This document shows, piece after piece, positions 1 through 64,000 of a stretch of 64,000 bases of DNA. Position 1 is the first letter of the stretch; every line of letters starts with the position of its first letter. The stretch covers positions 97,494 to 161,493 of the IMG/VR virus record IMGVR_UViG_3300010354_000045. One strand, 5' to 3'. Origin of the DNA: a virus. The notes below the pieces were generated by a model. That model was not told the origin of the DNA. It worked only from the letters and a program-made list of their open reading frames with translations, and did not search any database. The position numbers and the translations under genes are program-made.

Positions 1-2
1 CT

Positions 3-410
3 ATTAACGGTTTAGAATACGGATACGGAGGTGTAAAATTATTGCCAAAACAACTGACTTTAAAAGTTGATACTACTAGTACTGATATGACAATGAGCAT
101 TAGTACAAAATTTAAAGTTATGGAAGAGGTAAGCAATATCACCTCGTTTAATACTGATCCTTTTAGTACTTGGAAATCAGCTTTTCGAGAGTGTTGTAAG
201 TTAGCTAGTAAAGTACCCGATGTCGAAACTTCTTATAGATTAAAAGTGTGGTGCCATGTTGGCGAGGATCAACCGTTCGGAAAATATGCTATTGCTGGCG
301 CACTCGCCGGCCGTGCATACGGTGAAAAAAATGCCGACGATTTGTCGGCATTAAGACTTATCAATGACTTTGATTGGCTACAAGATCAGTTTAATTTAAC
401 TAAATCTTGA
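3..410 (+). CDS. 5'-truncated phage protein, probable glycosyltransferase-like family (INGLEYGYGGVKLLP motif)
   Basis: The frame is open from the window edge. The NGLxYGYGGVKL ... PFSTWKSAFREC pattern resembles phage GT-A-like proteins. It overlaps the thyX 3' end convergently. Confidence 0.45.
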   Translation: MNGLEYGYGGVKLLPKQLTLKVDTTSTDMTMSISTKFKVMEEVSNITSFNTDPFSTWKSAFRECCKLASKVPDVETSYRLKVWCHVGEDQPFGKYAIAGALAGRAYGEKNADDLSALRLINDFDWLQDQFNLTKS

Positions 411-1057
411 GCCATAGGGAATATAGCAGAAATAGCTGTAGCACAAGCTCTAGCTACTTCCATATGTTCTTTTTGAGTACCATTTCCGGATCTTAATTCA
501 ATAAAATGTATCCATGAACGTAGTGTACCATTCATGTACAAACGACTCTCAATAAGACCTTCGGGTAGCACTGCACGAGCTTGTTCTTTAGCAATGCCGT
601 TATCAATGGCCCATTGATAAGCCATACGTGCCTCAGTAATTACATTGTTTTGAATTTTATTCCAACGATTTTGCAGCTCAGTGTCTTCAATTTCTATACT
701 GTTTTGTCTATTTTTAATATCCTGTAGTCTTGCTTCCCTTGTAACAAAGTTTAGGTCTTGAGTAGGATCGGCATATCGTTGACTAAACTCTTGGAAACTA
801 AAACTACGATGCCGAAGAATTTGTCTAGCAATATCTCTAGTAGTAGTAATTTCCATACATGCACTAACCATTTCTAATGGACTCCAGTGTGCATGTTTGA
901 CCAGATACTTGATTAGTTTTTCACTAGTTTCGGTGTTAAATTGATTACTAGGATTGCTTACCCTTGCACAGTAAGCAATCAGTTCTTGAGCATCATCGAT
1001 ACCTTGTTCTGCAAAGTCTTTAGTTGGTTGTGAGTATGATACTAGTTTTACTTTCAT
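386..1057 (-). CDS. thyX: Flavin-dependent thymidylate synthase
   Basis: Contains HWSPLE and the ThyX motif RHRSFSFQEFSQRY, plus AKEQARAVLP. Confidence 0.97.
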   Translation of the reverse strand: MKVKLVSYSQPTKDFAEQGIDDAQELIAYCARVSNPSNQFNTETSEKLIKYLVKHAHWSPLEMVSACMEITTTRDIARQILRHRSFSFQEFSQRYADPTQDLNFVTREARLQDIKNRQNSIEIEDTELQNRWNKIQNNVITEARMAYQWAIDNGIAKEQARAVLPEGLIESRLYMNGTLRSWIHFIELRSGNGTQKEHMEVARACATAISAIFPMAQDLVKLN

Positions 1058-1374
1058 ATTTTTGCCTTATTAAAAAATTTAAGTGTTGATTTTATAACAT
1101 CTTTCTTAACTTTACTAGTATCTAATTTAAAATCTACTTCGACAATTTTGCCATCGTAGCTACGACAGAACTCGGATAAGTTTCTTTCAAACTTTTCCCA
1201 TCCTGCTTTTCGAACAGTAGCAGTTATTTTAATTTCCCAAATTTTTCCATCTTTAAATTTGATCAGAACTGCTTCTAAATAACCAAAAGGAAGCACATTC
1301 AGTTTAACCTCACCGAATACTTCTGGCCAATGTTCGATAGCATCTTTGGGAAGGAGTCTCCCCAAAGATGTCAC
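1054..1374 (-). CDS. Hypothetical phage protein
   Basis: ORF overlaps both neighbours by 4 nt. Confidence 0.75.
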   Translation of the reverse strand: MTSLGRLLPKDAIEHWPEVFGEVKLNVLPFGYLEAVLIKFKDGKIWEIKITATVRKAGWEKFERNLSEFCRSYDGKIVEVDFKLDTSKVKKDVIKSTLKFFNKAKI

Positions 1375-1997
1375 GATAATTCTTTAACCTTTTTCTTCGC
1401 AGGTGCTAGTTCTTCGGCCATCCTACGGAAATTAGCAGCTTCTTTAGCTAACTTATCAGCTTGGCTGCGATAAAATTTTGCCTTAGCCTCCGGGCTAGCA
1501 TCTTCATTTATTGTTGCAGTTACTGATTCTGTAGTAGATTCGTTAACACTAGCCGATGTTGTTTTACTAGGATCACTCGGCGGATCTTTTTTAACAACTC
1601 TTTCAGGGCCTGGTGCAATTGAAAGATCATCAACTGCTACTCCACGTTGTTCTGCAATAATCTGATTCAATTCAGAAAGAAGAAGACTAGTAGAAGTAGT
1701 AGGAGTCATTTCAATTTGATTAGTAGGTACCTTAACTAATCGACCTTGAACGTGAAATGCTGCCAACATAGTACTGCCGTCTGGTAGTGTAGATCTAGCC
1801 ATTGCCTCAGCAAATTCGTAAGCAGTTTGACCTGAGTTACTTTCGACTAGATTAATTAGTGAATCGTGATAGCTATCTGGCAAATTTTCAGTAGGTACAA
1901 TTAGACAGCTATTAGCCTCTCCGGGCAAGGTGCGATATGCTACTACACACCTTTTTCCAGTAGATTTTACTCTACCTACATGTTTAAGGACTGCCAT
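1371..1997 (-). CDS. Hypothetical phage protein
   Basis: 208-aa ORF in a coupled operon. Confidence 0.8.
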   Translation of the reverse strand: MAVLKHVGRVKSTGKRCVVAYRTLPGEANSCLIVPTENLPDSYHDSLINLVESNSGQTAYEFAEAMARSTLPDGSTMLAAFHVQGRLVKVPTNQIEMTPTTSTSLLLSELNQIIAEQRGVAVDDLSIAPGPERVVKKDPPSDPSKTTSASVNESTTESVTATINEDASPEAKAKFYRSQADKLAKEAANFRRMAEELAPAKKKVKELS

Positions 1998-2230
1998 TAT
2001 TGCTTTGCCTCTTCAGCTTGCTTGGCAACTTGATCTAAGAAATTAGTTAACTTAGTGTAAGTTTGTCCAACTGCAACCATTTCATTTGGCTTAAATGCAC
2101 CTCTTGAACTAGCAATGTCGATGATAACCTTCATTGCGTTAAGATCATTAATGTTTAGATCAGCTGACGGTGCTGTCTGTTCAGCGGTTTGCTGTTCTGG
2201 TGCCTGTGCGTTTTGCTCGGTTGTATTCAT
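1997..2230 (-). CDS. Hypothetical phage protein
   Basis: AGGAG RBS; TAATG overlap with the next gene. Confidence 0.8.
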   Translation of the reverse strand: MNTTEQNAQAPEQQTAEQTAPSADLNINDLNAMKVIIDIASSRGAFKPNEMVAVGQTYTKLTNFLDQVAKQAEEAKQ

Positions 2231-2261
2231 GAATTCTCCTTATAATGAATATCAATCTTAA

Positions 2262-2549
2262 TTATCTTGTTTGCGTAAATGGACAAGCAATCGTGAAAAA
2301 ACTCAGTTCTTTTTCACTTTCAAATCCAATTCTTGTATTATAGACAATAGTATTTGTTTCATCTAAAGTTATACCTTGTCCTATATAATACCTATTATTT
2401 AAATTAGACATTATCCATTGATTAACAGATCTGATTAAAGACGGATTGTATTTGTTTAATGTAGTATACTTAAAATGAGGGCAAGGTACCTTGACCCTCC
2501 TTAAATCAAAATAGTTGAGCGGATTAGGTTTTCCGTTCTTTAGAGCCAT
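2262..2549 (-). CDS. Hypothetical phage protein
   Basis: Abuts the stop codon of the upstream gene. Confidence 0.75.
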   Translation of the reverse strand: MALKNGKPNPLNYFDLRRVKVPCPHFKYTTLNKYNPSLIRSVNQWIMSNLNNRYYIGQGITLDETNTIVYNTRIGFESEKELSFFTIACPFTQTR

Positions 2550-3734
2550 TTAAGCAGGTTCCTTTAGAGTTTCGTAATAAGCATATTCTCCAAAGGGAGG
2601 AACAATTTTATCATTCCCGTGAATGATAAAGACAGTATCGCAATAGATATCGTCTCCCCAACTACCGCAAGGGTACCCATCAGTAAACATGATAAACTTT
2701 TTAGGTTGAATATCATTAGACTTCATATATTGCCAATTAGCATCAAAGTCAGTGCCGCCGCCCCCTGCTGGCTCATATTCGTCAAATTCGTCCATTGTGT
2801 AACCGTCATAATCTTTTTCATTATAAATTTCGGTATCAAAACACCAAAGCTTAATCTTAAAATCTTTGTATTCTTGCATAATACCTTTAATTTCACTTAA
2901 GAAGTCTTTGGCCTGCTCGTCACCAATAGAACCACTCATGTCAATAGCAACACAGATATCAATAGTTTCTTCGTAATTAGTACCTGGTAAGACAGCGTTC
3001 ATGTGCCAACCCTTACGGTTAGGCCTGATAAATGTATAATCGTTTTTAATAGTGCTTTGGATTTGCTGACGAAGAATTTCTCGCCAATTCATTTTTGGCT
3101 CAGTAAATTCTTTAATCATACGTGCAATGCTAGCAGGAACATTACCTGCACCCGCCGCCTGGGCCGCCTGCATAGTAGCTTCACGAATTTCATCTCGAAT
3201 CTGTTTAAGTTCGTCTTTACTATATTGCGGACGATTTCCTTTGCCTTCTTCACCCCAATCAATATGATCATCGAGTAATTGTCCAAGAGCCTCTAACTCT
3301 TGCTCGTCCATTTCGTCAAAAATCTTGTCGTAGATTTCTTCTGCACCCATGCCGTAATATTTAGGATCGTGAAAAATCTTAATACCCGGAATATTATGAT
3401 CTCCGATTTTATCTCGTACAATTTGACCGTTAGCACAAAAGTCAGCGGCAATGTTAAAGATACGAGGATTACGACCTTCACGGCGATTCATATGATCGAA
3501 CACGTTATGGAGGATTTCGTGTGCAATGACAAACTCGACCTGTTTAACAGTCAACGGCTCAAAAAATTTACGATTAAAATAAATAGCCCTACCGTCAGTT
3601 GCCGCTGTAAAACACCAGTCTTCTGCTTCTTTAATCTGCAGGCGTGTAGCCATATTACCAAAGAACGGATGGCGAAGTAGTAGACCTACTCGTGCTACAA
3701 TAATTTTATCTATGATAGGGTCAAAATGTGCCAT
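2550..3734 (-). CDS. Metallopeptidase-VWA domain protein (DUF2201-like)
   Basis: TAATDG, HEILH (HExxH), MIDAS DMSGS, GGGTDF and FTDGY motifs; adjacent to a MoxR-type ATPase. Confidence 0.9.
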   Translation of the reverse strand: MAHFDPIIDKIIVARVGLLLRHPFFGNMATRLQIKEAEDWCFTAATDGRAIYFNRKFFEPLTVKQVEFVIAHEILHNVFDHMNRREGRNPRIFNIAADFCANGQIVRDKIGDHNIPGIKIFHDPKYYGMGAEEIYDKIFDEMDEQELEALGQLLDDHIDWGEEGKGNRPQYSKDELKQIRDEIREATMQAAQAAGAGNVPASIARMIKEFTEPKMNWREILRQQIQSTIKNDYTFIRPNRKGWHMNAVLPGTNYEETIDICVAIDMSGSIGDEQAKDFLSEIKGIMQEYKDFKIKLWCFDTEIYNEKDYDGYTMDEFDEYEPAGGGGTDFDANWQYMKSNDIQPKKFIMFTDGYPCGSWGDDIYCDTVFIIHGNDKIVPPFGEYAYYETLKEPA

Positions 3735-3761
3735 TGTTAATTCCTTTTTGCTAATGTATAT

Positions 3762-3790
3762 AGTATAACAGGACCCGGAGGTCCTGTCAA
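3762..3790 (-). promoter_or_regulatory. Sigma70-type promoter whose spacer forms a hairpin
   Basis: TTGACA-17nt-TATACT; inverted repeat ACAGGACC-TCCG-GGTCCTGT at 3768-3787. Confidence 0.8.
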
Positions 3791-3806
3791 ATGGTATGTA
3801 ACCAAA

Positions 3807-4895
3807 TTATTTCTCAGTTGCCTGCGAAATGTACTTACCAAATCGTGAATGGAATTCGTCAAAACATTTGATTTCGTCTGGATCCAACGGAAGCTTGTAT
3901 TGGCTAAGTGCAACCTTAGTGCCCATAATAACAAGTTCTGTTTCAAAATTATCCATCATAAACTGGAAGAAATAGTTAACCTGATCATTCCAATTCTTAG
4001 CTTTACGATCACAAGAATCTTTGAGTTCGTAGCACAAGCTAACAACCAAAGAATATTGAGCAGAAATTTCTTTACTGTCCATTTTCTTAACCTTGCCCGA
4101 CAGTACGTCTGATGGATTAGGCATTTTAGCTGAATGTTTACGATGTGCCATAAACTTAACAGCAAGGCCTTCACCAACAGCACCGCTAACAAGGTCAGTT
4201 AACGTGCTTTCATCAGTGTCGTCGTCGATAAGAAGTTCGCTAACAAAAGACCAAGAACGGGGAGTAGCAAAGGCACGCGAGCTAGACTTGGGATCAAAGT
4301 CATACAGATCTTTCTTACTAAAAGTCAGGAAACCAACAACGTCCTTATGAACTTTGTTTTCAGTAGCCCACTCAAAGTAATCTTCCCAGTCTACAGTCAT
4401 TTCCAAGTGAACAAACCGGTTAGCCAGCGGAGCAGGCATACGATAAGTAACACCTTTGTCACTTTCGCGATTACCAGCGGCAACAATGCTAACATTGTCA
4501 GGCAAGCGATAAGTGCCAACACGGCGGTTCAAAACTAGTTGATAAGCCGCAGCCTGTACACTAGGTGCAGCCGAATTCATTTCGTCAAGAAACAGAATAA
4601 TCTGTTTGTATTGAGAAGCAAGTTCTTCGTCGGGTAGTTCAATTGGCGGCGCCCACTCCATCTTGTTCGATGTAGAATTGAAATAAGGAATGCCCTTAAT
4701 ATCAGTAGGTTCCCAAAGACTCAATCGAACGTCAATAACATGAGCGTCGAGCTCTAGGCCCATTTGTTTGATAATGTCCGACTTGCCAATACCTGGGGGA
4801 CCCCACAGGAATAGAGGACGTTTATTTTTAAAGGCTTTACGCAGAGACTTTTTTGCTGCTTTTGGCCCAACAGTGCGACTAATGATTTCTGCCAT
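3807..4895 (-). CDS. MoxR/CobS-like AAA+ ATPase
   Basis: Walker A GPPGIGKS, Walker B LFLDE, AAGNR, PLANRF and TPRSW. Confidence 0.9.
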   Translation of the reverse strand: MAEIISRTVGPKAAKKSLRKAFKNKRPLFLWGPPGIGKSDIIKQMGLELDAHVIDVRLSLWEPTDIKGIPYFNSTSNKMEWAPPIELPDEELASQYKQIILFLDEMNSAAPSVQAAAYQLVLNRRVGTYRLPDNVSIVAAGNRESDKGVTYRMPAPLANRFVHLEMTVDWEDYFEWATENKVHKDVVGFLTFSKKDLYDFDPKSSSRAFATPRSWSFVSELLIDDDTDESTLTDLVSGAVGEGLAVKFMAHRKHSAKMPNPSDVLSGKVKKMDSKEISAQYSLVVSLCYELKDSCDRKAKNWNDQVNYFFQFMMDNFETELVIMGTKVALSQYKLPLDPDEIKCFDEFHSRFGKYISQATEK

Positions 4896-4943
4896 TTTGT
4901 TTCCTTTAAGTTAACGGCGGGTGAAGTAATTTGCTATGTGTCT

Positions 4944-4972
4944 ATTATATGGCAGAAGTTGTGTAACGTCAA
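4944..4972 (-). promoter_or_regulatory. Sigma70-type early promoter
   Basis: TTGACG-17nt-TATAAT in an intergenic region. Confidence 0.85.
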
Positions 4973-4989
4973 GCAGATTTTTTGAATTT

Positions 4990-5400
4990 TTAGTCAGTTT
5001 CGTCCAAATTGCCTAATTCTTTTTGGCGTTCGTACATTGCCTTAATGAGTCCAAATTTTCTAATGTCGTCAGAAAACAACATTAGTTCGAAACTCTTTTT
5101 TTCGGAAAACACTGTAATACTTTGATTGGTTAGATAATATGGACAGTCAATATATTTTTCTAAAAAAATGATAGTCTGCGGACTTAGTTCAATTGGTTCA
5201 GTAAATGGAATTTCATAACATTGAACATTTAACGTTTCATTAAGGAATTCAAATCCTTCGTCACTTAATCTATATGCCGTATCTTTGCCCACTCGAGTAG
5301 ATTGCCACCATTTTCTGCCAAATAATTTTACATTAGCATCGTCAATGCTTTTGCCCCATTGTTGTAAAAAAATTTTAGTTAGGGCATTCTTAGAAATCAT
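4990..5400 (-). CDS. Hypothetical phage protein
   Basis: 136-aa ORF with an ATGA overlap. Confidence 0.75.
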   Translation of the reverse strand: MISKNALTKIFLQQWGKSIDDANVKLFGRKWWQSTRVGKDTAYRLSDEGFEFLNETLNVQCYEIPFTEPIELSPQTIIFLEKYIDCPYYLTNQSITVFSEKKSFELMLFSDDIRKFGLIKAMYERQKELGNLDETD

Positions 5401-5681
5401 TTAATAATTTCGCCCTGAGTCAATTTAACTACTTGAAAATCTGAAGTTCCAAATGTTAAGTTAAGTTTCTTAGCTAAATTATGTGCATGTCCAGGATTGC
5501 TAAATGACACTTTTTTATATTTAGGACCTGGATAATTTACTAGACTGTTAAATGTTTTAAGATTAAAGGGCTGTCCTTTGTAAAAGACAGCCCAAATAGC
5601 ATCAGCTTCTAAAATCTGCTCTGCTTTATATGTTTTTTTATTAATATGTTCTAGTAATACTTTTGGTTTTGGTCTACTCAT
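5397..5681 (-). CDS. Hypothetical basic phage protein
   Basis: ORF preceded by TAAATA at 5709-5714. Confidence 0.75.
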   Translation of the reverse strand: MSRPKPKVLLEHINKKTYKAEQILEADAIWAVFYKGQPFNLKTFNSLVNYPGPKYKKVSFSNPGHAHNLAKKLNLTFGTSDFQVVKLTQGEIIK

Positions 5682-5708
5682 AAATGCGTCCTACATTAAG
5701 TACGCATA

Positions 5709-5714
5709 TATTTA
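5709..5714 (-). promoter_or_regulatory. Putative T4-type late promoter (TAAATA)
   Basis: Recurrent intergenic motif similar to the T4 gp55 consensus TATAAATA. Confidence 0.55.
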
Positions 5715-5717
5715 TCA

Positions 5718-5966
5718 TTATTTTGTGTCTTCAAAACCTCCACCGTCCATAGTTACTGAAATAACTTCGGTGTTTACACTTTGTTTTAAATCGTTAAATA
5801 ATGATTCGTAATCTCTTGTTAGTTTTTCTAAAACTTCTGCAAGGGCTAGGGATATTAATCTAGCCTGCTGAATGTTTATTTTTATTTCTTTACTTTGACT
5901 TAATTCAGCAGATCTTACCTGTTGAATAAATTGTGTGATAGGTGTTGTATTAATCTGATTTTGCAT
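5718..5966 (-). CDS. Hypothetical phage protein
   Basis: ORF in a packed operon. Confidence 0.7.
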   Translation of the reverse strand: MQNQINTTPITQFIQQVRSAELSQSKEIKINIQQARLISLALAEVLEKLTRDYESLFNDLKQSVNTEVISVTMDGGGFEDTK

Positions 5967-6429
5967 TTGATAACACCATTTTCATTTCAAGTTCGCTTTT
6001 AAAAGGGCCTTTAAATGGATATCGTTCTACAGTAATTGCTTTAGGGCAAAAACTTTTGACCCAGCCTTTGTTAAATTTGATAATATAATATCCTGCACAG
6101 TACAAACTTTTACTAGCATTACTTTTAGTAAAAAGGGGAAGCTTCCTTCTCACATCATACATGGCATTATAAGGTTTACATAGTGTTGGATATCCATGAC
6201 ATTCATAAGAGTCTACCGTTTGTATTTTGACTTTTGGTTTAGTAAGAAAAAAGTCTTTGCCAAATTGTTTAGTTAAGTCGTCTTTTTTGTTAAACATTAC
6301 CTCGCCGGTAGTACTACTAAGAATAAATTTGTTATTTTCTTTTTTATGTAAAGTGGCAATTTTTTCTCCACTTTTTTCTACGATCCAAAATTTACCGTCT
6401 ACAATTGGTTTTGCGTGTATCTCTGTCAT
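5950..6429 (-). CDS. Hypothetical phage protein
   Basis: GGAGGAG RBS; 159 aa. Confidence 0.8.
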   Translation of the reverse strand: MTEIHAKPIVDGKFWIVEKSGEKIATLHKKENNKFILSSTTGEVMFNKKDDLTKQFGKDFFLTKPKVKIQTVDSYECHGYPTLCKPYNAMYDVRRKLPLFTKSNASKSLYCAGYYIIKFNKGWVKSFCPKAITVERYPFKGPFKSELEMKMVLSNAKSD

Positions 6430-6444
6430 AACTCCTCCTGGAAA

Positions 6445-6657
6445 TTATTTATTTTTAGATTCATATTCTGAGATTGCTGCTCTTACATCACGTTGTAGAG
6501 CTTCCCAGTCAGTATGAAAATCAATACGACCGTCTTCGTGTTCAATTCTGGTACTGTGACTACCATGAGTAATTTTAGGCCACCCATTTGTAGGAACATT
6601 TGTCATTTCTGCTACGTCAGCAGATTCAATTACTTGAGTTTTCTTTTTTCTTGGCAT
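6445..6657 (-). CDS. Hypothetical phage protein
   Basis: GGAG RBS; fills the gap between neighbours. Confidence 0.7.
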   Translation of the reverse strand: MPRKKKTQVIESADVAEMTNVPTNGWPKITHGSHSTRIEHEDGRIDFHTDWEALQRDVRAAISEYESKNK

Positions 6658-6658
6658 A

Positions 6659-7645
6659 TTACTCTCCTAAATACTTTGCTTGAAATGGTTCTGCATACTG
6701 CTGAATATTGTCTGCAATTTTTTTCATATCCCATGCGTTGCAAAATTTAAGCATTCTGATTCCAACCTGAGATATATTTTTTTGAACACATCCTGATTTG
6801 ATAGTTTCTTTAATTACTTCTTTAATATGATCTGGTTGATGTGAAAGGTCAATTAGTCTTCGATTTCTTTCATAGTCGTCTAACACACGATGTTCTTTAC
6901 CCTCGTGATCTACCCAGCGTTGAAGCATGAGATTATTCCAATTAAATCCTTTGCTTTTACGATCTTCAAAAGCTTCTGTAAGTCCAACTTTATTTTTAGT
7001 TCCTTTGACACGCACACCAGGATATGCAGAAAACACGTTGTCGCTAGTATCACCCCGCATACATTTTTCAAATAGTAACCATTCTGGGTTTGGAATAGAT
7101 TTAGGTTCCCCTGTTTTTTTATCTTTAACAAGTTTACCTTTAGCATCAAATATACCCTCGTGTGTAATATGATGCTCTTGTACTCCATTATACTGACTTA
7201 CATTAGGAGAGATTAATTGCACAAAATCACTGTCTGTGGATATAATCACATGACGATCATTAGGATGACTTTGAATAAAACCAGCAATTAAATCGTCTGC
7301 TTCTAATGTCGGATTATGAAGGACTGTACAGTTTGTCTTTTCGCTAATAAAAGATTTAAATTCGTCGAACGCTTCCCAAAAGAGTTTATCTTCTTCTTGC
7401 TCTTTAAGAGTTAGTGCTGCACGGCTTTCGGCACGATTTCTTTTATAAGGTTCGTAATAGTCTTTGCGCCAGCTACGACCTTCGAGACAGAAGACAACAT
7501 GTTTCCCCTCAAAATCGTGCCAGGCTTTTTTAATTGAGTTAAAAGTAATATGAAACGCCATTCCTAGTTTAATATCACTAGATCCTTGGATTACATGGCG
7601 TGCTCTAAAAAATGTGTTTGCAGTATCAACTAGTATATAAGTCAT
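6659..7645 (-). CDS. rnh: T4-type RNase H / 5'-3' flap exonuclease
   Basis: ILVD, YKRNR, EADD, STDSDFVQL and GDTSDNV motifs of the FEN/PIN family. Confidence 0.92.
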   Translation of the reverse strand: MTYILVDTANTFFRARHVIQGSSDIKLGMAFHITFNSIKKAWHDFEGKHVVFCLEGRSWRKDYYEPYKRNRAESRAALTLKEQEEDKLFWEAFDEFKSFISEKTNCTVLHNPTLEADDLIAGFIQSHPNDRHVIISTDSDFVQLISPNVSQYNGVQEHHITHEGIFDAKGKLVKDKKTGEPKSIPNPEWLLFEKCMRGDTSDNVFSAYPGVRVKGTKNKVGLTEAFEDRKSKGFNWNNLMLQRWVDHEGKEHRVLDDYERNRRLIDLSHQPDHIKEVIKETIKSGCVQKNISQVGIRMLKFCNAWDMKKIADNIQQYAEPFQAKYLGE

Positions 7646-8091
7646 TCTACTTGGGCCTTGCCCCCAGCAAGTTTTGTTACATTAATAAAACCAGCATTAC
7701 GATTGGTATCTAACCCTTCTTCTGCTAGCATGTTTCTTGCTAGATCACGGAACCAACGATCGACAATTTCTTCTTCTGGATCGCCGTCATAACCATAACC
7801 TGCTTGCTTCAATTGTACAATAAAATGCTCATTCCAGTCAAGTTCAAAAAAGCCATTTCGAACGTTATCTTTATTTACTTTGGTATCAAGTACAGCTACC
7901 CAAGGTTCTCCTCGTTTAGTTGCACGTTCTTTTGGAGTTAACTTAGCAGTTTCTTCTTCTTCTAATGCTTTTTCAGCAGCTTCTTTAGCCTTAGCTACTT
8001 GTGCTTCAGCTTCAGCAATTTTAGATTTGGTAAGTTCTAGAGTTTGTTCCATCTCAGTTATACCAAAAATTTTCTTTAAAAATGTTTTCAT
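7642..8091 (-). CDS. Hypothetical phage protein with coiled-coil N-terminus
   Basis: Likely start MKTFLKK at 8091, giving a TAATG overlap with the queE stop. Confidence 0.75.
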   Translation of the reverse strand: MKTFLKKIFGITEMEQTLELTKSKIAEAEAQVAKAKEAAEKALEEEETAKLTPKERATKRGEPWVAVLDTKVNKDNVRNGFFELDWNEHFIVQLKQAGYGYDGDPEEEIVDRWFRDLARNMLAEEGLDTNRNAGFINVTKLAGGKAQVE

Positions 8092-8942
8092 TAAGTGCCC
8101 CATTCATTTTTAAATAACGGAACTTGCAATCTATCACTATATCTAAGTCCGTATTTCATAGCAAGTTCTGCTACTTTTCTATTATTCATACTGTACACAC
8201 TTTCAACACCGCCAACGGGCATAATATAGATATTGCCTTTAAATCCGTGTCTTCGATAAATGTCTACAACTTCTAAAACTTCGTCAGCATCTTCATTAGA
8301 AGCAATTACAAATTTTAAGTAAGTATGTCCAAGTTTTTCATATTGGCAAACTACATCAGGACGAATTGCATCTTCTCTACTTTCACCACTTACACTTAAT
8401 TTTGCACTAACGCTAAATGTTAGTGAGTTGTGACCTCTTTGTTCAATGCCCCAATTGTAAAGATAATTTCGAAAATCTTTTGATATTTCTTGGGTACCGT
8501 TAGTTTCAAAAGTTATTTCTTTAAGATTCTTCATCTTAGGGTGTTCTAGTAAATCAGGATAGTTTCTTTGCCAACCTAACAATGGCTCACCTCCTGTGAT
8601 AACTAAATGTTCGTCTCGCCATTCTTTGTATGGGAGCATTTCGCAGATACTCTCTGCAATGCTGTCTGTTGTAAGTACTGGTGAAAGGTCTTTGAACCTA
8701 GGATCCCAACTAGCATAAGAATCGCAACCGGTATGAACAAGAGGTAAATCTCTATATTGTTTAAACTCTCCAATACGTTCTGCAATAACGTGTCGTTCAT
8801 TTGATTTTTCTCCTCTAGGCAGACCAAATCCGTCACAGGTAAAATTACATCCAAACACACGTAAGAAAACGGAAGGTACACCCATATACCTTCCTTCACC
8901 TTGTATGCTATAAAATAATTCTGCTACTTTTAGTTTACTCAT
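8091..8942 (-). CDS. queE: 7-carboxy-7-deazaguanine synthase (radical SAM)
   Basis: ELFYSIQGEG, FLRxxGCNFTC...GCDS, ITGGEPLL, ETNGT and RLQ; lies in a folE context. Confidence 0.93.
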   Translation of the reverse strand: MSKLKVAELFYSIQGEGRYMGVPSVFLRVFGCNFTCDGFGLPRGEKSNERHVIAERIGEFKQYRDLPLVHTGCDSYASWDPRFKDLSPVLTTDSIAESICEMLPYKEWRDEHLVITGGEPLLGWQRNYPDLLEHPKMKNLKEITFETNGTQEISKDFRNYLYNWGIEQRGHNSLTFSVSAKLSVSGESREDAIRPDVVCQYEKLGHTYLKFVIASNEDADEVLEVVDIYRRHGFKGNIYIMPVGGVESVYSMNNRKVAELAMKYGLRYSDRLQVPLFKNEWGT

Positions 8943-9201
8943 AAATTTTTGACCATATTTTTAGTTTATCTTGTTTCTTTTGACTAGCTTGCTGTAATTC
9001 TTCCTTGGTAAAAACACCATGATCTATTAACAGGTTAATCATTAGCATAACATCACCCGCTTCTTGCGTAAGATGCTGTCTTTGAGAGCCACCATCTTTG
9101 TAGCTATTATCTAGACCAAAACGGCGCACTTTACTAGCAGATACTATTAGCTCTCCGCATTCTTCTTGTAAGATATCAAGTATTTCCTGAATCTTTGACA
9201 T
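8935..9201 (-). CDS. MazG-like nucleotide pyrophosphohydrolase
   Basis: All-alpha NTP-PPase pattern EECGE...QEAGDV. Confidence 0.75.
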   Translation of the reverse strand: MSKIQEILDILQEECGELIVSASKVRRFGLDNSYKDGGSQRQHLTQEAGDVMLMINLLIDHGVFTKEELQQASQKKQDKLKIWSKIYE

Positions 9202-9529
9202 TTTGTTTCCTAAGTTCTTCTACGTCTTTGACAGCTGATTGTAACACAGTTGCATAGTTAAGAGCAACCTGTTTATTCATAATAATACAAGTTTCAAAAT
9301 CAGTATATCCTTTGGTTAGCAGCTTCCAAATGTGTAACCAACGATTCTTTGACCAGAAATTAGTCCTAGTTGTAGTATAAACGGTTACAGTAACACCTAT
9401 GTCTTCTGCTTCAATATCAATAGTATGTGTGCAGTCATCACTACCGCATTCGCATACGGCCTTGTACATCTTTGATGTACCCCAATCTTTAACTAGTAAA
9501 ACTCCGTTTGCTGGTTTTTGTGGTTTCAT
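9176..9529 (-). CDS. Hypothetical protein with CxC...C-x-H putative metal site
   Basis: [10 protein letters not shown]; ATGA overlap with guaC. Confidence 0.7.
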
Positions 9530-10545
9530 TTTAAAAATACATCGTTAATTTGTCTATTGACTCTAACAAATGTTGTACATTTTGGTAATTGTTTGAGTGT
9601 AGGTGCTCCGACATATGTACAGGTACTGCGTAGGCCACCAAGAATATCTAAAACAGTATTTTTCACAGTACCTCTATATGGAATTTCTACAGTGCGACCT
9701 TCTGATGAACGATATTCCGCAACACCGCCGTGGTGTTTATTCATAGCAGTGTCAGAACTCATACCATAAAATGTAACTTTGCCATCTTTGACTTCGCCGC
9801 CGCCTTCATCGTGTCCAGCTAACATGCCGCCTAACATTACAAAGTCTGCGCCAGCACCAAATGCCTTAGCTACATCTCCAGGACAAGTACAACCGCCGTC
9901 AGCAATGATGTGTCCGCCAAGACCATGAGCGGCATCGGCACATTCGATAATTGCGGATAGTTGCGGATAGCCAACACCTGTCTGTACACGAGTAGTGCAA
10001 ACAGCACCAGGCCCAATACCAACTTTAACAATATCTGCTCCACGTAAGATTAACTCCTGTGTCATGTCTGCGGTAACGACGTTACCAGCAATAATAGTGC
10101 AATGAGGAAATGTTTCTCTAACCTTTTGAACAAAATCAGCGAATCGTTCTTGGTAACCATTAGCTACATCAATACAGATAAAACGTATTTCTGGATACAC
10201 ATTAATAAGTTGGCGTAATTTTAAAAATTCACTATCACTGGTGCCGGTGCTAACTGCAAAATAGTTTCCGCCAATATCTTGAATAGTTGTTTGAAAATAT
10301 TCTATACCAATGTTTTTTACTAAACAAGTAAACATACGATGCTGATATAAGGCATGAGCCATTTGTAGTGTGCCTACACCATCCATATTACTAGCCATAA
10401 TAGGAACCCCATGCCATTCAAATCTGCTGTATTTGAATGTATAATGCCTTACAAGATCTACTTCTTTACGACTACCTAATGTACTGCGCTTAGGACGAAT
10501 AAGTACATCCTTATAATCTAATTTAATTTCGTCTTCAATTCTCAT
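9526..10545 (-). CDS. guaC: GMP reductase
   Basis: N-terminus [23 protein letters not shown] is typical of proteobacterial GuaC; also [23 protein letters not shown] and SEGR. Start placed at 10545 by the ATGA overlap. Confidence 0.95.
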
Positions 10546-11129
10546 TGTTCCCACCATGCTTCATAGGGAAATTCTACCCACACATCATTCTCTGCCTTGT
10601 TGACTTCCATGCCAACAAAGTCCATACCTACTCGACATTTACTAGCTAAGTTATCAACGAGAACTGCAAATTTTACATTATTATTCCAAACATGTTCCCA
10701 TTCAGGATCATTTGGTAAACAACTACTAGGCCAGTCATTCATAATCCAGTTGAAGGTAGCACCTGTGTCATTAATGTCATCAACGACGAGAATGTTTTTA
10801 AAATTTTCGCCTTGTTCTAACAGACTCGATGCGGCATCTAATACTGAACCAATATCGTTTTCATCTTCAATATGAATTTCTTGTTTAGGATAGCCTAGCG
10901 CATCTTCAGCCATACTGCAATCACTGACACACTCACCGCCGTCACGCAGACTAACTTGTAAAGGCTTCATAGGAATATTTAGATAATGACTAATCATAAC
11001 AGCTGGAATAAGGCCGCCACGACTAATACCTACAATATAATCTGGCCGCCAGCCGCTATTAGCAATATCTCTACAAATTTTAGAAACTAATTTTTTTAGT
11101 TCTCTATCTTTAAGAATTAATTTATTCAT
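10542..11129 (-). CDS. Purine phosphoribosyltransferase (Gpt-like type I PRTase)
   Basis: [13 protein letters not shown]-binding [13 protein letters not shown] and C-terminal WVEFPYE. Confidence 0.9.
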
Positions 11130-11869
11130 CTCGGAGCAAACTCTTGTTGTAGTTTAATGTTATCGAAAAACTCTTTTTTAGTACCGGCATCTTCTTTAAA
11201 CGCACCTCTTAACACAGTTGTTTGTGTTAGGCTCGAATGTGCCATGATACCACGATTTTCACAGCAGCCATGTACTGCCTGAATGTAAACCCCTAGGTCT
11301 TTAGTTCCTGTGGCTTTTTGGATCTGCCTAGCAATTTCATTAGCAAGCTCCTCCTGGAGAGTGCCTCGCCTGGCACACCACTGGGCAATCCTTGTATACT
11401 TTGAAAGCCCAATAAGATGTTGGGCAGCAATAATACCAATATAAGCAACGCCAACCACAGGTTGGTGATGATGGCTACACATACTACGAAGCTCACTACG
11501 AACAACAAGCATGCCTTCGTAACGGTCCTCCGAATCATTAGGAAACGATGTTGAGTCTGGTGCTGGGTCATATCTTCCTGCCATTACTTCATTAAAATAC
11601 ATCTTAGCCAGCCTTCGAGCTGTGCCTTTTGAATTAGGATCTGTTTCTCTATCAATTAACAGCCGATCAAGTACTAGTTCAAATGCTTCTGCGGCTTCGT
11701 CGATTAATTGGTCTTTAAATTCTTCAGTAACATACTCACTGATATTATCTCCAGCCCAGAATCTTTTTCCATCTCTCTTCATTTTAAAGCGAAGATAATC
11801 TCCAAGATATGCTTCTTTGTAGCCACCGTCGCCGGCCATGGCATCAAGTGCTGTTTCTTTCTGTGTCAT
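11126..11869 (-). CDS. folE: GTP cyclohydrolase I
   Basis: TARRLAKMY, SMCSHH, GLSKYTR, LQEE and HGCCENRG. Confidence 0.95.
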   Translation of the reverse strand: MTQKETALDAMAGDGGYKEAYLGDYLRFKMKRDGKRFWAGDNISEYVTEEFKDQLIDEAAEAFELVLDRLLIDRETDPNSKGTARRLAKMYFNEVMAGRYDPAPDSTSFPNDSEDRYEGMLVVRSELRSMCSHHHQPVVGVAYIGIIAAQHLIGLSKYTRIAQWCARRGTLQEELANEIARQIQKATGTKDLGVYIQAVHGCCENRGIMAHSSLTQTTVLRGAFKEDAGTKKEFFDNIKLQQEFAPR

Positions 11870-11888
11870 TTTTTCTCCTATTATGTAT

Positions 11889-11918
11889 AGTATATAGGTT
11901 TATTTAGGTCGTTGTCAA
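11889..11918 (-). promoter_or_regulatory. Sigma70-type promoter with an internal TAAATA late-promoter motif, driving the folE operon
   Basis: TTGACA-18nt-TATACT; TAAATA at 11901-11906. Confidence 0.65.
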
Positions 11919-12107
11919 ATTTTTATACCTTTTTCGGCATTCTTCTTTTACTTCTTTTGGAATATCTGGATGCCATTCGGCCATTCCGCAGTCATATACT
12001 CTACTTTTTTCACGTGGAGAAAAGTAAATTAATGTAGGAATAATTACAAATAATAAAAATAACATTAACAACAATGTTAAAGAGATTCGCTTAATAATAT
12101 TCGACAT
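11904..12107 (-). CDS. Small membrane-anchored protein
   Basis: N-terminal hydrophobic helix and a Cys pair; start uncertain. Confidence 0.6.
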   Translation of the reverse strand: MSNIIKRISLTLLLMLFLLFVIIPTLIYFSPREKSRVYDCGMAEWHPDIPKEVKEECRKRYKNLTTT

Positions 12108-12310
12108 AGATTAGCATCTTTAGTTGTTTTAAATGTGAAAGACATATGATACATACCTGGTTTGTAATAAAACCTGTGTCCAGGTAATCCAAATACTTCG
12201 AGTACTTTTGCACACTGTTCGTTCCACCAAGGAACATTTTCATTATACCAAAATATCTCAACTATCTGATTTTTATCGGTTATTTCTTCCCACCATCTGT
12301 CGTTGTTCAT
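12077..12310 (-). CDS. Hypothetical phage protein
   Basis: ORF in a packed operon. Confidence 0.6.
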   Translation of the reverse strand: MNNDRWWEEITDKNQIVEIFWYNENVPWWNEQCAKVLEVFGLPGHRFYYKPGMYHMSFTFKTTKDANLCRILLSESL

Positions 12311-12464
12311 TTTCTAAAAACTTTATTTCATCTTTTATGTAATCTCTATAATCAGAAAGTACTTCTAATTTCCTTCCTGATTCACCAGTTGATCTTAGTG
12401 TTTCTAGATCTTTTTCAATAATACTAAGTTTTTCTTTAAGTTCTTTAACAGTTAAATCACTCAT
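12273..12464 (-). CDS. Small coiled-coil protein
   Basis: ATGA overlap with the upstream gene. Confidence 0.6.
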   Translation of the reverse strand: MSDLTVKELKEKLSIIEKDLETLRSTGESGRKLEVLSDYRDYIKDEIKFLENEQRQMVGRNNR

Positions 12465-12667
12465 AAAGACACAAGCCCTTGTGCTAATGTTTTTACTTCT
12501 TCATCGGTCATAAAAAATTGATAAGTTGACGAAGAATCTACTCCACCATCTTTATTTTTACACTCTTGTATAAATTCAATAGCATTAAGATTATTAGGAT
12601 AAGAACATTTCCAACTTTTAATTCTTAGTCTAAAACCTAAATCTTCTTTGACAATAAATTCTTTCAT
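12461..12667 (-). CDS. Hypothetical phage protein
   Basis: GGAG RBS and ATGA overlaps. Confidence 0.65.
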   Translation of the reverse strand: MKEFIVKEDLGFRLRIKSWKCSYPNNLNAIEFIQECKNKDGGVDSSSTYQFFMTDEEVKTLAQGLVSL

Positions 12668-13035
12668 TTTTCTTCTCCTTTAATTGATTGCCACATTCTG
12701 TATTTAGAAAGAGTTTCGATATAATCTTCGTATTTTTTCTTTAAAAGAGGATAACTATTTTCTAATGCAACATCTCTTTCGGGGATCATCAAGACTTTTT
12801 CGATTGTTCGTAATCGTTCTTCTAAATCTCTACCATTGTGTATAATCTTACCTTTTACATCTAAACTAGCCGGATCATTGTTAACAATTAAAGTTGGACT
12901 TATTTGATATCCAGTAGTATTCGTGATAGTATACGTCCCATTAGATCCTGCCATGGTACCTAGTGTGCCTCCGCCTAACACAGTATTTTGTGTAGTCCAG
13001 TTAAGTGGTGCTGATACTTTGCTGTTTACGGTCAT
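12664..13035 (-). CDS. Hypothetical protein with T/G-rich N-terminus and helical C-terminus
   Basis: ORF track; C-terminus resembles that of 13467-13847. Confidence 0.65.
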   Translation of the reverse strand: MTVNSKVSAPLNWTTQNTVLGGGTLGTMAGSNGTYTITNTTGYQISPTLIVNNDPASLDVKGKIIHNGRDLEERLRTIEKVLMIPERDVALENSYPLLKKKYEDYIETLSKYRMWQSIKGEEK

Positions 13036-13492
13036 TTAAGTATTTCTCATTATGTACCCAGGTATTTTTTACAAGAAATCCCCATTCACGACGTTGCGGT
13101 CCTGGCATGAACAACGTCCAGCAGTCTACGCCTGCTTCAAGCTCAATACGGTGATAGCTATTAGCACTGCAAATACGGAAATGCCCAGGCCCACGCCAAT
13201 GCCGTGTTTCACTGATCTTGGCACCTTGCGAATTAAAGTTAGGAGTCCATTCATAATAACCACCTTTTAAGATAATTGTAGCGTAAGGCCAAGGATGATC
13301 ATGTACGTCGTCCGGATCGCTACGTAAAAATTTATGTAAAAAAATATTAAAAGGAAAATGCTGTCTATCTTTTAAAAAAACATAGTAACGTTCGAGATAT
13401 GGTTTTTCGCTTACGCGATCCATAATAATTCTTTTTCGATCGTGTTTTTCTAACCACGAAAGAAATTTACTTTTTATCTTTTGGATTATCAT
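13001..13492 (-). CDS. Cupin-fold metalloprotein
   Basis: HDHPW...GGYYE...YHRIEL...WTLF cupin pattern; probable start MIIQK at 13492. Confidence 0.75.
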   Translation of the reverse strand: MIIQKIKSKFLSWLEKHDRKRIIMDRVSEKPYLERYYVFLKDRQHFPFNIFLHKFLRSDPDDVHDHPWPYATIILKGGYYEWTPNFNSQGAKISETRHWRGPGHFRICSANSYHRIELEAGVDCWTLFMPGPQRREWGFLVKNTWVHNEKYLNDRKQQSISTT

Positions 13493-13847
13493 ATTCGTCC
13501 TTAACAAGATAGTAAGTTGTTTTAAACTTTTCAAAGGCTATTGCTAGTCCTGGAAATTCTTTACACATAGCTTCTATTCTACTAAAACTAGGCAAGCAGT
13601 CTACAAACTCTTTTCCATTACTCCATTCATTAATACTATATGTGCCGGGCACAGTGCCACTGCTAATAGTATAAGTTCCAGAAGATCCTGTAGCTCCAAT
13701 ATAACCACTACCATTACTTCCTGTAATAGATATATTGCTTATTGAAGCAGTATCTAAACTGCTATCCATAGTCCATGAACTAGGATCAATTGTTATTGTA
13801 TCATTTAATGTTATTGAGTAAAGGTCCTGCTGAGAAGAATTGCCCAT
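13467..13847 (-). CDS. Hypothetical protein with S/T/G-rich N-terminus
   Basis: ORF track; fills the gap between the glycosyltransferase and the cupin. Confidence 0.6.
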   Translation of the reverse strand: MGNSSQQDLYSITLNDTITIDPSSWTMDSSLDTASISNISITGSNGSGYIGATGSSGTYTISSGTVPGTYSINEWSNGKEFVDCLPSFSRIEAMCKEFPGLAIAFEKFKTTYYLVKDEYDNPKDKK

Positions 13848-14892
13848 CTAAAGCCTCCGCTTGTTTTTTAATGAGAGGCAATCTTGTTTCGTAATAGTCC
13901 ATATGACTCATGATTGCTCTACATAGATCTGGCCTATATACATTATAGGCATCCCAGCTTTCAGTCCATTTGCTAGGATATTTAAAATTGTCAAAATACA
14001 TTTCTGTGTAACTGAGTCTGTCTGGAACCATTGGAACAGCATCAACTACTGCACCCTCGTAACAACTAATTCCTAAAGTTTCTTGTAGATTAGCACTGAA
14101 TACCAGTTTTGCTTCACCTAGTAGGGTGTGATATTCGTGTTTAGTTAGTTTACGATCTTGACAAACTACAAACTCATATTGTGGTAAGTGTGTAGATAAG
14201 TCTCGAAAAATTTCAACTTGTTTTTCTGGTGCAATACGATGCGGAAAAAGAATTAAGTTTCTTTTTGGAATACCTTTATACTGAGAAAGTGTACTAGGCA
14301 TATACTCCATAGGCCAGCCTGTACGAATAACCTTGCCGCTATCTAGAAGATCTTTAACATCTTCTTCATACCAGGGATTTTCACTAGGATAGCCATCCTC
14401 CAATAAGTTCTTTATAAAAAGGTCAATATGAAAATTAGTAGCAAAGTAATTATGATCAATAGCATGAAAGAAACTCTTTTCAGCATTTCTAACCCATTTA
14501 GCTTTGCCAATTAATCGACCAAGAAAATCTTGAGGATCGTAACTACCAGCATGCCACAGTGCGTGAATCTTAACAGGAATGTCAAGAAGCTCACTCATGT
14601 ATTTTAAGTTTATGATACCAGGATGCCAAGCATCAGTAAACAAAAAATGATCCCCAGGCTTAACTGCTCCGGATGTAAATAAGCGACTAAATTCTTCAAC
14701 TTGACGAGACTTGTATATATTAGTCCCACCAAAATTGAGAAAGGCACCAGGAGTAGTGGCACTAGGAATATCCTCAGGACCACTGATGACATGAACTTCA
14801 TGTCCTTGTTTTTTAAGAAGTTCGGGTACATGATGTTTCCATTGTCCGGTGTACCTTGTATCAACTGCTTCTAGATCAACAAGATAGATCAT
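13801..14892 (-). CDS. GT-B fold glycosyltransferase, putative DNA base-modifying
   Basis: LFPHRIAPEKQ and ANLQETLGISCYEG resemble the GT-B ExFG...E sugar-binding motif; located in the deazapurine locus. Confidence 0.8.
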   Translation of the reverse strand: MIYLVDLEAVDTRYTGQWKHHVPELLKKQGHEVHVISGPEDIPSATTPGAFLNFGGTNIYKSRQVEEFSRLFTSGAVKPGDHFLFTDAWHPGIINLKYMSELLDIPVKIHALWHAGSYDPQDFLGRLIGKAKWVRNAEKSFFHAIDHNYFATNFHIDLFIKNLLEDGYPSENPWYEEDVKDLLDSGKVIRTGWPMEYMPSTLSQYKGIPKRNLILFPHRIAPEKQVEIFRDLSTHLPQYEFVVCQDRKLTKHEYHTLLGEAKLVFSANLQETLGISCYEGAVVDAVPMVPDRLSYTEMYFDNFKYPSKWTESWDAYNVYRPDLCRAIMSHMDYYETRLPLIKKQAEALDGQFFSAGPLLNNIK

Positions 14893-15113
14893 TAATTTTT
14901 AGCCTTGTATCCGTTTTTGTAATTAAATTTTCTTGATCTGTTACTATAGAGATACTTATTCCAAATATCACTCTGCTTGTTGTACAAATGAGCCTCGTTG
15001 AATTCCAAAAGCTCCATGCGACAAAAATCCCTAAATGCATCAAGGTCGTCAAAAATTTTGACTACTTCGGGGCGAGTTTGGAAATAACTTACTTCTTTGT
15101 AATTAATAGCCAT
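14892..15113 (-). CDS. Hypothetical phage protein
   Basis: AAGGA RBS; TAATG overlap with the glycosyltransferase. Confidence 0.7.
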   Translation of the reverse strand: MAINYKEVSYFQTRPEVVKIFDDLDAFRDFCRMELLEFNEAHLYNKQSDIWNKYLYSNRSRKFNYKNGYKAKN

Positions 15114-15124
15114 ATTAAGTTTCC

Positions 15125-15517
15125 TTAAAATTTAATAAAACAACCATTTTCTCCGTCTTCGGAGACCTCAATCCAAACCTCTCGGCCTGGATACCTTGCG
15201 TTGATCTGTGCATATAAATCTTCACTGATCATTTCGCAACTTTTATAATCAAGTGTCAGTGTACTATCTTTATAAAGATTTTCCAACCAACGCTTGAACT
15301 GAATAAACTCAATATCTCGATCGTTGTGTGTTACAGAGATCCAAACACGAAAGTGAAAGATATGACGATGGGGATAACCAAGAAAGCTAACATCATATTC
15401 ATCGCCTGTGGCTAGATTAGGATCAGTTAATGCTGCTGGATATTTGTGAATACCTTCTTTTTGAAAGGTTACCCAGATCATTCTATTTGGTCTTACATCA
15501 GTTTTAATTGTTGTCAT
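15125..15517 (-). CDS. QueD-like T-fold protein with LxxxHRHxF; probable DpdL-type CDG decarboxylase
   Basis: GIHKY...FLGYPHRHIF...SCEMI...EVSEDGEN; lacks the QueD CxxxHGH motif. Confidence 0.75.
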   Translation of the reverse strand: MTTIKTDVRPNRMIWVTFQKEGIHKYPAALTDPNLATGDEYDVSFLGYPHRHIFHFRVWISVTHNDRDIEFIQFKRWLENLYKDSTLTLDYKSCEMISEDLYAQINARYPGREVWIEVSEDGENGCFIKF

Positions 15518-16038
15518 TTGATAATCTCGTCGTTTTTATATTCGCTCCAAGTAGTATACTTGGATCTATCTTGAAGTTTATGTAGGCTATGACACCATAC
15601 ACCAGGATTTGTTGCTTTAAAATCTTTGTCGTCGATTTTAACCATTGTGTTATAATTCCATAGTTTAATATAAGGAATTGGAACACGAATTTGAGGAATA
15701 AAATTTTCATAACTGCAAAGATTGCCGTCATGAAATTCTTCAATGAAATTTAATGAAATATCTAGAGAACACAGATATTCTTTTTCTAAAAAATACTCAA
15801 TCATAGTTTCCCAACGTTGCCAATCTAATGCATCCTTAGGAGTAAAACTATGATTAGCACCAAAAAAGATATGATCAATTTTAGTGTTTGTTGATGTTAA
15901 AATAGCTTCAACATCTTGTACAGGATGCACATCTACAACAAATAAAGTATTAAGACCAAATGCCGGTGTCTTTTCAACTTCCTTACCAAAGAAAAATTTA
16001 ACATTTTCTCTAACACCGTCGTTATAATTACGCTTCAT
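15514..16038 (-). CDS. Hypothetical protein coupled to the QueD-like gene
   Basis: 174-aa alpha/beta ORF with an ATGA overlap at 15514-15517. Confidence 0.75.
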   Translation of the reverse strand: MKRNYNDGVRENVKFFFGKEVEKTPAFGLNTLFVVDVHPVQDVEAILTSTNTKIDHIFFGANHSFTPKDALDWQRWETMIEYFLEKEYLCSLDISLNFIEEFHDGNLCSYENFIPQIRVPIPYIKLWNYNTMVKIDDKDFKATNPGVWCHSLHKLQDRSKYTTWSEYKNDEIIK

Positions 16039-16288
16039 TTTTCTCTGCCTTAGATTGTTCGTATTGCTTGATTAAGCGAGTAACAGCTTCCATTTGAGTT
16101 TGAAATACATCTGGCGCATCTGCAGAAGCACGTTCCATATCCCAGTCACTAGGATAGTGACGTAGCATACTTCGAGCGTGTTCTCTGATAAGTTTAGGAA
16201 CTCGTGGAGTGTGTTGAGGATTACACAAGTCTATTAAAAATTTACGAGTCTGTATAACAGCTCGATAACGTTCGTCAGGTAGCGTCAT
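16028..16288 (-). CDS. BPSL0761-like small protein
   Basis: MTLPDERYRAV...FL..L...TPRVP..IR..A...LRHYP pattern. Confidence 0.65.
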   Translation of the reverse strand: MTLPDERYRAVIQTRKFLIDLCNPQHTPRVPKLIREHARSMLRHYPSDWDMERASADAPDVFQTQMEAVTRLIKQYEQSKAEKNEA

Positions 16289-17828
16289 GACCCAATTCCA
16301 ATTCATCTAGTTTATCAATTTCGTCTTGAGTAAATTCATCACTGTGCTCAGATTGTACAGGTTCTGGGTCTACTTCGTCAAACAAATTGGCAAACATTGT
16401 AGATGCATTAACTGTTTTCTTTCCAGTGGCACCTCTAGTGCCAATAATACTCATCCAGAAACGGCTATATTCTTCAACGACTGCATCTGCTACAGCACGA
16501 TCGCTAGTTGAAAATATAGCTTCAACAATATCTTTAAAAAAGAGTCGGTCAAATTTTTCTTGTACTAGCATAGCAGGAATTCTACCGTTATCGTACTGTC
16601 GATTAGCTTCTTGTACAGCATTAATATGGCTCCAAACGTTATGACCCATTTGTATAGCGTAACTAAAACTATCCCAACTGGTACGACCTTCCTTGCCAAT
16701 TTTGTTTAGGTCACCTGGCTTATAGATACAAATATCTTTAATTTCAACTTGATCAATTATTGGGCTTGATTCAAAGTTTTTAAAGATTCTGTCTTGGATG
16801 ACCGCATCTTTGAAGAGTCTTGAGTCTGTTGCATACTTTTTGTCATCAGCAGACGGCACCATTCGGTAGACCCATTTTGTTCTGTCTGCTGTTTCTGTTT
16901 GGATGTAGATCTGTCCGTTTGCTGTTGCCAGAAACGGTGAGGCGCAGTCAAAAGATATGGTAAAGTTTTCATTATGATATTTCCTTACAGCACGTTGTAC
17001 ATCAGTTAATAAAGTTGCCCACTCTAACTTTGATGTTCCTAGAAAGTGCATCCAATCTTGTTTGCCTTTTTCTAACAGACCATCAAATCTTAAAGACACA
17101 AGACGTTTTAAAGTCAAGTGTATATCACACATATTTTGCCCACCCATAGCCCATCCGTTAAAATGCCTATTGGGATATTTTTTAGGATCACAGTAGTGTT
17201 TCATACGTTGATACCAATCTTCAGCATCTGTATGATTTTCACCTTGTAAAACATTTAAAAATTTACAATTACCGTTTCGATTGTTAATAAACCAATCGTT
17301 GTTAATGTATGTACCTTGTACTGCTTCTGCGTATGTGGTAATACCAGTAGCTTTTTGACCAGCAGGACTACGAGCAACCCATGCTGGAATGTCTAAACAC
17401 ATACCATAGTCCATAAGTGCATCCATCCACTTAAGAACTTGTTCACGTTTCTTCTGTGCTTTAGGGCAACTAGGATTTTTCCAGTCACCTTCCCACACAC
17501 CTTTGCCAATTTGGAATCCACCACTATCACCTAATACCCAACTGGTAGAACGATTGCGATTTCGAAACATATCTTCGCCTTCGTCTGATTTATTGAGATC
17601 TAGGTTAGCATGACCTGCACTATATAAACACCAATTGTAATAAAATAGTCCTTTATCTGGTTCTAGATAGTTAAGACTTTCTACACCGTTTGTAAAACTT
17701 TTAGGAATACGTGCAGGATCTACATAATTTCCATATCGTTGCTTGCCTATAAACGTGGCATAAAAACCAGACGTAGCAGGCAGGAATACCGCATAGTCAT
17801 TCTGTGTTGATGTTAGATCACGATTCAA
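16275..17828 (-). CDS. TGT-family base-exchange transglycosylase (DpdA-like, putative DNA 7-deazaguanine insertase)
   Basis: GDSGGFQ, CLDIP, NVLQG, GWAMGG, MHFLG, SFDCASP and HN motifs in TGT order; folE/queE context. Confidence 0.85.
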   Translation of the reverse strand: MNRDLTSTQNDYAVFLPATSGFYATFIGKQRYGNYVDPARIPKSFTNGVESLNYLEPDKGLFYYNWCLYSAGHANLDLNKSDEGEDMFRNRNRSTSWVLGDSGGFQIGKGVWEGDWKNPSCPKAQKKREQVLKWMDALMDYGMCLDIPAWVARSPAGQKATGITTYAEAVQGTYINNDWFINNRNGNCKFLNVLQGENHTDAEDWYQRMKHYCDPKKYPNRHFNGWAMGGQNMCDIHLTLKRLVSLRFDGLLEKGKQDWMHFLGTSKLEWATLLTDVQRAVRKYHNENFTISFDCASPFLATANGQIYIQTETADRTKWVYRMVPSADDKKYATDSRLFKDAVIQDRIFKNFESSPIIDQVEIKDICIYKPGDLNKIGKEGRTSWDSFSYAIQMGHNVWSHINAVQEANRQYDNGRIPAMLVQEKFDRLFFKDIVEAIFSTSDRAVADAVVEEYSRFWMSIIGTRGATGKKTVNASTMFANLFDEVDPEPVQSEHSDEFTQDEIDKLDELELGHDAT

Positions 17829-18024
17829 TTCGACCCCACTTTACCTTTAACCAAATTCTTTCATGTATATAGTAATCAATACTTAAAAGAATATGTAATG
17901 CTGTAGCAAAGCCGGTGGCATTACCAATATCACCTGTGAACATGTATGTCCACACAATAGTAAACAGCCAGGCAGTAATGCGATAGCTGATCATCCTTGC
18001 AATAGTTCGACGTTTAGTTTCCAT
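17818..18024 (-). CDS. Small membrane protein, DUF2061-like
   Basis: ETKRRTIARMISYR...YYIHERIWLKVKWG. Confidence 0.7.
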   Translation of the reverse strand: METKRRTIARMISYRITAWLFTIVWTYMFTGDIGNATGFATALHILLSIDYYIHERIWLKVKWGRIES

Positions 18025-18755
18025 TATTTAGATTGTGCAGGTAGGATATAATTGTAGACAGCAACACCGCTATCAACAGTAATCATCATTGCGCCAACAT
18101 CGGCAATCTTCATAGTGATGTCTCCAGGAAGATTAAGGATACTCATAACTTGAACAACCGGCCAACTCCAAGTTTGTTTTAGCTTACCAGTAACACCCGA
18201 ATGAAACACAAAGCTACCTGCGTGTGTACTAGCATCACCGAAACTAAAAACTAAGTTGCCATTATCAGTTTTGACTTGAAATGTATTTTCTTCACTGTGT
18301 GCGTTGGCTTGAAATTTTAATCTTTGAATGCTAGCAACACTTGGTTCAATCTCAACATCCCAAGTAGATCCTTTAAATTTAACGCTCTTAAGTTTTTCGT
18401 TAATGATTTCTTGATTCATAAATCTATAATCATTTTCAAAGTCGCCGGCAGCATTAACAAAGTGTAAGCCAGTTGGAATTTCTTCATTATTCCTCTGTTG
18501 TTTAACAACATTAATCACAGCATTTTCTTTGTACTCCGGGCACTTTAAATGAATGTCGAGTTTGTTTAAGTTAGGCATTCCAAATGTGCCTTCAAAATCC
18601 GATACTGGATTGTGAGTTTTAGCATTAAGGATAACGCTGCGATCTTCAGCCATTGATTCGATCGACGTCTCTTTGTCATTAGACACGATCTTAACTAAAG
18701 GTAAAAAGCCAATACTATGAGTATGTGCTACTAGGTCTTGTAAAAAATCTTTCAT
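18024..18755 (-). CDS. Sliding clamp (T4 gp45-like)
   Basis: About 243 aa, beta-rich two-domain pattern, C-terminal YNYILPAQ, close to the polymerase; start MKDFL follows GGAGA. Confidence 0.7.
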   Translation of the reverse strand: MKDFLQDLVAHTHSIGFLPLVKIVSNDKETSIESMAEDRSVILNAKTHNPVSDFEGTFGMPNLNKLDIHLKCPEYKENAVINVVKQQRNNEEIPTGLHFVNAAGDFENDYRFMNQEIINEKLKSVKFKGSTWDVEIEPSVASIQRLKFQANAHSEENTFQVKTDNGNLVFSFGDASTHAGSFVFHSGVTGKLKQTWSWPVVQVMSILNLPGDITMKIADVGAMMITVDSGVAVYNYILPAQSK

Positions 18756-18775
18756 GTAAGTCTCCATTAAATTAG

Positions 18776-18807
18776 ATTATATTTAGATCGTTGATAAAAG
18801 TCAACGA
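18776..18807 (-). promoter_or_regulatory. Sigma70-type promoter overlapping TAAATA and a 7-bp inverted repeat
   Basis: TTGACT-17nt-TATAAT; TAAATA at 18780-18785; TCGTTGA/TCAACGA at 18788-18807. Confidence 0.8.
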
Positions 18808-19565
18808 ATTTTTTCATTATATTCAACCGATTCGTTCAATATTGTTATTGGTTTATTTAGACCGCAACTATATTTTATAAACGCTTTAGTATCCTTGGGA
18901 AAACAATGACCTCCCCATCCTCGCCGACCGTCGGGCCCGGGAACCATTGTGTGATCCATGCCAATTCGATTATCATGGCCTAATACTTGTCTTACAACAT
19001 CGAATTCAGCACCACTAGCTTGGCACACATCATATATTTGATTAAAGAAACTGGTTTTAATTGCTAAGAAACTATTGGCAGTATATTTTATAATACTAGC
19101 CTCTAGACTACTACAATTAAAAAAGATTGTGCAGTGCGGCAAAGTCTTTGTGAATAAGTCCTGCCAAAAACAGTCAGGATCTTCTCCTCCTAATATCATA
19201 AATTTTTGATTTTGAAAATCTTGATTTGCAGTATTTGCTCTTAAAAACTCCGGACTAAAAGTTAAGCTGTGATCTTGATATTTTTCTTCAAGTAATTTAA
19301 CAACATCTGGACTTACTGTACTTTTAATTAGAACAGGTATATGCAATGGACACTGATCTAATACTGCTATAATTTGACTAGCATCACATCGTCCGTCAAT
19401 AGTACTAGGAGTACCAACACAAATTATTAATCCTTCTGCATCCGGATGATTTGAAATTTTATTATTGTTTATAACAGGATCTATAATTTCAATAGAGTAG
19501 TTATTTTTTAAGTTATTTGTTACGGCTTTACCAACAAAACCGTAACCCGCTATAAGTATCTTCAT
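18801..19565 (-). CDS. Short UDP-glucose/nucleotide-sugar 6-dehydrogenase lacking the C-terminal domain
   Basis: GYGFVG, CVGTP, KSTV, SPEFLR, KYTANSF and GWGGHCFPKD. Confidence 0.88.
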   Translation of the reverse strand: MKILIAGYGFVGKAVTNNLKNNYSIEIIDPVINNNKISNHPDAEGLIICVGTPSTIDGRCDASQIIAVLDQCPLHIPVLIKSTVSPDVVKLLEEKYQDHSLTFSPEFLRANTANQDFQNQKFMILGGEDPDCFWQDLFTKTLPHCTIFFNCSSLEASIIKYTANSFLAIKTSFFNQIYDVCQASGAEFDVVRQVLGHDNRIGMDHTMVPGPDGRRGWGGHCFPKDTKAFIKYSCGLNKPITILNESVEYNEKIR

Positions 19566-19566
19566 A

Positions 19567-22233
19567 TTAAAATTCAAACAGGCTGTTAAATGTGTTCTTT
19601 TCTTCAGTGGATCTAATATCCCAATTTAGAACACCGATTAGATTTTCTAACTTGTTATCAATGATAGTGGCTTCCATCTCGTCATGATCAAAAGGCAAAT
19701 CCTTAAACCATTGCGGCAACCTAAGTTCGTCAACAGGATACGCAACACTAGTAAATTCTAATGGATTAGGTTTAAGTTTACAAACAATAACTTTAGCACC
19801 ATCAGTAATGTTCATACTATACTTGTCACTGAACATACGCTTTAATGTGTTCCAGTTAATACTAGCGCGAACATGCCCAGGCATATTGGCTTTACCTTGT
19901 TTCTTTTCTTTGGCCTCATACTCAGTGATATTGTTAGCACGTTTAGGACTACCCTTCTCCCAACCTGGTCTTGCCTTAAATTTAATTCTAAATTCGGCAA
20001 TATGATCTAACACTTCTTGTTCTGTACTACCAGTTAACACTTTTTCAAGAACTTCACTTAAAAAATCTTGGATAAATTCTGGAGTGTCACTGCGTTTGAG
20101 ATCTAATCCCATAGCTTTAATTTTTCCGGGCTTACCTTCAATGTCAAGACGTTTGCCTTCTTTGTCGTAATAAAGAACTGCATAACGCTTTTTAGTAATA
20201 AACAAGCTCTTACTACCAACAATTTCTCGACCTGCTTTAATTACTTCTCCGCGTGTCTTTGGAACATGGAAAGCATCTAACATAAATTGAGGAAACGTTT
20301 GGTTAACTTCTCCGCCAATTTGATCGTACAGTTGAATAATAGTATCTTTAGTCCAGGGAATATGCCCAGCATCAATTTCATTTTTTAAAGTCTTGAAAGC
20401 ACTAAAGTAACAGGAATCTGTATCGCCGTAGATGATGGCCTTGCCAACATGGTTATATTCTCCTGTAATGATTTCATTGACCTTTCCAGCCATGTGCTTT
20501 GCAATCTGACGCCCAGTAAGAGTTGTAGATTGGCCGATACGCTTATCAAAAAAGCGACACCCAGGATTAAGGATGGCACCATAGAGCGAATTAAGGTTAA
20601 TCTTTTTAACCAACTGTCTTTTGTCCCAATACTCCTCTTCAATTTTGTTACCAGCATTTATAGCCTCCTTTAGTTTAGCCTGCATTTCCTTACGTTCAGC
20701 ATACCAGCGCTTTAACAGTCCTGGAATTATGCCTTCTTTTTCGTAAGTAAATATAGTGCCATTCGCCGAAAGCATCCAAGGCTGATTACTTTCATAGATT
20801 AGCCTATAGACCTCAGCAGCACTTAATACATCACTATCCCCATTTTCCCAGTCAATAGTAATGTCAGTGCCAATTTCACAGTTCATAACTGCGGTATATT
20901 CTAAACTGCCAAATAACCCTTCCCAAGCTGCCGCAAAACTTTTTCCTTTATTAATTTGATCTTGAATATGTGCATCTGTTAATGTTTGACGAAGTTGTCC
21001 TATAATTGTTTCAGGACCCATGTTTAGTGCTCTAATAGCACTAGGATAAAGACTGTTAATGTCTAATGAACCTACCCAGTCGTGTATACCTTCTTTAGGA
21101 TAAGCAACATAAGCTCCGGCAGCATTAGTGTTTTCTCTATCATCCATTTTAGGACGATTCGGAACTTGGAATCCTCTACGATGAGATTCGTTAATAATGG
21201 CCTGTTCAGTAACAGCAACCGCGCCCATAGTAGTTTGAATCAGCACAGTATTTTCATGCGCTAGAGTATTAGCTAGATCCAGAAACTTGAGTTTTTTATC
21301 GAGTTTGTCCAATAGAGCACAGTCTTGTCTGTTGTATTCAATAAATGTTTTGAAGTCGTTGTTGTATAACTGGTCCAGCGTTCCTTCATATTGGGTTTTT
21401 CTTTCCCCAAGTTCGTATTCCGCGATGGCATCCAATCGATAGCTGTGCCTTTCTTCATATGTATACTTTCTGTAAAGTTCAAGGTAGTCAACATGAACAC
21501 GACCAATAAAGTCATAGGTAGTTGCTGTACGACCAAATTTTTCGTATTCTCTCTTTTTCGGCAGTAAATTAAACAAACAAAATTTTCTTGTATCTTCTTT
21601 ACTCAAAACTTTTGTAACACGATTTACAGTATATGGAATATCAAAGCCTTCACTATTCCATCCGCTTAACACATCTGCATCTTGTATTAGATCTAAGAAA
21701 GTATCTAACAAATCTGCTTCTTTATTAAACAGCATAGTATTAGGGAATTCTTTAATCGCCTCTTTAGCCTGCTCCATAGTCATAGTCTTCGGAGGAATAG
21801 CTAAACAGACCATAGTATCTAACCATTGCAAGTGAACGGCAATGGCAGTAATAGGCATAAATGCGTCATCTGGTGATGCATAGCCTCTCTCTGGATCAAA
21901 ATCTACCTCAATATCAAAAAATGCTGCATTTAATTTTGGTGCATCTGCATTCAGATAATTTTCACTTAAACATACAAAAATAGGATTGATATCTGCTTCG
22001 TACATTTCTCGACCACTATTAATGGCCATTTCTTTACGAAGTTCTTTGGTATTTTTACAAACGATTCTAGTCAAGGAATCGCCGTAGATAGATTGGTGTT
22101 TGCCCTTGGGGTCTTTAACGTAAAAGGTGTGCCTTACAGGAATATCTTTGTATTCTCTCTCACCTTTCTTATTTCTTTCGACGATGCGGATAAGATCATT
22201 ATCCCTGTCGAAATAAGCGTCGACATAACTCAT
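19567..22233 (-). CDS. Family B DNA polymerase (gp43-like)
   Basis: Exonuclease motifs FDIE, GWNSEGFD and YNRQD; polymerase motifs DINSLYPS, KINLNSLYG, YGDTDS and KKRY. Confidence 0.98.
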   Translation of the reverse strand: MSYVDAYFDRDNDLIRIVERNKKGEREYKDIPVRHTFYVKDPKGKHQSIYGDSLTRIVCKNTKELRKEMAINSGREMYEADINPIFVCLSENYLNADAPKLNAAFFDIEVDFDPERGYASPDDAFMPITAIAVHLQWLDTMVCLAIPPKTMTMEQAKEAIKEFPNTMLFNKEADLLDTFLDLIQDADVLSGWNSEGFDIPYTVNRVTKVLSKEDTRKFCLFNLLPKKREYEKFGRTATTYDFIGRVHVDYLELYRKYTYEERHSYRLDAIAEYELGERKTQYEGTLDQLYNNDFKTFIEYNRQDCALLDKLDKKLKFLDLANTLAHENTVLIQTTMGAVAVTEQAIINESHRRGFQVPNRPKMDDRENTNAAGAYVAYPKEGIHDWVGSLDINSLYPSAIRALNMGPETIIGQLRQTLTDAHIQDQINKGKSFAAAWEGLFGSLEYTAVMNCEIGTDITIDWENGDSDVLSAAEVYRLIYESNQPWMLSANGTIFTYEKEGIIPGLLKRWYAERKEMQAKLKEAINAGNKIEEEYWDKRQLVKKINLNSLYGAILNPGCRFFDKRIGQSTTLTGRQIAKHMAGKVNEIITGEYNHVGKAIIYGDTDSCYFSAFKTLKNEIDAGHIPWTKDTIIQLYDQIGGEVNQTFPQFMLDAFHVPKTRGEVIKAGREIVGSKSLFITKKRYAVLYYDKEGKRLDIEGKPGKIKAMGLDLKRSDTPEFIQDFLSEVLEKVLTGSTEQEVLDHIAEFRIKFKARPGWEKGSPKRANNITEYEAKEKKQGKANMPGHVRASINWNTLKRMFSDKYSMNITDGAKVIVCKLKPNPLEFTSVAYPVDELRLPQWFKDLPFDHDEMEATIIDNKLENLIGVLNWDIRSTEEKNTFNSLFEF

Positions 22234-22243
22234 AGTTTCTCCA

Positions 22244-22290
22244 TGCGATTTTAGGCTCGCAAATACCGATGTAGCGGATTATGGCCCGCT
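22244..22290 (-). promoter_or_regulatory. Twin stem-loops in the polymerase leader (putative translational operator)
   Basis: AGCGG-GCCATAAT-CCGCT and TGCGA-GCCTAAAA-TCGCA lie immediately 5' of the GGAGA RBS. Confidence 0.6.
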
Positions 22291-22312
22291 TTGCCCACAT
22301 ATTGTACTATTT

Positions 22313-22570
22313 TTAGATACGTTTAGTAATATCCAAAATAGCTTCAATTTCTTCCCAGTCTTCATTGTAGGCTTTCCAATCACCTTTGTGTGCGATCTTA
22401 ATTGCTTTGTTAATGACGCTAGGTTTGATTTGTAATTCTTCTGCTACTGCCTTGACTGTTTCTTTTAAGCCTTCTTGTAAGTCTTCAACTTCACGTAGAA
22501 CTGTTGAGCCTTCAGCAATTAGCCTTTCCAATTTTGCCTTTTCTTCTGCACCGTATGAACGACCTGCCAT
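22313..22570 (-). CDS. Small dsDNA-binding protein (T4 DsbA/GapR-like)
   Basis: Helical pattern L.E.EDL.EGLK.TVK.VAEE..IKPSVINKAIKIAHK. Confidence 0.6.
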   Translation of the reverse strand: MAGRSYGAEEKAKLERLIAEGSTVLREVEDLQEGLKETVKAVAEELQIKPSVINKAIKIAHKGDWKAYNEDWEEIEAILDITKRI

Positions 22571-22593
22571 TATATTCTCCTCTAAATAAGCCT

Positions 22594-22622
22594 ATTGTAT
22601 ATTACTTAGCTACACTTGTCAA
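22594..22622 (-). promoter_or_regulatory. Sigma70-type promoter for the polymerase operon
   Basis: TTGACA-17nt-TACAAT. Confidence 0.85.
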
Positions 22623-22627
22623 TACGT

Positions 22628-22656
22628 AAAAGAAAAACGGCGGATAATCCGCCGTT
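22628..22656 (-). terminator. Rho-independent terminator ending the late cluster
   Basis: AACGGCGGA/TCCGCCGTT stem followed by a T-tract on the minus strand. Confidence 0.85.
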
Positions 22657-22673
22657 GTTCAAAGGTTGATAAT

Positions 22674-24605
22674 TTATTTTTTACCAGCGCCCATGTCTAA
22701 TTCGGGTGCTCTTTCTGAATCAGAAGGTTTTGGCCCTTCAGGTTTCTTTTCTGGAGCAACTGATTGATTAACTCTATCAATAAGATTCTGTGCTTTTTCA
22801 AGCTCAGTGAACACTTCTTGATCTTCGATATCTGCAAGTTGACTCATTATAGCTTGGATTTCTTTTATAAGCTCTTTTTGTTTGTCGGTTAATTGTTTTT
22901 CAGGAGCCGCGTTCGCCGCATTAGCTGTATTAGCTGCATTAGCTGCATTAGCCGCATCGGCTGCATTAGACGTAGTATTACCTCCGGCTGCTTGGTCTGA
23001 ACTACCAGCTCCAGCTGGTTGAGCGCCTTGTCCTGAACTACCAGTTCCAGCCTGTTGTGCTGCTGATCCTGCATCAGAATCTCTATTAGCTAGATATCCT
23101 ACACCGCCCGCAGCCGCTGCGGTAGCTAATCCAGTTTTAACCGGATTGTTGGCAATGGCTTGACCTGTTCTGTTGGCACCGGTTGCAAGCCTAGTAGCTG
23201 GATTAACAGTACCAATACCTGCTCTTGCTTGTTGAGCTAATTGTGCAGGAGTTAACGGCTTTTTACCTGCTGCTACTCTTGTTGCATTTGTAGCAGCTTG
23301 GCTTGCAGCTAGTTCATCAGCAGTGCGTGTTGTTCCTTGAGCAGCTCGACCACGTAGTCCACCTATGAGATTTTTTCCAACGTTCACTGCACCTCTTCCA
23401 AGTCCGCTGATGACATCAAATATACCCTCGTCGACTTCGGCATCCGGAGAATAATCTCTTTGACTTCTTTCTAATAGGATTAGTTTATTTCTTAGATTGG
23501 CCATACTTTCGGCTACATCTTCTCTAATTCCTGCTGCACCATATGTTTCTGGGCCAGGCATTCCGTCTGCTTTAATTCCTTTTTTCTGTTGCCAAGCTTT
23601 AAGTTTAGCTGCTGTTTCAGGTCCCATAATACCATCTGGATTAGCACCTATAATTTTTTGTAATTTGGCTAATTTGTTATCGCTAGCCGGCATACCAGCT
23701 TGCCCAGATGAAGATTGAGCAGTTTGTGTAGGTTTATTACTATTAGCTACTGCTGTTTTAATTTCTTCATCGTCTGGAAAAAAACTTCCAGTACGAGCCT
23801 TGTCTCTTCCTGCGTTGTATCCTGCTAGTCCCAGACTAGCAGCAGTTCCGACACCTGGTATCATACCAGCTAGACCAGCTGCACCAGAAAGAGCAGCACC
23901 TGTATAATCACCTTGTTGCGCTCTTCTGTATGCATCGTATCCACCAGCAGCTAATCCTAATCCAGGAATAGCTTTACCGATAGTTGACCATACTCCTTCA
24001 TCAGTTTGCTGATAGCCAAAACTTTCTACTAATTCTTTAGAAATACTTCTCTGACCAACAGATTCTCTTAGCGTTCTTTCTAATTCAAACATACGTGTGC
24101 TTAGTTTAAACAGTGCGTCTTTAATAAATGCATCGCCTGAAATTTTTGCACCTGTTTGTGCGCTTGACTTTTTAACTTGATCAAATTCTTGGCCTGCTTT
24201 GCCGCCGGTTAGTAAGTTAGTTAATCCTGCAGGACCTTGTGCATTTTGTGGAACTAGTCCTAACTTCATTAATGGTTGCCAATCGGCTGGTGTTGGCGGA
24301 GCAATCTGCGGAGCACCGCCAGTTTGACCATCCATTCTTTTACTTGTAGCAACAACAAATTCACCCTTGCTATTAAATAAACCAGGTAATCCTGCTTTGT
24401 CTGCTAAATCAGCTAGGGCAACGTTGCCTGCTGTAACAGGATCAAAGGTTGTAAATGCTTTCCAACCGCCCTTAGCCTTATCCATCGCAGCCTGTCTAGC
24501 AGCCATTTTTTCTATTTCCTGTACTTGCTGGAGAGTTACTGCTTCCGAAATAACTTGAGTGTTTTCTATTGCTTCAAGTTCTTGAAGTAATGCTTTAAAA
24601 TCCAT
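22674..24605 (-). CDS. Ala/Gly-rich virion (probable ejection) protein with a peptidoglycan-binding domain
   Basis: DGIMGPET...WQ..KGIKADGMPGPET PG-binding repeats, glycine-zipper hydrophobic segments and AAN repeats. Confidence 0.75.
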   Translation of the reverse strand: MDFKALLQELEAIENTQVISEAVTLQQVQEIEKMAARQAAMDKAKGGWKAFTTFDPVTAGNVALADLADKAGLPGLFNSKGEFVVATSKRMDGQTGGAPQIAPPTPADWQPLMKLGLVPQNAQGPAGLTNLLTGGKAGQEFDQVKKSSAQTGAKISGDAFIKDALFKLSTRMFELERTLRESVGQRSISKELVESFGYQQTDEGVWSTIGKAIPGLGLAAGGYDAYRRAQQGDYTGAALSGAAGLAGMIPGVGTAASLGLAGYNAGRDKARTGSFFPDDEEIKTAVANSNKPTQTAQSSSGQAGMPASDNKLAKLQKIIGANPDGIMGPETAAKLKAWQQKKGIKADGMPGPETYGAAGIREDVAESMANLRNKLILLERSQRDYSPDAEVDEGIFDVISGLGRGAVNVGKNLIGGLRGRAAQGTTRTADELAASQAATNATRVAAGKKPLTPAQLAQQARAGIGTVNPATRLATGANRTGQAIANNPVKTGLATAAAAGGVGYLANRDSDAGSAAQQAGTGSSGQGAQPAGAGSSDQAAGGNTTSNAADAANAANAANTANAANAAPEKQLTDKQKELIKEIQAIMSQLADIEDQEVFTELEKAQNLIDRVNQSVAPEKKPEGPKPSDSERAPELDMGAGKK

Positions 24606-24609
24606 TTTT

Positions 24610-24924
24610 TCAATCCTCTTTATTCTTTAGTCTTACACGTTCTGCTATTACAGAAGCATATTGATTAATAAGAGCTCTGCGCTGTTCTTTTTCTTTTAAT
24701 ATTTCTTCTTCAGCCTCCATAAAATACTTTTTTAGTAAAGTATCTTTTTGTTTTGCTGGTTGAGATTTTTGATAATGTTGCATGGTCATTTGTACAGGCA
24801 AACTAACTTTATGAGGACTAGTTCCTTCGTTTACTATCTGTACAAAACGTTTCATGTCGTTAGATCCTTCTACAGGCTTCGATGAAGCTCCGTCGATGGC
24901 CTGTAGAATTTTCCTCATATCCAT
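24610..24924 (-). CDS. Hypothetical protein, probable internal head protein
   Basis: ORF in the late cluster. Confidence 0.7.
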   Translation of the reverse strand: MDMRKILQAIDGASSKPVEGSNDMKRFVQIVNEGTSPHKVSLPVQMTMQHYQKSQPAKQKDTLLKKYFMEAEEEILKEKEQRRALINQYASVIAERVRLKNKED

Positions 24925-24928
24925 GATA

Positions 24929-26251
24929 TTATCCTAACAAACGCTGTGTTAGTTCTTTAACTCTTAAAACTTCGGCAGATTCTTTTACAGTCTCTTTTTT
25001 ATCTTCTTTGCCCATTGCTTTTTTGATTGCAGCGTCTTTATTATCTTTGTATTCTTTAGAATCTTTTTCTTTCTTACCGTCGTGATCCATGTCACCTTTT
25101 TCTGCTTCAGCTTCTGCTAGAGATTTCTTAGCGTCTTCTTTGACATTTTTCCACATGGTAACCGCAGCTGATTCCATTTTCTTACCAAACTTTTCTCCGC
25201 CCTTCATGCCCCATGTATTGCCTTTGTGCTTAGGTAGTTTAATATCATTGGCTTTATCTGCTTTCTTTTCAGCGGCCGATTTTTCTTTTACTTTGCTAGG
25301 TGCTTCACCGTGCTCTTCATCACTAAAATCTGTACGCTTATGCTTAACACCTGTTGCAGTTTTAGTTAGTTCACCAGTTTTTGTTTTTTTAGTATCGCCT
25401 ACTTTTTCTAATTCTTCTTTGACTTTCTTAGCTTTGCCGCCTTTTTCATCTTTACCTAAGCGTCCTGCAATAACATCACCGCGTGTTACTTTATCGTATG
25501 GTTTGGCATTGTTAGCTAAATTACCATCGCCTTTACCTTCGTCTAAATCTTTTTTCTTTTCTTTGTCTGCTTCTTTATCAGCTTTTTGACTTTGCCATCC
25601 TTGAACTTTAGTTGCTTTAACTTTAGCACCACTTGGTAGTTCTACTTCGCGCTCAGACTTTTTAGCTGGTTTACGATCTTCAGCTTCTGCAACTGCGGTT
25701 TCTGCACCAGCTTCAGCTTTTTTAGTTGGAGCTTTTTTAGCAGCAGGCTTTTTAGGAGCAGGCGCACTTCCACCGTCTGGATTGTGTGGCGGTGGAACAC
25801 CTTTATCAGGAGTAGAAACCCATACTCCGCCTTGAATAGATCCTTCTTTTACTTTTTCAGCTTGGGCTTTTTTAAGTTCTTTCATTTTAGCCTTAGCTTC
25901 TAAAAGTTTATTTTTTAATTCAGTTCTTTGACTTTCACTTAAAACATCGCTATTATCTAACTTATGTCCGTACTCACTAAATTTCATTTCGTATTCTAGA
26001 TAGTGATATACACTGGCAATATAGTCAGCAGCTTTGGTAATCTTTGCTTGTACCCAGGCTTCTAGTTGATCCTGATCCTGGATTTTTTTGAATAGTTTTA
26101 AGCTATAGTTAGCTAACTTGTATAGGTCAGCTTTGGCCATAGCACCTTCATGATCTGTTTCTCCAGGAGGAATAAACCCTTGTGGTTCGTCTGTAGGCAT
26201 AGAACCGCCTAGGTCCATTGGTGCATTCATTTGATCTAATTCTGGTGGCAT
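24929..26251 (-). CDS. Lys/Glu-rich probable internal head protein
   Basis: Highly charged, with many V/L-x-E sites and a DxDxDG motif; TAAATA upstream. Confidence 0.75.
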   Translation of the reverse strand: MPPELDQMNAPMDLGGSMPTDEPQGFIPPGETDHEGAMAKADLYKLANYSLKLFKKIQDQDQLEAWVQAKITKAADYIASVYHYLEYEMKFSEYGHKLDNSDVLSESQRTELKNKLLEAKAKMKELKKAQAEKVKEGSIQGGVWVSTPDKGVPPPHNPDGGSAPAPKKPAAKKAPTKKAEAGAETAVAEAEDRKPAKKSEREVELPSGAKVKATKVQGWQSQKADKEADKEKKKDLDEGKGDGNLANNAKPYDKVTRGDVIAGRLGKDEKGGKAKKVKEELEKVGDTKKTKTGELTKTATGVKHKRTDFSDEEHGEAPSKVKEKSAAEKKADKANDIKLPKHKGNTWGMKGGEKFGKKMESAAVTMWKNVKEDAKKSLAEAEAEKGDMDHDGKKEKDSKEYKDNKDAAIKKAMGKEDKKETVKESAEVLRVKELTQRLLG

Positions 26252-26274
26252 GAGTAAACTCCGTTTTCTTTATG

Positions 26275-26280
26275 TATTTA
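26275..26280 (-). promoter_or_regulatory. Putative late promoter TAAATA
   Basis: Recurrent motif located about 25 nt before a start codon. Confidence 0.55.
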
Positions 26281-27054
26281 GCGTTTTATAAATGATTGTT
26301 TTCCAATACTGCCCCCAGTAATAAGGTTAGTACCTTTCATATCTTGGGCGTTTTTAACAGTTCCATCTGGATTTTTAGCAGCTTTTGCTGGTTTGTTTTT
26401 GTATGTAGGACCAATGCTTACATTAGCAGCGCTGGTTGCTCCTGCGGTAGCTGATTCTTCTAAAGAGTTGTCGGAGTTCTTTTGCAACCAACTGTAAGCG
26501 CTGACAAAGTCACTAGGAAAATCTTCATCGTATCTAAAAATACCTGCTGCACGTTTTCTACCTAAATCATCTACAGCATACTTGTAACCTACATCTAAAA
26601 GTTCATCTGCCCTACCACTCGAGTCTAGATTAGGGTTATCAGAAAATACTTTCTTAGCAAGGATTTCGGAATACCTATCGCCGTCTTCGGCTAGACTTTG
26701 TTCGTCATCTTGTGCTTTCTTAGTTAAAAATATTTTACCATCTAGCTCTGGTTTGTTTTTTAATATGGCTAGTGCATAGTTATTTGCACCGCGTTTCCAA
26801 TCAAATACTTTAACTTCACCTTTACTTTTAAGAAGTTTTCCGTTAATTTTAATATACCAGGGGCCGCGATCACGGTCAATTTCTTGCTGTCGCATTTGTC
26901 GTTGCCAATTAGGATCGTCTTCATGCCCTAATTCGTGTTGTAATTCTGCACGTTTAAATGCACGCCTATCAGCATCCATCGCTCGTTGTTCTCTACGTTC
27001 ATAATCCATTGGATTATAAAAACTACTTCTTCTATAAATTTCGTTAAATCTCAT
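26278..27054 (-). CDS. Hypothetical modular protein, probable internal head protein
   Basis: MRFNEI N-terminus; LAE and LEE junctions; ESATAGATS module. Confidence 0.7.
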   Translation of the reverse strand: MRFNEIYRRSSFYNPMDYERREQRAMDADRRAFKRAELQHELGHEDDPNWQRQMRQQEIDRDRGPWYIKINGKLLKSKGEVKVFDWKRGANNYALAILKNKPELDGKIFLTKKAQDDEQSLAEDGDRYSEILAKKVFSDNPNLDSSGRADELLDVGYKYAVDDLGRKRAAGIFRYDEDFPSDFVSAYSWLQKNSDNSLEESATAGATSAANVSIGPTYKNKPAKAAKNPDGTVKNAQDMKGTNLITGGSIGKQSFIKR

Positions 27055-27329
27055 AATTTTTTCTCACCTGTAAAGTAAGGTAAACTAAACCAAAGTTTAA
27101 ACCATTCGGGTGTGCCTGGCTTAATATTATTCTCTCTTTGTATTCTGCCGTTTTCACTGCCTGTTACACTAATATTCATTCCTCGCATTTCATGCAACTT
27201 AGCATCTGCTCCAAGACCTGCTAGGTGTTGCATGGCTTTTAATTCATGTATAGGATCGTCGGGGGCAAGATAACAGTCGTCGGGACTGTTTTGATTTAAA
27301 TGTTCAGTAGTGATCCTGTATTGTTTCAT
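27051..27329 (-). CDS. Hypothetical phage protein
   Basis: ATGA overlaps on both sides; IKPGTPEWFKLWF. Confidence 0.75.
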   Translation of the reverse strand: MKQYRITTEHLNQNSPDDCYLAPDDPIHELKAMQHLAGLGADAKLHEMRGMNISVTGSENGRIQRENNIKPGTPEWFKLWFSLPYFTGEKKL

Positions 27330-27760
27330 TTTAACGTTGACCTTAACTGCCAGCTGTACTTTTTATGTATGTCTTGTCGTTCAGCTAGGAAGTTTGCAAG
27401 GCCATGATCTCCTGCTTGCTCGGCCATTTCATAGGTAATACGAAAAATATTAGCCATTTTTTCGCTATCTGATAATAGTTCAGCCACCATTGAACCTTGA
27501 TCTGGTACATCATCTTCGTCGTTAACTACAGATAACATACTAAATTTTTGTAAACTAGCAGGTGTATATAATTGTAATGCTCTCAGTTGTTCAGCAAATG
27601 TATCAATTCCTTCGTAAACTGCTTCGTAAATTTTTTCAAACAACATATGTAGTTGAGGAAAACTTGCTCCTTCTACGTTCCAATGAAAATTCTGTGCTTT
27701 AAGTGCAAATGCATACTCACTGGCAAATGCTGTTTTAAGTGCTAAATGATACTTGTCCAC
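27326..27760 (-). CDS. dps: Dps ferritin-like protein
   Basis: FHWNVEGASFPQLH..FE..Y...DTFAEQ and HKKYSWQL. Confidence 0.9.
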   Translation of the reverse strand: MDKYHLALKTAFASEYAFALKAQNFHWNVEGASFPQLHMLFEKIYEAVYEGIDTFAEQLRALQLYTPASLQKFSMLSVVNDEDDVPDQGSMVAELLSDSEKMANIFRITYEMAEQAGDHGLANFLAERQDIHKKYSWQLRSTLK

Positions 27761-27761
27761 A

Positions 27762-28754
27762 TTAAACTCCGTATTTGTTCTTCTTAGGTTTAGCTACTGG
27801 GCTTGTTTTATTTACGTCGGCTACTTCTTCGCTACGGTTCCCACTCCAGTTTTGTATAGTACCTGCACCAACTTGTTGAGCAGCCTTTTTAACCATCTCA
27901 AATTCTTCTTCTGTATATGATGAAAGTAAAGGGTCTCCGCCAATCCAATTATCAGCTTCCATTTTAGTTGGATAATCAGGAGCGCCTGCTAATGCAATTC
28001 CCATGCGATAATTCATATAAGCAGATCCTGTACTCATATTAAGTCCGGGTAATGTTGATGCATTTCTCATAGCAGCTTTTTGAGTAGGGTCCATAGGTTT
28101 CATCTTGCCCTTAGCTTCTGCTACTGCTGATTTCTTTTTATCAGGATACTTGTTTAAAAAATATGCAACAACGTCAAACACTGGTAATTCTCTACCTTCA
28201 ACTTCTAAAGTAACGCTGGGTTTAATGCCCATATCTTTATAAAATACTTCTCTATTACCAGATTTTGCTGCTGCCCGCAAATTAGTAGCACTAGCTAGTC
28301 TTTCAGTCTTAATCCAGTCAATTTGATTAAACTTGTACATACCATGCGGCTTGTCACTTGCACCATTATACTGTTGTAACGTTTTAATTAACCACTCTTC
28401 GTCTGTGTAGACTTTTAAATGAACATTTGATCCGTGTTCTTCATATATTCTACTAGCAAGTGTTAGTAGACTTTGTTCAGGGATAACATGCCCAGCAACT
28501 TGCGGCCATACTGCTGCCATGCATTGTAATTTAACATCATACGGTAATGGATCTTTAGGTCCACTAGTAGCTTCGTTTGTGCCCACAAACCATATAGGAT
28601 TTTTACTAGCTGCCTTCCATACTTCTCTGTGACCACGATGCGGAGGATTAAATCGGCCAAAACACACGCCAATAGTTTTCAAACTTCCGTCAAACTCTTC
28701 TCCGCCTTCAGGAACTGTTTCATAAATGTTTTCAAAAAGTTCTCTTAATCTCAT
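27762..28754 (-). CDS. HIGH-superfamily nucleotidyltransferase with an extra C-terminal module
   Basis: FGRFNPPHRGH, KDPL and SATNLR; start MRLRELFE at 28754 (ATGA overlap). Confidence 0.8.
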   Translation of the reverse strand: MRLRELFENIYETVPEGGEEFDGSLKTIGVCFGRFNPPHRGHREVWKAASKNPIWFVGTNEATSGPKDPLPYDVKLQCMAAVWPQVAGHVIPEQSLLTLASRIYEEHGSNVHLKVYTDEEWLIKTLQQYNGASDKPHGMYKFNQIDWIKTERLASATNLRAAAKSGNREVFYKDMGIKPSVTLEVEGRELPVFDVVAYFLNKYPDKKKSAVAEAKGKMKPMDPTQKAAMRNASTLPGLNMSTGSAYMNYRMGIALAGAPDYPTKMEADNWIGGDPLLSSYTEEEFEMVKKAAQQVGAGTIQNWSGNRSEEVADVNKTSPVAKPKKNKYGV

Positions 28755-29968
28755 GCTGCTGTTGCTCCTGGGGCCCAAGAAGTGGGGACTATTTTTATAT
28801 TACCATATTTATGATGTTTTTGTGCATAGCGAACATGTCCTTCGCTGTTAGTATCCCATATTTCTTTACGAGGCTGTTGCCTAATACCCGCATCTACCTC
28901 GTCTTTCATGTTTCTAATGCCTTTAATTAAAAAGAATATAGCATCTAGGCCACCGGGGTGTGCTTCAATCATGTTTAATATGTGCTGTTGTTTTTTACCA
29001 CTAACGCCTTTTTCTTTCATCCATTGCAAAAAAGTATTTCCCGAAATACTGTTAAAATCTTGTTTACCAGACGCATGTAAATTACTCATCTGATTAAAGA
29101 ATGGATAAAATATGCCATTCTTATCTGGATCTGGTAAACTAGATAGAAAGTTATCTACAGCAGGTCCGTGTTCATTAACATATGCAATCATTTCGTCAAT
29201 GGGACTAGTATCAATTTCTGGTGCAGTATCTGTATATATAGGACCTTGAACAATTAAACCTGGTGTTTGATTAAATTGACTAAAGTCATCCATAGGCTGT
29301 TGAGCACGATCAGGAGCACCAAAAGTTTCAAAATAAGCATGGCCTACCACCATTACCTGCGCCTGGCCTATTCGTGTTCCAAGTTCGCTAGCAGCATCTA
29401 CATGATAACAGGTGTTTGATTTAGGGTTTGGACAAAAAGTCCATACGCCTTTAGGATATTCTTTAGTTGGATTATCTAATCTTTTAGGATTTGCAGGTTC
29501 AACACCAAATAAATTGTCTGCATATACAAACCCTACAAAATCTTCAGGTGTAGCTGCATCAAATAAAGGATAAAGATTAGCAAAATTTGTTGCAAATTCT
29601 TGACGCTTTTTTGCATCTTCAGGAGTTTTAGGATTGCCACTTTTGTTAGCAATAAAATCGTATACTTCTTGAGGACTAGTGCCTTTAACCCCTCTACTCC
29701 ATTGGTTATGTCCTGCTAGTATAAGCGGTCCGCCCTTTTCTTCTCTGCCCCAATATACTTGAGGATTACCATCCCATTTACGTCTAATAGTTGTCTTACC
29801 TGGTTGTTCTTCTGCTATTTCTTTAAAGTGTCCTAGTGCTTCAAGTGTTCCTCTAGATCCTTTAAAAAATACAAGGTGTTCGGGATGATTGAAAGGTCTA
29901 CCATACCTTTCCATGCTGTCGTCTACGTCAGCATTAGCTTCACGAAAAAATAATTCACGTAGCAGCAC
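28751..29968 (-). CDS. DUF6267-like protein with a ligase-type KxDG motif
   Basis: HPEHLVF...RKWDGNP.VYWG...YADNLF...F.PN...EGHV; paired with the nucleotidyltransferase. Confidence 0.7.
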   Translation of the reverse strand: MLLRELFFREANADVDDSMERYGRPFNHPEHLVFFKGSRGTLEALGHFKEIAEEQPGKTTIRRKWDGNPQVYWGREEKGGPLILAGHNQWSRGVKGTSPQEVYDFIANKSGNPKTPEDAKKRQEFATNFANLYPLFDAATPEDFVGFVYADNLFGVEPANPKRLDNPTKEYPKGVWTFCPNPKSNTCYHVDAASELGTRIGQAQVMVVGHAYFETFGAPDRAQQPMDDFSQFNQTPGLIVQGPIYTDTAPEIDTSPIDEMIAYVNEHGPAVDNFLSSLPDPDKNGIFYPFFNQMSNLHASGKQDFNSISGNTFLQWMKEKGVSGKKQQHILNMIEAHPGGLDAIFFLIKGIRNMKDEVDAGIRQQPRKEIWDTNSEGHVRYAQKHHKYGNIKIVPTSWAPGATAA

Positions 29969-29971
29969 AGT

Positions 29972-30343
29972 TTATTCCTTATATTTGCCTTCTTTAATTT
30001 GTGTGCAAATTTCTTCATGTAACTTTTTACATATCTCGTTGCACACTTCTTCATCTAAGGATCCAGGAAGTTCTCTAATAGGAAATTTTTTGCAATAATG
30101 ATTGTAACTATCTAAAACAGCGGTTTTAAATAGAGTAGGATTTGTTGGTTGTTTTAGATCTATACGATCTTGGCAGCGCATTATAGCTGGGTACAAATTA
30201 CGACGGTAAATATCATCGTCGTTATTCATAAAGTAGACAAGATCTTCAGCTAGATCAAAGTTAATTTCTCTCTTGTCGCCAGAGTGTTTAACGAATTCTA
30301 GATCTTTGAAATTTTTGCCTTCTATTAAGTCAATAATACGCAT
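29972..30343 (-). CDS. Hypothetical phage protein
   Basis: First gene after TAAATA at 30387-30392. Confidence 0.75.
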   Translation of the reverse strand: MRIIDLIEGKNFKDLEFVKHSGDKREINFDLAEDLVYFMNNDDDIYRRNLYPAIMRCQDRIDLKQPTNPTLFKTAVLDSYNHYCKKFPIRELPGSLDEEVCNEICKKLHEEICTQIKEGKYKE

Positions 30344-30386
30344 ATACTGTTTCCTAAGAAAATACTTACTCTAAATGATTATAGAG

Positions 30387-30392
30387 TATTTA
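30387..30392 (-). promoter_or_regulatory. Putative late promoter (GATAAATAC)
   Basis: Recurrent motif in an intergenic region. Confidence 0.6.
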
Positions 30393-30412
30393 TCGCTTTT
30401 GGTATTGCAGTA

Positions 30413-31060
30413 TTATTGTTTTTGCTTGACAATCTGTTCTATTTTAGCTATAGATCCACCTAAATGCATTTTAGCCATCAGAAGATTTTTTTCGCCTTTA
30501 ACATAAAAGTGAGTACCGCCCCAACTTTTATCTTTGCTAAGGCAAGTTTTGCAACTTTTTGTTATTTTTAAATTGTTACTATTTTCTGCCCAATTAATAA
30601 AAGCGTTATGATTTGTAGTAGTTCTACCTAATGTAACTTTATAGTCATAATCTCTTTTAGGCGAAATGATAGTATTTTTATCTAGTACTGTATCTACAGG
30701 CGGTAATGACACATACTTAACTCGATCTTTATCTATAGCTATTAGATTATTAATTTGATTTTGATCGCAAGTATAGACAGTTATATACGGTGATTCTACT
30801 CTAAGCTCGATATTTGTAAAATCTTTTATAACATTGTATAGTTTAAATGCGTAATCTAATTCATTTTGTGTTTTAGTTAAATTCCTATGCCCTATTAACA
30901 ATGATTTGTTATTAGGAGCTATTCTTACTTTTAGTAAATTTTGATAAATTAAATCAAGTTGATTGCCCCTAAAGCTAGAGGCAATTGCTGAAAGTAATAC
31001 TATTTTATAAGGATAAATTCCTCTATAAAGTTTTGTAGTTGTCTTATACAACATTTTCAA
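30413..31060 (-). CDS. Hypothetical basic phage protein
   Basis: 215-aa ORF overlapping the clpA end. Confidence 0.7.
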   Translation of the reverse strand: MKMLYKTTTKLYRGIYPYKIVLLSAIASSFRGNQLDLIYQNLLKVRIAPNNKSLLIGHRNLTKTQNELDYAFKLYNVIKDFTNIELRVESPYITVYTCDQNQINNLIAIDKDRVKYVSLPPVDTVLDKNTIISPKRDYDYKVTLGRTTTNHNAFINWAENSNNLKITKSCKTCLSKDKSWGGTHFYVKGEKNLLMAKMHLGGSIAKIEQIVKQKQ

Positions 31061-33302
31061 TAGCGTCTACAGTAAGTAACGGGACTTTAGTAATTTTAGG
31101 TTTAGCAGTTAATAAAATTTTATTATTATCAACAGATATAGTTACCCAGCCTCCATTTTTTAAATCCCCAAACAACATCATCTTAGCTAGGTCTCTTTTA
31201 ATTTCTTTGTCAATAATTCTAGCTAACGGCCTAGCTCCCATTTTAGGATCAAATCCTTTATCGATTAACCAGTTAATCGCTTCTTTATCGATCTTAATTC
31301 GAACAGCTTTTTCCTTAACTTGTTCTTTTAGTTCGTCGATAAACTTCACAACAACTTTGGCCATTGTTTCTTTGCCAAGTTTATTAAAAGTAATAATACC
31401 ATCTAAGCGGTTACGGAACTCAGGAGTAAAGAATTTGTTAAGTTCTTTGTCGCTATATTCTTTTTGTTGACTACCGAACCCAATGGCATTTTTTTCTGCA
31501 TCTTGTGCGCCTGCATTAGTTGTAAGGATTAAAACTAATTGACGGCAATCTGCACGTTTACCATTTGACCCAGTAACAAAACCATTATCCATCATCTGTA
31601 GCAAAATTGTTGCTACATCAGGATGTGACTTTTCAATTTCGTCAAACAACAGAACAGCATTTGGATTCTCTTGAATCTGTGTAATTAGCAAACCTGCGTT
31701 TTCTTCAAATCCAACATATCCAGGAGGGCTACCAATTAGCTTACTAACACTATGCTTTTCTTGATATTCACTCATATCAAACCGGATAAGTTTAACACCA
31801 AGATTTTTCGCTAGACTTTTTGCAGTTTCAGTTTTTCCACAACCAGTCGGCCCCATAAACACAAAACTACCAATAGGTTTATTTTCTGATTTTAGACCTG
31901 CTTGTGCAACAATGATCTTATCTACAACTTCTTGAATAGCTATGTCTTGTCCGTAAACTTCTGATTGAAGATTTTCTTGGAGTGATGCTAGATTACTACT
32001 TTCTGTTTCCATAATCTTTTCTTCAGGCATCTGAATCATTTTAGCTAGCTCATACTGCACTTCTTGTTCGCCAATAATTTTTTCAGTGCTCAGTTTAAGA
32101 TTAAATCTAGAACAAGCAAGATCAATCAAGTCAATAGCCTTATCAGGTAATTTTTTATCTGTTTGATATTTCACAGACAATTTAATTGCAGCTTGAAGTG
32201 CCTCATCTTTAATCTTAGTACTATGAAACTGCTCATAGTATTTTTTAATACCTTTAAGTATCTGTAATGTAACTTCTTGAGTTGGCTCGTCAACTGTAAT
32301 TCGTTGGAATCGACGCATCAAAGCACGATCCTTTTCGAAATGTTTACGATATTCTTCCCAAGTAGTTGAAGCAATAACCTTAATATTTCCTTTACTTAGT
32401 GCGGGTTTCATCATATTAGCAAGATCGTTAGCGCTATTACCTGCACTACCTGCACCGCTAATCATATGTGCTTCGTCAATAAACAAAATAGTCTTGCCTT
32501 TTTTCTGCAATGCTTTGAGGACAACTTTAAATCTTTCTTCAAAGTCTCCTCGATATTTGCTACCAGCAAGCATAGCACTAATATCTAAATTGTAGACAAC
32601 ATAGTCTTTAAGGAAATCCGGAACAGCACCCTTAACAATATTATAGGCAAGTCCTTCTGCTATAGCAGTCTTACCTACACCTGGATCCCCAACAAGAATA
32701 ACATTATTCTTGCTACGTCTACCTAAAGATAGTGCAATGTTTTCAAGTTCGTCAATACGTCCGATTACAGGATCAATTTTATTTTTCTTAACCTGTTCAT
32801 TTAAATTAGTAGTAAACGCATTTAGAGCTTTGTCGTTTCCAGGATTTGATTCTTCTTCTCCAGTTTCTTCAACTGAATTATTAATATATTCTGCAAATTT
32901 TTCTTTTTGTATATCGGCAGTGGTAATATAATAGTAAGCCCATGATCGTTTTTCGCTCATCATAGCAATAAAAACATCAGTGGGATCAATACGTTGACGA
33001 CCATTAAACAATACCTGTGTAAAAGCTCGATTAAGTACACGCTCTACACTTTGAGTTTTTTTAGGTTTAACTACAACGTCTTCAACAGTAATTTCACTAC
33101 ATTGATTTTGTAAATAGTTAGCTAAATTTTGTTTTAACTCATCGGCATTTGCACCAAATCCTTTAACACAATTGACAAAAGAATCGTCTAACAACATTGA
33201 AAATAATAAATGTTCAATTGTTAGATATTCGTGATGTAATTTTTTCGCCGTATCGATTGCTTTTTCAAATACTGCTTGCAAATTATCGCTAGGTTCAACC
33301 AT
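31044..33302 (-). CDS. clpA: ClpA-type Hsp100 ATPase
   Basis: Clp N-domain HEYLTIEHLL, two Walker A motifs (GDPGVGKT, GPTGCGKT), an IGF loop, and no ClpB M-domain. Confidence 0.93.
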   Translation of the reverse strand: MVEPSDNLQAVFEKAIDTAKKLHHEYLTIEHLLFSMLLDDSFVNCVKGFGANADELKQNLANYLQNQCSEITVEDVVVKPKKTQSVERVLNRAFTQVLFNGRQRIDPTDVFIAMMSEKRSWAYYYITTADIQKEKFAEYINNSVEETGEEESNPGNDKALNAFTTNLNEQVKKNKIDPVIGRIDELENIALSLGRRSKNNVILVGDPGVGKTAIAEGLAYNIVKGAVPDFLKDYVVYNLDISAMLAGSKYRGDFEERFKVVLKALQKKGKTILFIDEAHMISGAGSAGNSANDLANMMKPALSKGNIKVIASTTWEEYRKHFEKDRALMRRFQRITVDEPTQEVTLQILKGIKKYYEQFHSTKIKDEALQAAIKLSVKYQTDKKLPDKAIDLIDLACSRFNLKLSTEKIIGEQEVQYELAKMIQMPEEKIMETESSNLASLQENLQSEVYGQDIAIQEVVDKIIVAQAGLKSENKPIGSFVFMGPTGCGKTETAKSLAKNLGVKLIRFDMSEYQEKHSVSKLIGSPPGYVGFEENAGLLITQIQENPNAVLLFDEIEKSHPDVATILLQMMDNGFVTGSNGKRADCRQLVLILTTNAGAQDAEKNAIGFGSQQKEYSDKELNKFFTPEFRNRLDGIITFNKLGKETMAKVVVKFIDELKEQVKEKAVRIKIDKEAINWLIDKGFDPKMGARPLARIIDKEIKRDLAKMMLFGDLKNGGWVTISVDNNKILLTAKPKITKVPLLTVDAIENVV

Positions 33303-33352
33303 TATGTTTCCTTGTTAAGCTGTTAAAATTATACACGAACTATCAGTATATT

Positions 33353-34198
33353 TTAAAGTTTTTGATTGATCTTTTTTAGTTCTTCAATAATATTTGGATC
33401 TGTTATCTTAGGAGTTTTAATTTCGACAACAGACACAAATCTTCCTCTTTGGTTTGTATTAAGATTAACAAACCCTTGCCCGTTGCTAGCATATTCAACA
33501 CCGGTCTCAACTCCTGGCCTTATATCAATCATCATAGTTTCACCAGTTATAGATTTTACTTGTTTACGACAACCAATAATTGCTTCTATTGGGTTAATGC
33601 TAATTTTAGTATACAAATCGTCTCCGGTTCTGGTAAAATCATTGTCTGGCATTACAAGAACAGTAACATTCAAATTTCCACGAGGCGCATTTGGAAAACT
33701 ATCATCACCTAGGCCCTGGTACCTTATAGTATCACCATGGTTGACGCCAGCAGGAATATTAACAGCAACAGTTTGAAATTTTCCGCTAGGCATTTGATAT
33801 TTTGCTTCCAACTGTTTACCTACATAAGAATCAAACAGACTTATTTGACATTGAATGTTTAAATCTCTATTTCTCCGCATACCACGTGCATGACCAAATA
33901 TATCTCCAAACGGACTATGCCCACCAAAATGAGCATTAAACATATCTTGGAAATGACTAAATCCTCCGTTTCCTGTATTAAAATGGAATTGTGTTCCACC
34001 GAACTGTCTTTGTTGGTCGTATTCGGCTTTTTTTTGAGGATCACTAAGAGTGTCGTAAGCTACACTAATATCCTTGAATTTAGCCTGATCGCCCCCTTTA
34101 TCGGGATGATGTTTGTTGGCTAAACTTCTGTATGCTTTTTTAATTTCGTCTGGGCTAGCTGATTCGCTAACACCTAAAATTGAATAATAGTCAGTCAT
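33353..34198 (-). CDS. DnaJ-class (type II) co-chaperone
   Basis: J-domain with HPD, G/F-rich linker and C-terminal domain; no zinc finger. Confidence 0.92.
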   Translation of the reverse strand: MTDYYSILGVSESASPDEIKKAYRSLANKHHPDKGGDQAKFKDISVAYDTLSDPQKKAEYDQQRQFGGTQFHFNTGNGGFSHFQDMFNAHFGGHSPFGDIFGHARGMRRNRDLNIQCQISLFDSYVGKQLEAKYQMPSGKFQTVAVNIPAGVNHGDTIRYQGLGDDSFPNAPRGNLNVTVLVMPDNDFTRTGDDLYTKISINPIEAIIGCRKQVKSITGETMMIDIRPGVETGVEYASNGQGFVNLNTNQRGRFVSVVEIKTPKITDPNIIEELKKINQKL

Positions 34199-34208
34199 AG
34201 TCGTAATA

Positions 34209-34255
34209 ACAGGTCAAGTAATATAGATAATACTATATTTACATTGACCTGTCAA
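34209..34255 (-). promoter_or_regulatory. Sigma70 plus TAAATA dual promoter inside a long inverted repeat
   Basis: TTGACA-17nt-TATTAT (34227-34255); TAAATA at 34236-34241; ACAGGTCAA/TTGACCTGT arms. Confidence 0.7.
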
Positions 34256-34266
34256 GCGAAAAGAAA

Positions 34267-34470
34267 TTATTTCTTTTCTGGAACTTTTTCACCTTCTACT
34301 TTTTTATGTACTTTAATTTTCTTACATTCTTTAGCAACTGATCCGTCTGCCTTTTTGATTACGTTGCCTTTGCTGTCTTTTTTATCTGTACAAACTTCTT
34401 TCATCTCGCCACCTGCATAGGCTGTTCCAGCCAATGCTAAACTGGTTACTAATGCTAATAAAATTTTCAT
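34267..34470 (-). CDS. Small exported protein with a signal peptide and two Cys
   Basis: MKILLALVTSLALAGTAYA signal sequence; AAGGAG RBS. Confidence 0.8.
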   Translation of the reverse strand: MKILLALVTSLALAGTAYAGGEMKEVCTDKKDSKGNVIKKADGSVAKECKKIKVHKKVEGEKVPEKK

Positions 34471-34480
34471 ATTACACTCC

Positions 34481-35029
34481 TTATAATAATGGTTGTGGTT
34501 CATCTGGCACAACTTTCTTTCCGCTAGCATTAGTAGTTACTCCTGCCGGCGCCCCAAATGATCCTGTATTTGATGGTGCAAATGTAGGTTCTGTTTTTGC
34601 TCCAAAGTTGCCAGATGAGCTTCCAAAGCCACTTCCGCCAGATGTACCTGCTGCTGGTGCACCAAACGAGCTTGATGCTCCGAATCCTCCTGCTGAAGGT
34701 TGGCCAAATGTTGAAGGCTGGCTTGATGCCACTGGTTGTATGCCGCCATTATTTGCTCCGTTTAATTTTTCTTGTGTACGACCCCATGCTGCTAAACCAA
34801 GTACAGCGCCCATAGCGATGTGGAACAGCCCTGCACCTTGTAGTGTTAATGGATTCCATTGCGTGATAGGCACTTTATTAAACGTCTGTAGTAAACTCCA
34901 AAGAATAGGAAATATAACCATGTCCATAGTGCAGACAATCATGTACATCCAACCCATCATTGGACGCCACTTAGAATTCATCCAATCTTCTTTTTTCTTT
35001 TCACTTTCGCTCTTAACTTCTTCAGTCAT
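34481..35029 (-). CDS. Holin (GTA 3TM-holin-like family) with FG-rich tail
   Basis: WRPMMGWMY...LGLAAWGRTQEK pattern; located in the lysis cassette. Confidence 0.75.
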   Translation of the reverse strand: MTEEVKSESEKKKEDWMNSKWRPMMGWMYMIVCTMDMVIFPILWSLLQTFNKVPITQWNPLTLQGAGLFHIAMGAVLGLAAWGRTQEKLNGANNGGIQPVASSQPSTFGQPSAGGFGASSSFGAPAAGTSGGSGFGSSSGNFGAKTEPTFAPSNTGSFGAPAGVTTNASGKKVVPDEPQPLL

Positions 35030-35048
35030 TGTCTGCTCCTAAAACTAA

Positions 35049-35612
35049 TTACCAGAAAAGGAATAATCCGTTAGCCGATAAAACTACCCCAACGGCTGCA
35101 ACTCCAAAGCTTGCCCAAAACATAGGCATGCTTACAGCAAGAATGCTAGCAGATAATACAACAATAGATAATTGATATGCAGTTGAAGCATATCCAATCC
35201 ACGGGCTACCTTTCTTAGCTATATCTCTTTCTAGTTCTAGCTTCTTAGCTTTTTCCATGATTTCTTTTTTGTCAGTTTCCATACGTGCTGCTTCAGCTTC
35301 TAACTTTGCTTTATTTTCAGGTAATTTAGCTTCTAATGCTGCTGTTTCATATAAAACCTGACGTACATTTTTTGCTTGATACCATGCCCATTGGTTATTT
35401 GCAGCAATAGTGTTATTTAAAACGGTACCAGATAATTTTCCGCCGTACCATGCATTTACGGCCAATAATAACGCAAATACAGAAATTACCATGCCTGCTT
35501 TATCTTTAATTTTTGCTTCACGCTCGCTGCGACTACCTACAGGAGGTTTTGGTGCATCTTGATCCTTAGGTTCTTTATTGATTAATTTTAAAATAGAATC
35601 ATGTAACGCCAT
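35049..35612 (-). CDS. DUF4337-like membrane protein
   Basis: Three hydrophobic helices and a WAWYQAKNVR motif. Confidence 0.7.
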   Translation of the reverse strand: MALHDSILKLINKEPKDQDAPKPPVGSRSEREAKIKDKAGMVISVFALLLAVNAWYGGKLSGTVLNNTIAANNQWAWYQAKNVRQVLYETAALEAKLPENKAKLEAEAARMETDKKEIMEKAKKLELERDIAKKGSPWIGYASTAYQLSIVVLSASILAVSMPMFWASFGVAAVGVVLSANGLFLFW

Positions 35613-35635
35613 TGTTTGCCCCTAATATAATACTA

Positions 35636-35923
35636 TTATTTATTGGATTTTTCCATAATTTCTTTATAGGCTAATCGCCTCTCTTCAGACGCTTTAACTT
35701 CTAGCATGAGCTCGTGAGCAACTTTTTGGGCCTTTTCAGCCGCCGCAAGAGCAGATTGGTATTCTTTGTCAGTAGCTTCTGCTGCTCTACGTTTAGCTTC
35801 TATTAGTTCTTTTTCAGCTTTTTCTAAATCACTGATAGCAGAATCCGCATATTTTTTAGCGCCCAAGAATAATCTTTTAAGTCTTTTTGCTGCCGCTTCT
35901 TCTAATTTTCTTATAAAGCTCAT
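35636..35923 (-). CDS. Coiled-coil hypothetical protein
   Basis: Ala/Glu/Lys-rich ORF in the lysis region. Confidence 0.65.
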   Translation of the reverse strand: MSFIRKLEEAAAKRLKRLFLGAKKYADSAISDLEKAEKELIEAKRRAAEATDKEYQSALAAAEKAQKVAHELMLEVKASEERRLAYKEIMEKSNK

Positions 35924-35925
35924 AG

Positions 35926-36201
35926 TTATTTCCCGTCGTGGATTTCTTTCTGTCCTTTATACCATAAAATCCAATCGTCTACTTTAGCTCTACATTCGTG
36001 GTATTGTTTGTAGTTTTCAACTACTACTTCTAACACTCCGCTTAGTTTACTAGTATTTTCTGGAACATTTTTAAGATCAGGACAAGCTTCTAATAATTCT
36101 TGAGTTACTCCTGGCCAGGGCTGTTTAACTGGCGGAGTCTTAGCTACTGAAAAACATCCACTTAATATAACACTTAAAGAAATAATTAGGAGTTTTTTCA
36201 T
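35926..36201 (-). CDS. Outer-membrane spanin (lipoprotein)
   Basis: Lipobox ILSGC, Pro-rich linker and two further Cys; follows the i-spanin. Confidence 0.85.
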   Translation of the reverse strand: MKKLLIISLSVILSGCFSVAKTPPVKQPWPGVTQELLEACPDLKNVPENTSKLSGVLEVVVENYKQYHECRAKVDDWILWYKGQKEIHDGK

Positions 36202-36701
36202 TTTTTAACTCCCAATGGATTTTTAGCAGCATCATTTAAAATGTTAACTGCTTCTTGAGGTACTTCGCATTTAGCGTCAATAATTTCACGTTGAACAACA
36301 ATTTTTTCTTTAACAACATCAACATACTGTGTAATAACTTGTTGTTTCTTTTTTCTTTCTGTTTCTAAATCTCTATTTAATCTATCAGCTTGGGCTGCTT
36401 TTCTATTAGCATCTTCTTGGGCAGTTCTAACACGTTCATTCCACATAGATTGAACTTCAGAAGCTCCAAACATAAAAACTGATAGTAGTGTTATAAGGCC
36501 GAAAACAGGCCTTAAAAATCTTGCGTAAACACCTATGGCAGGAAAATGACTTAATATGCCGTTGGCAAAGTATATTGCTAATGATGCACCAGCCGACGCT
36601 AACCAAACCCAAGGAGGTATACTACTTAATACAGTATCAATAATACTAGCAAAAGATGGTAGACTGCCAAACATTAGGCTAGTTAACCAATCAAATCCCA
36701 C
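36198..36701 (-). CDS. Inner-membrane spanin
   Basis: N-terminal TM helices, periplasmic coiled coil and C-terminal C.VP...LN.AA. Confidence 0.8.
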   Translation of the reverse strand: MGFDWLTSLMFGSLPSFASIIDTVLSSIPPWVWLASAGASLAIYFANGILSHFPAIGVYARFLRPVFGLITLLSVFMFGASEVQSMWNERVRTAQEDANRKAAQADRLNRDLETERKKKQQVITQYVDVVKEKIVVQREIIDAKCEVPQEAVNILNDAAKNPLGVKK

Positions 36702-36702
36702 T

Positions 36703-37332
36703 TCATTCTCCTAAAATATGAAGTGCGTGATTGTAGTGTTTGATTCGGTCTTCTAGACCTAACGTTCCTCCGTTAATTCTTTTAGTCAAAGTTAACATAT
36801 CACCTTTATCGGCCCACTGATTAAGATTGTTGGCCTCCCAGAACCAAGCTGCTGATTGTACACACCCTTCAAATGTAGTTAAGTGCTCGCCAGCTTCTTC
36901 TACAGATATTTCTAAACTTTGTGCATATCTTTCATAATTGCTTTTTCCAGTTAACTGGATCAATCCTCGACCACAATATCTCCATCCATCGCCACTTTCT
37001 TCAGGGCCATTGCCCATCCTGTTAGCATATGCTCTATTGGCAATTTTTTCAGGCTGTTGTGCATATTGTCTAGCTATTTCTATGGTAGGAAAATATCTTG
37101 GCCATACCTTCATTAAACTTTCTGCTCTATAATTTAGATTTTCTTTAATTGCACGATAGTTTCCTGATTCATGTGCTGTTTGTGCTAAGAATGCAGCAAC
37201 TCTAGGCACAGTTTGAATTTCGTAATCTGGTAAAATTTGGCATAGTGCTTCATACCAATGATCTGCGTAAGGGTTTTTTCCAATGAAAAAAGAAAATTTC
37301 TTAAAGGTAAAGTCAAAATCGAATCCGCTCAT
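36703..37332 (-). CDS. Glycoside hydrolase family 19 endolysin
   Basis: FLAQTAHES, ENLNY, GDGWRYCGRGLIQLTG, SAAWFW and INGG..GL.DR. Confidence 0.93.
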   Translation of the reverse strand: MSGFDFDFTFKKFSFFIGKNPYADHWYEALCQILPDYEIQTVPRVAAFLAQTAHESGNYRAIKENLNYRAESLMKVWPRYFPTIEIARQYAQQPEKIANRAYANRMGNGPEESGDGWRYCGRGLIQLTGKSNYERYAQSLEISVEEAGEHLTTFEGCVQSAAWFWEANNLNQWADKGDMLTLTKRINGGTLGLEDRIKHYNHALHILGE

Positions 37333-38063
37333 AGTTTCTCCAATGCTACAGCCCAGTTACTGTTTTCAAAAATAAAATAGTTTCCAATTTTGTTTATGTT
37401 ATAATTTCCTATGTACTTGGTAAGAAATAGTGTTTCTGCTATTCCGTTCCCTTCGATTACAATAGGACCTTTAATTTGTTCATAAACTAACTGTTTAGGA
37501 CCACTTGTTACTATTCTAAAGCTGATAGGATCAGCCCAGGCTTTTTTAAATTTTATGTTTTCGTCAAGGACGCTTATATTTTCTAAGTAACTGTTACTAA
37601 AAAAATTGGTAAAGTTTTCTAATACATTTTTTTGTGTAGCAAGTGTGTATGATTCTTTATCAATAGGGACAATCGCTGACAAGTTTTCAATTGTTGCGTC
37701 TTGGCTTTTGAAATTTTTAAAGTATCTAAAACGCATCAATGGTATACCTGTTATTTTTTCTAGACCTTCTAGTATCTCAAAAATTTGCTCAGGTACATGT
37801 CTAGTTCTTTCTAGTTCGACAAAAACTTTATAAGTACCGTCATCTGTTTCGCCTGATGACACATCTGCATCAAGAACAAAGTCGTACCCCATCTCTATAA
37901 AGTTTTCTAAATCTTTAGCAGGGTCTTCGTATTCAACGGTAAAACTTAAAACAACCGTATCTTGATCATCACCTATTTTACTTTTATAGGCATCTATTTC
38001 AAAAACCTTTTTAACTAGGCCTTGAAGATCTTTAGCAAGTAAACTTTCATTTAATGTTTTCAT
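37329..38063 (-). CDS. Hypothetical phage protein
   Basis: 244-aa ORF in a late operon. Confidence 0.8.
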   Translation of the reverse strand: MKTLNESLLAKDLQGLVKKVFEIDAYKSKIGDDQDTVVLSFTVEYEDPAKDLENFIEMGYDFVLDADVSSGETDDGTYKVFVELERTRHVPEQIFEILEGLEKITGIPLMRFRYFKNFKSQDATIENLSAIVPIDKESYTLATQKNVLENFTNFFSNSYLENISVLDENIKFKKAWADPISFRIVTSGPKQLVYEQIKGPIVIEGNGIAETLFLTKYIGNYNINKIGNYFIFENSNWAVALEKL

Positions 38064-38065
38064 AT

Positions 38066-38626
38066 TTACTGTGCCGGTGGTGTAGCTGGTGCAGCACCTG
38101 CTACTGGCGCTGCTTGAGGGTTAGCTGCCGGGGCTGCGGGCACCGGAGCTGCCGGGGGAGCAGATCCTTCTTTAGGAGCTGAACTATCTTTATAGTCATT
38201 TTTCATTTTTTCCATGTAGCCTTTATAGATATCAAAAGCTACTTTCTTTGGCATTTGTATTTCTACAATCCAAATTGGTTTGCGATCTAGTTTACCTTTT
38301 TTTGTACCTGGTCTAAAATCTTCGTGACTTCTAATAGGCATTGCTTCTAGTAAGTGAGATTTTTGATACTTAACTTTGCAGCCTAAATCTAATAAACGCT
38401 TTCCACCTATAGGGTCAGGCATTTTATTTTGAGGCCACATAAAGCCTGCGGTAATCCAGTGACGGTCTACTTTAGGTCCGTAGGCTAATTCACCGTCGTA
38501 CCAGTTATCATAAGCATACAGATCCATTTGATCTAGAACTCGTTCGAAGTCTTTTAATACCGCTAAACTACTGTTATTTTCGTACAGATCTTGTATGTTT
38601 CTAATAACATCTAAAATGTCGTGCAT
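38066..38626 (-). CDS. Hypothetical phage protein with Ala/Pro-rich tail
   Basis: 186-aa ORF preceded by TAAATA at 38654-38659. Confidence 0.8.
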   Translation of the reverse strand: MHDILDVIRNIQDLYENNSSLAVLKDFERVLDQMDLYAYDNWYDGELAYGPKVDRHWITAGFMWPQNKMPDPIGGKRLLDLGCKVKYQKSHLLEAMPIRSHEDFRPGTKKGKLDRKPIWIVEIQMPKKVAFDIYKGYMEKMKNDYKDSSAPKEGSAPPAAPVPAAPAANPQAAPVAGAAPATPPAQ

Positions 38627-38653
38627 GTTTTTAATCCTAGGATTTACTATACT

Positions 38654-38712
38654 TATTTAGCTGGATCAAAATCATAACATATCAGTTTATTTTTTTAGGA
38701 AACTGTTAAATA
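38654..38712. promoter_or_regulatory. Divergent pair of TAAATA late-promoter motifs
   Basis: Minus-strand TAAATA at 38654-38659 and plus-strand TAAATA at 38707-38712, between divergent genes. Confidence 0.55.
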
Positions 38713-38783
38713 TTTTTGTAGGACCTCTGTAGTTATCGGGCGGTCGCTACAAGTCCTGCTTACTATAAAGTAGGAGTTACTAG

Positions 38784-39500
38784 ATGAGTAAAAGAGTGAA
38801 AAAACGCTTTACATCAGAAGTTAAAGTAATAGATTTTGAAGCATATCTTCCACAAAAGAAATATCGTGTTACAATTTCAGCACGTAATCCTAATCAAAAA
38901 ACGTACTTGCAAAAACTACAAGACGAAAGCAAAAATATAATTTTAGCAGTCGGTCCAGCTGGCACAGGTAAAACTATGCTAGCAGTTCAGCACGGTATAA
39001 AAATGTATCAGGAAGGGCTTGTTGATAAAATCGTAGTTACTAGACCCGCCGTTTCAGTAGACGAAGATCTAGGATTTTTGCCAGGAACATTACAAGAAAA
39101 AATGGCCCCTTGGACAAGACCTATTTTTGACGTTTTCCAAGAGTATTATCAACAAAAAGAAATAGCTAAAATGCTAGAAGAAGGAGTAATTGAAATAAGT
39201 CCGTTAGCATATATGCGCGGCCGCACATTTAAAAACGCATATATAGTTGCCGACGAGATGCAAAATGCAACAGTTAATCAAATGAAAATGTTGCTAACAA
39301 GATTAGGTGAAGGGTCAAAAATGGTAGTCACCGGAGACCTTAACCAAGCAGACAGACTAAAAGATAATGGTCTTATAGATTTTTGTAATCTTATTACAAA
39401 CAAACAATTACACCATATCGATGTAGTGCAGTTTGATCACACTGATATAGAAAGGCACAATGCTGTAAAAGAAGTTTTAGAAGTTTACGGCGATTATTAA
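38784..39500 (+). CDS. phoH: PhoH-family ATPase
   Basis: GPAGTGKT, TRPAV, GFLPG, MRGRTF, DEMQN and GD..Q.D. Confidence 0.96.
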   Translation: MSKRVKKRFTSEVKVIDFEAYLPQKKYRVTISARNPNQKTYLQKLQDESKNIILAVGPAGTGKTMLAVQHGIKMYQEGLVDKIVVTRPAVSVDEDLGFLPGTLQEKMAPWTRPIFDVFQEYYQQKEIAKMLEEGVIEISPLAYMRGRTFKNAYIVADEMQNATVNQMKMLLTRLGEGSKMVVTGDLNQADRLKDNGLIDFCNLITNKQLHHIDVVQFDHTDIERHNAVKEVLEVYGDY

Positions 39501-39530
39501 AAATAAAGGGCGATTATTCGCCCTTTATTT
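39501..39530. terminator. Bidirectional terminator between convergent genes
   Basis: AAATAAAGGGCGA-TTAT-TCGCCCTTTATTT perfect 13-bp inverted repeat. Confidence 0.85.
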
Positions 39531-40029
39531 GATTTACCTCAATTCCACTTTTTTCTAGGAATTTGATTCCTGCATCATCTCTATAGTTTTGACCAAAATA
39601 AACACGACGAATACCTGACTGACAAATGAGCTTGGCACAGTCAAGACAAGGGCTGTGAGTAACAAATAAGTCCGCGCCGAGTCCACTGTTGTTAGACTTT
39701 GCCAGTTTTGCAATAGCGTTTGATTCAGCATGAAGAACTTCAGGTTTTGTTTTTAGGCCGTATCGAACATCACGGCCCGCTTCTTCGTGCCAACCTTCGT
39801 AGGGATATTGTTCGTCAAACTCTTCAGGACTCAACCATCCGCCTGCACCCTTGTCCCAAACTTGATCTTCGCAGTTGTTGTCCCAACCAGCAGGCATACC
39901 GTTATAGCCGTAGCTGATGACACTGTCGTCTTTAACAATAACAGCACCTACCTGTAGTCTACGTGCATGACTAAGTTCGGCACATCGCTTTGCCCAATCC
40001 ATATATAATTGTAGAAATTTATTTTTCAT
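39514..40029 (-). CDS. dCMP deaminase
   Basis: VGAVIV, GYNG, HAESNAI and SPCLDC. Confidence 0.93.
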   Translation of the reverse strand: MKNKFLQLYMDWAKRCAELSHARRLQVGAVIVKDDSVISYGYNGMPAGWDNNCEDQVWDKGAGGWLSPEEFDEQYPYEGWHEEAGRDVRYGLKTKPEVLHAESNAIAKLAKSNNSGLGADLFVTHSPCLDCAKLICQSGIRRVYFGQNYRDDAGIKFLEKSGIEVNQIKGE

Positions 40030-40492
40030 CGACTTCTATCCAAGTATGATCACCCAACCATTTAACTTGACAAATATATTCATACTCTTCAGGAGCTCCA
40101 GTTGACCAGTCATTAGGACCATGATGTGCTAATATTGTTCTATTTTTTCTATGATCAACTGCTAACCAGTATGTCTTTCCGTGGTACACTTGAAACTGAT
40201 AATATGCACCGTGTACCATATCAGTTATATCTAATCTTCTTTTTATTTGTGCTGCCTGTTTTTGTAAGACTGCAACTAATTCCATGATTCTATTGTATTC
40301 TTGTTCGGCGTGCATTCTGGCCACATTGACCATAATGTCTTTTTGTTTTTCAACCGGTATTAAATCAAATTTAGGGCCACCGGCCTCGGTAGCATAAGGT
40401 GTTACATTCCTATTAAAAAAAGGAACGATACTTTCGCCTATATTAGCGTCGTAACTATTAACACCTTTAGCTGAATTAGGTTTATCATCCAT
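40019..40492 (-). CDS. Hypothetical protein (DUF2452-like)
   Basis: Coiled coil followed by F....GKTYWL...P.DW...GDHTW. Confidence 0.6.
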   Translation of the reverse strand: MDDKPNSAKGVNSYDANIGESIVPFFNRNVTPYATEAGGPKFDLIPVEKQKDIMVNVARMHAEQEYNRIMELVAVLQKQAAQIKRRLDITDMVHGAYYQFQVYHGKTYWLAVDHRKNRTILAHHGPNDWSTGAPEEYEYICQVKWLGDHTWIEVDEK

Positions 40493-41405
40493 TTAAATGA
40501 CTTAATCTAATTAAGGTTGCCGCAAGGTTAATTTCCGGATCGCTGACCAGTGTGTGATCAACAAGACCTTGCTTGATAATAAGAATAGCTTTGTCTTGAG
40601 TTTGTTCGTTTCCAAAAATGGCAATGTTGTCGTAGAGCCATCTATAAATTTCTTCCATCTCCTCTGGGCGAGCCTGACCGCAGACGAGCTTACGGGCTTC
40701 CGAGATTTTACCTTTTTTGAATAACTCAACCATTTCGAGTTTGTAATCTGCCTCACCGGCATCTCCTTTTTCTGGACTGTGTAATTTACCGTCCAAACTG
40801 TTCATTTGCACCATATTGATACATTTCCTTAAATCAGGATATGTGGCACGTACAAATGTATCTAGTGTGTCTAGTTCGAATTCAATATTTTCTTCTACAA
40901 GAATTGTTGCAACACGAGCTGTAAATTCATTAATATCAACTCGCTCAATATGGAAACCTTGACAACGAGAATGTAAAGCAGGAATGATCCGATTAGGATA
41001 ATTGCAAGTAAGAATAAAACGAGCAGTAGTATGATACTCCTCCATAACCCCGCGAAGCGCGGCCTGTGCATTTGGTGATAGATAATCTGCTTCATCTAAT
41101 AACACTATCTTAAAATTTCCAAAAGGAATCATCTGAACAAAATTGACAATCTTGTCTCTAACGTCTTCTACAGAGTTTGTGCGACTTGCATTAATTTCTA
41201 AAATATCTAAGGGATTAATATCTAGTTCATTAAACAAGATCTTAGCAAGGGTAGTTTTACCAATACCTGCATTACCACTAAACAACAAGTGAGGAATAGT
41301 TCCTTCTTTCACCCACCGATGTACTTGTTCTTTTTGATGTTCATCTCTAAAAACATAACCATCTAATGTCTTAGGACGATATTTTTCAACCCAAAGTTCT
41401 TTCAT
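40485..41405 (-). CDS. Clamp loader ATPase subunit (gp44/RFC-small-like)
   Basis: WVEKYRP, GNAGIGKTT, EINAS, LDEAD and SRC. Confidence 0.95.
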   Translation of the reverse strand: MKELWVEKYRPKTLDGYVFRDEHQKEQVHRWVKEGTIPHLLFSGNAGIGKTTLAKILFNELDINPLDILEINASRTNSVEDVRDKIVNFVQMIPFGNFKIVLLDEADYLSPNAQAALRGVMEEYHTTARFILTCNYPNRIIPALHSRCQGFHIERVDINEFTARVATILVEENIEFELDTLDTFVRATYPDLRKCINMVQMNSLDGKLHSPEKGDAGEADYKLEMVELFKKGKISEARKLVCGQARPEEMEEIYRWLYDNIAIFGNEQTQDKAILIIKQGLVDHTLVSDPEINLAATLIRLSHLNG

Positions 41406-41545
41406 TTAAACCATCCTTTAATAATTTTCCAAAGATTAAGAAAGCGCATAGAATGCAAATTCACTGTTGCTGGGTGGTGTGGGCACCTTCCCTGTTGCCA
41501 ATCACAAGTGATAGTATATTCTTTGCCACAAGTTTGACAATTCAT
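41402..41545 (-). CDS. 47-aa Cys/His-rich protein not in the ORF track
   Basis: MNCQTCGKEYTITCDWQQGRCPHHP...; ATGA overlaps with both neighbours. Confidence 0.75.
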   Translation of the reverse strand: MNCQTCGKEYTITCDWQQGRCPHHPATVNLHSMRFLNLWKIIKGWFK

Positions 41546-41970
41546 GGATTATCCTTATAAGTTTTTATTAACTCGGCATCGACTACTCTTTGCCTAAGCT
41601 CACTAGTTGAAAAAGAATGTCTTCTTTTGTTAAAATAAAATTCCATTGGAATTTTATGACCGGTGAATTCATTTTTCATATATTCTTCACCTAAAATTCT
41701 AACATCTATAGGATAAGAAAGTAATATATCTTCTAATTCTTTTTCCGTAGTGTAGGGTATAACTTCATCAATATATTTACAAGCCTGTAATTGCACAAAC
41801 CTTTCAAATACACTCTGAACAGGTTTGTTTTTTGTGTTTGGTCGATCTACGGTAGGGTCTGTTTGAAGCCCTACAATAAGATAGTCACATTGAGTTTTTG
41901 CTTCTTTAAGCATCATTATATGACCTGCATGAAACAAGTCAAAAGTTGAACAAGTAAATCCTATACGCAT
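41542..41970 (-). CDS. TagD-like cytidylyltransferase
   Basis: GFTCSTFDLFHAGH, IVGLQTD, KP and SSELR-type motifs; start MRIGF at 41970. Confidence 0.88.
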   Translation of the reverse strand: MRIGFTCSTFDLFHAGHIMMLKEAKTQCDYLIVGLQTDPTVDRPNTKNKPVQSVFERFVQLQACKYIDEVIPYTTEKELEDILLSYPIDVRILGEEYMKNEFTGHKIPMEFYFNKRRHSFSTSELRQRVVDAELIKTYKDNP

Positions 41971-41976
41971 AATAAC

Positions 41977-42016
41977 ATTGTAGCAAAAACAAATAGGGCC
42001 TGTCAAGACCCTATTT
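41977..42016 (-). promoter_or_regulatory. Terminator-like hairpin with the -35 box in its loop; promoter for a leaderless mRNA
   Basis: AAATAGGGTC-TTGACA-GGCCCTATTT followed by GTTTTT; TTGACA-18nt-TACAAT; ATG lies 7 nt after the -10 box. Confidence 0.7.
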
Positions 42017-42134
42017 TATACATTTCAATAAAAGACTCAAACGGCAATCGCCGCCAAAACTCAAAAGCTTCGTTTAAAGTTTTGAATTCTTTCGTATGTT
42101 TAGTATTATAGATAGCATAAACAACTTTATACAT
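42003..42134 (-). CDS. 43-aa hypothetical protein not in the ORF track
   Basis: MYKVVYAIYNTKHTKEFKTLNEAFEFWRRLPFESFIEMYKIGS; overlaps the upstream stop and fills the gap. Confidence 0.55.
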   Translation of the reverse strand: MYKVVYAIYNTKHTKEFKTLNEAFEFWRRLPFESFIEMYKIGS

Positions 42135-42504
42135 TGTTTTTATTTAGGTAAGGTTTTAAGTTAGGAGGAGTCCATCCAACTGGCTTTAACACTTTACCAT
42201 CTTCACGTTTTCGAACCTTGCCTGTCTGAGAGTCAATTTTGTCAAAATTTGTACGCATGACTTCTTTCCACGCACCCTCAGCATCGGCCCCCATAGAATG
42301 GATAGCACCAATTGTAACAACTAGTATGTCGATAAGAGCATCTAATTGTTCTACGGAATCTTTGTTAGATTCTGCTGTAACAAGTTCATCGAATTCTTCT
42401 TCGATTAGATTTTTGTACATTTCAAACTGTTTAAGATTGAAATCGCCAACAGTTTGATCGCAGGCTTTCATAAATTTTTCTTGATCTCTAAAAGGATTTG
42501 TCAT
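42127..42504 (-). CDS. MazG/PRA-PH-like nucleotide pyrophosphohydrolase
   Basis: LIEEEFDEL...LDALIDILVV.IG...V..TN..K...REDGKVLKP. Confidence 0.85.
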   Translation of the reverse strand: MTNPFRDQEKFMKACDQTVGDFNLKQFEMYKNLIEEEFDELVTAESNKDSVEQLDALIDILVVTIGAIHSMGADAEGAWKEVMRTNFDKIDSQTGKVRKREDGKVLKPVGWTPPNLKPYLNKNNV

Positions 42505-42506
42505 TT

Positions 42507-42878
42507 TTAAAAGTTAAAAGTTTGATGTTGTGCAGTACTTACATTACTAAAAATTGTTTCTGATGGTTTATCATCACTGACTGCAAGAATTGCTTTAGTA
42601 TCTGCTCTTCGGATAACAATTTCGTCACCGTTTTCATTTACTACAGTAATGCCTCTCGACCATCGACCGTGTTCTAATAGAATCCATTCACCTACTTTGA
42701 CGTCTTCTTGTTGAGGGCCAATTGCCCATACACGCCCCCAGCGACTCTTAACACCTTCGCTCTTGCCATCTTGGCTAGGAATAATAATTCCTCCTTTGGT
42801 TTTTTCTTCTCCGAACTCCATATCGGAAACAAAAATATTATCCTTTAGTGGTATTAGTTTTCCAGTTACTTTACTCAT
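42507..42878 (-). CDS. GroES-like co-chaperonin
   Basis: PLKDNIFV, EEKTKGGIIIP, GRVWAIGP and VKVGE. Confidence 0.88.
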   Translation of the reverse strand: MSKVTGKLIPLKDNIFVSDMEFGEEKTKGGIIIPSQDGKSEGVKSRWGRVWAIGPQQEDVKVGEWILLEHGRWSRGITVVNENGDEIVIRRADTKAILAVSDDKPSETIFSNVSTAQHQTFNF

Positions 42879-43159
42879 TATTCGTTACCTTCTGGATCCA
42901 TATTCGAAACGTCTTTTTTCTGAACCTGTGTTCTAGTATTAATCTGATCGGGTACAGAAACTCCTCCCGATGTATCCTGTAATACTTCTTCACGTTTACG
43001 GATAATTTTGCCACCTGGACCTAATTCGTCGCCCCTGGCATTTACCTTAGCGTTGCCGACAGCAGGAGTTAGTTCATTTTGCATCATTAGCTTGTGCATG
43101 TCAACTTCTTTTCCCTGCATTGTTCTGTAAACTTGTCTTGGTTGCTCTTTCATAGCCAT
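42878..43159 (-). CDS. Hypothetical phage protein
   Basis: AVGNAKVNARGDELGPGG; AAGGAG RBS. Confidence 0.8.
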   Translation of the reverse strand: MAMKEQPRQVYRTMQGKEVDMHKLMMQNELTPAVGNAKVNARGDELGPGGKIIRKREEVLQDTSGGVSVPDQINTRTQVQKKDVSNMDPEGNE

Positions 43160-43183
43160 ACCTGTCTCCTTAATGTATATTAC

Positions 43184-43699
43184 TTATCTTAGAAATTCGC
43201 GCCAGTCCAAATTATATTTTATGCTGTCTATTTTATGAACGCCTAACAAATATAAAACATAACTGGCTACGCTGCTTCCTCGTCCTACACCCCATAATAT
43301 ATTTTCTTTTGAACAAACGTCTACAAAATATTTTAGCCATCGCAATAAATCTAGCATGTTTCTTGCTTTAAACTCTTCTAGTTCTTCTTTAACTCTAGTA
43401 AAGTTTGGATCCCATGGTGGCGATCGATCTAAAATAAAAGATTCAATATCTAGACTTTTGTATTCTTTGGGCATGTGCCAATCGGCTTGCATGTATCGAT
43501 CAAAATCTTCTATACTCAAATCATCATTAGGATTAATTGGCGGAACAAAACTAAAGTCAAACTGTTCTTCCAATTTAGCAATTTCGTCTGTTCTATCAAC
43601 AATGATAGTGTCGTTGATTGTTATTTGATGCCCTTTGTATATGGCATCAAATAAATCTTTCTCATTAAAAATAGGATTTTTATACTGATCGAGTCTCAT
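43184..43699 (-). CDS. DNA polymerase III alpha (DnaE)-like fragment
   Basis: RVKEEL...GVGRGSSVASYVLYLLG.HKID..KY.L....FL; ends just before the PDIDxD motif. Confidence 0.8.
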   Translation of the reverse strand: MRLDQYKNPIFNEKDLFDAIYKGHQITINDTIIVDRTDEIAKLEEQFDFSFVPPINPNDDLSIEDFDRYMQADWHMPKEYKSLDIESFILDRSPPWDPNFTRVKEELEEFKARNMLDLLRWLKYFVDVCSKENILWGVGRGSSVASYVLYLLGVHKIDSIKYNLDWREFLR

Positions 43700-43734
43700 G
43701 TCAACATTTTAGTTGACATTTATCAGTTTGTCAA
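43698..43734 (-). promoter_or_regulatory. Sigma70 promoter with the -10 box flanked by an 8-bp inverted repeat; leaderless start
   Basis: TTGACA-17nt-TAAAAT-6nt-ATG; ATGTCAAC/GTTGACAT arms. Confidence 0.75.
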
Positions 43735-43939
43735 GATTTTTATCTCGAGATGCTATCATTTTCTCGTATTCTTTAGCTCGCCGACTGCTTAGTTCTTCTC
43801 TATAACAGTCAAGAACAGCAACTATTTGAGCTTGCACCCCTGGATTAACTGTTTGGAAATATTTTCTAGTTAACTCGTTTATTTTGTTTTCCAATTCAGC
43901 ATCTTTAAATGTATTTAAATCTGGAACTAATGGATGCAT
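43709..43939 (-). CDS. Small helical hypothetical protein
   Basis: Probable start MHPLVPDL at 43939, just after the upstream stop. Confidence 0.7.
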   Translation of the reverse strand: MHPLVPDLNTFKDAELENKINELTRKYFQTVNPGVQAQIVAVLDCYREELSSRRAKEYEKMIASRDKNLDKLINVN

Positions 43940-43941
43940 AA

Positions 43942-44547
43942 TTAAGATACTACGTAAGAACCAAGCAACCTTATAAAGACATTTGCACCATTGTCGTATG
44001 ACCAAGCTTCGATAACTTTATGATCACCAGTAGCATTAACTGTTAACGCTGCCCAGCCGTCGGGCAGTCTTATAGTGCCACCACCTTCTGTTGCAAAAGA
44101 CACACTGTAAGGAGCACCTACAGCAGGTACAGGAACTGTTCCTGTAGATAATAAATGGATTTTTATTTTAGTAGATCCAACGTTTGGCCAATTAATAAAT
44201 CTTAAAGTTGCCGCAGCACTTAATTTAAAAATCTGTGTAGCTGCTGTTAATAAATTAACATCAGTTGTTCCTGAAATCACTGTGGGTCCGTATGACACTT
44301 CTGATAAAGAATTAACTAAGCCGTTTGATAATGTACTACCTAACAAATCGTTAACTACTGGAGTGCTAGGTATAGCTAATGTTCCTCTAAGAAGTGCTTT
44401 ATCTTGCAACGATGTAATTTCGTTTTTAGCAGTAGATAAAGCCGATGCTATCGCTGTAAAATTATCTCTAAATCCTTGACTGTCGTTATCTATCCCAGCT
44501 ACTGGATATAGCTGATTAATAGACGCGGTGTTTATTTGGCTGGTCAT
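43942..44547 (-). CDS. Virion structural (baseplate/tail) protein
   Basis: YPVAGIDNDSQGFRDNF N-terminus, coiled coil and beta-rich C-terminus. Confidence 0.7.
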   Translation of the reverse strand: MTSQINTASINQLYPVAGIDNDSQGFRDNFTAIASALSTAKNEITSLQDKALLRGTLAIPSTPVVNDLLGSTLSNGLVNSLSEVSYGPTVISGTTDVNLLTAATQIFKLSAAATLRFINWPNVGSTKIKIHLLSTGTVPVPAVGAPYSVSFATEGGGTIRLPDGWAALTVNATGDHKVIEAWSYDNGANVFIRLLGSYVVS

Positions 44548-46994
44548 ATGGTAATCCTATCGTTCTTGAATACAAGATATTTATCGCTTGTATAACCGTC
44601 AGTTGAATCTATTATATATCTATCTACGGTAAAATCTATGTTTTTAAAGTCAAATCCGCTGTATTTTATTTTTAAAATGATATCGCTGGCAGTTCCTGCC
44701 TTACAAAAACATATCGGAACAGCAAGTTTAAATCCTAACTCGTCTCTAGTGCCTGGTTGTATACTACGCATCCATAGAGGCAAGTAATTTCTTTCTACAG
44801 CAAGTAATTGTCCATTTGAATTTCTAGCTTGCTTTAAACGCTCTTGCCAGTTGCTAATACTGCTAGGATAATATTTAACAGAATTTGGATCTGATGTTAG
44901 TACGCCGGTACTGTCGATAGTTAATAATTCTTCTCTACGAACATTAGTAGGCGCCGGAATAGCTAACCTATCAATTTTAGCTTGCTGACCCGCAGTTGGT
45001 GTTGGTTTATTATAGGGAAATCCTCCTAACCAATAACTATTATCGTTGTCTACTGTAATTTTATCTGTACGTTTACTTCTCTTAACGGCTAACGGTAATT
45101 TTTTGTCACCTACTTCTAACGGATCTAGCATTTCAACATAAATTACTTCGTATAGAATTTCTGTTGTTCCCGGCATTACTGCTGCTGCTGATTTAATTTC
45201 GCCGAAGTGAAATCTTTTTCTTTTATGATTTAATCCCATCGCACTAACATAAGCACCTGCGTTAGTACTTTCTATTCCGGCATATACTAACAATCCCATG
45301 TCTTCTTGAACACCAAAGTTTGGATCTCCTGATCGATATATACTAGAGGGTGTAAAGATGTTTGGATTGTTAATGAAATCCTTCCATAGTGTTCTTTGAT
45401 CTAGTTTTAAAAATGGTTTGGTAATGATATTACTAAACACCAATTGATTTGGTGTATCAACTGTTATAACAAATTCTCTAGTTACAGCACTAAACCCGTA
45501 TTGATCTTTAGCTTGTGCAGTAAATTTGTAAACTCGGTCAACAGTAGTTTTCCCACCGTCGAATGTTGTTGGTTTGCCACTTGATGTGGGATTCTTAGTT
45601 TGGTCGTAGTTAAAAGATGTTAATCCTAATCGATCTACAACTACTGTAGACCCCACTAAGTGATAATCACCATACTGTGTAACTTTACCAATTATTTCTC
45701 CGTCTTGACTAAGTTCCAACCCTGGCGGTAATTTACCGCTTATTTTTGTATAGATGAGTTCTGCATTAGGAATTGAAGTTGTTGCTTTAATAAACAATGT
45801 TGAAACAAAGTTAGCATTAATTCCTCCTAAATTACTAGATGTATTCCAGTATATAGTGCTTTCTACTTCACCGACTATTTGAATAGTAAATGTTCTTGAA
45901 GCACTTGCAGTCTCACCATCTTCACCGTATCTAGTACCTGTAACAGTAAAAGTGTATGTTTTTGTTATAGCAGGTTGATATGGAATAACACCATAAAGGT
46001 CAGCAGTAGCAAGATCAAAATTTAATCCTGGAGGTAAGTTATTAACATTATCTATGGTAAAAACAACAGGACTATCTGGAACATCGTAGACATCAAGTCT
46101 TATAAACACGTAATTGTTAGCTCTTACAATTCCTAAATTTGCAGGAGTTAACCATATAGGAGTTCTTAGATAAGTTACATCGGCAGTGAATAATCCGTTA
46201 TTATCTAACCACGAAGCTGTGTTGTCTGCTCTAAAGTAATCATCAGCTACAACAAATATTTTAAAAGTTCTTTTTACAAATGAATCACCGTCTGTTACAG
46301 TTACAGTAAATTCATAATTCCTATTAATTTTTTTAGGTTGGTTCGTTGGTACGTTAAAATCGTAAAATACTGTATCATAAATGTATGTGTCGTATCCATT
46401 TGAGGATACTATAGCAAAATCAAAAGCAACAGAATCAAAATATCCAGAGTCAAATGTTCCGTCACCGTCTGTTGGCTGTAAAGAATATATAGGTCTAGTA
46501 AATCCTACAATACGTCCATCTTCAGTTAGTTGTAATCCAGGGGGAAGTTCACCGTCTCCTGCTGCAATAAAATAATTTAATGTCTGTCCTGCGGCAGTAT
46601 CTGGGTCAATAACTTCAAGTTGATAATTTACATAGCTATTATCTAGCGCAAAATACTGTTGAGCATTTCCAACAGGTAAACTACCACTAGGTGTTATAAA
46701 AGAAGGTACATCTGCTCCTTCTATAGTAATTTTAAAAGTTCTATCACTAATTTCACCGTTTTTACTAGCTCTGACACAAAACTTAAATTCCGTAGTTCTT
46801 GAAACTTCGTACGGAGATCCTGTAATTGCAGAGTCTACAAGACGTAGTCCGCCGGGCAATTGTCCAGAAATTATATTATAAGCAACTCCGGTAGTACCGT
46901 TTACTGGTAATTGAATAGCAGGGGTCACTAAAGTACTTTCTTGAAAAGTACCTAGAGAATACCCCGAAGCTTGAGTCCAAACATTTAGTGCCAT
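44544..46994 (-). CDS. Baseplate wedge-like protein with Ig-like repeats
   Basis: Repeated G.LPPGL.L...G.I.G modules (He_PIG-type); late promoter motif upstream. Confidence 0.75.
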   Translation of the reverse strand: MALNVWTQASGYSLGTFQESTLVTPAIQLPVNGTTGVAYNIISGQLPGGLRLVDSAITGSPYEVSRTTEFKFCVRASKNGEISDRTFKITIEGADVPSFITPSGSLPVGNAQQYFALDNSYVNYQLEVIDPDTAAGQTLNYFIAAGDGELPPGLQLTEDGRIVGFTRPIYSLQPTDGDGTFDSGYFDSVAFDFAIVSSNGYDTYIYDTVFYDFNVPTNQPKKINRNYEFTVTVTDGDSFVKRTFKIFVVADDYFRADNTASWLDNNGLFTADVTYLRTPIWLTPANLGIVRANNYVFIRLDVYDVPDSPVVFTIDNVNNLPPGLNFDLATADLYGVIPYQPAITKTYTFTVTGTRYGEDGETASASRTFTIQIVGEVESTIYWNTSSNLGGINANFVSTLFIKATTSIPNAELIYTKISGKLPPGLELSQDGEIIGKVTQYGDYHLVGSTVVVDRLGLTSFNYDQTKNPTSSGKPTTFDGGKTTVDRVYKFTAQAKDQYGFSAVTREFVITVDTPNQLVFSNIITKPFLKLDQRTLWKDFINNPNIFTPSSIYRSGDPNFGVQEDMGLLVYAGIESTNAGAYVSAMGLNHKRKRFHFGEIKSAAAVMPGTTEILYEVIYVEMLDPLEVGDKKLPLAVKRSKRTDKITVDNDNSYWLGGFPYNKPTPTAGQQAKIDRLAIPAPTNVRREELLTIDSTGVLTSDPNSVKYYPSSISNWQERLKQARNSNGQLLAVERNYLPLWMRSIQPGTRDELGFKLAVPICFCKAGTASDIILKIKYSGFDFKNIDFTVDRYIIDSTDGYTSDKYLVFKNDRITI

Positions 46995-47011
46995 ACTTAA
47001 TCTCTTTTAAG

Positions 47012-47017
47012 TATTTA
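47012..47017 (-). promoter_or_regulatory. Putative late promoter (GATAAATAC)
   Basis: Recurrent motif before a structural gene. Confidence 0.6.
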
Positions 47018-47030
47018 TCGGCAGATGATT

Positions 47031-47594
47031 TTAGGTTGCTGGCTGGTTAAATGGTCCGAAATCTAGTACATTTGCTAGGTTATCCCCAAATGTTCCCATG
47101 TCCATAGGTAATCCTGCTGGTAAAACGTTAGGGATGATACCTGTAGGTATAGTAAATGTGCCAAAATCGATGTCAACCATATTAGAATTAATAATAAATG
47201 CTACTAAGGTACTTAATACTGGAACGCTATGCCCAAATACACTAACATTAGCACTTCCTGATCCTGTAATATTAAATCCGTTAGTATTAAGATTTCCGCC
47301 TAACGTTGGAGTAGTATCATTTTGTACTGTCGTAACAGCACTTAAATTAATAGTAGTTGCAGTATTACCAAAAACAACTGTATTATTTGTGCTAGTTAGA
47401 GTTTTAAATTCTAAATTAGCAACGTTACGTTGGGCAAAAAGTCCAGCACCGCCTCCAATATTAACACCGTTTATAATTCCAACAGTACTACTAACTTCGG
47501 TAAAATTTGCATTTACCTTTTGGAAGGCTGTACGTAAGTCGTCACCAGTTCCGTCATTGGGATATGTTCCTAGATTTATTGTTTGGATCGGCAT
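47031..47594 (-). CDS. Baseplate/fibre protein with T4 gp9/gp10-like N-terminus
   Basis: QTINLG..PNDGTGDDLRTAFQKVNANF. Confidence 0.8.
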   Translation of the reverse strand: MPIQTINLGTYPNDGTGDDLRTAFQKVNANFTEVSSTVGIINGVNIGGGAGLFAQRNVANLEFKTLTSTNNTVVFGNTATTINLSAVTTVQNDTTPTLGGNLNTNGFNITGSGSANVSVFGHSVPVLSTLVAFIINSNMVDIDFGTFTIPTGIIPNVLPAGLPMDMGTFGDNLANVLDFGPFNQPAT

Positions 47595-47612
47595 ATTTTG
47601 CTCCGTTTAGTA

Positions 47613-47618
47613 TATTTA
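47613..47618 (-). promoter_or_regulatory. Putative late promoter TAAATA
   Basis: Recurrent motif followed by a GGAG RBS. Confidence 0.6.
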
Positions 47619-47621
47619 CCG

Positions 47622-49430
47622 TTATTGTAGTTGTTCAATTGTACAGTATGCTTCACCTGCTATTCCAACACCAGGCATTTCGTCTGCTATTACAGTCACT
47701 CTATAAATTTTATGAAAGGTCTGATCGGTAACGGTAAAACTTAAACTATTGCCCGGAACAGAAAGATTGCCAACGTTATCCCAGGTAGTATTACCAGCAG
47801 TTTTAGTTGTAAAGCCGGAATAAATGTTTAGAGGAGTTGGATATGCCCTATACACACTTATGCTTCTTTGCCCCCCAGCATTGCTGTATTTTAGTTCTAC
47901 ATCAAGCGTATTACTGTTATTTGTTAGCCTAACAGATAAATCACCTCTTGTTGCTGTAACCTGTCCTACTACTATTACGCTTGATCCGTCATGTTCATTT
48001 GTTATTCCCGGATAAGCAGTAGTCTGCACAGTTGAATCCGGAAATGTTAGGTTACCATTATTACCAAATGTCCAAGTATATAAAGTGCCTCCTCCTACAG
48101 TTGACATTGGAGTAATTTTAATATTTCCATTGTTGTAAAAAATATTAAAAGCATTGTTCATTCCATCATCAACTGTGTTATTACCTTGCGTAAAGATATA
48201 ACCGTTGGTGTTGTTTGCATGGGGGAATACCGCAGCAACCTGTTTATTGTTTTCCGCCAGAGGAAACTCTAAGTATGCTCGAGTAAATGTTTCTCCAAAT
48301 TGATCTATTCTAAAGTTAAATTTCTTATCGCTAGCATCGTCAGCGGGAGTAATTTTTACAGTTCGACCCGATGGTCCTCCTGGTCCTGATACTATTGAAC
48401 CGTGTAGTTCGCCCGGCAATGTTAAATTTCCAGCTGTGCTAAATGTCCAAGTTTTTGTAGTTACTCCTGATACTGTATTAATTGTTAAGTTATTACTGCT
48501 AGGTGATATAGTCGCATTATTGGCAAAAGTTATATCACCGTTAGCTGAACTATCAAATATTAGCCCGCCTAGAGTGTTGATATCACCACCAAACTTACCG
48601 CCACTTTCTACAACTAACCATCCAGGAAAGCTAGTGTTTAATCCGCCGTTGTTTGAAGGCAATGATGATCCTACAAATAATGAACCTTCAATTTGCACAC
48701 TCATATTACCAGTTCCATTTGCTCCAAATGTAAACAACGAGTTGGTTGAAGTTTGTGTTACTCTGTTCCTATATACACCACTTATATCGTCACCTAAAAC
48801 ACTAGCCGAACCTGACCAATAATAAGAACTTGAACCGCCAGCAATAACTAAGTTTGAGTTATCTCCGATGAATAAAGTGTTAATTGTAGGATTTGTATCA
48901 AGAACTAATGTTGAATTATTACCAGTAGTTGTTGTAATATTATTTGAATTTATTTGAAAAACATTACCTTGACCTGGTTGAATATTAATAGTTTTATTTG
49001 TAAATGTAGCCGAAGAAGATGCCGTTAAAATTGTTTCCCATGAAGTAGTACTACCGTTAGTAAATAAAAATTTTCCTGCGTTGTTTAGTTGTGAAGGCAA
49101 TTCTAAAGGCAACACGTCCCAAGAAATTGCTGTACCATTGGTATATAGATATTTTCCAGAATTACCTGAAACAGAAGGAATAGAATTAGTTACTGAGGCA
49201 ATTAATTTATTATTAGCATCGTCATAACTAAATGTAATTCCGGTATGACTAGCATGATTTAATAACGGTGCTGCATAATCTTGAGCAATTTCAGTTAATT
49301 CTGCTACAGTTCCTCCTACTAACGCATATAACTCGTTAAAATTAGAATTAGTTTTAGAAAATGCAGTTCGTAAAGGATCGCCGCTTTTATCATTAGCGGC
49401 TGCTCCAATGTTAATTGTTTGTTTAGCCAT
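47622..49430 (-). CDS. Tail fibre protein with gp9/gp10-like N-terminus
   Basis: KQTINIG..ANDKSGDPLRTAF; repeats PS..GN.GK.L.TNG and WTF...GNLT.P. Confidence 0.8.
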   Translation of the reverse strand: MAKQTINIGAAANDKSGDPLRTAFSKTNSNFNELYALVGGTVAELTEIAQDYAAPLLNHASHTGITFSYDDANNKLIASVTNSIPSVSGNSGKYLYTNGTAISWDVLPLELPSQLNNAGKFLFTNGSTTSWETILTASSSATFTNKTINIQPGQGNVFQINSNNITTTTGNNSTLVLDTNPTINTLFIGDNSNLVIAGGSSSYYWSGSASVLGDDISGVYRNRVTQTSTNSLFTFGANGTGNMSVQIEGSLFVGSSLPSNNGGLNTSFPGWLVVESGGKFGGDINTLGGLIFDSSANGDITFANNATISPSSNNLTINTVSGVTTKTWTFSTAGNLTLPGELHGSIVSGPGGPSGRTVKITPADDASDKKFNFRIDQFGETFTRAYLEFPLAENNKQVAAVFPHANNTNGYIFTQGNNTVDDGMNNAFNIFYNNGNIKITPMSTVGGGTLYTWTFGNNGNLTFPDSTVQTTAYPGITNEHDGSSVIVVGQVTATRGDLSVRLTNNSNTLDVELKYSNAGGQRSISVYRAYPTPLNIYSGFTTKTAGNTTWDNVGNLSVPGNSLSFTVTDQTFHKIYRVTVIADEMPGVGIAGEAYCTIEQLQ

Positions 49431-52400
49431 TATAGTCTCCCTACGGCAATTTGAATTACTCCGGCTTCGCCGTAGTCTTTATCTTCTAAGGCTTTACCAA
49501 TAATGCTACCTAGTGTTGGATTAAGAGCTTTTACGGCATAACCTGGTGTAGCACTAGTAGTTAGCATGTCACCTTTCTTAACCCTGCCAACTACTTTACA
49601 TGGAACTCGACCAGCTAGCGCTAAACAGACTTTTTGTCCTTTCTGATCAGTGTTCATGATATAAGCAGGGTTAGTTGTAACCACGCCAGCTGCTCTAGTG
49701 TCATTAATAGTTTTAGTAGTTGTAACTTCTTTGTCTCCACCAAACACTAGTACAGATCCGGGTTCATATTCTTGATCACCTTCATAATATTCTGCTAAGT
49801 CAGCATAAGTAGCCTGCAATGTACTAGAACCTACTAATGACCAACGTCCAGTTATTTGTCCAGTAGTTGATTCATCACCTGTAGTAATTGACTTAACTTT
49901 TAGAACGTTGTTATTAGCTGCTAAATCTAAACTTGAATCTGCAGATAGTGTCCATTGACCTGTTAATGTTGCTGCTGAACCAGTACCAGTAGCAGCACCA
50001 CTAGTTAGTTGCTTAACTGTAATTTTTGAATTAGTATCAATAACGCTTAAATTACCTTTTACTGTAACTGTAGTGTTATTTTCATCAGTTCCAGTAGCAG
50101 TAGCAAAATTATATGTACCAGGTGTATAAAATTCTACAGTTGTGGCAGTAGCATCAAGATCAATTACTTTTTTGTCGTCAACTTTAAGATAAGCTACATC
50201 AATTCCACCATTAGTATCAGTTTGCAATAATTTACTACTTTCTCTTGTAGTAGTGTATCCTAATGTAGTATATGTATTTGCATATCCGGTTAATGTAGTT
50301 CCAGCCTCATTAGCTCCATTAGTTGCAGTGCTTAATACTAGTACACCGGCACTGGTGAATAATGAGTTTTGCAGACCATTACCATTTTTAACCACATCAG
50401 ACATGGTAACACCAGTAGCATCAGTTAACGCTGTATTAGTTTTATTACCTAATACAGTATCTTTGGCAACTTGTTCTATTTTACTAAATGCAATACCGTT
50501 TGTTTTAAGTTGAACCCATCCTTGAGCATTTACTGTAAATTCACTGCTATTGAATGTAGATAAACCCAAGTCTGCTTGAACAATGGCACCACCAGTACCT
50601 GTACCACCATCTACAGCTCTTGCACTAGCTACAGTCATGCTCAGTTTGCTCTGCACAATAGCTGCTGTAGTAGACACCATTGCATTAGTAATTTTATTAT
50701 TTTGGATAGCACTAGTAAACACACCTGTTGCACTGTTGTAGGTTAACAGTACATCACTAGTATTGCTATCGCTTGGTAAAGTTACATTACGCCACTTAGT
50801 AGCAGTAGCAGTTCCAGATAACCCACTTAGTGTTGTAGAAGCAGTGCCAACAAATGTTACTGTTGTAGTACTGCAAGTTAGAACAATCTTTTCTCCATTA
50901 TATGAAGCTGAACCGCTACCTGCTCCTACCCCTGAAACAACTATAATAGAACCTACAGCAAATGGAGCACTTGCTTGTATGTTAAACCATAGAGTAGAAA
51001 CAGTTCCAGTACCTTGTGCATTGGTAATTGTTACCTGAGTTTGATTGTCGTAGACAGCAATTTGTCCATTTGCTGGATTTACAAATTCTGTATCACGTAA
51101 TTCTCTAAACTGATCAAATGCAGCAATTTGACTATCAACATAATCTTTAGTAGTTGCATCAGCATTTTCTGTAGGAGTACCAAGCTGTGTGATCTTAAAT
51201 GCACCCATAACCATGTTACCCTTCATAGAAAGGGCGCCATTAAGTGCCATAAATCCTGGACCAATTAAATTGCTAACAGGCAAAACACCACCAGAATGAT
51301 CTAGTCCAAGACGTTTGTCAATGTATCCTCTAACAGCAGATTGTGTTGAAACTGTGTCTGGTGCATTATTAGTCATTGAACTATCGGTTGAAAATTCACT
51401 AACAACAACACCTCGTTTAAATCCTAAGCCGTCTAAGTTACTCAACGCAATTGAAGCACTGAATGTAACAGTTCCAGTACCTTGGTCAACTGTAAAGAAT
51501 CGACCTACACGGAAAATACCGTTTTGGTCAGTTGTAACATAGAATACACGGCCTACACCATCTTCTTTAACTTCATTTTGTGGCTGACGACTTTGTGCAG
51601 GATTACCATAAATGGTATATGGATAGTTTGTAGTCGAGTAACTTCCAGTACCGATGTCTAAGAAGTCGTGTCCGCTTGCACGGCAAGTACTAATTCTAAC
51701 AGTAATTTGACCGGTAGTATCTGCAGGGTAACCTAATCTTAAAGTTGAACTGGTGCTAGTATTGAAAGGTATACCTAAACCGCGTTTATTAGTTGTAGCA
51801 TTAGTTGGATCATAGTAAACTGAGGCAGTACCTGCAAATGTTCCTGGGTTAGAAGGATATCTAACTACTAATGTTGTATTGTTAGTATTAGTAGCAGTTG
51901 CTTGATAGAATCCGTTATATAGACTATTACTACTGTTGCTAATATAATACCAATTGCCTAAAGTGCTGGTAAAATTAGCACCTAATGTAAATGTAACTAG
52001 ATAACTTACTGTACCGTTAATGGTTGTGCTAGCAACAGGTGCTGCTGCTGAGTTAATGGTAACAGTGGTAGGAACTCCGTAGTCTGGACTATGATAAGTC
52101 ATTGTGCCAGATAGTGTTCCACTGTTAACAGGAACAAATACAGTGCCTGCCACACCATTAGATATTGTAGCACTTACAGTAATATTTTTATTAGGTCCAT
52201 CAATAGTCTTAATATAGTAAGTAACACCAGTTACAATGTTTCCAATATCACTTCCTGTTGCTGTCTTGTAGAATATAATTCTGTTATTAACATCTAGCCC
52301 AGTTACGGAATCTAATGTAATAATATTACCACTATTTGCCACCTGAACTAAGTTTCCAGTAACACCAGGATCTCTTGGGTAGTATATAGATATATTTCTA

Positions 52401-55400
52401 GTTGTTATACCACCAGTGGATGTTACGGCGTTAGTTGCTGTAGCACTCATTACCGCAGTTAGTGCTGTGGTAACTTCTACATTGTTATAAAATAACTTAA
52501 CACTAGGTGCAGATGTATATCCAAATCCTGGACTAATAATTGTCCATCCAGTAATTGTGTAAACGTTACCAGCAGTAATCTGTGTATTTGCTTTTACTCT
52601 ACCTTGTACTACAGTTCCGGCTGTACCTCCAGTAGTCACAGTACCAATTCTTACTTCTAATAAACTAGGATCAGCAAATGTAGTTGTAGGTAATGAACCA
52701 GCTATACTAGTAATATAAGCATAGATTGTAGCAGTAATAGTAGTACCTGAAGGTATCCAACATGAAGGACTTACAGTGATAGTTTTAGATATAGGGTCTA
52801 TGCTTTGAATAATTGTGCTAGGTGGAACTATTGCACTAGGTGCTGCGCTGCTAACAATCATGCCAACAACTAGACCGTCTACACTAGGAACAGCAACAAC
52901 AGTTTGATCTGTTACACCCGATATTTGATAATATCCATTATAAGGTGTAGCTAGGGTGTTTCCTTGAATATTAACATAACTATCTACAACAGGAAGTACA
53001 CTGCCGTTTACAGTATTACCAAATGGTATATCAAATGTTACAATTCTACTACCGCTAGAAGTACCAGCTACAGACGATGTATAAGTTAATGCACTAATGC
53101 TATTGCCTTCAGAACTGTTGTTGTCTATAGCGTTAGGATCTAATCTTAAATAACCTGTATAAGCAACTCCAAAAACAAATGGTGCATTACCTACAGAAGG
53201 AAGCACCGTTGGTGTTGCGCTAAATGTAACTTCATATGTAAGCACGCCGCCAACTAATCCAGAAGTCACATTAGTAACTGTAATAGGATTTGATCCGCTA
53301 TCAACAAACTGTACTAAATTGCCTCCACTGGTATATTTGATTATGTCGCCTATTTCTATATTACCAGTTACAACTTGAACTCTTAACTTATTTGTACCAA
53401 CAATACCCCAATCAACAAAAGTATTAGCACTAGCTATAAATTGAGGAACAACGTATTCTTTAACTCTAAATACTCTTCCTCCCCAACCTACAATATAAAT
53501 TCCTTTGTTAATTTGATTTATAATACTAGATTGAGTTACTTCAAGCACAGATACTTTATCGTCTCCAGGTAATGATCCTTGAGTTTTAGTAGAAAATGTT
53601 ATTACAGCATTTGTTGTTGGCACGCTGCTAGGAGGTTTACTTAATACTACAGTCCAATTGCCTCCTCCTCCTGTAGCACTGACAACAAACTGTCCAGTAT
53701 TAATACCACCAGACTCGATCCAAACTCCCATTCCTTGTGTAATAGACCCAGTGGCGTTAGACACGGTAATTGTTGTACTGCTTACACTAGCACCTGCATT
53801 AATAGTAGCTGTTACTGGGGTTATGGCAGGATCTGGTTTAACTATATTAGAAACATCTACAATAAATTTATAGTAATCAAATGAACTGTCACTTTCTAAA
53901 ATAGCAACGTTAGACGGAAGTATTTCACCTGTGGAGTCTGCTAGTCCATATGCTAAAATTCTATAGATATCAGCAAGGTCTTCATTATATTGTAAAGCTG
54001 TACTTGGTCTAGTTGGATTTACGTTAGCAATGCCGTTAAATTTATTTTTAGTTAACGTTCTAATTGTAATTTGCTGTCCGTTATACAGTGCTCTTGCAAG
54101 TCCAGTACTTGATGTTCCACTATTACCTGTAGTACTTAGGTTAAGTTTTAAAACACTTTTACCGTTTATTGAAACTGTTGTGTATTCAACAGATTTAACT
54201 TCATATCTAACTATACCTACGGTTGAGTCTGCAATGCTGTGATCAATTTCTAATTCACTAGATCCCATTGGGTTGTAAGAATAGTCTGTTATATAAACAA
54301 ATAAAGCCTGCTGGGTAGCAGTAGGAGTCATCTCATTGCCAAATATACCTTGTTTGTATACTCTAGCAGTTTGGATCATATTATTTGCTAAACTAACTGC
54401 ATCTGGTACTTCAGTTACATCATAACCGCTAGCTCTTAATCCATATGTTCCGTGAGCATTTGATCCTGCTACTGATCTAATTTGACCACCGTTATTTGAC
54501 CAATAGTGAGTATGGCAGTAATAGGTAAATGTTGAAACTTGTTCTGATACAGCACCGTTGGTACAAACAATGGCATAACCTAAGTCATTAATCATAGCAA
54601 AATCGTTTGCTAACATTGACTTGTTACCACCCATTTCAATATTAATTAATAAATCAGCTCCGTTATTAAGATAACTTATTACACTAGACTGTGTAGTTGA
54701 TTTATTAGTATCAATAGTAGTCCTTGCAGTTTTTAAACCGGTGTCATAGGTATAGGTTACGCCGGCATATCCTGTAGCACCTGTTGCAACATCTGGATAA
54801 GTTACTACAGGTCTAATGTTGAATACTAGTCCAGTAGTAGTTGAATTTGAAGTTGTAATTGCCTGACCGTTTGGAATTGCAGATAGTGTAAAACTGGTAG
54901 TACCGTTTGTTGCTATAATATAATAAGTTTGTCCAGATGTTACACCAGTTACGTTACCAGTTAACGTTCCTGTGACATGTACATACTGTCCTAAATATAA
55001 TGTGCTACTGGTGCAAGTAAATTGTCCAGAAGTTCCTACACAGGTAACAGATGATAGCGTAGTTGCAGTAAATTGTCCGTCATTTACATAATCAATAACA
55101 TTATCAGATAAAGTATTTAATTTTGTCTGTACTGCTGTTAATATAGCACCGGCAGATGGTGCGTTAGTTGTTATTTGATTTTCAGTATTTCCAGCAGTTA
55201 TTGATATTGATGTTCCGGCTACAATATTACCTAATATAGCCTTTAGTCTAGTAAATGCTGATTGATACACAGACTCTAAATTAGTTCCAAACAAATTGGT
55301 GTTTGTTGTCGGATTTACATATAAATTTCTATAATAGAAAGATTCGGCAACATTTATAGTTTGGCTGTTACCTCCATAATATATGTCATAAATGAAAGCA

Positions 55401-58400
55401 TTTAAAACATTAACCACATAGTTCTGTAACGTGGTTGCTTTATATGCTGGATAGCTTTTTAATATAAATGTATCAGCTATATAAGCTGTAATTTCATTTT
55501 GAATAAATGTTCTATTGGCAATTAATATATCTCTTGCTTTATTAAGATTAGTATCAGAACCAGCAGAAGGTGTAGGATACGTAATTGCCGGAGAACCGTT
55601 AATTCCTTGATCCAATATAGTAGTAATAGTGTCAAATCTATTAATGATAGCAGTATCAATTGCATTATTAGCACTAACACTAGCAACTGTAATTCTAAAG
55701 CCAGTGCCACTTCCTCCTAAACTAGCATTTGATGCAGTTAAAATATCGCCAACTTTATAATTGCTACCTCCTAGTGTAACACTTACTGAAGTAACAACAC
55801 CATTATTAACGTCTATACTAGCAGTTGCACCAGTTCCTTTAACAGAAACAGTGTAAGGTGTTAATGGCACATTTGGATAAGTTTGAATTCCGCTAGCCGG
55901 TGCATAATTAGATCCACCGACTAAACTACTGTTGTTCAGTGTTAATAATGATCTATAGCCGGTATTTGTTTGTAGTAGTGCAAGATCTCTTGCTTTTTGA
56001 ATACCAGCAATAGTAGAAGTTTTTTGTCCTCCTACAACATTAGTTGCTGATGATCGTTGATATGCTAGACCTGCTGTAATAGATTGATAATTCGAGCCAG
56101 TTACAATATCATATCCTACAGCATCTAAAATATATCCAACATCTCTACTGCATTTAACATTATTATATGAACCTAACGCATTATAAGGAGTATCAACGTT
56201 CATAGTAACAACAACTGTTCTAGTTGTTGGATCGTGACTAACTATATCGTCAATTTGATATCTGTACCCGCTTACATAAAATGCACAAGGCGGCTGTGGT
56301 GGCCTAAAATCTAATCCGCTGTTAGCGTCGCCTACAATAGTTACGGTTATACCATTACCATTTCCATTAACGGCTTGTACTCCAATAACTCCTCCGCCAG
56401 CAATATTTGTAAGACCTGGAATTGTTTGCCCAACAGTGTCAATAACTAACAGATCGGCAAATTTATATCCCTGTCCCGCTGATGTAATTGTTGCGGCGGT
56501 AATAGTAGTTCCGACACCAGCTGTTCCAATAGTAATAGTAGCTACTGCACCTATACCTGTAACATTTGAATTAGCGCCTGTTAGTTTAACGTTAGTGTAT
56601 ATTCCTGGAGTGTATCCAGATCCTGCGGTTTGGATATTTAATGACTGTATGCCGTCATAGACAATATTTGTAATAAATCCTTTTAGTCGACCTGCAAATC
56701 CGTCAACAAATTGACCTCCAGCAAATCTCTTATTGTTGTTTGATTGGCTAAATGACGAACAAACTTGCCCGTAAGGTGATTTAGTTTTAATCTGACCTTC
56801 AGGATCAAGTACCATAGCAAATCCGCCGTGGCCTTGTATAGTGACGTTGTTTACTCTAACTGCGTCGTTACATAAGAACACATCAATATCTTTGTTATTT
56901 TTAGCAGGACTATTAACGTCTAACGGATTAGTTAGATAATGTCTAGCATAATTAATTCCGTCGTATAGTTTCCAATTTGGAGATGCTACTGTGCCTTTAT
57001 TATAAAACGGATAGATAACAGAGCAGTTCATAAAGTTACCGCTGATACTATCAATTGTGGCTTTACCGACTCTTGATTCACCTATAGCAGTACTTCCTTG
57101 ATCTACATAAGATACTTGTAAAATTTTTCCAATCCATGTACTTGGCACTTGACCTGTGCCTAATGTAATGACTATTTGATTTGTAGTTCCGTCTAATGTA
57201 ATAGATGAAGTATTAGCATAGTTTGTGCTAGTATCTATTAATCCAATTTGCATAGCGTCAATAACTGCATCTCTATAGAAGAAAATCTTTCTCCAAGGCG
57301 ATTGTGAAATTCTGTCTCTAGGACGAATAATTGTTCTACGGAATTCGTCACCTTTAATAGATACGTTGTTAGGTAGACGAATTGGATAGTCTTCGTAATA
57401 AATTCCGCTTTCAACAAAGATTGTTATGTTAGTTGCTTGTACAGTTTCACCAAACTCTATTTGTTCACCTACTCCGCCAACACCCATACTGTTAGTAACA
57501 AAGAATCCTGGTTTTGTTTTTCTTACTTCGATAACGTCAACTGAACCAGTTCCGCCTATATTACCAGGAGTGTATTTTACAATTGATGCATAAGCATTTG
57601 AAGTAAACCCAACAATGATCTTAGCTGGAATAATATCATTATTGCCAGCTTTACCTTGATCAACAGCACCAGTTCCGCCGTTAGTTACACTGACTTTCCA
57701 GATACCGGTTCCAAAAGATGATACAGGCGCCGCACCAATTCCGTTGTTTATGATATTAATCATAATATCCATGTTATTACTGAATGTTGTAATAGCTGTG
57801 GAATTTGTATTATAATCACCAGATACACCAGTGATACCTATTAATGTTGTAGGTAGTGTTCCTACAATACTGGTAATTTGCGGCACAAGTATTTGATACC
57901 TTGAAGCAGATGATTTGTTTAGAACTTGTATTGCTAAGGCATAGGTAAAATTAATACCGTCAAGAGTTTCAGAATACTGTGTACCAATAGCTATGGCTTT
58001 TGCGCTAGAATTTTTGTAGTAACTCTTACCAGCAAAAATACTCTGATAAGTTCCCCCAGTAATCAAATCAATGCTCATAGCATCAATGATCAATCCAATG
58101 TCTCTATAACACAGAGATTCGTCATAGGCAAATCCGCCAGTAAATGTAGTGTCTAAAAAGACAATAGTATCATTAGCTACTGTAGTCTTGCTAGCAACTA
58201 TATCTGTTTTAGCAGAAAGTTTTGTTGAATTGTAGCCAACATCAGACGGATATACAATAGTAGGAACGTTAGTTAAACTATTTAAAATAGCTTTAACGGT
58301 ATTGAATCTATCATTAATAGTTGTTGAAGCACTAGAAGCCAGTGCATTACCTGCAATATTATTTTGTCTAACTCTTGTATTGTTTGTAGTAATTCCTAAA

Positions 58401-61400
58401 GATCCACTTGCAGTACTTGAAGCGTTAAATGCTGCACCTACAGTATTTGTACCAGTGTTGTAAGTAGCAAGTGTGATTGTAGTAGAAGTTACGCCAGTGA
58501 TAAAGTAAGTGGTATTATTGGCTAATCCACCAAAAGATCCGCTAACCGATGTAGTTATAATATTACCAACAACAAATTTTCCAGTGATAGGAGGTACGAT
58601 TGTTACAGTGCTGCTGTTTAAGGTAGTTCCTGTAATAGTAGCTGTAATAATGGTTAACGGTGAAATTAAGACAGTTTCTAATACATTAGTAGAACACTTA
58701 ATTGCTAAATCTTGAGCCTTGTCTAGAACGTCTGATATATAATCTCGGTCAACACCTGCTGGCCAAGAACTGGCAGCATTAACCCAAAATTGTTTAGCAA
58801 TATCAACAGTGGCTACATTACTGGTAGTAGTGCCGTATGTAATATCATAACTAATAGCACTTATTACTCTTTTAACTATTCGTTTAACATTTTCTCTACC
58901 AAGAGTAGTACCTAATGTACCGTATGTATATGTTGGATTATCTGCTTCACCTTTAGCTACAGCTTCTGCCGCAATAAAATCCAAGTTAGCTTGTAATCCT
59001 AATCTTGCATAATCAAATGCACTAGTAGGAGCACCGTTTGGATTTGTATAAGTTGGATATTGAATATTCTGATTGGTAATTCCCAAAGTTAATATATCTA
59101 TGATAACTTGGAATTTATTATTAATTGCTGTTAATACTCCACTATCGCTGATGACAGGATAAGTTAAGTCAACGAATGAGTTAGCATTAGTCTTATATGT
59201 TGTAGCATTAGTAACAGTCATAGCTGTTCTAATATTAGCAGTAGTTCCAGCAGGTATAGTCGGATTAACTACTGCAATGACACTGTGCTGATTAACAATA
59301 GCTACAATACTATTAATGTTATTAGTTATGGATGTTGAAACTGTACCACCACCAGCTAATGATTCATTTCTATATTGTCTGATAGTCTGTTGATAGACTA
59401 TTGCAGGACTTGTGTTTGTAATAATAGCTTGAGCTAAGGTATTGATATATCCTATCATCGATACAACGGGTTGTACTTCGATATCTTCTATGGTCCTAGT
59501 AGCACCGTTCCAATAGCTGTTTCCAACATAAACGCTTTCTTTATTGCCACCATACATAAAGTCAAACACTAAAGATTTGATAATTTTATCTATATCTGCT
59601 TTGTATCTTACTCGGTCGTACGGCAAATTAGGATATTCTGATGAAAGATATGCAATTAGTTCTGCTTGTATAAAATTAATGTTTTCAATCAACAATGTCT
59701 TGGCATTGATTTGACCAGTTGTTGTCGCCGGAACTGTTCCGTAAAATAATTCTGGAACAGTGCCATTTTTTATTAAATTAATTATAGTAGCAAAACTATT
59801 TTTAATAGTTGTTTGGATACTAGAACTGTTAACTACATCTGGGATGTTTAAAATAGTATTAGGGGTAGTTGTACTTCCTAGTAGATTGTTAAGAACAGCT
59901 TCAATTTGACTAGTAGTTAACGCAGTACCAGCAGATGAGAATTTGTGACCTGCACTAATACTTTGATAATTTGAAGAAAATACAAGATCATAAGATACTG
60001 AATCTAATATAACATCTATATAAGAATTTAATCCGGTAGAGCTATATGCAAATCCTAAAACTTGGTCTCTAGCAAATTTAATAGCTTCAATTGTTTGTGT
60101 TAGTTGTCCCGGCAAAATTTTAGTACTGTCTTCATTAAAATATCTTGCGCCAGCATTAAAACTATTGTATGTTGTATCAAATACTAGATCATTAGCTACT
60201 CCTTCTACAGCAGCTTGAATATCTACATTATATTTTGCCTTATCATATGTAAATGTATTAACATATTTGTTATTGATATATGCAATAGTTTCTGCTTGAA
60301 TAAATGTTTTATTAGCTTGTAATAAGTTGTAAGCAGCCTGATAAGGTATGCTTTGAGAATTGCCATTTACTAATTGCACACTGCTAATAGTACTAAATGT
60401 TTGATCTGGGCCTATAGTATAAGCAATTCTTTGGCGATAAGGTCCTGGTTCTTGGCTAGCTAAAGTTATTAAATTTTCAGCTGCTAGAGCCGCAGCACCA
60501 ATTGATCGATAAGCATACTGCCAAAATCTTCCTTCTTTTCCGGGAGGAACTTTTGTTTGTAGATCGTCGCCTGATGTAGTTACAAACAGATTAACATTAC
60601 TTGAGAATGTATTATTGTCAACATAGTACTTTGTTGCTGCTTGAAGGTCGTCGGCGCTTGTTTGTATGCCGGCACCAGCCAACGGAGCAGGATGATCTGA
60701 CAAATATAATTTGCCAGTCATGGTGTCGCCGCCTCTGTAGACTACATTTTTTCTTGGTAATACTTCTGTTGATAGATAATTGCTAGTTAAGGCTCCGTCA
60801 TAATCTGGATCTGAAGTTTGTCCACTAGTTGGTTCTTCTCTAGCTCTTAAAGCATCTGGAAGATAAAATTTATTATTAGTTAAATTTTTCTCTTTAATTA
60901 CGTATCTATTGTCAGCATATCCTTTTGGTATAGCAAATGAATCTGTTGTTAATAAATTTGTTCCGTGTACATTATTATATAAATTTAAATTTGTAGTGTT
61001 TGGTTCGCCTACATTTCCTAATGCTAGGCCAGAAGAGTTTAGTGGTGCACCTAACGTTGGTTTAGTATCGTCATTGAGTTCACCTACAGTAGCTGAAATA
61101 GTAAGCTGATCGTCGCTGTTGTAATTAATACTAATACCAGCACCAGCAGTCATAGTTCTAGCTGACAGTCTACTACCTAACCCATTGGCCATAATAAATT
61201 GATTTGGATCGTACGCCGGTCTTGTTCTTGGATTAGTTGGGCTAATGGGTAATGCTGGATTTTGAGCTTTTAACGGAGTATCACCTAAGTCAGTAAGACC
61301 AATTACCCCGTCTACTCCAAAAACAGCATAGATTTCATTAAAGTTTTCATTAACTTTACGGAATGATTCTCTAATACTGTCACCAGTACCGTCGTTACCC

Positions 61401-61432
61401 TGTACACCAATATCAATTGTTTGTTTTGCCAT
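49430..61432 (-). CDS. Giant (4000-aa) tail fibre/spike protein
   Basis: Start MAKQTIDIGVQGNDGTGD at 61432; beta-helix motifs (VESGIYYEDYPIRLP.NVSIKGD..R), helical repeats, and a C-terminal YADLAE...GRVPCKV intramolecular-chaperone-like domain. Confidence 0.88.
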   Translation of the reverse strand: MAKQTIDIGVQGNDGTGDSIRESFRKVNENFNEIYAVFGVDGVIGLTDLGDTPLKAQNPALPISPTNPRTRPAYDPNQFIMANGLGSRLSARTMTAGAGISINYNSDDQLTISATVGELNDDTKPTLGAPLNSSGLALGNVGEPNTTNLNLYNNVHGTNLLTTDSFAIPKGYADNRYVIKEKNLTNNKFYLPDALRAREEPTSGQTSDPDYDGALTSNYLSTEVLPRKNVVYRGGDTMTGKLYLSDHPAPLAGAGIQTSADDLQAATKYYVDNNTFSSNVNLFVTTSGDDLQTKVPPGKEGRFWQYAYRSIGAAALAAENLITLASQEPGPYRQRIAYTIGPDQTFSTISSVQLVNGNSQSIPYQAAYNLLQANKTFIQAETIAYINNKYVNTFTYDKAKYNVDIQAAVEGVANDLVFDTTYNSFNAGARYFNEDSTKILPGQLTQTIEAIKFARDQVLGFAYSSTGLNSYIDVILDSVSYDLVFSSNYQSISAGHKFSSAGTALTTSQIEAVLNNLLGSTTTPNTILNIPDVVNSSSIQTTIKNSFATIINLIKNGTVPELFYGTVPATTTGQINAKTLLIENINFIQAELIAYLSSEYPNLPYDRVRYKADIDKIIKSLVFDFMYGGNKESVYVGNSYWNGATRTIEDIEVQPVVSMIGYINTLAQAIITNTSPAIVYQQTIRQYRNESLAGGGTVSTSITNNINSIVAIVNQHSVIAVVNPTIPAGTTANIRTAMTVTNATTYKTNANSFVDLTYPVISDSGVLTAINNKFQVIIDILTLGITNQNIQYPTYTNPNGAPTSAFDYARLGLQANLDFIAAEAVAKGEADNPTYTYGTLGTTLGRENVKRIVKRVISAISYDITYGTTTSNVATVDIAKQFWVNAASSWPAGVDRDYISDVLDKAQDLAIKCSTNVLETVLISPLTIITATITGTTLNSSTVTIVPPITGKFVVGNIITTSVSGSFGGLANNTTYFITGVTSTTITLATYNTGTNTVGAAFNASSTASGSLGITTNNTRVRQNNIAGNALASSASTTINDRFNTVKAILNSLTNVPTIVYPSDVGYNSTKLSAKTDIVASKTTVANDTIVFLDTTFTGGFAYDESLCYRDIGLIIDAMSIDLITGGTYQSIFAGKSYYKNSSAKAIAIGTQYSETLDGINFTYALAIQVLNKSSASRYQILVPQITSIVGTLPTTLIGITGVSGDYNTNSTAITTFSNNMDIMINIINNGIGAAPVSSFGTGIWKVSVTNGGTGAVDQGKAGNNDIIPAKIIVGFTSNAYASIVKYTPGNIGGTGSVDVIEVRKTKPGFFVTNSMGVGGVGEQIEFGETVQATNITIFVESGIYYEDYPIRLPNNVSIKGDEFRRTIIRPRDRISQSPWRKIFFYRDAVIDAMQIGLIDTSTNYANTSSITLDGTTNQIVITLGTGQVPSTWIGKILQVSYVDQGSTAIGESRVGKATIDSISGNFMNCSVIYPFYNKGTVASPNWKLYDGINYARHYLTNPLDVNSPAKNNKDIDVFLCNDAVRVNNVTIQGHGGFAMVLDPEGQIKTKSPYGQVCSSFSQSNNNKRFAGGQFVDGFAGRLKGFITNIVYDGIQSLNIQTAGSGYTPGIYTNVKLTGANSNVTGIGAVATITIGTAGVGTTITAATITSAGQGYKFADLLVIDTVGQTIPGLTNIAGGGVIGVQAVNGNGNGITVTIVGDANSGLDFRPPQPPCAFYVSGYRYQIDDIVSHDPTTRTVVVTMNVDTPYNALGSYNNVKCSRDVGYILDAVGYDIVTGSNYQSITAGLAYQRSSATNVVGGQKTSTIAGIQKARDLALLQTNTGYRSLLTLNNSSLVGGSNYAPASGIQTYPNVPLTPYTVSVKGTGATASIDVNNGVVTSVSVTLGGSNYKVGDILTASNASLGGSGTGFRITVASVSANNAIDTAIINRFDTITTILDQGINGSPAITYPTPSAGSDTNLNKARDILIANRTFIQNEITAYIADTFILKSYPAYKATTLQNYVVNVLNAFIYDIYYGGNSQTINVAESFYYRNLYVNPTTNTNLFGTNLESVYQSAFTRLKAILGNIVAGTSISITAGNTENQITTNAPSAGAILTAVQTKLNTLSDNVIDYVNDGQFTATTLSSVTCVGTSGQFTCTSSTLYLGQYVHVTGTLTGNVTGVTSGQTYYIIATNGTTSFTLSAIPNGQAITTSNSTTTGLVFNIRPVVTYPDVATGATGYAGVTYTYDTGLKTARTTIDTNKSTTQSSVISYLNNGADLLINIEMGGNKSMLANDFAMINDLGYAIVCTNGAVSEQVSTFTYYCHTHYWSNNGGQIRSVAGSNAHGTYGLRASGYDVTEVPDAVSLANNMIQTARVYKQGIFGNEMTPTATQQALFVYITDYSYNPMGSSELEIDHSIADSTVGIVRYEVKSVEYTTVSINGKSVLKLNLSTTGNSGTSSTGLARALYNGQQITIRTLTKNKFNGIANVNPTRPSTALQYNEDLADIYRILAYGLADSTGEILPSNVAILESDSSFDYYKFIVDVSNIVKPDPAITPVTATINAGASVSSTTITVSNATGSITQGMGVWIESGGINTGQFVVSATGGGGNWTVVLSKPPSSVPTTNAVITFSTKTQGSLPGDDKVSVLEVTQSSIINQINKGIYIVGWGGRVFRVKEYVVPQFIASANTFVDWGIVGTNKLRVQVVTGNIEIGDIIKYTSGGNLVQFVDSGSNPITVTNVTSGLVGGVLTYEVTFSATPTVLPSVGNAPFVFGVAYTGYLRLDPNAIDNNSSEGNSISALTYTSSVAGTSSGSRIVTFDIPFGNTVNGSVLPVVDSYVNIQGNTLATPYNGYYQISGVTDQTVVAVPSVDGLVVGMIVSSAAPSAIVPPSTIIQSIDPISKTITVSPSCWIPSGTTITATIYAYITSIAGSLPTTTFADPSLLEVRIGTVTTGGTAGTVVQGRVKANTQITAGNVYTITGWTIISPGFGYTSAPSVKLFYNNVEVTTALTAVMSATATNAVTSTGGITTRNISIYYPRDPGVTGNLVQVANSGNIITLDSVTGLDVNNRIIFYKTATGSDIGNIVTGVTYYIKTIDGPNKNITVSATISNGVAGTVFVPVNSGTLSGTMTYHSPDYGVPTTVTINSAAAPVASTTINGTVSYLVTFTLGANFTSTLGNWYYISNSSNSLYNGFYQATATNTNNTTLVVRYPSNPGTFAGTASVYYDPTNATTNKRGLGIPFNTSTSSTLRLGYPADTTGQITVRISTCRASGHDFLDIGTGSYSTTNYPYTIYGNPAQSRQPQNEVKEDGVGRVFYVTTDQNGIFRVGRFFTVDQGTGTVTFSASIALSNLDGLGFKRGVVVSEFSTDSSMTNNAPDTVSTQSAVRGYIDKRLGLDHSGGVLPVSNLIGPGFMALNGALSMKGNMVMGAFKITQLGTPTENADATTKDYVDSQIAAFDQFRELRDTEFVNPANGQIAVYDNQTQVTITNAQGTGTVSTLWFNIQASAPFAVGSIIVVSGVGAGSGSASYNGEKIVLTCSTTTVTFVGTASTTLSGLSGTATATKWRNVTLPSDSNTSDVLLTYNSATGVFTSAIQNNKITNAMVSTTAAIVQSKLSMTVASARAVDGGTGTGGAIVQADLGLSTFNSSEFTVNAQGWVQLKTNGIAFSKIEQVAKDTVLGNKTNTALTDATGVTMSDVVKNGNGLQNSLFTSAGVLVLSTATNGANEAGTTLTGYANTYTTLGYTTTRESSKLLQTDTNGGIDVAYLKVDDKKVIDLDATATTVEFYTPGTYNFATATGTDENNTTVTVKGNLSVIDTNSKITVKQLTSGAATGTGSAATLTGQWTLSADSSLDLAANNNVLKVKSITTGDESTTGQITGRWSLVGSSTLQATYADLAEYYEGDQEYEPGSVLVFGGDKEVTTTKTINDTRAAGVVTTNPAYIMNTDQKGQKVCLALAGRVPCKVVGRVKKGDMLTTSATPGYAVKALNPTLGSIIGKALEDKDYGEAGVIQIAVGRL

Positions 61433-61434
61433 TA

Positions 61435-61758
61435 TTAAACTCCAAAGCTCGAACCGCAACCGCAAGTAGTAGTTGCATTAGGATTTTTTATTGTAAATGA
61501 ACTGCCCATTAAATCATCTTTATAATCTATCTCTGCACCTTGCAGATATTGCATACTCATTGAATCTACTAGTACTCGATAAGACTCTAATGGTATAGAA
61601 AAGTCATCTTCTGCTTGTTCTTCGTCAAATGTAAATCCGTAACTGAATCCCGAACAACCGCCGCCCTGAACAAAAGTCCTTAAAGCTAAATTGGGATTCC
61701 CTTCTTCATTAAGTAAATCTATAATTTTTTTCTTAGCAGATTCTGATATAGTCAGCAT
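61435..61758 (-). CDS. erpA: A-type Fe-S cluster carrier
   Basis: [26 protein letters not shown] and [14 protein letters not shown]. Confidence 0.92.
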
Positions 61759-61775
61759 TTTTTATCCTTATACCA

Positions 61776-61812
61776 TATTTATCAAACGGATTTTATAATC
61801 TTAATGTAAATA
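61776..61812. promoter_or_regulatory. Divergent TAAATA late-promoter motifs
   Basis: Minus strand 61776-61781; plus strand 61807-61812. Confidence 0.55.
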
Positions 61813-61817
61813 ATTTT

Positions 61818-62105
61818 ATGTATATAGGACAAGAATACGAGCAACATAGCTACTATAGAAAAAGCAAGCATGGTAATATTCATGCCTATCTAAGGAAAAA
61901 ATCAGTATTAATTTTTAGATGCGACAGTTGCCAAGAAATTTTTAAAAGAGATAAAGGTGATATGGATCCTAAACGTGTTAGTAATAATTTCTATCACGTT
62001 TGTAGTAATTGTGATGCTAAAAAGTTTGCTCAAGAAAAAGGAGTTGAAGCCAGGCGAGTATGGGATATGCCAGTAAGTAGCCTTAAGACTCTAGGCCAAT
62101 TCTAG
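61818..62105 (+). CDS. Zinc-ribbon hypothetical protein
   Basis: CDSC...CSNC. Confidence 0.75.
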   Translation: MYIGQEYEQHSYYRKSKHGNIHAYLRKKSVLIFRCDSCQEIFKRDKGDMDPKRVSNNFYHVCSNCDAKKFAQEKGVEARRVWDMPVSSLKTLGQF

Positions 62106-62637
62106 CACTAACTACATTCCAGTTAATTATTTTCCATTGGTTTTCTAAATACTTCTTTTTGTCAGCTTGGTAATCTAAAGCCCAAGCGTGTTCCCACCAA
62201 TCTATTAATAACGCGATATCTTGCTTTATCTGATGGTTAACAATAGTTTTTATTTCGCCTTTTTTAGACAAGTATACCCAGCCAGATCCTTGTATTTTCA
62301 TTGCTATTTTTTCAAAATCATCTTTAAATTTTTCAAATGTTTTAAATTTTTCAATTATAAGTTCGCTAGCAGGGCCTTCTGGTTTATTATTGTTTTTAGG
62401 TTTTTGAAATTGTGTAAAGTATAAATCGTGTAAAAACGCACCTGCTTCATTAAATTCAGGATCGCCTTCACCGTTGTTAAATCTGTCTACATATCCTTTA
62501 TATAGTTTACCATGATGATAATCTAAAGATTGTTTACTTAGACTGCGACCTAATCCATCTTTAGGATATGGTAAGGGCGTTTGTTCTAATTTTTTTAATG
62601 ATCTACCTTCTACTATTGTTTTTATAAAGTTATACAT
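62083..62637 (-). CDS. Fe/Mn superoxide dismutase
   Basis: LPY, YHHGK, FLHDLYF, GSGW and DWWEHA; all four metal ligands are present. Confidence 0.9.
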   Translation of the reverse strand: MYNFIKTIVEGRSLKKLEQTPLPYPKDGLGRSLSKQSLDYHHGKLYKGYVDRFNNGEGDPEFNEAGAFLHDLYFTQFQKPKNNNKPEGPASELIIEKFKTFEKFKDDFEKIAMKIQGSGWVYLSKKGEIKTIVNHQIKQDIALLIDWWEHAWALDYQADKKKYLENQWKIINWNVVSARIGLES

Positions 62638-62655
62638 TTTTTCTAGTAAATACTT

Positions 62656-62761
62656 TGCTAAGTGGTCAACTAGGCGTCCGAGGATCCCTAAATCACTGTT
62701 TTCCTAGTTTCTAAGTGGTACAGTCATTGTGACTACAGGCAAATCGGCACTTAGCATTTTT
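62656..62761. ncRNA. Candidate structured RNA (SOD leader or independent small RNA)
   Basis: Closing stem TGCTAAGTG/CACTTAGCA; internal stems AACTAGG/CCTAGTT and AGTCA/TGACT; TAAATA motifs point into it from both sides. Confidence 0.5.
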
Positions 62762-62811
62762 GTTTATTATGGTATTTAGTTTATAAATACTATCCTAAGG
62801 AGGAATCCCAT

Positions 62812-63063
62812 ATGTTAGGATTTATTAAAAAACTTTTAGGCTACCCTACTGAGGCAGAAAAAGCAGCAGCCAAGGCAGCAACAGAAGCACCGTATAAAGT
62901 TGAAGTAGCAACACCTGCACCTGCACCTGCACCTGCACCTGCACCAGTCGTCAGTCAGCCTGAAAAAGTTGTCGAAGTTAAGAAACCTAAAACTGCCGGA
63001 AGAAAGCCAAAGAAGGCAGTTGAAGAAAAGAAGCCAAGAAAAACAAAGGGTAGCAAAAACTAA
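62812..63063 (+). CDS. Small Lys-rich protein with a Pro-Ala linker
   Basis: TATAAATA at 62782-62789, AAGGAGG RBS and a downstream terminator. Confidence 0.85.
   Translation: MLGFIKKLLGYPTEAEKAAAKAATEAPYKVEVATPAPAPAPAPAPVVSQPEKVVEVKKPKTAGRKPKKAVEEKKPRKTKGSKN
62912..62945 (+). repeat. CACCTG hexamer tandem repeat (about 5.5 copies) encoding Pro-Ala
   Basis: Read directly from the sequence. Confidence 0.9.
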
Positions 63064-63088
63064 AAAAAGGGCGAAAGCCCTTTTTTTT
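63062..63088. terminator. Bidirectional terminator
   Basis: A7-GGGC-GAAA-GCCC-T8 between convergent genes. Confidence 0.9.
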
Positions 63089-63269
63089 AATTTATTTTTT
63101 TGTTATTTTTTTCAATTTCGTCTTTAAGACGTAACTTTTGTTTTTTAAGTTCTTCAACTTGAATGTCGTCTGCTCTTGACAAGTATAATTGATTAATTCT
63201 TTTGTCTAGCTCGTCGTGTTTTTCTTTTAGACTTTCAACATAATGAATTAGTTTCTCTCTGGTAATCAT
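63087..63269 (-). CDS. DUF465/YdcH-like small coiled-coil protein
   Basis: L.EKH.ELD..I......LKKQKL.LKDEI; start MITREK with an ATGA overlap. Confidence 0.75.
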   Translation of the reverse strand: MITREKLIHYVESLKEKHDELDKRINQLYLSRADDIQVEELKKQKLRLKDEIEKNNKKIN

Positions 63270-64000
63270 ACCATTTCCTTCATTTGTTTGTAAAGTTCTA
63301 TGCTGGCTAGATTCTTGCCCTTGCTTTCGCACATTATGTCGAAATTGTCTGTGAACGTTATTGCCCAATTGTTAACTTCCTTATTCCAGTAAAAGTCAGA
63401 GTGTGCTCTGAGTTTTGCTTTTTTGTGTCCTGTTTCTAACAATGATTTATAGTCAGGGATGGTATTTGTACAATGCCCAACTAAGTAATCTTCTCTTGAT
63501 ACAGAATAATGCATGGCGGGCCTAACTCCCCGCCAGCTATCAATTACACGTAGAACTCGATCGTCGGTGGACTGAATGTACTCTCCTTCACGGCACCAGT
63601 GGTGGTGTATATCGAGTACAAGGGCACAATATTTTGCAAGTTCGAGGGTTGAGTCGAGTCCCCATGCATTTTCTTCGTTTTCGATAGTAATGGTGTTTCT
63701 TGCTTCTGGACTGAGTCGTAAAAGAGCACGTTTGATGCCCTCGGGACCGGCTCGACCCGCGATGTGGACGTTGATCTTAAAATCTTGAAATGTGTTGCCG
63801 TATCCCATCCAGCGGGCCATATCCACATGATATTCAAACTCCTCTATACTTCTATTTACAATATCTGGATTATCACTAGCAAGGACGCAAAACTGCCCAG
63901 GATGAAAACTAAGCCGAACACCCATCTTGCGAGCGATATCTCCCACGGTTCGGAAATGTCTTTGGGCGTAATCTCTGACATCGGCTGACCTATAAAACCA
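63266..64000 (-). CDS. uvsE: UV damage endonuclease (5'-truncated by the window edge)
   Basis: RLSFHPGQF.VL.S, NVH, IENEE, LDIHHH, HYS, RAHSD and ESKGKN; the frame is open to 64000. Confidence 0.92.
   Translation of the reverse strand, partial: WFYRSADVRDYAQRHFRTVGDIARKMGVRLSFHPGQFCVLASDNPDIVNRSIEEFEYHVDMARWMGYGNTFQDFKINVHIAGRAGPEGIKRALLRLSPEARNTITIENEENAWGLDSTLELAKYCALVLDIHHHWCREGEYIQSTDDRVLRVIDSWRGVRPAMHYSVSREDYLVGHCTNTIPDYKSLLETGHKKAKLRAHSDFYWNKEVNNWAITFTDNFDIMCESKGKNLASIELYKQMKEMV

Follow-up and report, generated by a model that had tools for sequence, protein, structure and literature searches.

The deazapurine locus in the window, the 64,000-nucleotide stretch of IMG/VR record IMGVR_UViG_3300010354_000045 that was analysed here, is probably a 7-deazaguanine DNA-modification module of the type present in the Pseudomonas jumbo phage PA5oct (Wroclawvirus), namely one with DpdL and without QueC, accompanied by a guanine-recycling side branch in which a purine phosphoribosyltransferase (PRTase) is followed by a GMP reductase (GuaC). 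The window phage, whose genome has an A+T content of 63%, is represented by a contig of 161 kb (completeness ~43%). It is an uncultured PA5oct-like jumbo phage belonging to a family that is very abundant in metagenomes, though its kinship with PA5oct itself is distant only.

All genes of the module and its boundaries are on the minus strand. The upstream boundary of the module is a family B DNA polymerase gene (positions 19567–22233; PF00136, 3.6e-36; PF03104, 5e-19) that is 51% identical to the polymerase region of PA5oct, and the downstream boundary is a 5'-3' exonuclease/RNase H-like gene (6659–7645; PF02739, 1.3e-19) that is syntenic with the RNaseH of PA5oct and 52% identical to EST35_0325. 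The conserved core, comprising the polymerase, DpdA-like, DpdL, GT-B glycosyltransferase, PRTase, QueE and RNaseH genes in this order, was found to be syntenic with PA5oct, and identities were 34% for the DpdA-like protein (EST35_0316 in PA5oct), 42% for the GT-B protein, 61% for DpdL, 29% for the PRTase and 30% for QueE. However, PA5oct carries no guaC anywhere in its genome, and no folE match was found in its 25-kb locus. PA5oct has already been listed by Iyer et al. as having a deazaguanine synthesis and incorporation system (PMC7824862), and the restriction-enzyme resistance pattern of its DNA fits a modified G (PMC12191111). Two further genes lie within the module boundaries, a short ORF of 258 aa of the UDP-glucose/GDP-mannose dehydrogenase family (18801–19577; PF00984, 9.8e-21; PF03721, 9.8e-11) and a gene for a conserved 174-aa protein with no assigned function (15514–16038), which is present in most relatives and had no match in Pfam, PHROG or NCBIfam.

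The first-pass annotation of this locus had recorded a DpdA-like tRNA-guanine transglycosylase (TGT) and a DpdL-like protein upstream of folE. The former was confirmed by motifs and fold: the 517-aa product of the gene at 16275–17828 had no Pfam match, but its LGDSGGFQ and FDC motifs recur unchanged in 19 relatives, and the top 50 PDB matches to its AF2 model (pLDDT 83) were all TGTs (probability 1.0). Matches in BFVD included the TGT of phage Motura, a Vibrio nt-1 protein and a protein of Cellulophaga phage phiST. The protein was therefore assigned to a divergent, long subfamily of TGT-fold guanine transglycosylases, and its presence points to base exchange at G. A DpdL homologue is also present, though it is the 130-aa product of 15125–15517 and not of the neighbouring ORF. 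Its sequence LGYPHRHIFHF fits the DpdL signature LxxxHRHxF (PMC10516641), it matched phrog_17812 (2e-34), and it was assigned as DpdL because tblastn revealed direct homology to CGPG_00067 of phiST (34.5% identity; 2e-9) and to a protein of Acidovorax phage ACP17 (55.5% identity; 5e-36). DpdL is a QueD-like paralogue proposed to be the decarboxylase of 7-carboxy-7-deazaguanine (CDG) (Cui et al. 2023, PMC10516641).

Downstream of these genes, a single coupled run comprises folE, the PRTase gene, guaC, a small ORF, a MazG-like gene and queE. The ATGA overlaps that had been reported to join folE, the PRTase gene and guaC were exact on checking the sequence (11126–11129, 10542–10545 and 9526–9529), and the continuation through a metal-motif ORF and the MazG-like gene into queE was also borne out. 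GTP cyclohydrolase I (FolE) is encoded at 11126–11869 (PF01227, 3.9e-38; phrog_2197, 1.1e-43), and the QueE-like radical SAM CDG synthase, which has an N-terminal SIQGEG motif, is encoded at 8091–8942 (phrog_2076, 9.4e-54; five NCBIfam QueE models matched in part). The 88-aa MazG-like nucleoside triphosphate pyrophosphohydrolase (8935–9201) matched phrog_4856 (4.2e-21) and includes an EECGEL motif, with PF03819 (7.9e-4) under the cut-off. The small ORF of 117 aa (9176–9529), whose location between folE and queE is shared by many relatives, had no family match in Pfam, NCBIfam or PHROG; it contains a 10-residue motif in which the invariant part is only the CxC (C26 and C28; 14 relatives).

As had been noted for the window, neither queC nor queF was found, and no family match to QueC, QueF or QueD was detected anywhere in the 161-kb contig, at the level of completeness given above. 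QueC was likewise not found in a complete 364-kb relative (G001) or in PA5oct, where QueD is encoded elsewhere in the genome; in relatives of the window phage, QueD is encoded 45–55 kb away from the cluster. From the known roles of these gene families, we infer that FolE, QueE and a QueD encoded elsewhere, as in the relatives, would convert GTP to CDG, which the DpdL homologue would decarboxylate to 7-deazaguanine, and that the long DpdA-like enzyme would then exchange 7-deazaguanine for guanine in the phage DNA after replication. A similar system is known in phiST, in which dDG replaces all G (PMC10516641) and which shares FolE, QueE, the absence of QueC, a DpdL with the LxxxHRHxF signature, and a MazG/dUTPase-like gene within the cluster. 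However, DpdA3 of phiST is short (259 aa) and has no detectable BLAST or HMM similarity to the window transglycosylase, a search of a 10-kb phiST region gave no PRTase-family match, and no Cellulophaga phage record was among the GuaC tblastn matches listed.

The Gpt/XGPRT-like PRTase (10542–11129), which has an insertion of ~45 aa and an 11-residue PRPP loop, matched PF00156 (1.2e-10; 41.3 bits, cut-off 26.3). Its best NCBIfam match, xanthine PRTase (1.2e-9), was far under the cut-off, and the protein falls far below the NCBIfam Gpt/Hpt equivalog cut-offs. The nearest solved structures, P. horikoshii purine PRTase (1VDM), Sulfolobus GpT-1/2 and E. coli XGPRT, mark its closest solved relatives as 6-oxopurine PRTases, and a specificity for guanine is assumed here. 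The first-pass annotation had treated a PRTase as not needed by phage dpd systems, but in each of the 17 phage records with a homologue, the gene adjoins FolE or QueE, and these records include Flavobacterium phage immuto, the DNA of which carries the guanine analogue fdPreQ1. As the PRTase family is regular in phage FolE/QueE/DpdA clusters, only guaC is unusual.

The product of guaC exceeded the cut-offs of two equivalog models (NF003470, 547.8 bits, cut-off 397; TIGR01305, 532.7 bits, cut-off 492), is 62% identical to Salmonella GuaC and retains Cys186, Thr188 and Glu289, the catalytic Cys, Thr and Glu being invariant across 86 phage sequences. Judged by its sequence, it is a canonical, unremarkable GMP reductase of the E. 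coli type with no sign of divergence. The gene (9526–10545) starts at the ATG at 10545 (MRIEDE...) and not at the longer-ORF start at 10557, and its GC3 of 0.25 is similar to that of other genes of the phage. It was present in only one of 29 close relatives spanning folE to queE and in one of 17 larger contigs, was not found in G001, and in another relative (G002) lies ~220 kb from the cluster. It also occurs in Xanthomonas phage XacN1 and Caulobacter phage Cr30, neither of which has FolE. This distribution is in large part the independence from the dpd genes that had been named as evidence against the 7-deaza-adenine reading, and in the phage family guaC is a mobile gene that members may lack.

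In the preferred reading, the PRTase and GuaC would constitute a side branch acting on ordinary purines. The observations bear on gene identity, fold, synteny and distribution, and the substrates and flux are proposed from them. The PRTase would convert the guanine expelled from DNA to GMP using PRPP, so that it no longer competes in the exchange and the GTP pool used by FolE is replenished, and in sub-lineages having guaC, surplus GMP would be converted to IMP, either for adenine nucleotides for an A+T-rich genome or for return to GMP. Among the pyrimidines, a matching shift towards A+T would come from the dCMP deaminase that the window phage encodes, and this was counted in favour of purine recycling. 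The simpler explanation offered earlier is retained as far as guanine recycling is concerned; however, the G+C content of relatives with and without guaC does not differ (about 0.38–0.39 in both), leaving the A+T shift without comparative support.

The first-pass annotation had favoured a tubercidin-type route, in which CDG or 7-deazaguanine would be ribosylated by the PRTase, the 7-deaza-GMP analogue would undergo reductive deamination by GuaC and host PurA/PurB would complete 7-deaza-AMP. The last product would be incorporated into DNA as 7-deaza-dA or serve as an ATP analogue. The enzyme classes do parallel those of the Streptomyces tub/toy clusters, namely GTP cyclohydrolase I, radical SAM CDG synthase, PRTase, GMP reductase and a nucleotide pyrophosphatase, TubE being a CDG-specific PRTase and TubD the GMP reductase of the tub cluster (PMC6112128). 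In addition, translational coupling links folE, the PRTase gene and guaC, the position immediately after the PRTase gene is taken by guaC in two different arrangements (the window and loci L006, L007, L011, L108, L164 and L165), half of the closest guaC relatives are in the cluster and, without QueC, the known pathway stops at CDG. However, the conserved module does without guaC, and copies of GuaC from inside and outside the cluster interleave at 70–86% identity. The window GuaC is of the E. coli type (343 aa) and not of the TubD/ToyE type (385 aa), and no PurA, PurB or UbiD family genes were found in a search for them. The PRTase is not diagnostic of this route, as it is also found in phages with 7-deazaguanine DNA, and the restriction-enzyme resistance of PA5oct is of the G type. 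Furthermore, the tub/toy clusters have no DNA transglycosylase, and a 2026 genome-mining study regards a DpdA-like transglycosylase as a mark of nucleic-acid modification and not of nucleoside-metabolite clusters. A 7-deaza-adenine product is therefore highly improbable.

Two other alternatives were considered unlikely, to a similar degree. The PRTase could, like TubE/ToyH, take the deazaguanine base as its substrate, giving a 7-deazaguanine nucleotide used at the nucleotide level, for example in pre-replicative incorporation with MazG trimming dGTP, and GuaC would then be an ordinary purine enzyme. Deazaguanine clusters repeatedly contain PRTases and MazG-type pyrophosphohydrolases, also in complete-G-replacement phages such as immuto, the MazG/dUTPase-like gene of phiST adjoins DpdL, and detection of the ADG nucleoside in CP220-infected cells is cited by Cui et al. 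(PMC10516641). However, every such phage encodes a transglycosylase, the published interpretation is post-replicative insertion (PMC10516641), and the PRTase's nearest solved relatives are guanine/xanthine enzymes. Alternatively, guaC may be a generic auxiliary nucleotide-metabolism gene, its position reflecting shared expression timing or recombination history. XacN1 and Cr30, both large phages, carry GuaC as a stand-alone auxiliary gene of nucleotide metabolism. Their enzymes share the family of the window GuaC (44–49% identity), though in the tree they have long branches and fall outside the environmental clade, and the Cr30 region also holds a dCMP deaminase gene. Among the 80 closest guaC loci, 40 had no cluster gene within 6 kb, with neighbours including cell-wall hydrolase, exoribonuclease and Hsp70 genes, and the GuaC tree indicated at least three switches of context. 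However, the other 40 loci are inside the deazapurine cluster, the basal branches are in-cluster, and repeated residence, at several positions, in a ~10-kb cluster of a ~370-kb genome exceeds chance placement. This suggests a real functional tie, which would fit a deazapurine substrate and guanine salvage equally.

The remaining core gene encodes a GT-B (GT4-like) glycosyltransferase (13801–14892) that is strongly conserved, with a mean column identity of 71% in 19 relatives. The best Foldseek matches to its AF2 model (pLDDT 82) were glycogen synthase, BshA and other GT4 enzymes (probability 1.0), and homologues adjoin DpdL in PA5oct and in Synechococcus phage BUCT-ZZ01. This enzyme may further decorate the inserted product, and a conserved glycosyltransferase adjoining DpdL is perhaps the more interesting lead.

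The window forms the final 64 kb of a 161,493 b IMG/VR viral contig, which was estimated by CheckV to be ~43% complete, implying a genome of ~370 kb. All genes of the region examined are on the minus strand. In the direction of transcription, a family B DNA polymerase gene (coordinates 19567 to 22233) is followed by a short ORF of the UDP-glucose/GDP-mannose dehydrogenase family (258 aa; 18801 to 19577), a 247 aa ORF whose homologue in the Pseudomonas jumbo phage PA5oct is a virion protein, and a predicted DUF2061 membrane protein gene (17818 to 18024; PF09834, 1.5e-6) directly upstream of a gene for a 517 aa DpdA-like protein (16275 to 17828). Two small conserved ORFs with no assigned function, a DpdL homologue (130 aa; 15125 to 15517), a 363 aa glycosyltransferase of GT-B fold (13801 to 14892) and several small ORFs come next, then folE, a phosphoribosyltransferase (PRTase) gene, guaC, a 117 aa CxC ORF, a MazG-like gene and queE (8091 to 11869), with a 5'-3' exonuclease gene (6659 to 7645) last in the order. 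A dCMP deaminase-family gene (39592 to 40014, minus strand; PF00383, 1e-23) is also present, as it is in PA5oct and in the complete relative G001. Profile searches upheld the families assigned to folE, the PRTase gene, guaC, the MazG-like gene and queE in the first-pass annotation; the three ATGA overlaps it described are exact, and its overall observation was borne out with slight corrections to coordinates. The overlap at 10542 to 10545 sets the true start of guaC (MRIEDE...), which is where all homologues begin to align. No match to the 10 kb region was found in the phage collection using megablast.

Among 50,697 phage records, matches to the DpdA-like protein were found only in PA5oct-like Pseudomonas jumbo phages (34% identity), Vibrio phage 2.275.O and Sinorhizobium phage Phosso, and at least 596 matches were found among viral metagenome contigs. 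G001 (364,554 b) encodes a DpdA with 74% identity. Synteny with PA5oct extends from the polymerase gene through the RNaseH gene, and PA5oct has been credited with 'a deazaguanine synthesis/incorporation system' by Iyer et al. (PMC7824862).

The DpdA-like protein had no Pfam, PHROG or NCBIfam match, and HMM profiles of the DpdA-like, GT-B and DpdL families gave no meaningful match to PDB sequences. The AlphaFold model of the DpdA-like protein (pLDDT 83) matched only tRNA-guanine transglycosylases among its top 50 PDB hits, and among viral models in BFVD it matched the phage TGT/DpdA proteins of Motura, Vibrio nt-1 and the Cellulophaga phage phiST. The LGDSGGFQ and FDC motifs (DSGG, FDC) are invariant in 19 relatives. 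On this structural evidence, the gene is predicted to encode the TGT-fold DNA guanine transglycosylase that characterises a Dpd system.

The LxxxHRHxF motif, the signature of DpdL according to Cui et al. (PMC10516641), occurs once in the window, within the ORF at 15125 to 15517. The product shares 55.5% identity with a protein of Acidovorax phage ACP17 (5e-36) and 34.5% with CGPG_00067 of phiST (2e-9), both of which were named DpdL in the same study (PMC10516641). With a DpdL homologue carrying this signature and no QueC match found, the locus appears to be of the DpdL type. The DpdL family gave no significant hhalign match to five phage QueD sequences (probability 1.9%). FolE and QueE, which belong to the CDG pathway, were detected in the ~43% complete contig, where no QueC, QueF or QueD family match was found; QueC was also not found in G001 or PA5oct. 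As QueD/PTPS genes are located at a distance of 45-55 kb from the deazapurine cluster in G001 (G001:C1:217584-217997) and PA5oct (two copies, 169215 to 169715 and 171534 to 171944), no weight can be placed on the lack of QueD in an incomplete contig. The pathway most likely ends at CDG or, via DpdL, at 7-deazaguanine, like that of phiST, in whose DNA dDG takes the place of every G. Evidence for a 7-deazaguanine in virion DNA is indirect, namely the pattern in which PA5oct resists restriction enzymes (PMC12191111). The QueE-like protein (8091 to 8942, minus strand) scored under all five NCBIfam QueE cut-offs and has an unusual radical-SAM cysteine spacing, with GCNFTC followed after ~36 residues by GCDS.

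The PRTase had been regarded as foreign to phage dpd systems. This is wrong, as homologues found using tblastn in 17 phage records adjoin FolE or QueE in every case. They comprise 11 PA5oct-like phages with the PRTase gene by queE, four Flavobacterium immuto phages, Synechococcus phage BUCT-ZZ01 and Brevundimonas phage MaInes. The gene order is QueD, QueE, PRTase, FolE, NTP pyrophosphohydrolase, DpdA, formyltransferase, QueF in immuto, in which the guanine analogue fdPreQ1 is present in the DNA at full replacement, and QueE, PRTase, hypothetical, QueD, FolE in BUCT-ZZ01, while in MaInes the PRTase directly follows FolE. The Pfam TGT model (PF01702) misses even the annotated immuto DpdA and is uninformative on the co-occurrence of PRTase and DpdA in MaInes and BUCT-ZZ01. 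Of the best 80 of at least 596 contigs carrying DpdA relatives, 29 have a locus that runs from folE to queE, and a PRTase gene is present in 22 of these, mostly upstream of folE. A predicted purine PRTase is a regular accessory of phage deazaguanine clusters.

The PRTase scored above the cut-off for PF00156, retains an intact 11-residue PRPP loop and reached 37.9 bits against NF006613 (cut-off 138), placing it by sequence in the Gpt/XGPRT-type family and not as an equivalog. The closest solved structures, those of P. horikoshii purine PRTase 1VDM, Sulfolobus GpT-1/2 and E. coli XGPRT, are of guanine/xanthine PRTases. A protein search with the PRTase matched only close metagenomic relatives (67-89% identity), with no TubE, ToyH or Gpt among them. 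The cluster PRTase (10542 to 11129, minus strand) has an acidic insertion of ~45 aa (residues ~62-108) ahead of the PRPP loop, which is absent from the 131-153 aa homologues in immuto, BUCT-ZZ01 and PA5oct and from the Gpt structures.

The guaC product shares 62% identity with Salmonella GuaC and scored 547.8 bits against NF003470 (cut-off 397) and 532.7 bits against TIGR01305 (cut-off 492). Cys186, Thr188 and Glu289, which we take to be the catalytic residues from E. coli and human GMPR, are conserved in this protein and in 85 other phage copies, and the GC3 of guaC (0.25) is in line with the codon composition of the phage. By sequence, guaC is predicted to encode a textbook GMP reductase with its catalytic residues intact.

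The distribution of guaC is the most telling finding. It was present in only one of the 29 loci spanning folE to queE, with two further loci carrying guaC adjoining the PRTase gene, and a GMP reductase was found in one of 17 larger contigs of DpdA relatives and in neither the complete G001 nor PA5oct. A search starting from guaC identified at least 599 viral contigs (68-86% identity), and in 40 of the best 80 of these guaC lies inside the deazapurine cluster at variable sites: after the PRTase gene, after folE, between the DpdL gene and folE, before queE or by the MazG-like gene. The other 40 have no cluster gene within 6 kb; their neighbours encode a cell-wall hydrolase, an exoribonuclease and Hsp70. 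That such loci belong to unrelated phages was ruled out for at least the largest group by a 278 kb relative of the same family (G002), in which guaC maps close to 40 kb and the genes for the DpdA-like protein and FolE are at 259-266 kb, ~220 kb away. At this position in G002, as in loci L086-L088 and ~18 similar loci of relatives, guaC is beside genes for the cell-wall hydrolase, an Rv2179c-like 3'-5' exoribonuclease and a full-length Hsp70/DnaK.

In a quick maximum likelihood tree, 84 environmental GuaC copies formed one clade with in-cluster basal branches, in which contexts inside and outside the cluster are interleaved (14 changes by parsimony, at least three forced by well-supported branches). 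GuaC is also present in XacN1 and Cr30, where FolE is absent. Therefore, guaC is an optional, mobile accessory that frequently, though not always, stays with the module.

These findings bear on the main proposal of the first-pass annotation, a tubercidin-type route to 7-deaza-adenine, which is not supported as guaC is dispensable, PurA, PurB and UbiD were not found and a transglycosylase is present. In such a route, confined to guaC-bearing sub-lineages, the PRTase would ribosylate CDG or 7-deazaguanine, and the co-transcribed GuaC with host PurA/PurB would yield 7-deaza-adenine nucleotides, so that 7-deaza-dA in DNA or a tubercidin-like ATP analogue would come on top of 7-deazaguanine; this reading is very unlikely. 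The likeness to the Streptomyces tubercidin (tub) cluster is genuine at the level of enzyme class (PMC6112128), PRTase and guaC are tightly coupled, and the chemistry allows such a route, given that GMP is reduced by TubD itself. However, a tubercidin- or toyocamycin-type pathway would be expected to have a GMP reductase of its own that is retained alongside it, whereas here the conserved genes are those for the transglycosylase, DpdL, GT-B, FolE and QueE, and some relatives that share the cluster lack guaC or carry it far away. The tub cluster includes a UbiD decarboxylase and the toyocamycin (toy) cluster PurA/PurB paralogues, but the contig, G001, G002 and PA5oct yielded no match to PF01977, PF00709 or PF00206 (UbiD, PurA, PurB). 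The absence of DpdA/TGT is used as a criterion for nucleoside-metabolite clusters (10.64898/2026.04.15.718813), whereas here a TGT-fold DpdA-like gene is located 5 kb upstream; a transglycosylase requires a free base and swaps out G. A PRTase specific for CDG or preQ0, like TubE or ToyH, would be expected; the nearest solved structures to the present PRTase are those of guanine/xanthine enzymes. GuaC copies encoded inside and outside the cluster are almost identical, thus there is no hint of an altered substrate, and the sole wet-lab evidence in the family favours a modified G. As 7-deaza-adenine is unlikely, a costly chase is avoided, though the idea is still testable.

The simpler alternative, that PRTase and GuaC recycle guanine released by DpdA, is favoured. 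From what is known of these families, FolE, QueD and QueE would make CDG, DpdL would convert this to 7-deazaguanine and the DpdA-like enzyme would insert 7-deazaguanine in place of G. Each base exchange would free one guanine, or of the order of 10^5 for each copy of the genome if G is replaced extensively (calculated for 370 kb and 37% G+C), and free guanine would compete for the enzyme-DNA intermediate. The Gpt-like PRTase could clear the guanine as GMP, supplying the GTP used by FolE, and GuaC, where encoded, would send surplus GMP to IMP, with the dCMP deaminase as a possible pyrimidine counterpart of this flow. A weakness concerns the suggestion that guaC shifts the pool towards A+T, as G+C content did not separate relatives with guaC from those without it.

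The protection that phage 7-deazaguanine systems give against restriction enzymes is well studied, and the published descriptions consulted include only base-synthesis genes and DpdA. One environmental jumbo-phage family of very high abundance often also encodes a GMP reductase and a MazG-like enzyme. Together with the PRTase, these suggest, in a form open to testing, how a phage may handle the large amount of guanine that it takes out of its DNA. A small MazG-like family HMM did not match the phiST or immuto pyrophosphohydrolases, and the parallel with these is one of function class only. To the known phage deazaguanine systems, the locus adds the predicted purine PRTase as an accessory and a pairing of DpdL with a glycosyltransferase.

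The GT-B enzyme is GT4-like, with a mean column identity of 71% across relatives, and its gene adjoins that of the DpdL homologue in the window, in a relative's locus (L002; 14525 to 16075) and in PA5oct (EST35_0317/0318). The same pairing was found in the unrelated cyanophage BUCT-ZZ01 (hmmsearch 2e-39 and 7e-88). Together, the strongly conserved glycosyltransferase and the nucleotide-sugar dehydrogenase-like ORF hint at a sugar-bearing deazaguanine; glycosylation may act on the product of DpdL or on the base in DNA, and the final DNA base may be new. An ORF similar to the dehydrogenase-family ORF precedes folE in three of the relatives' loci (L006, L011 and L075).
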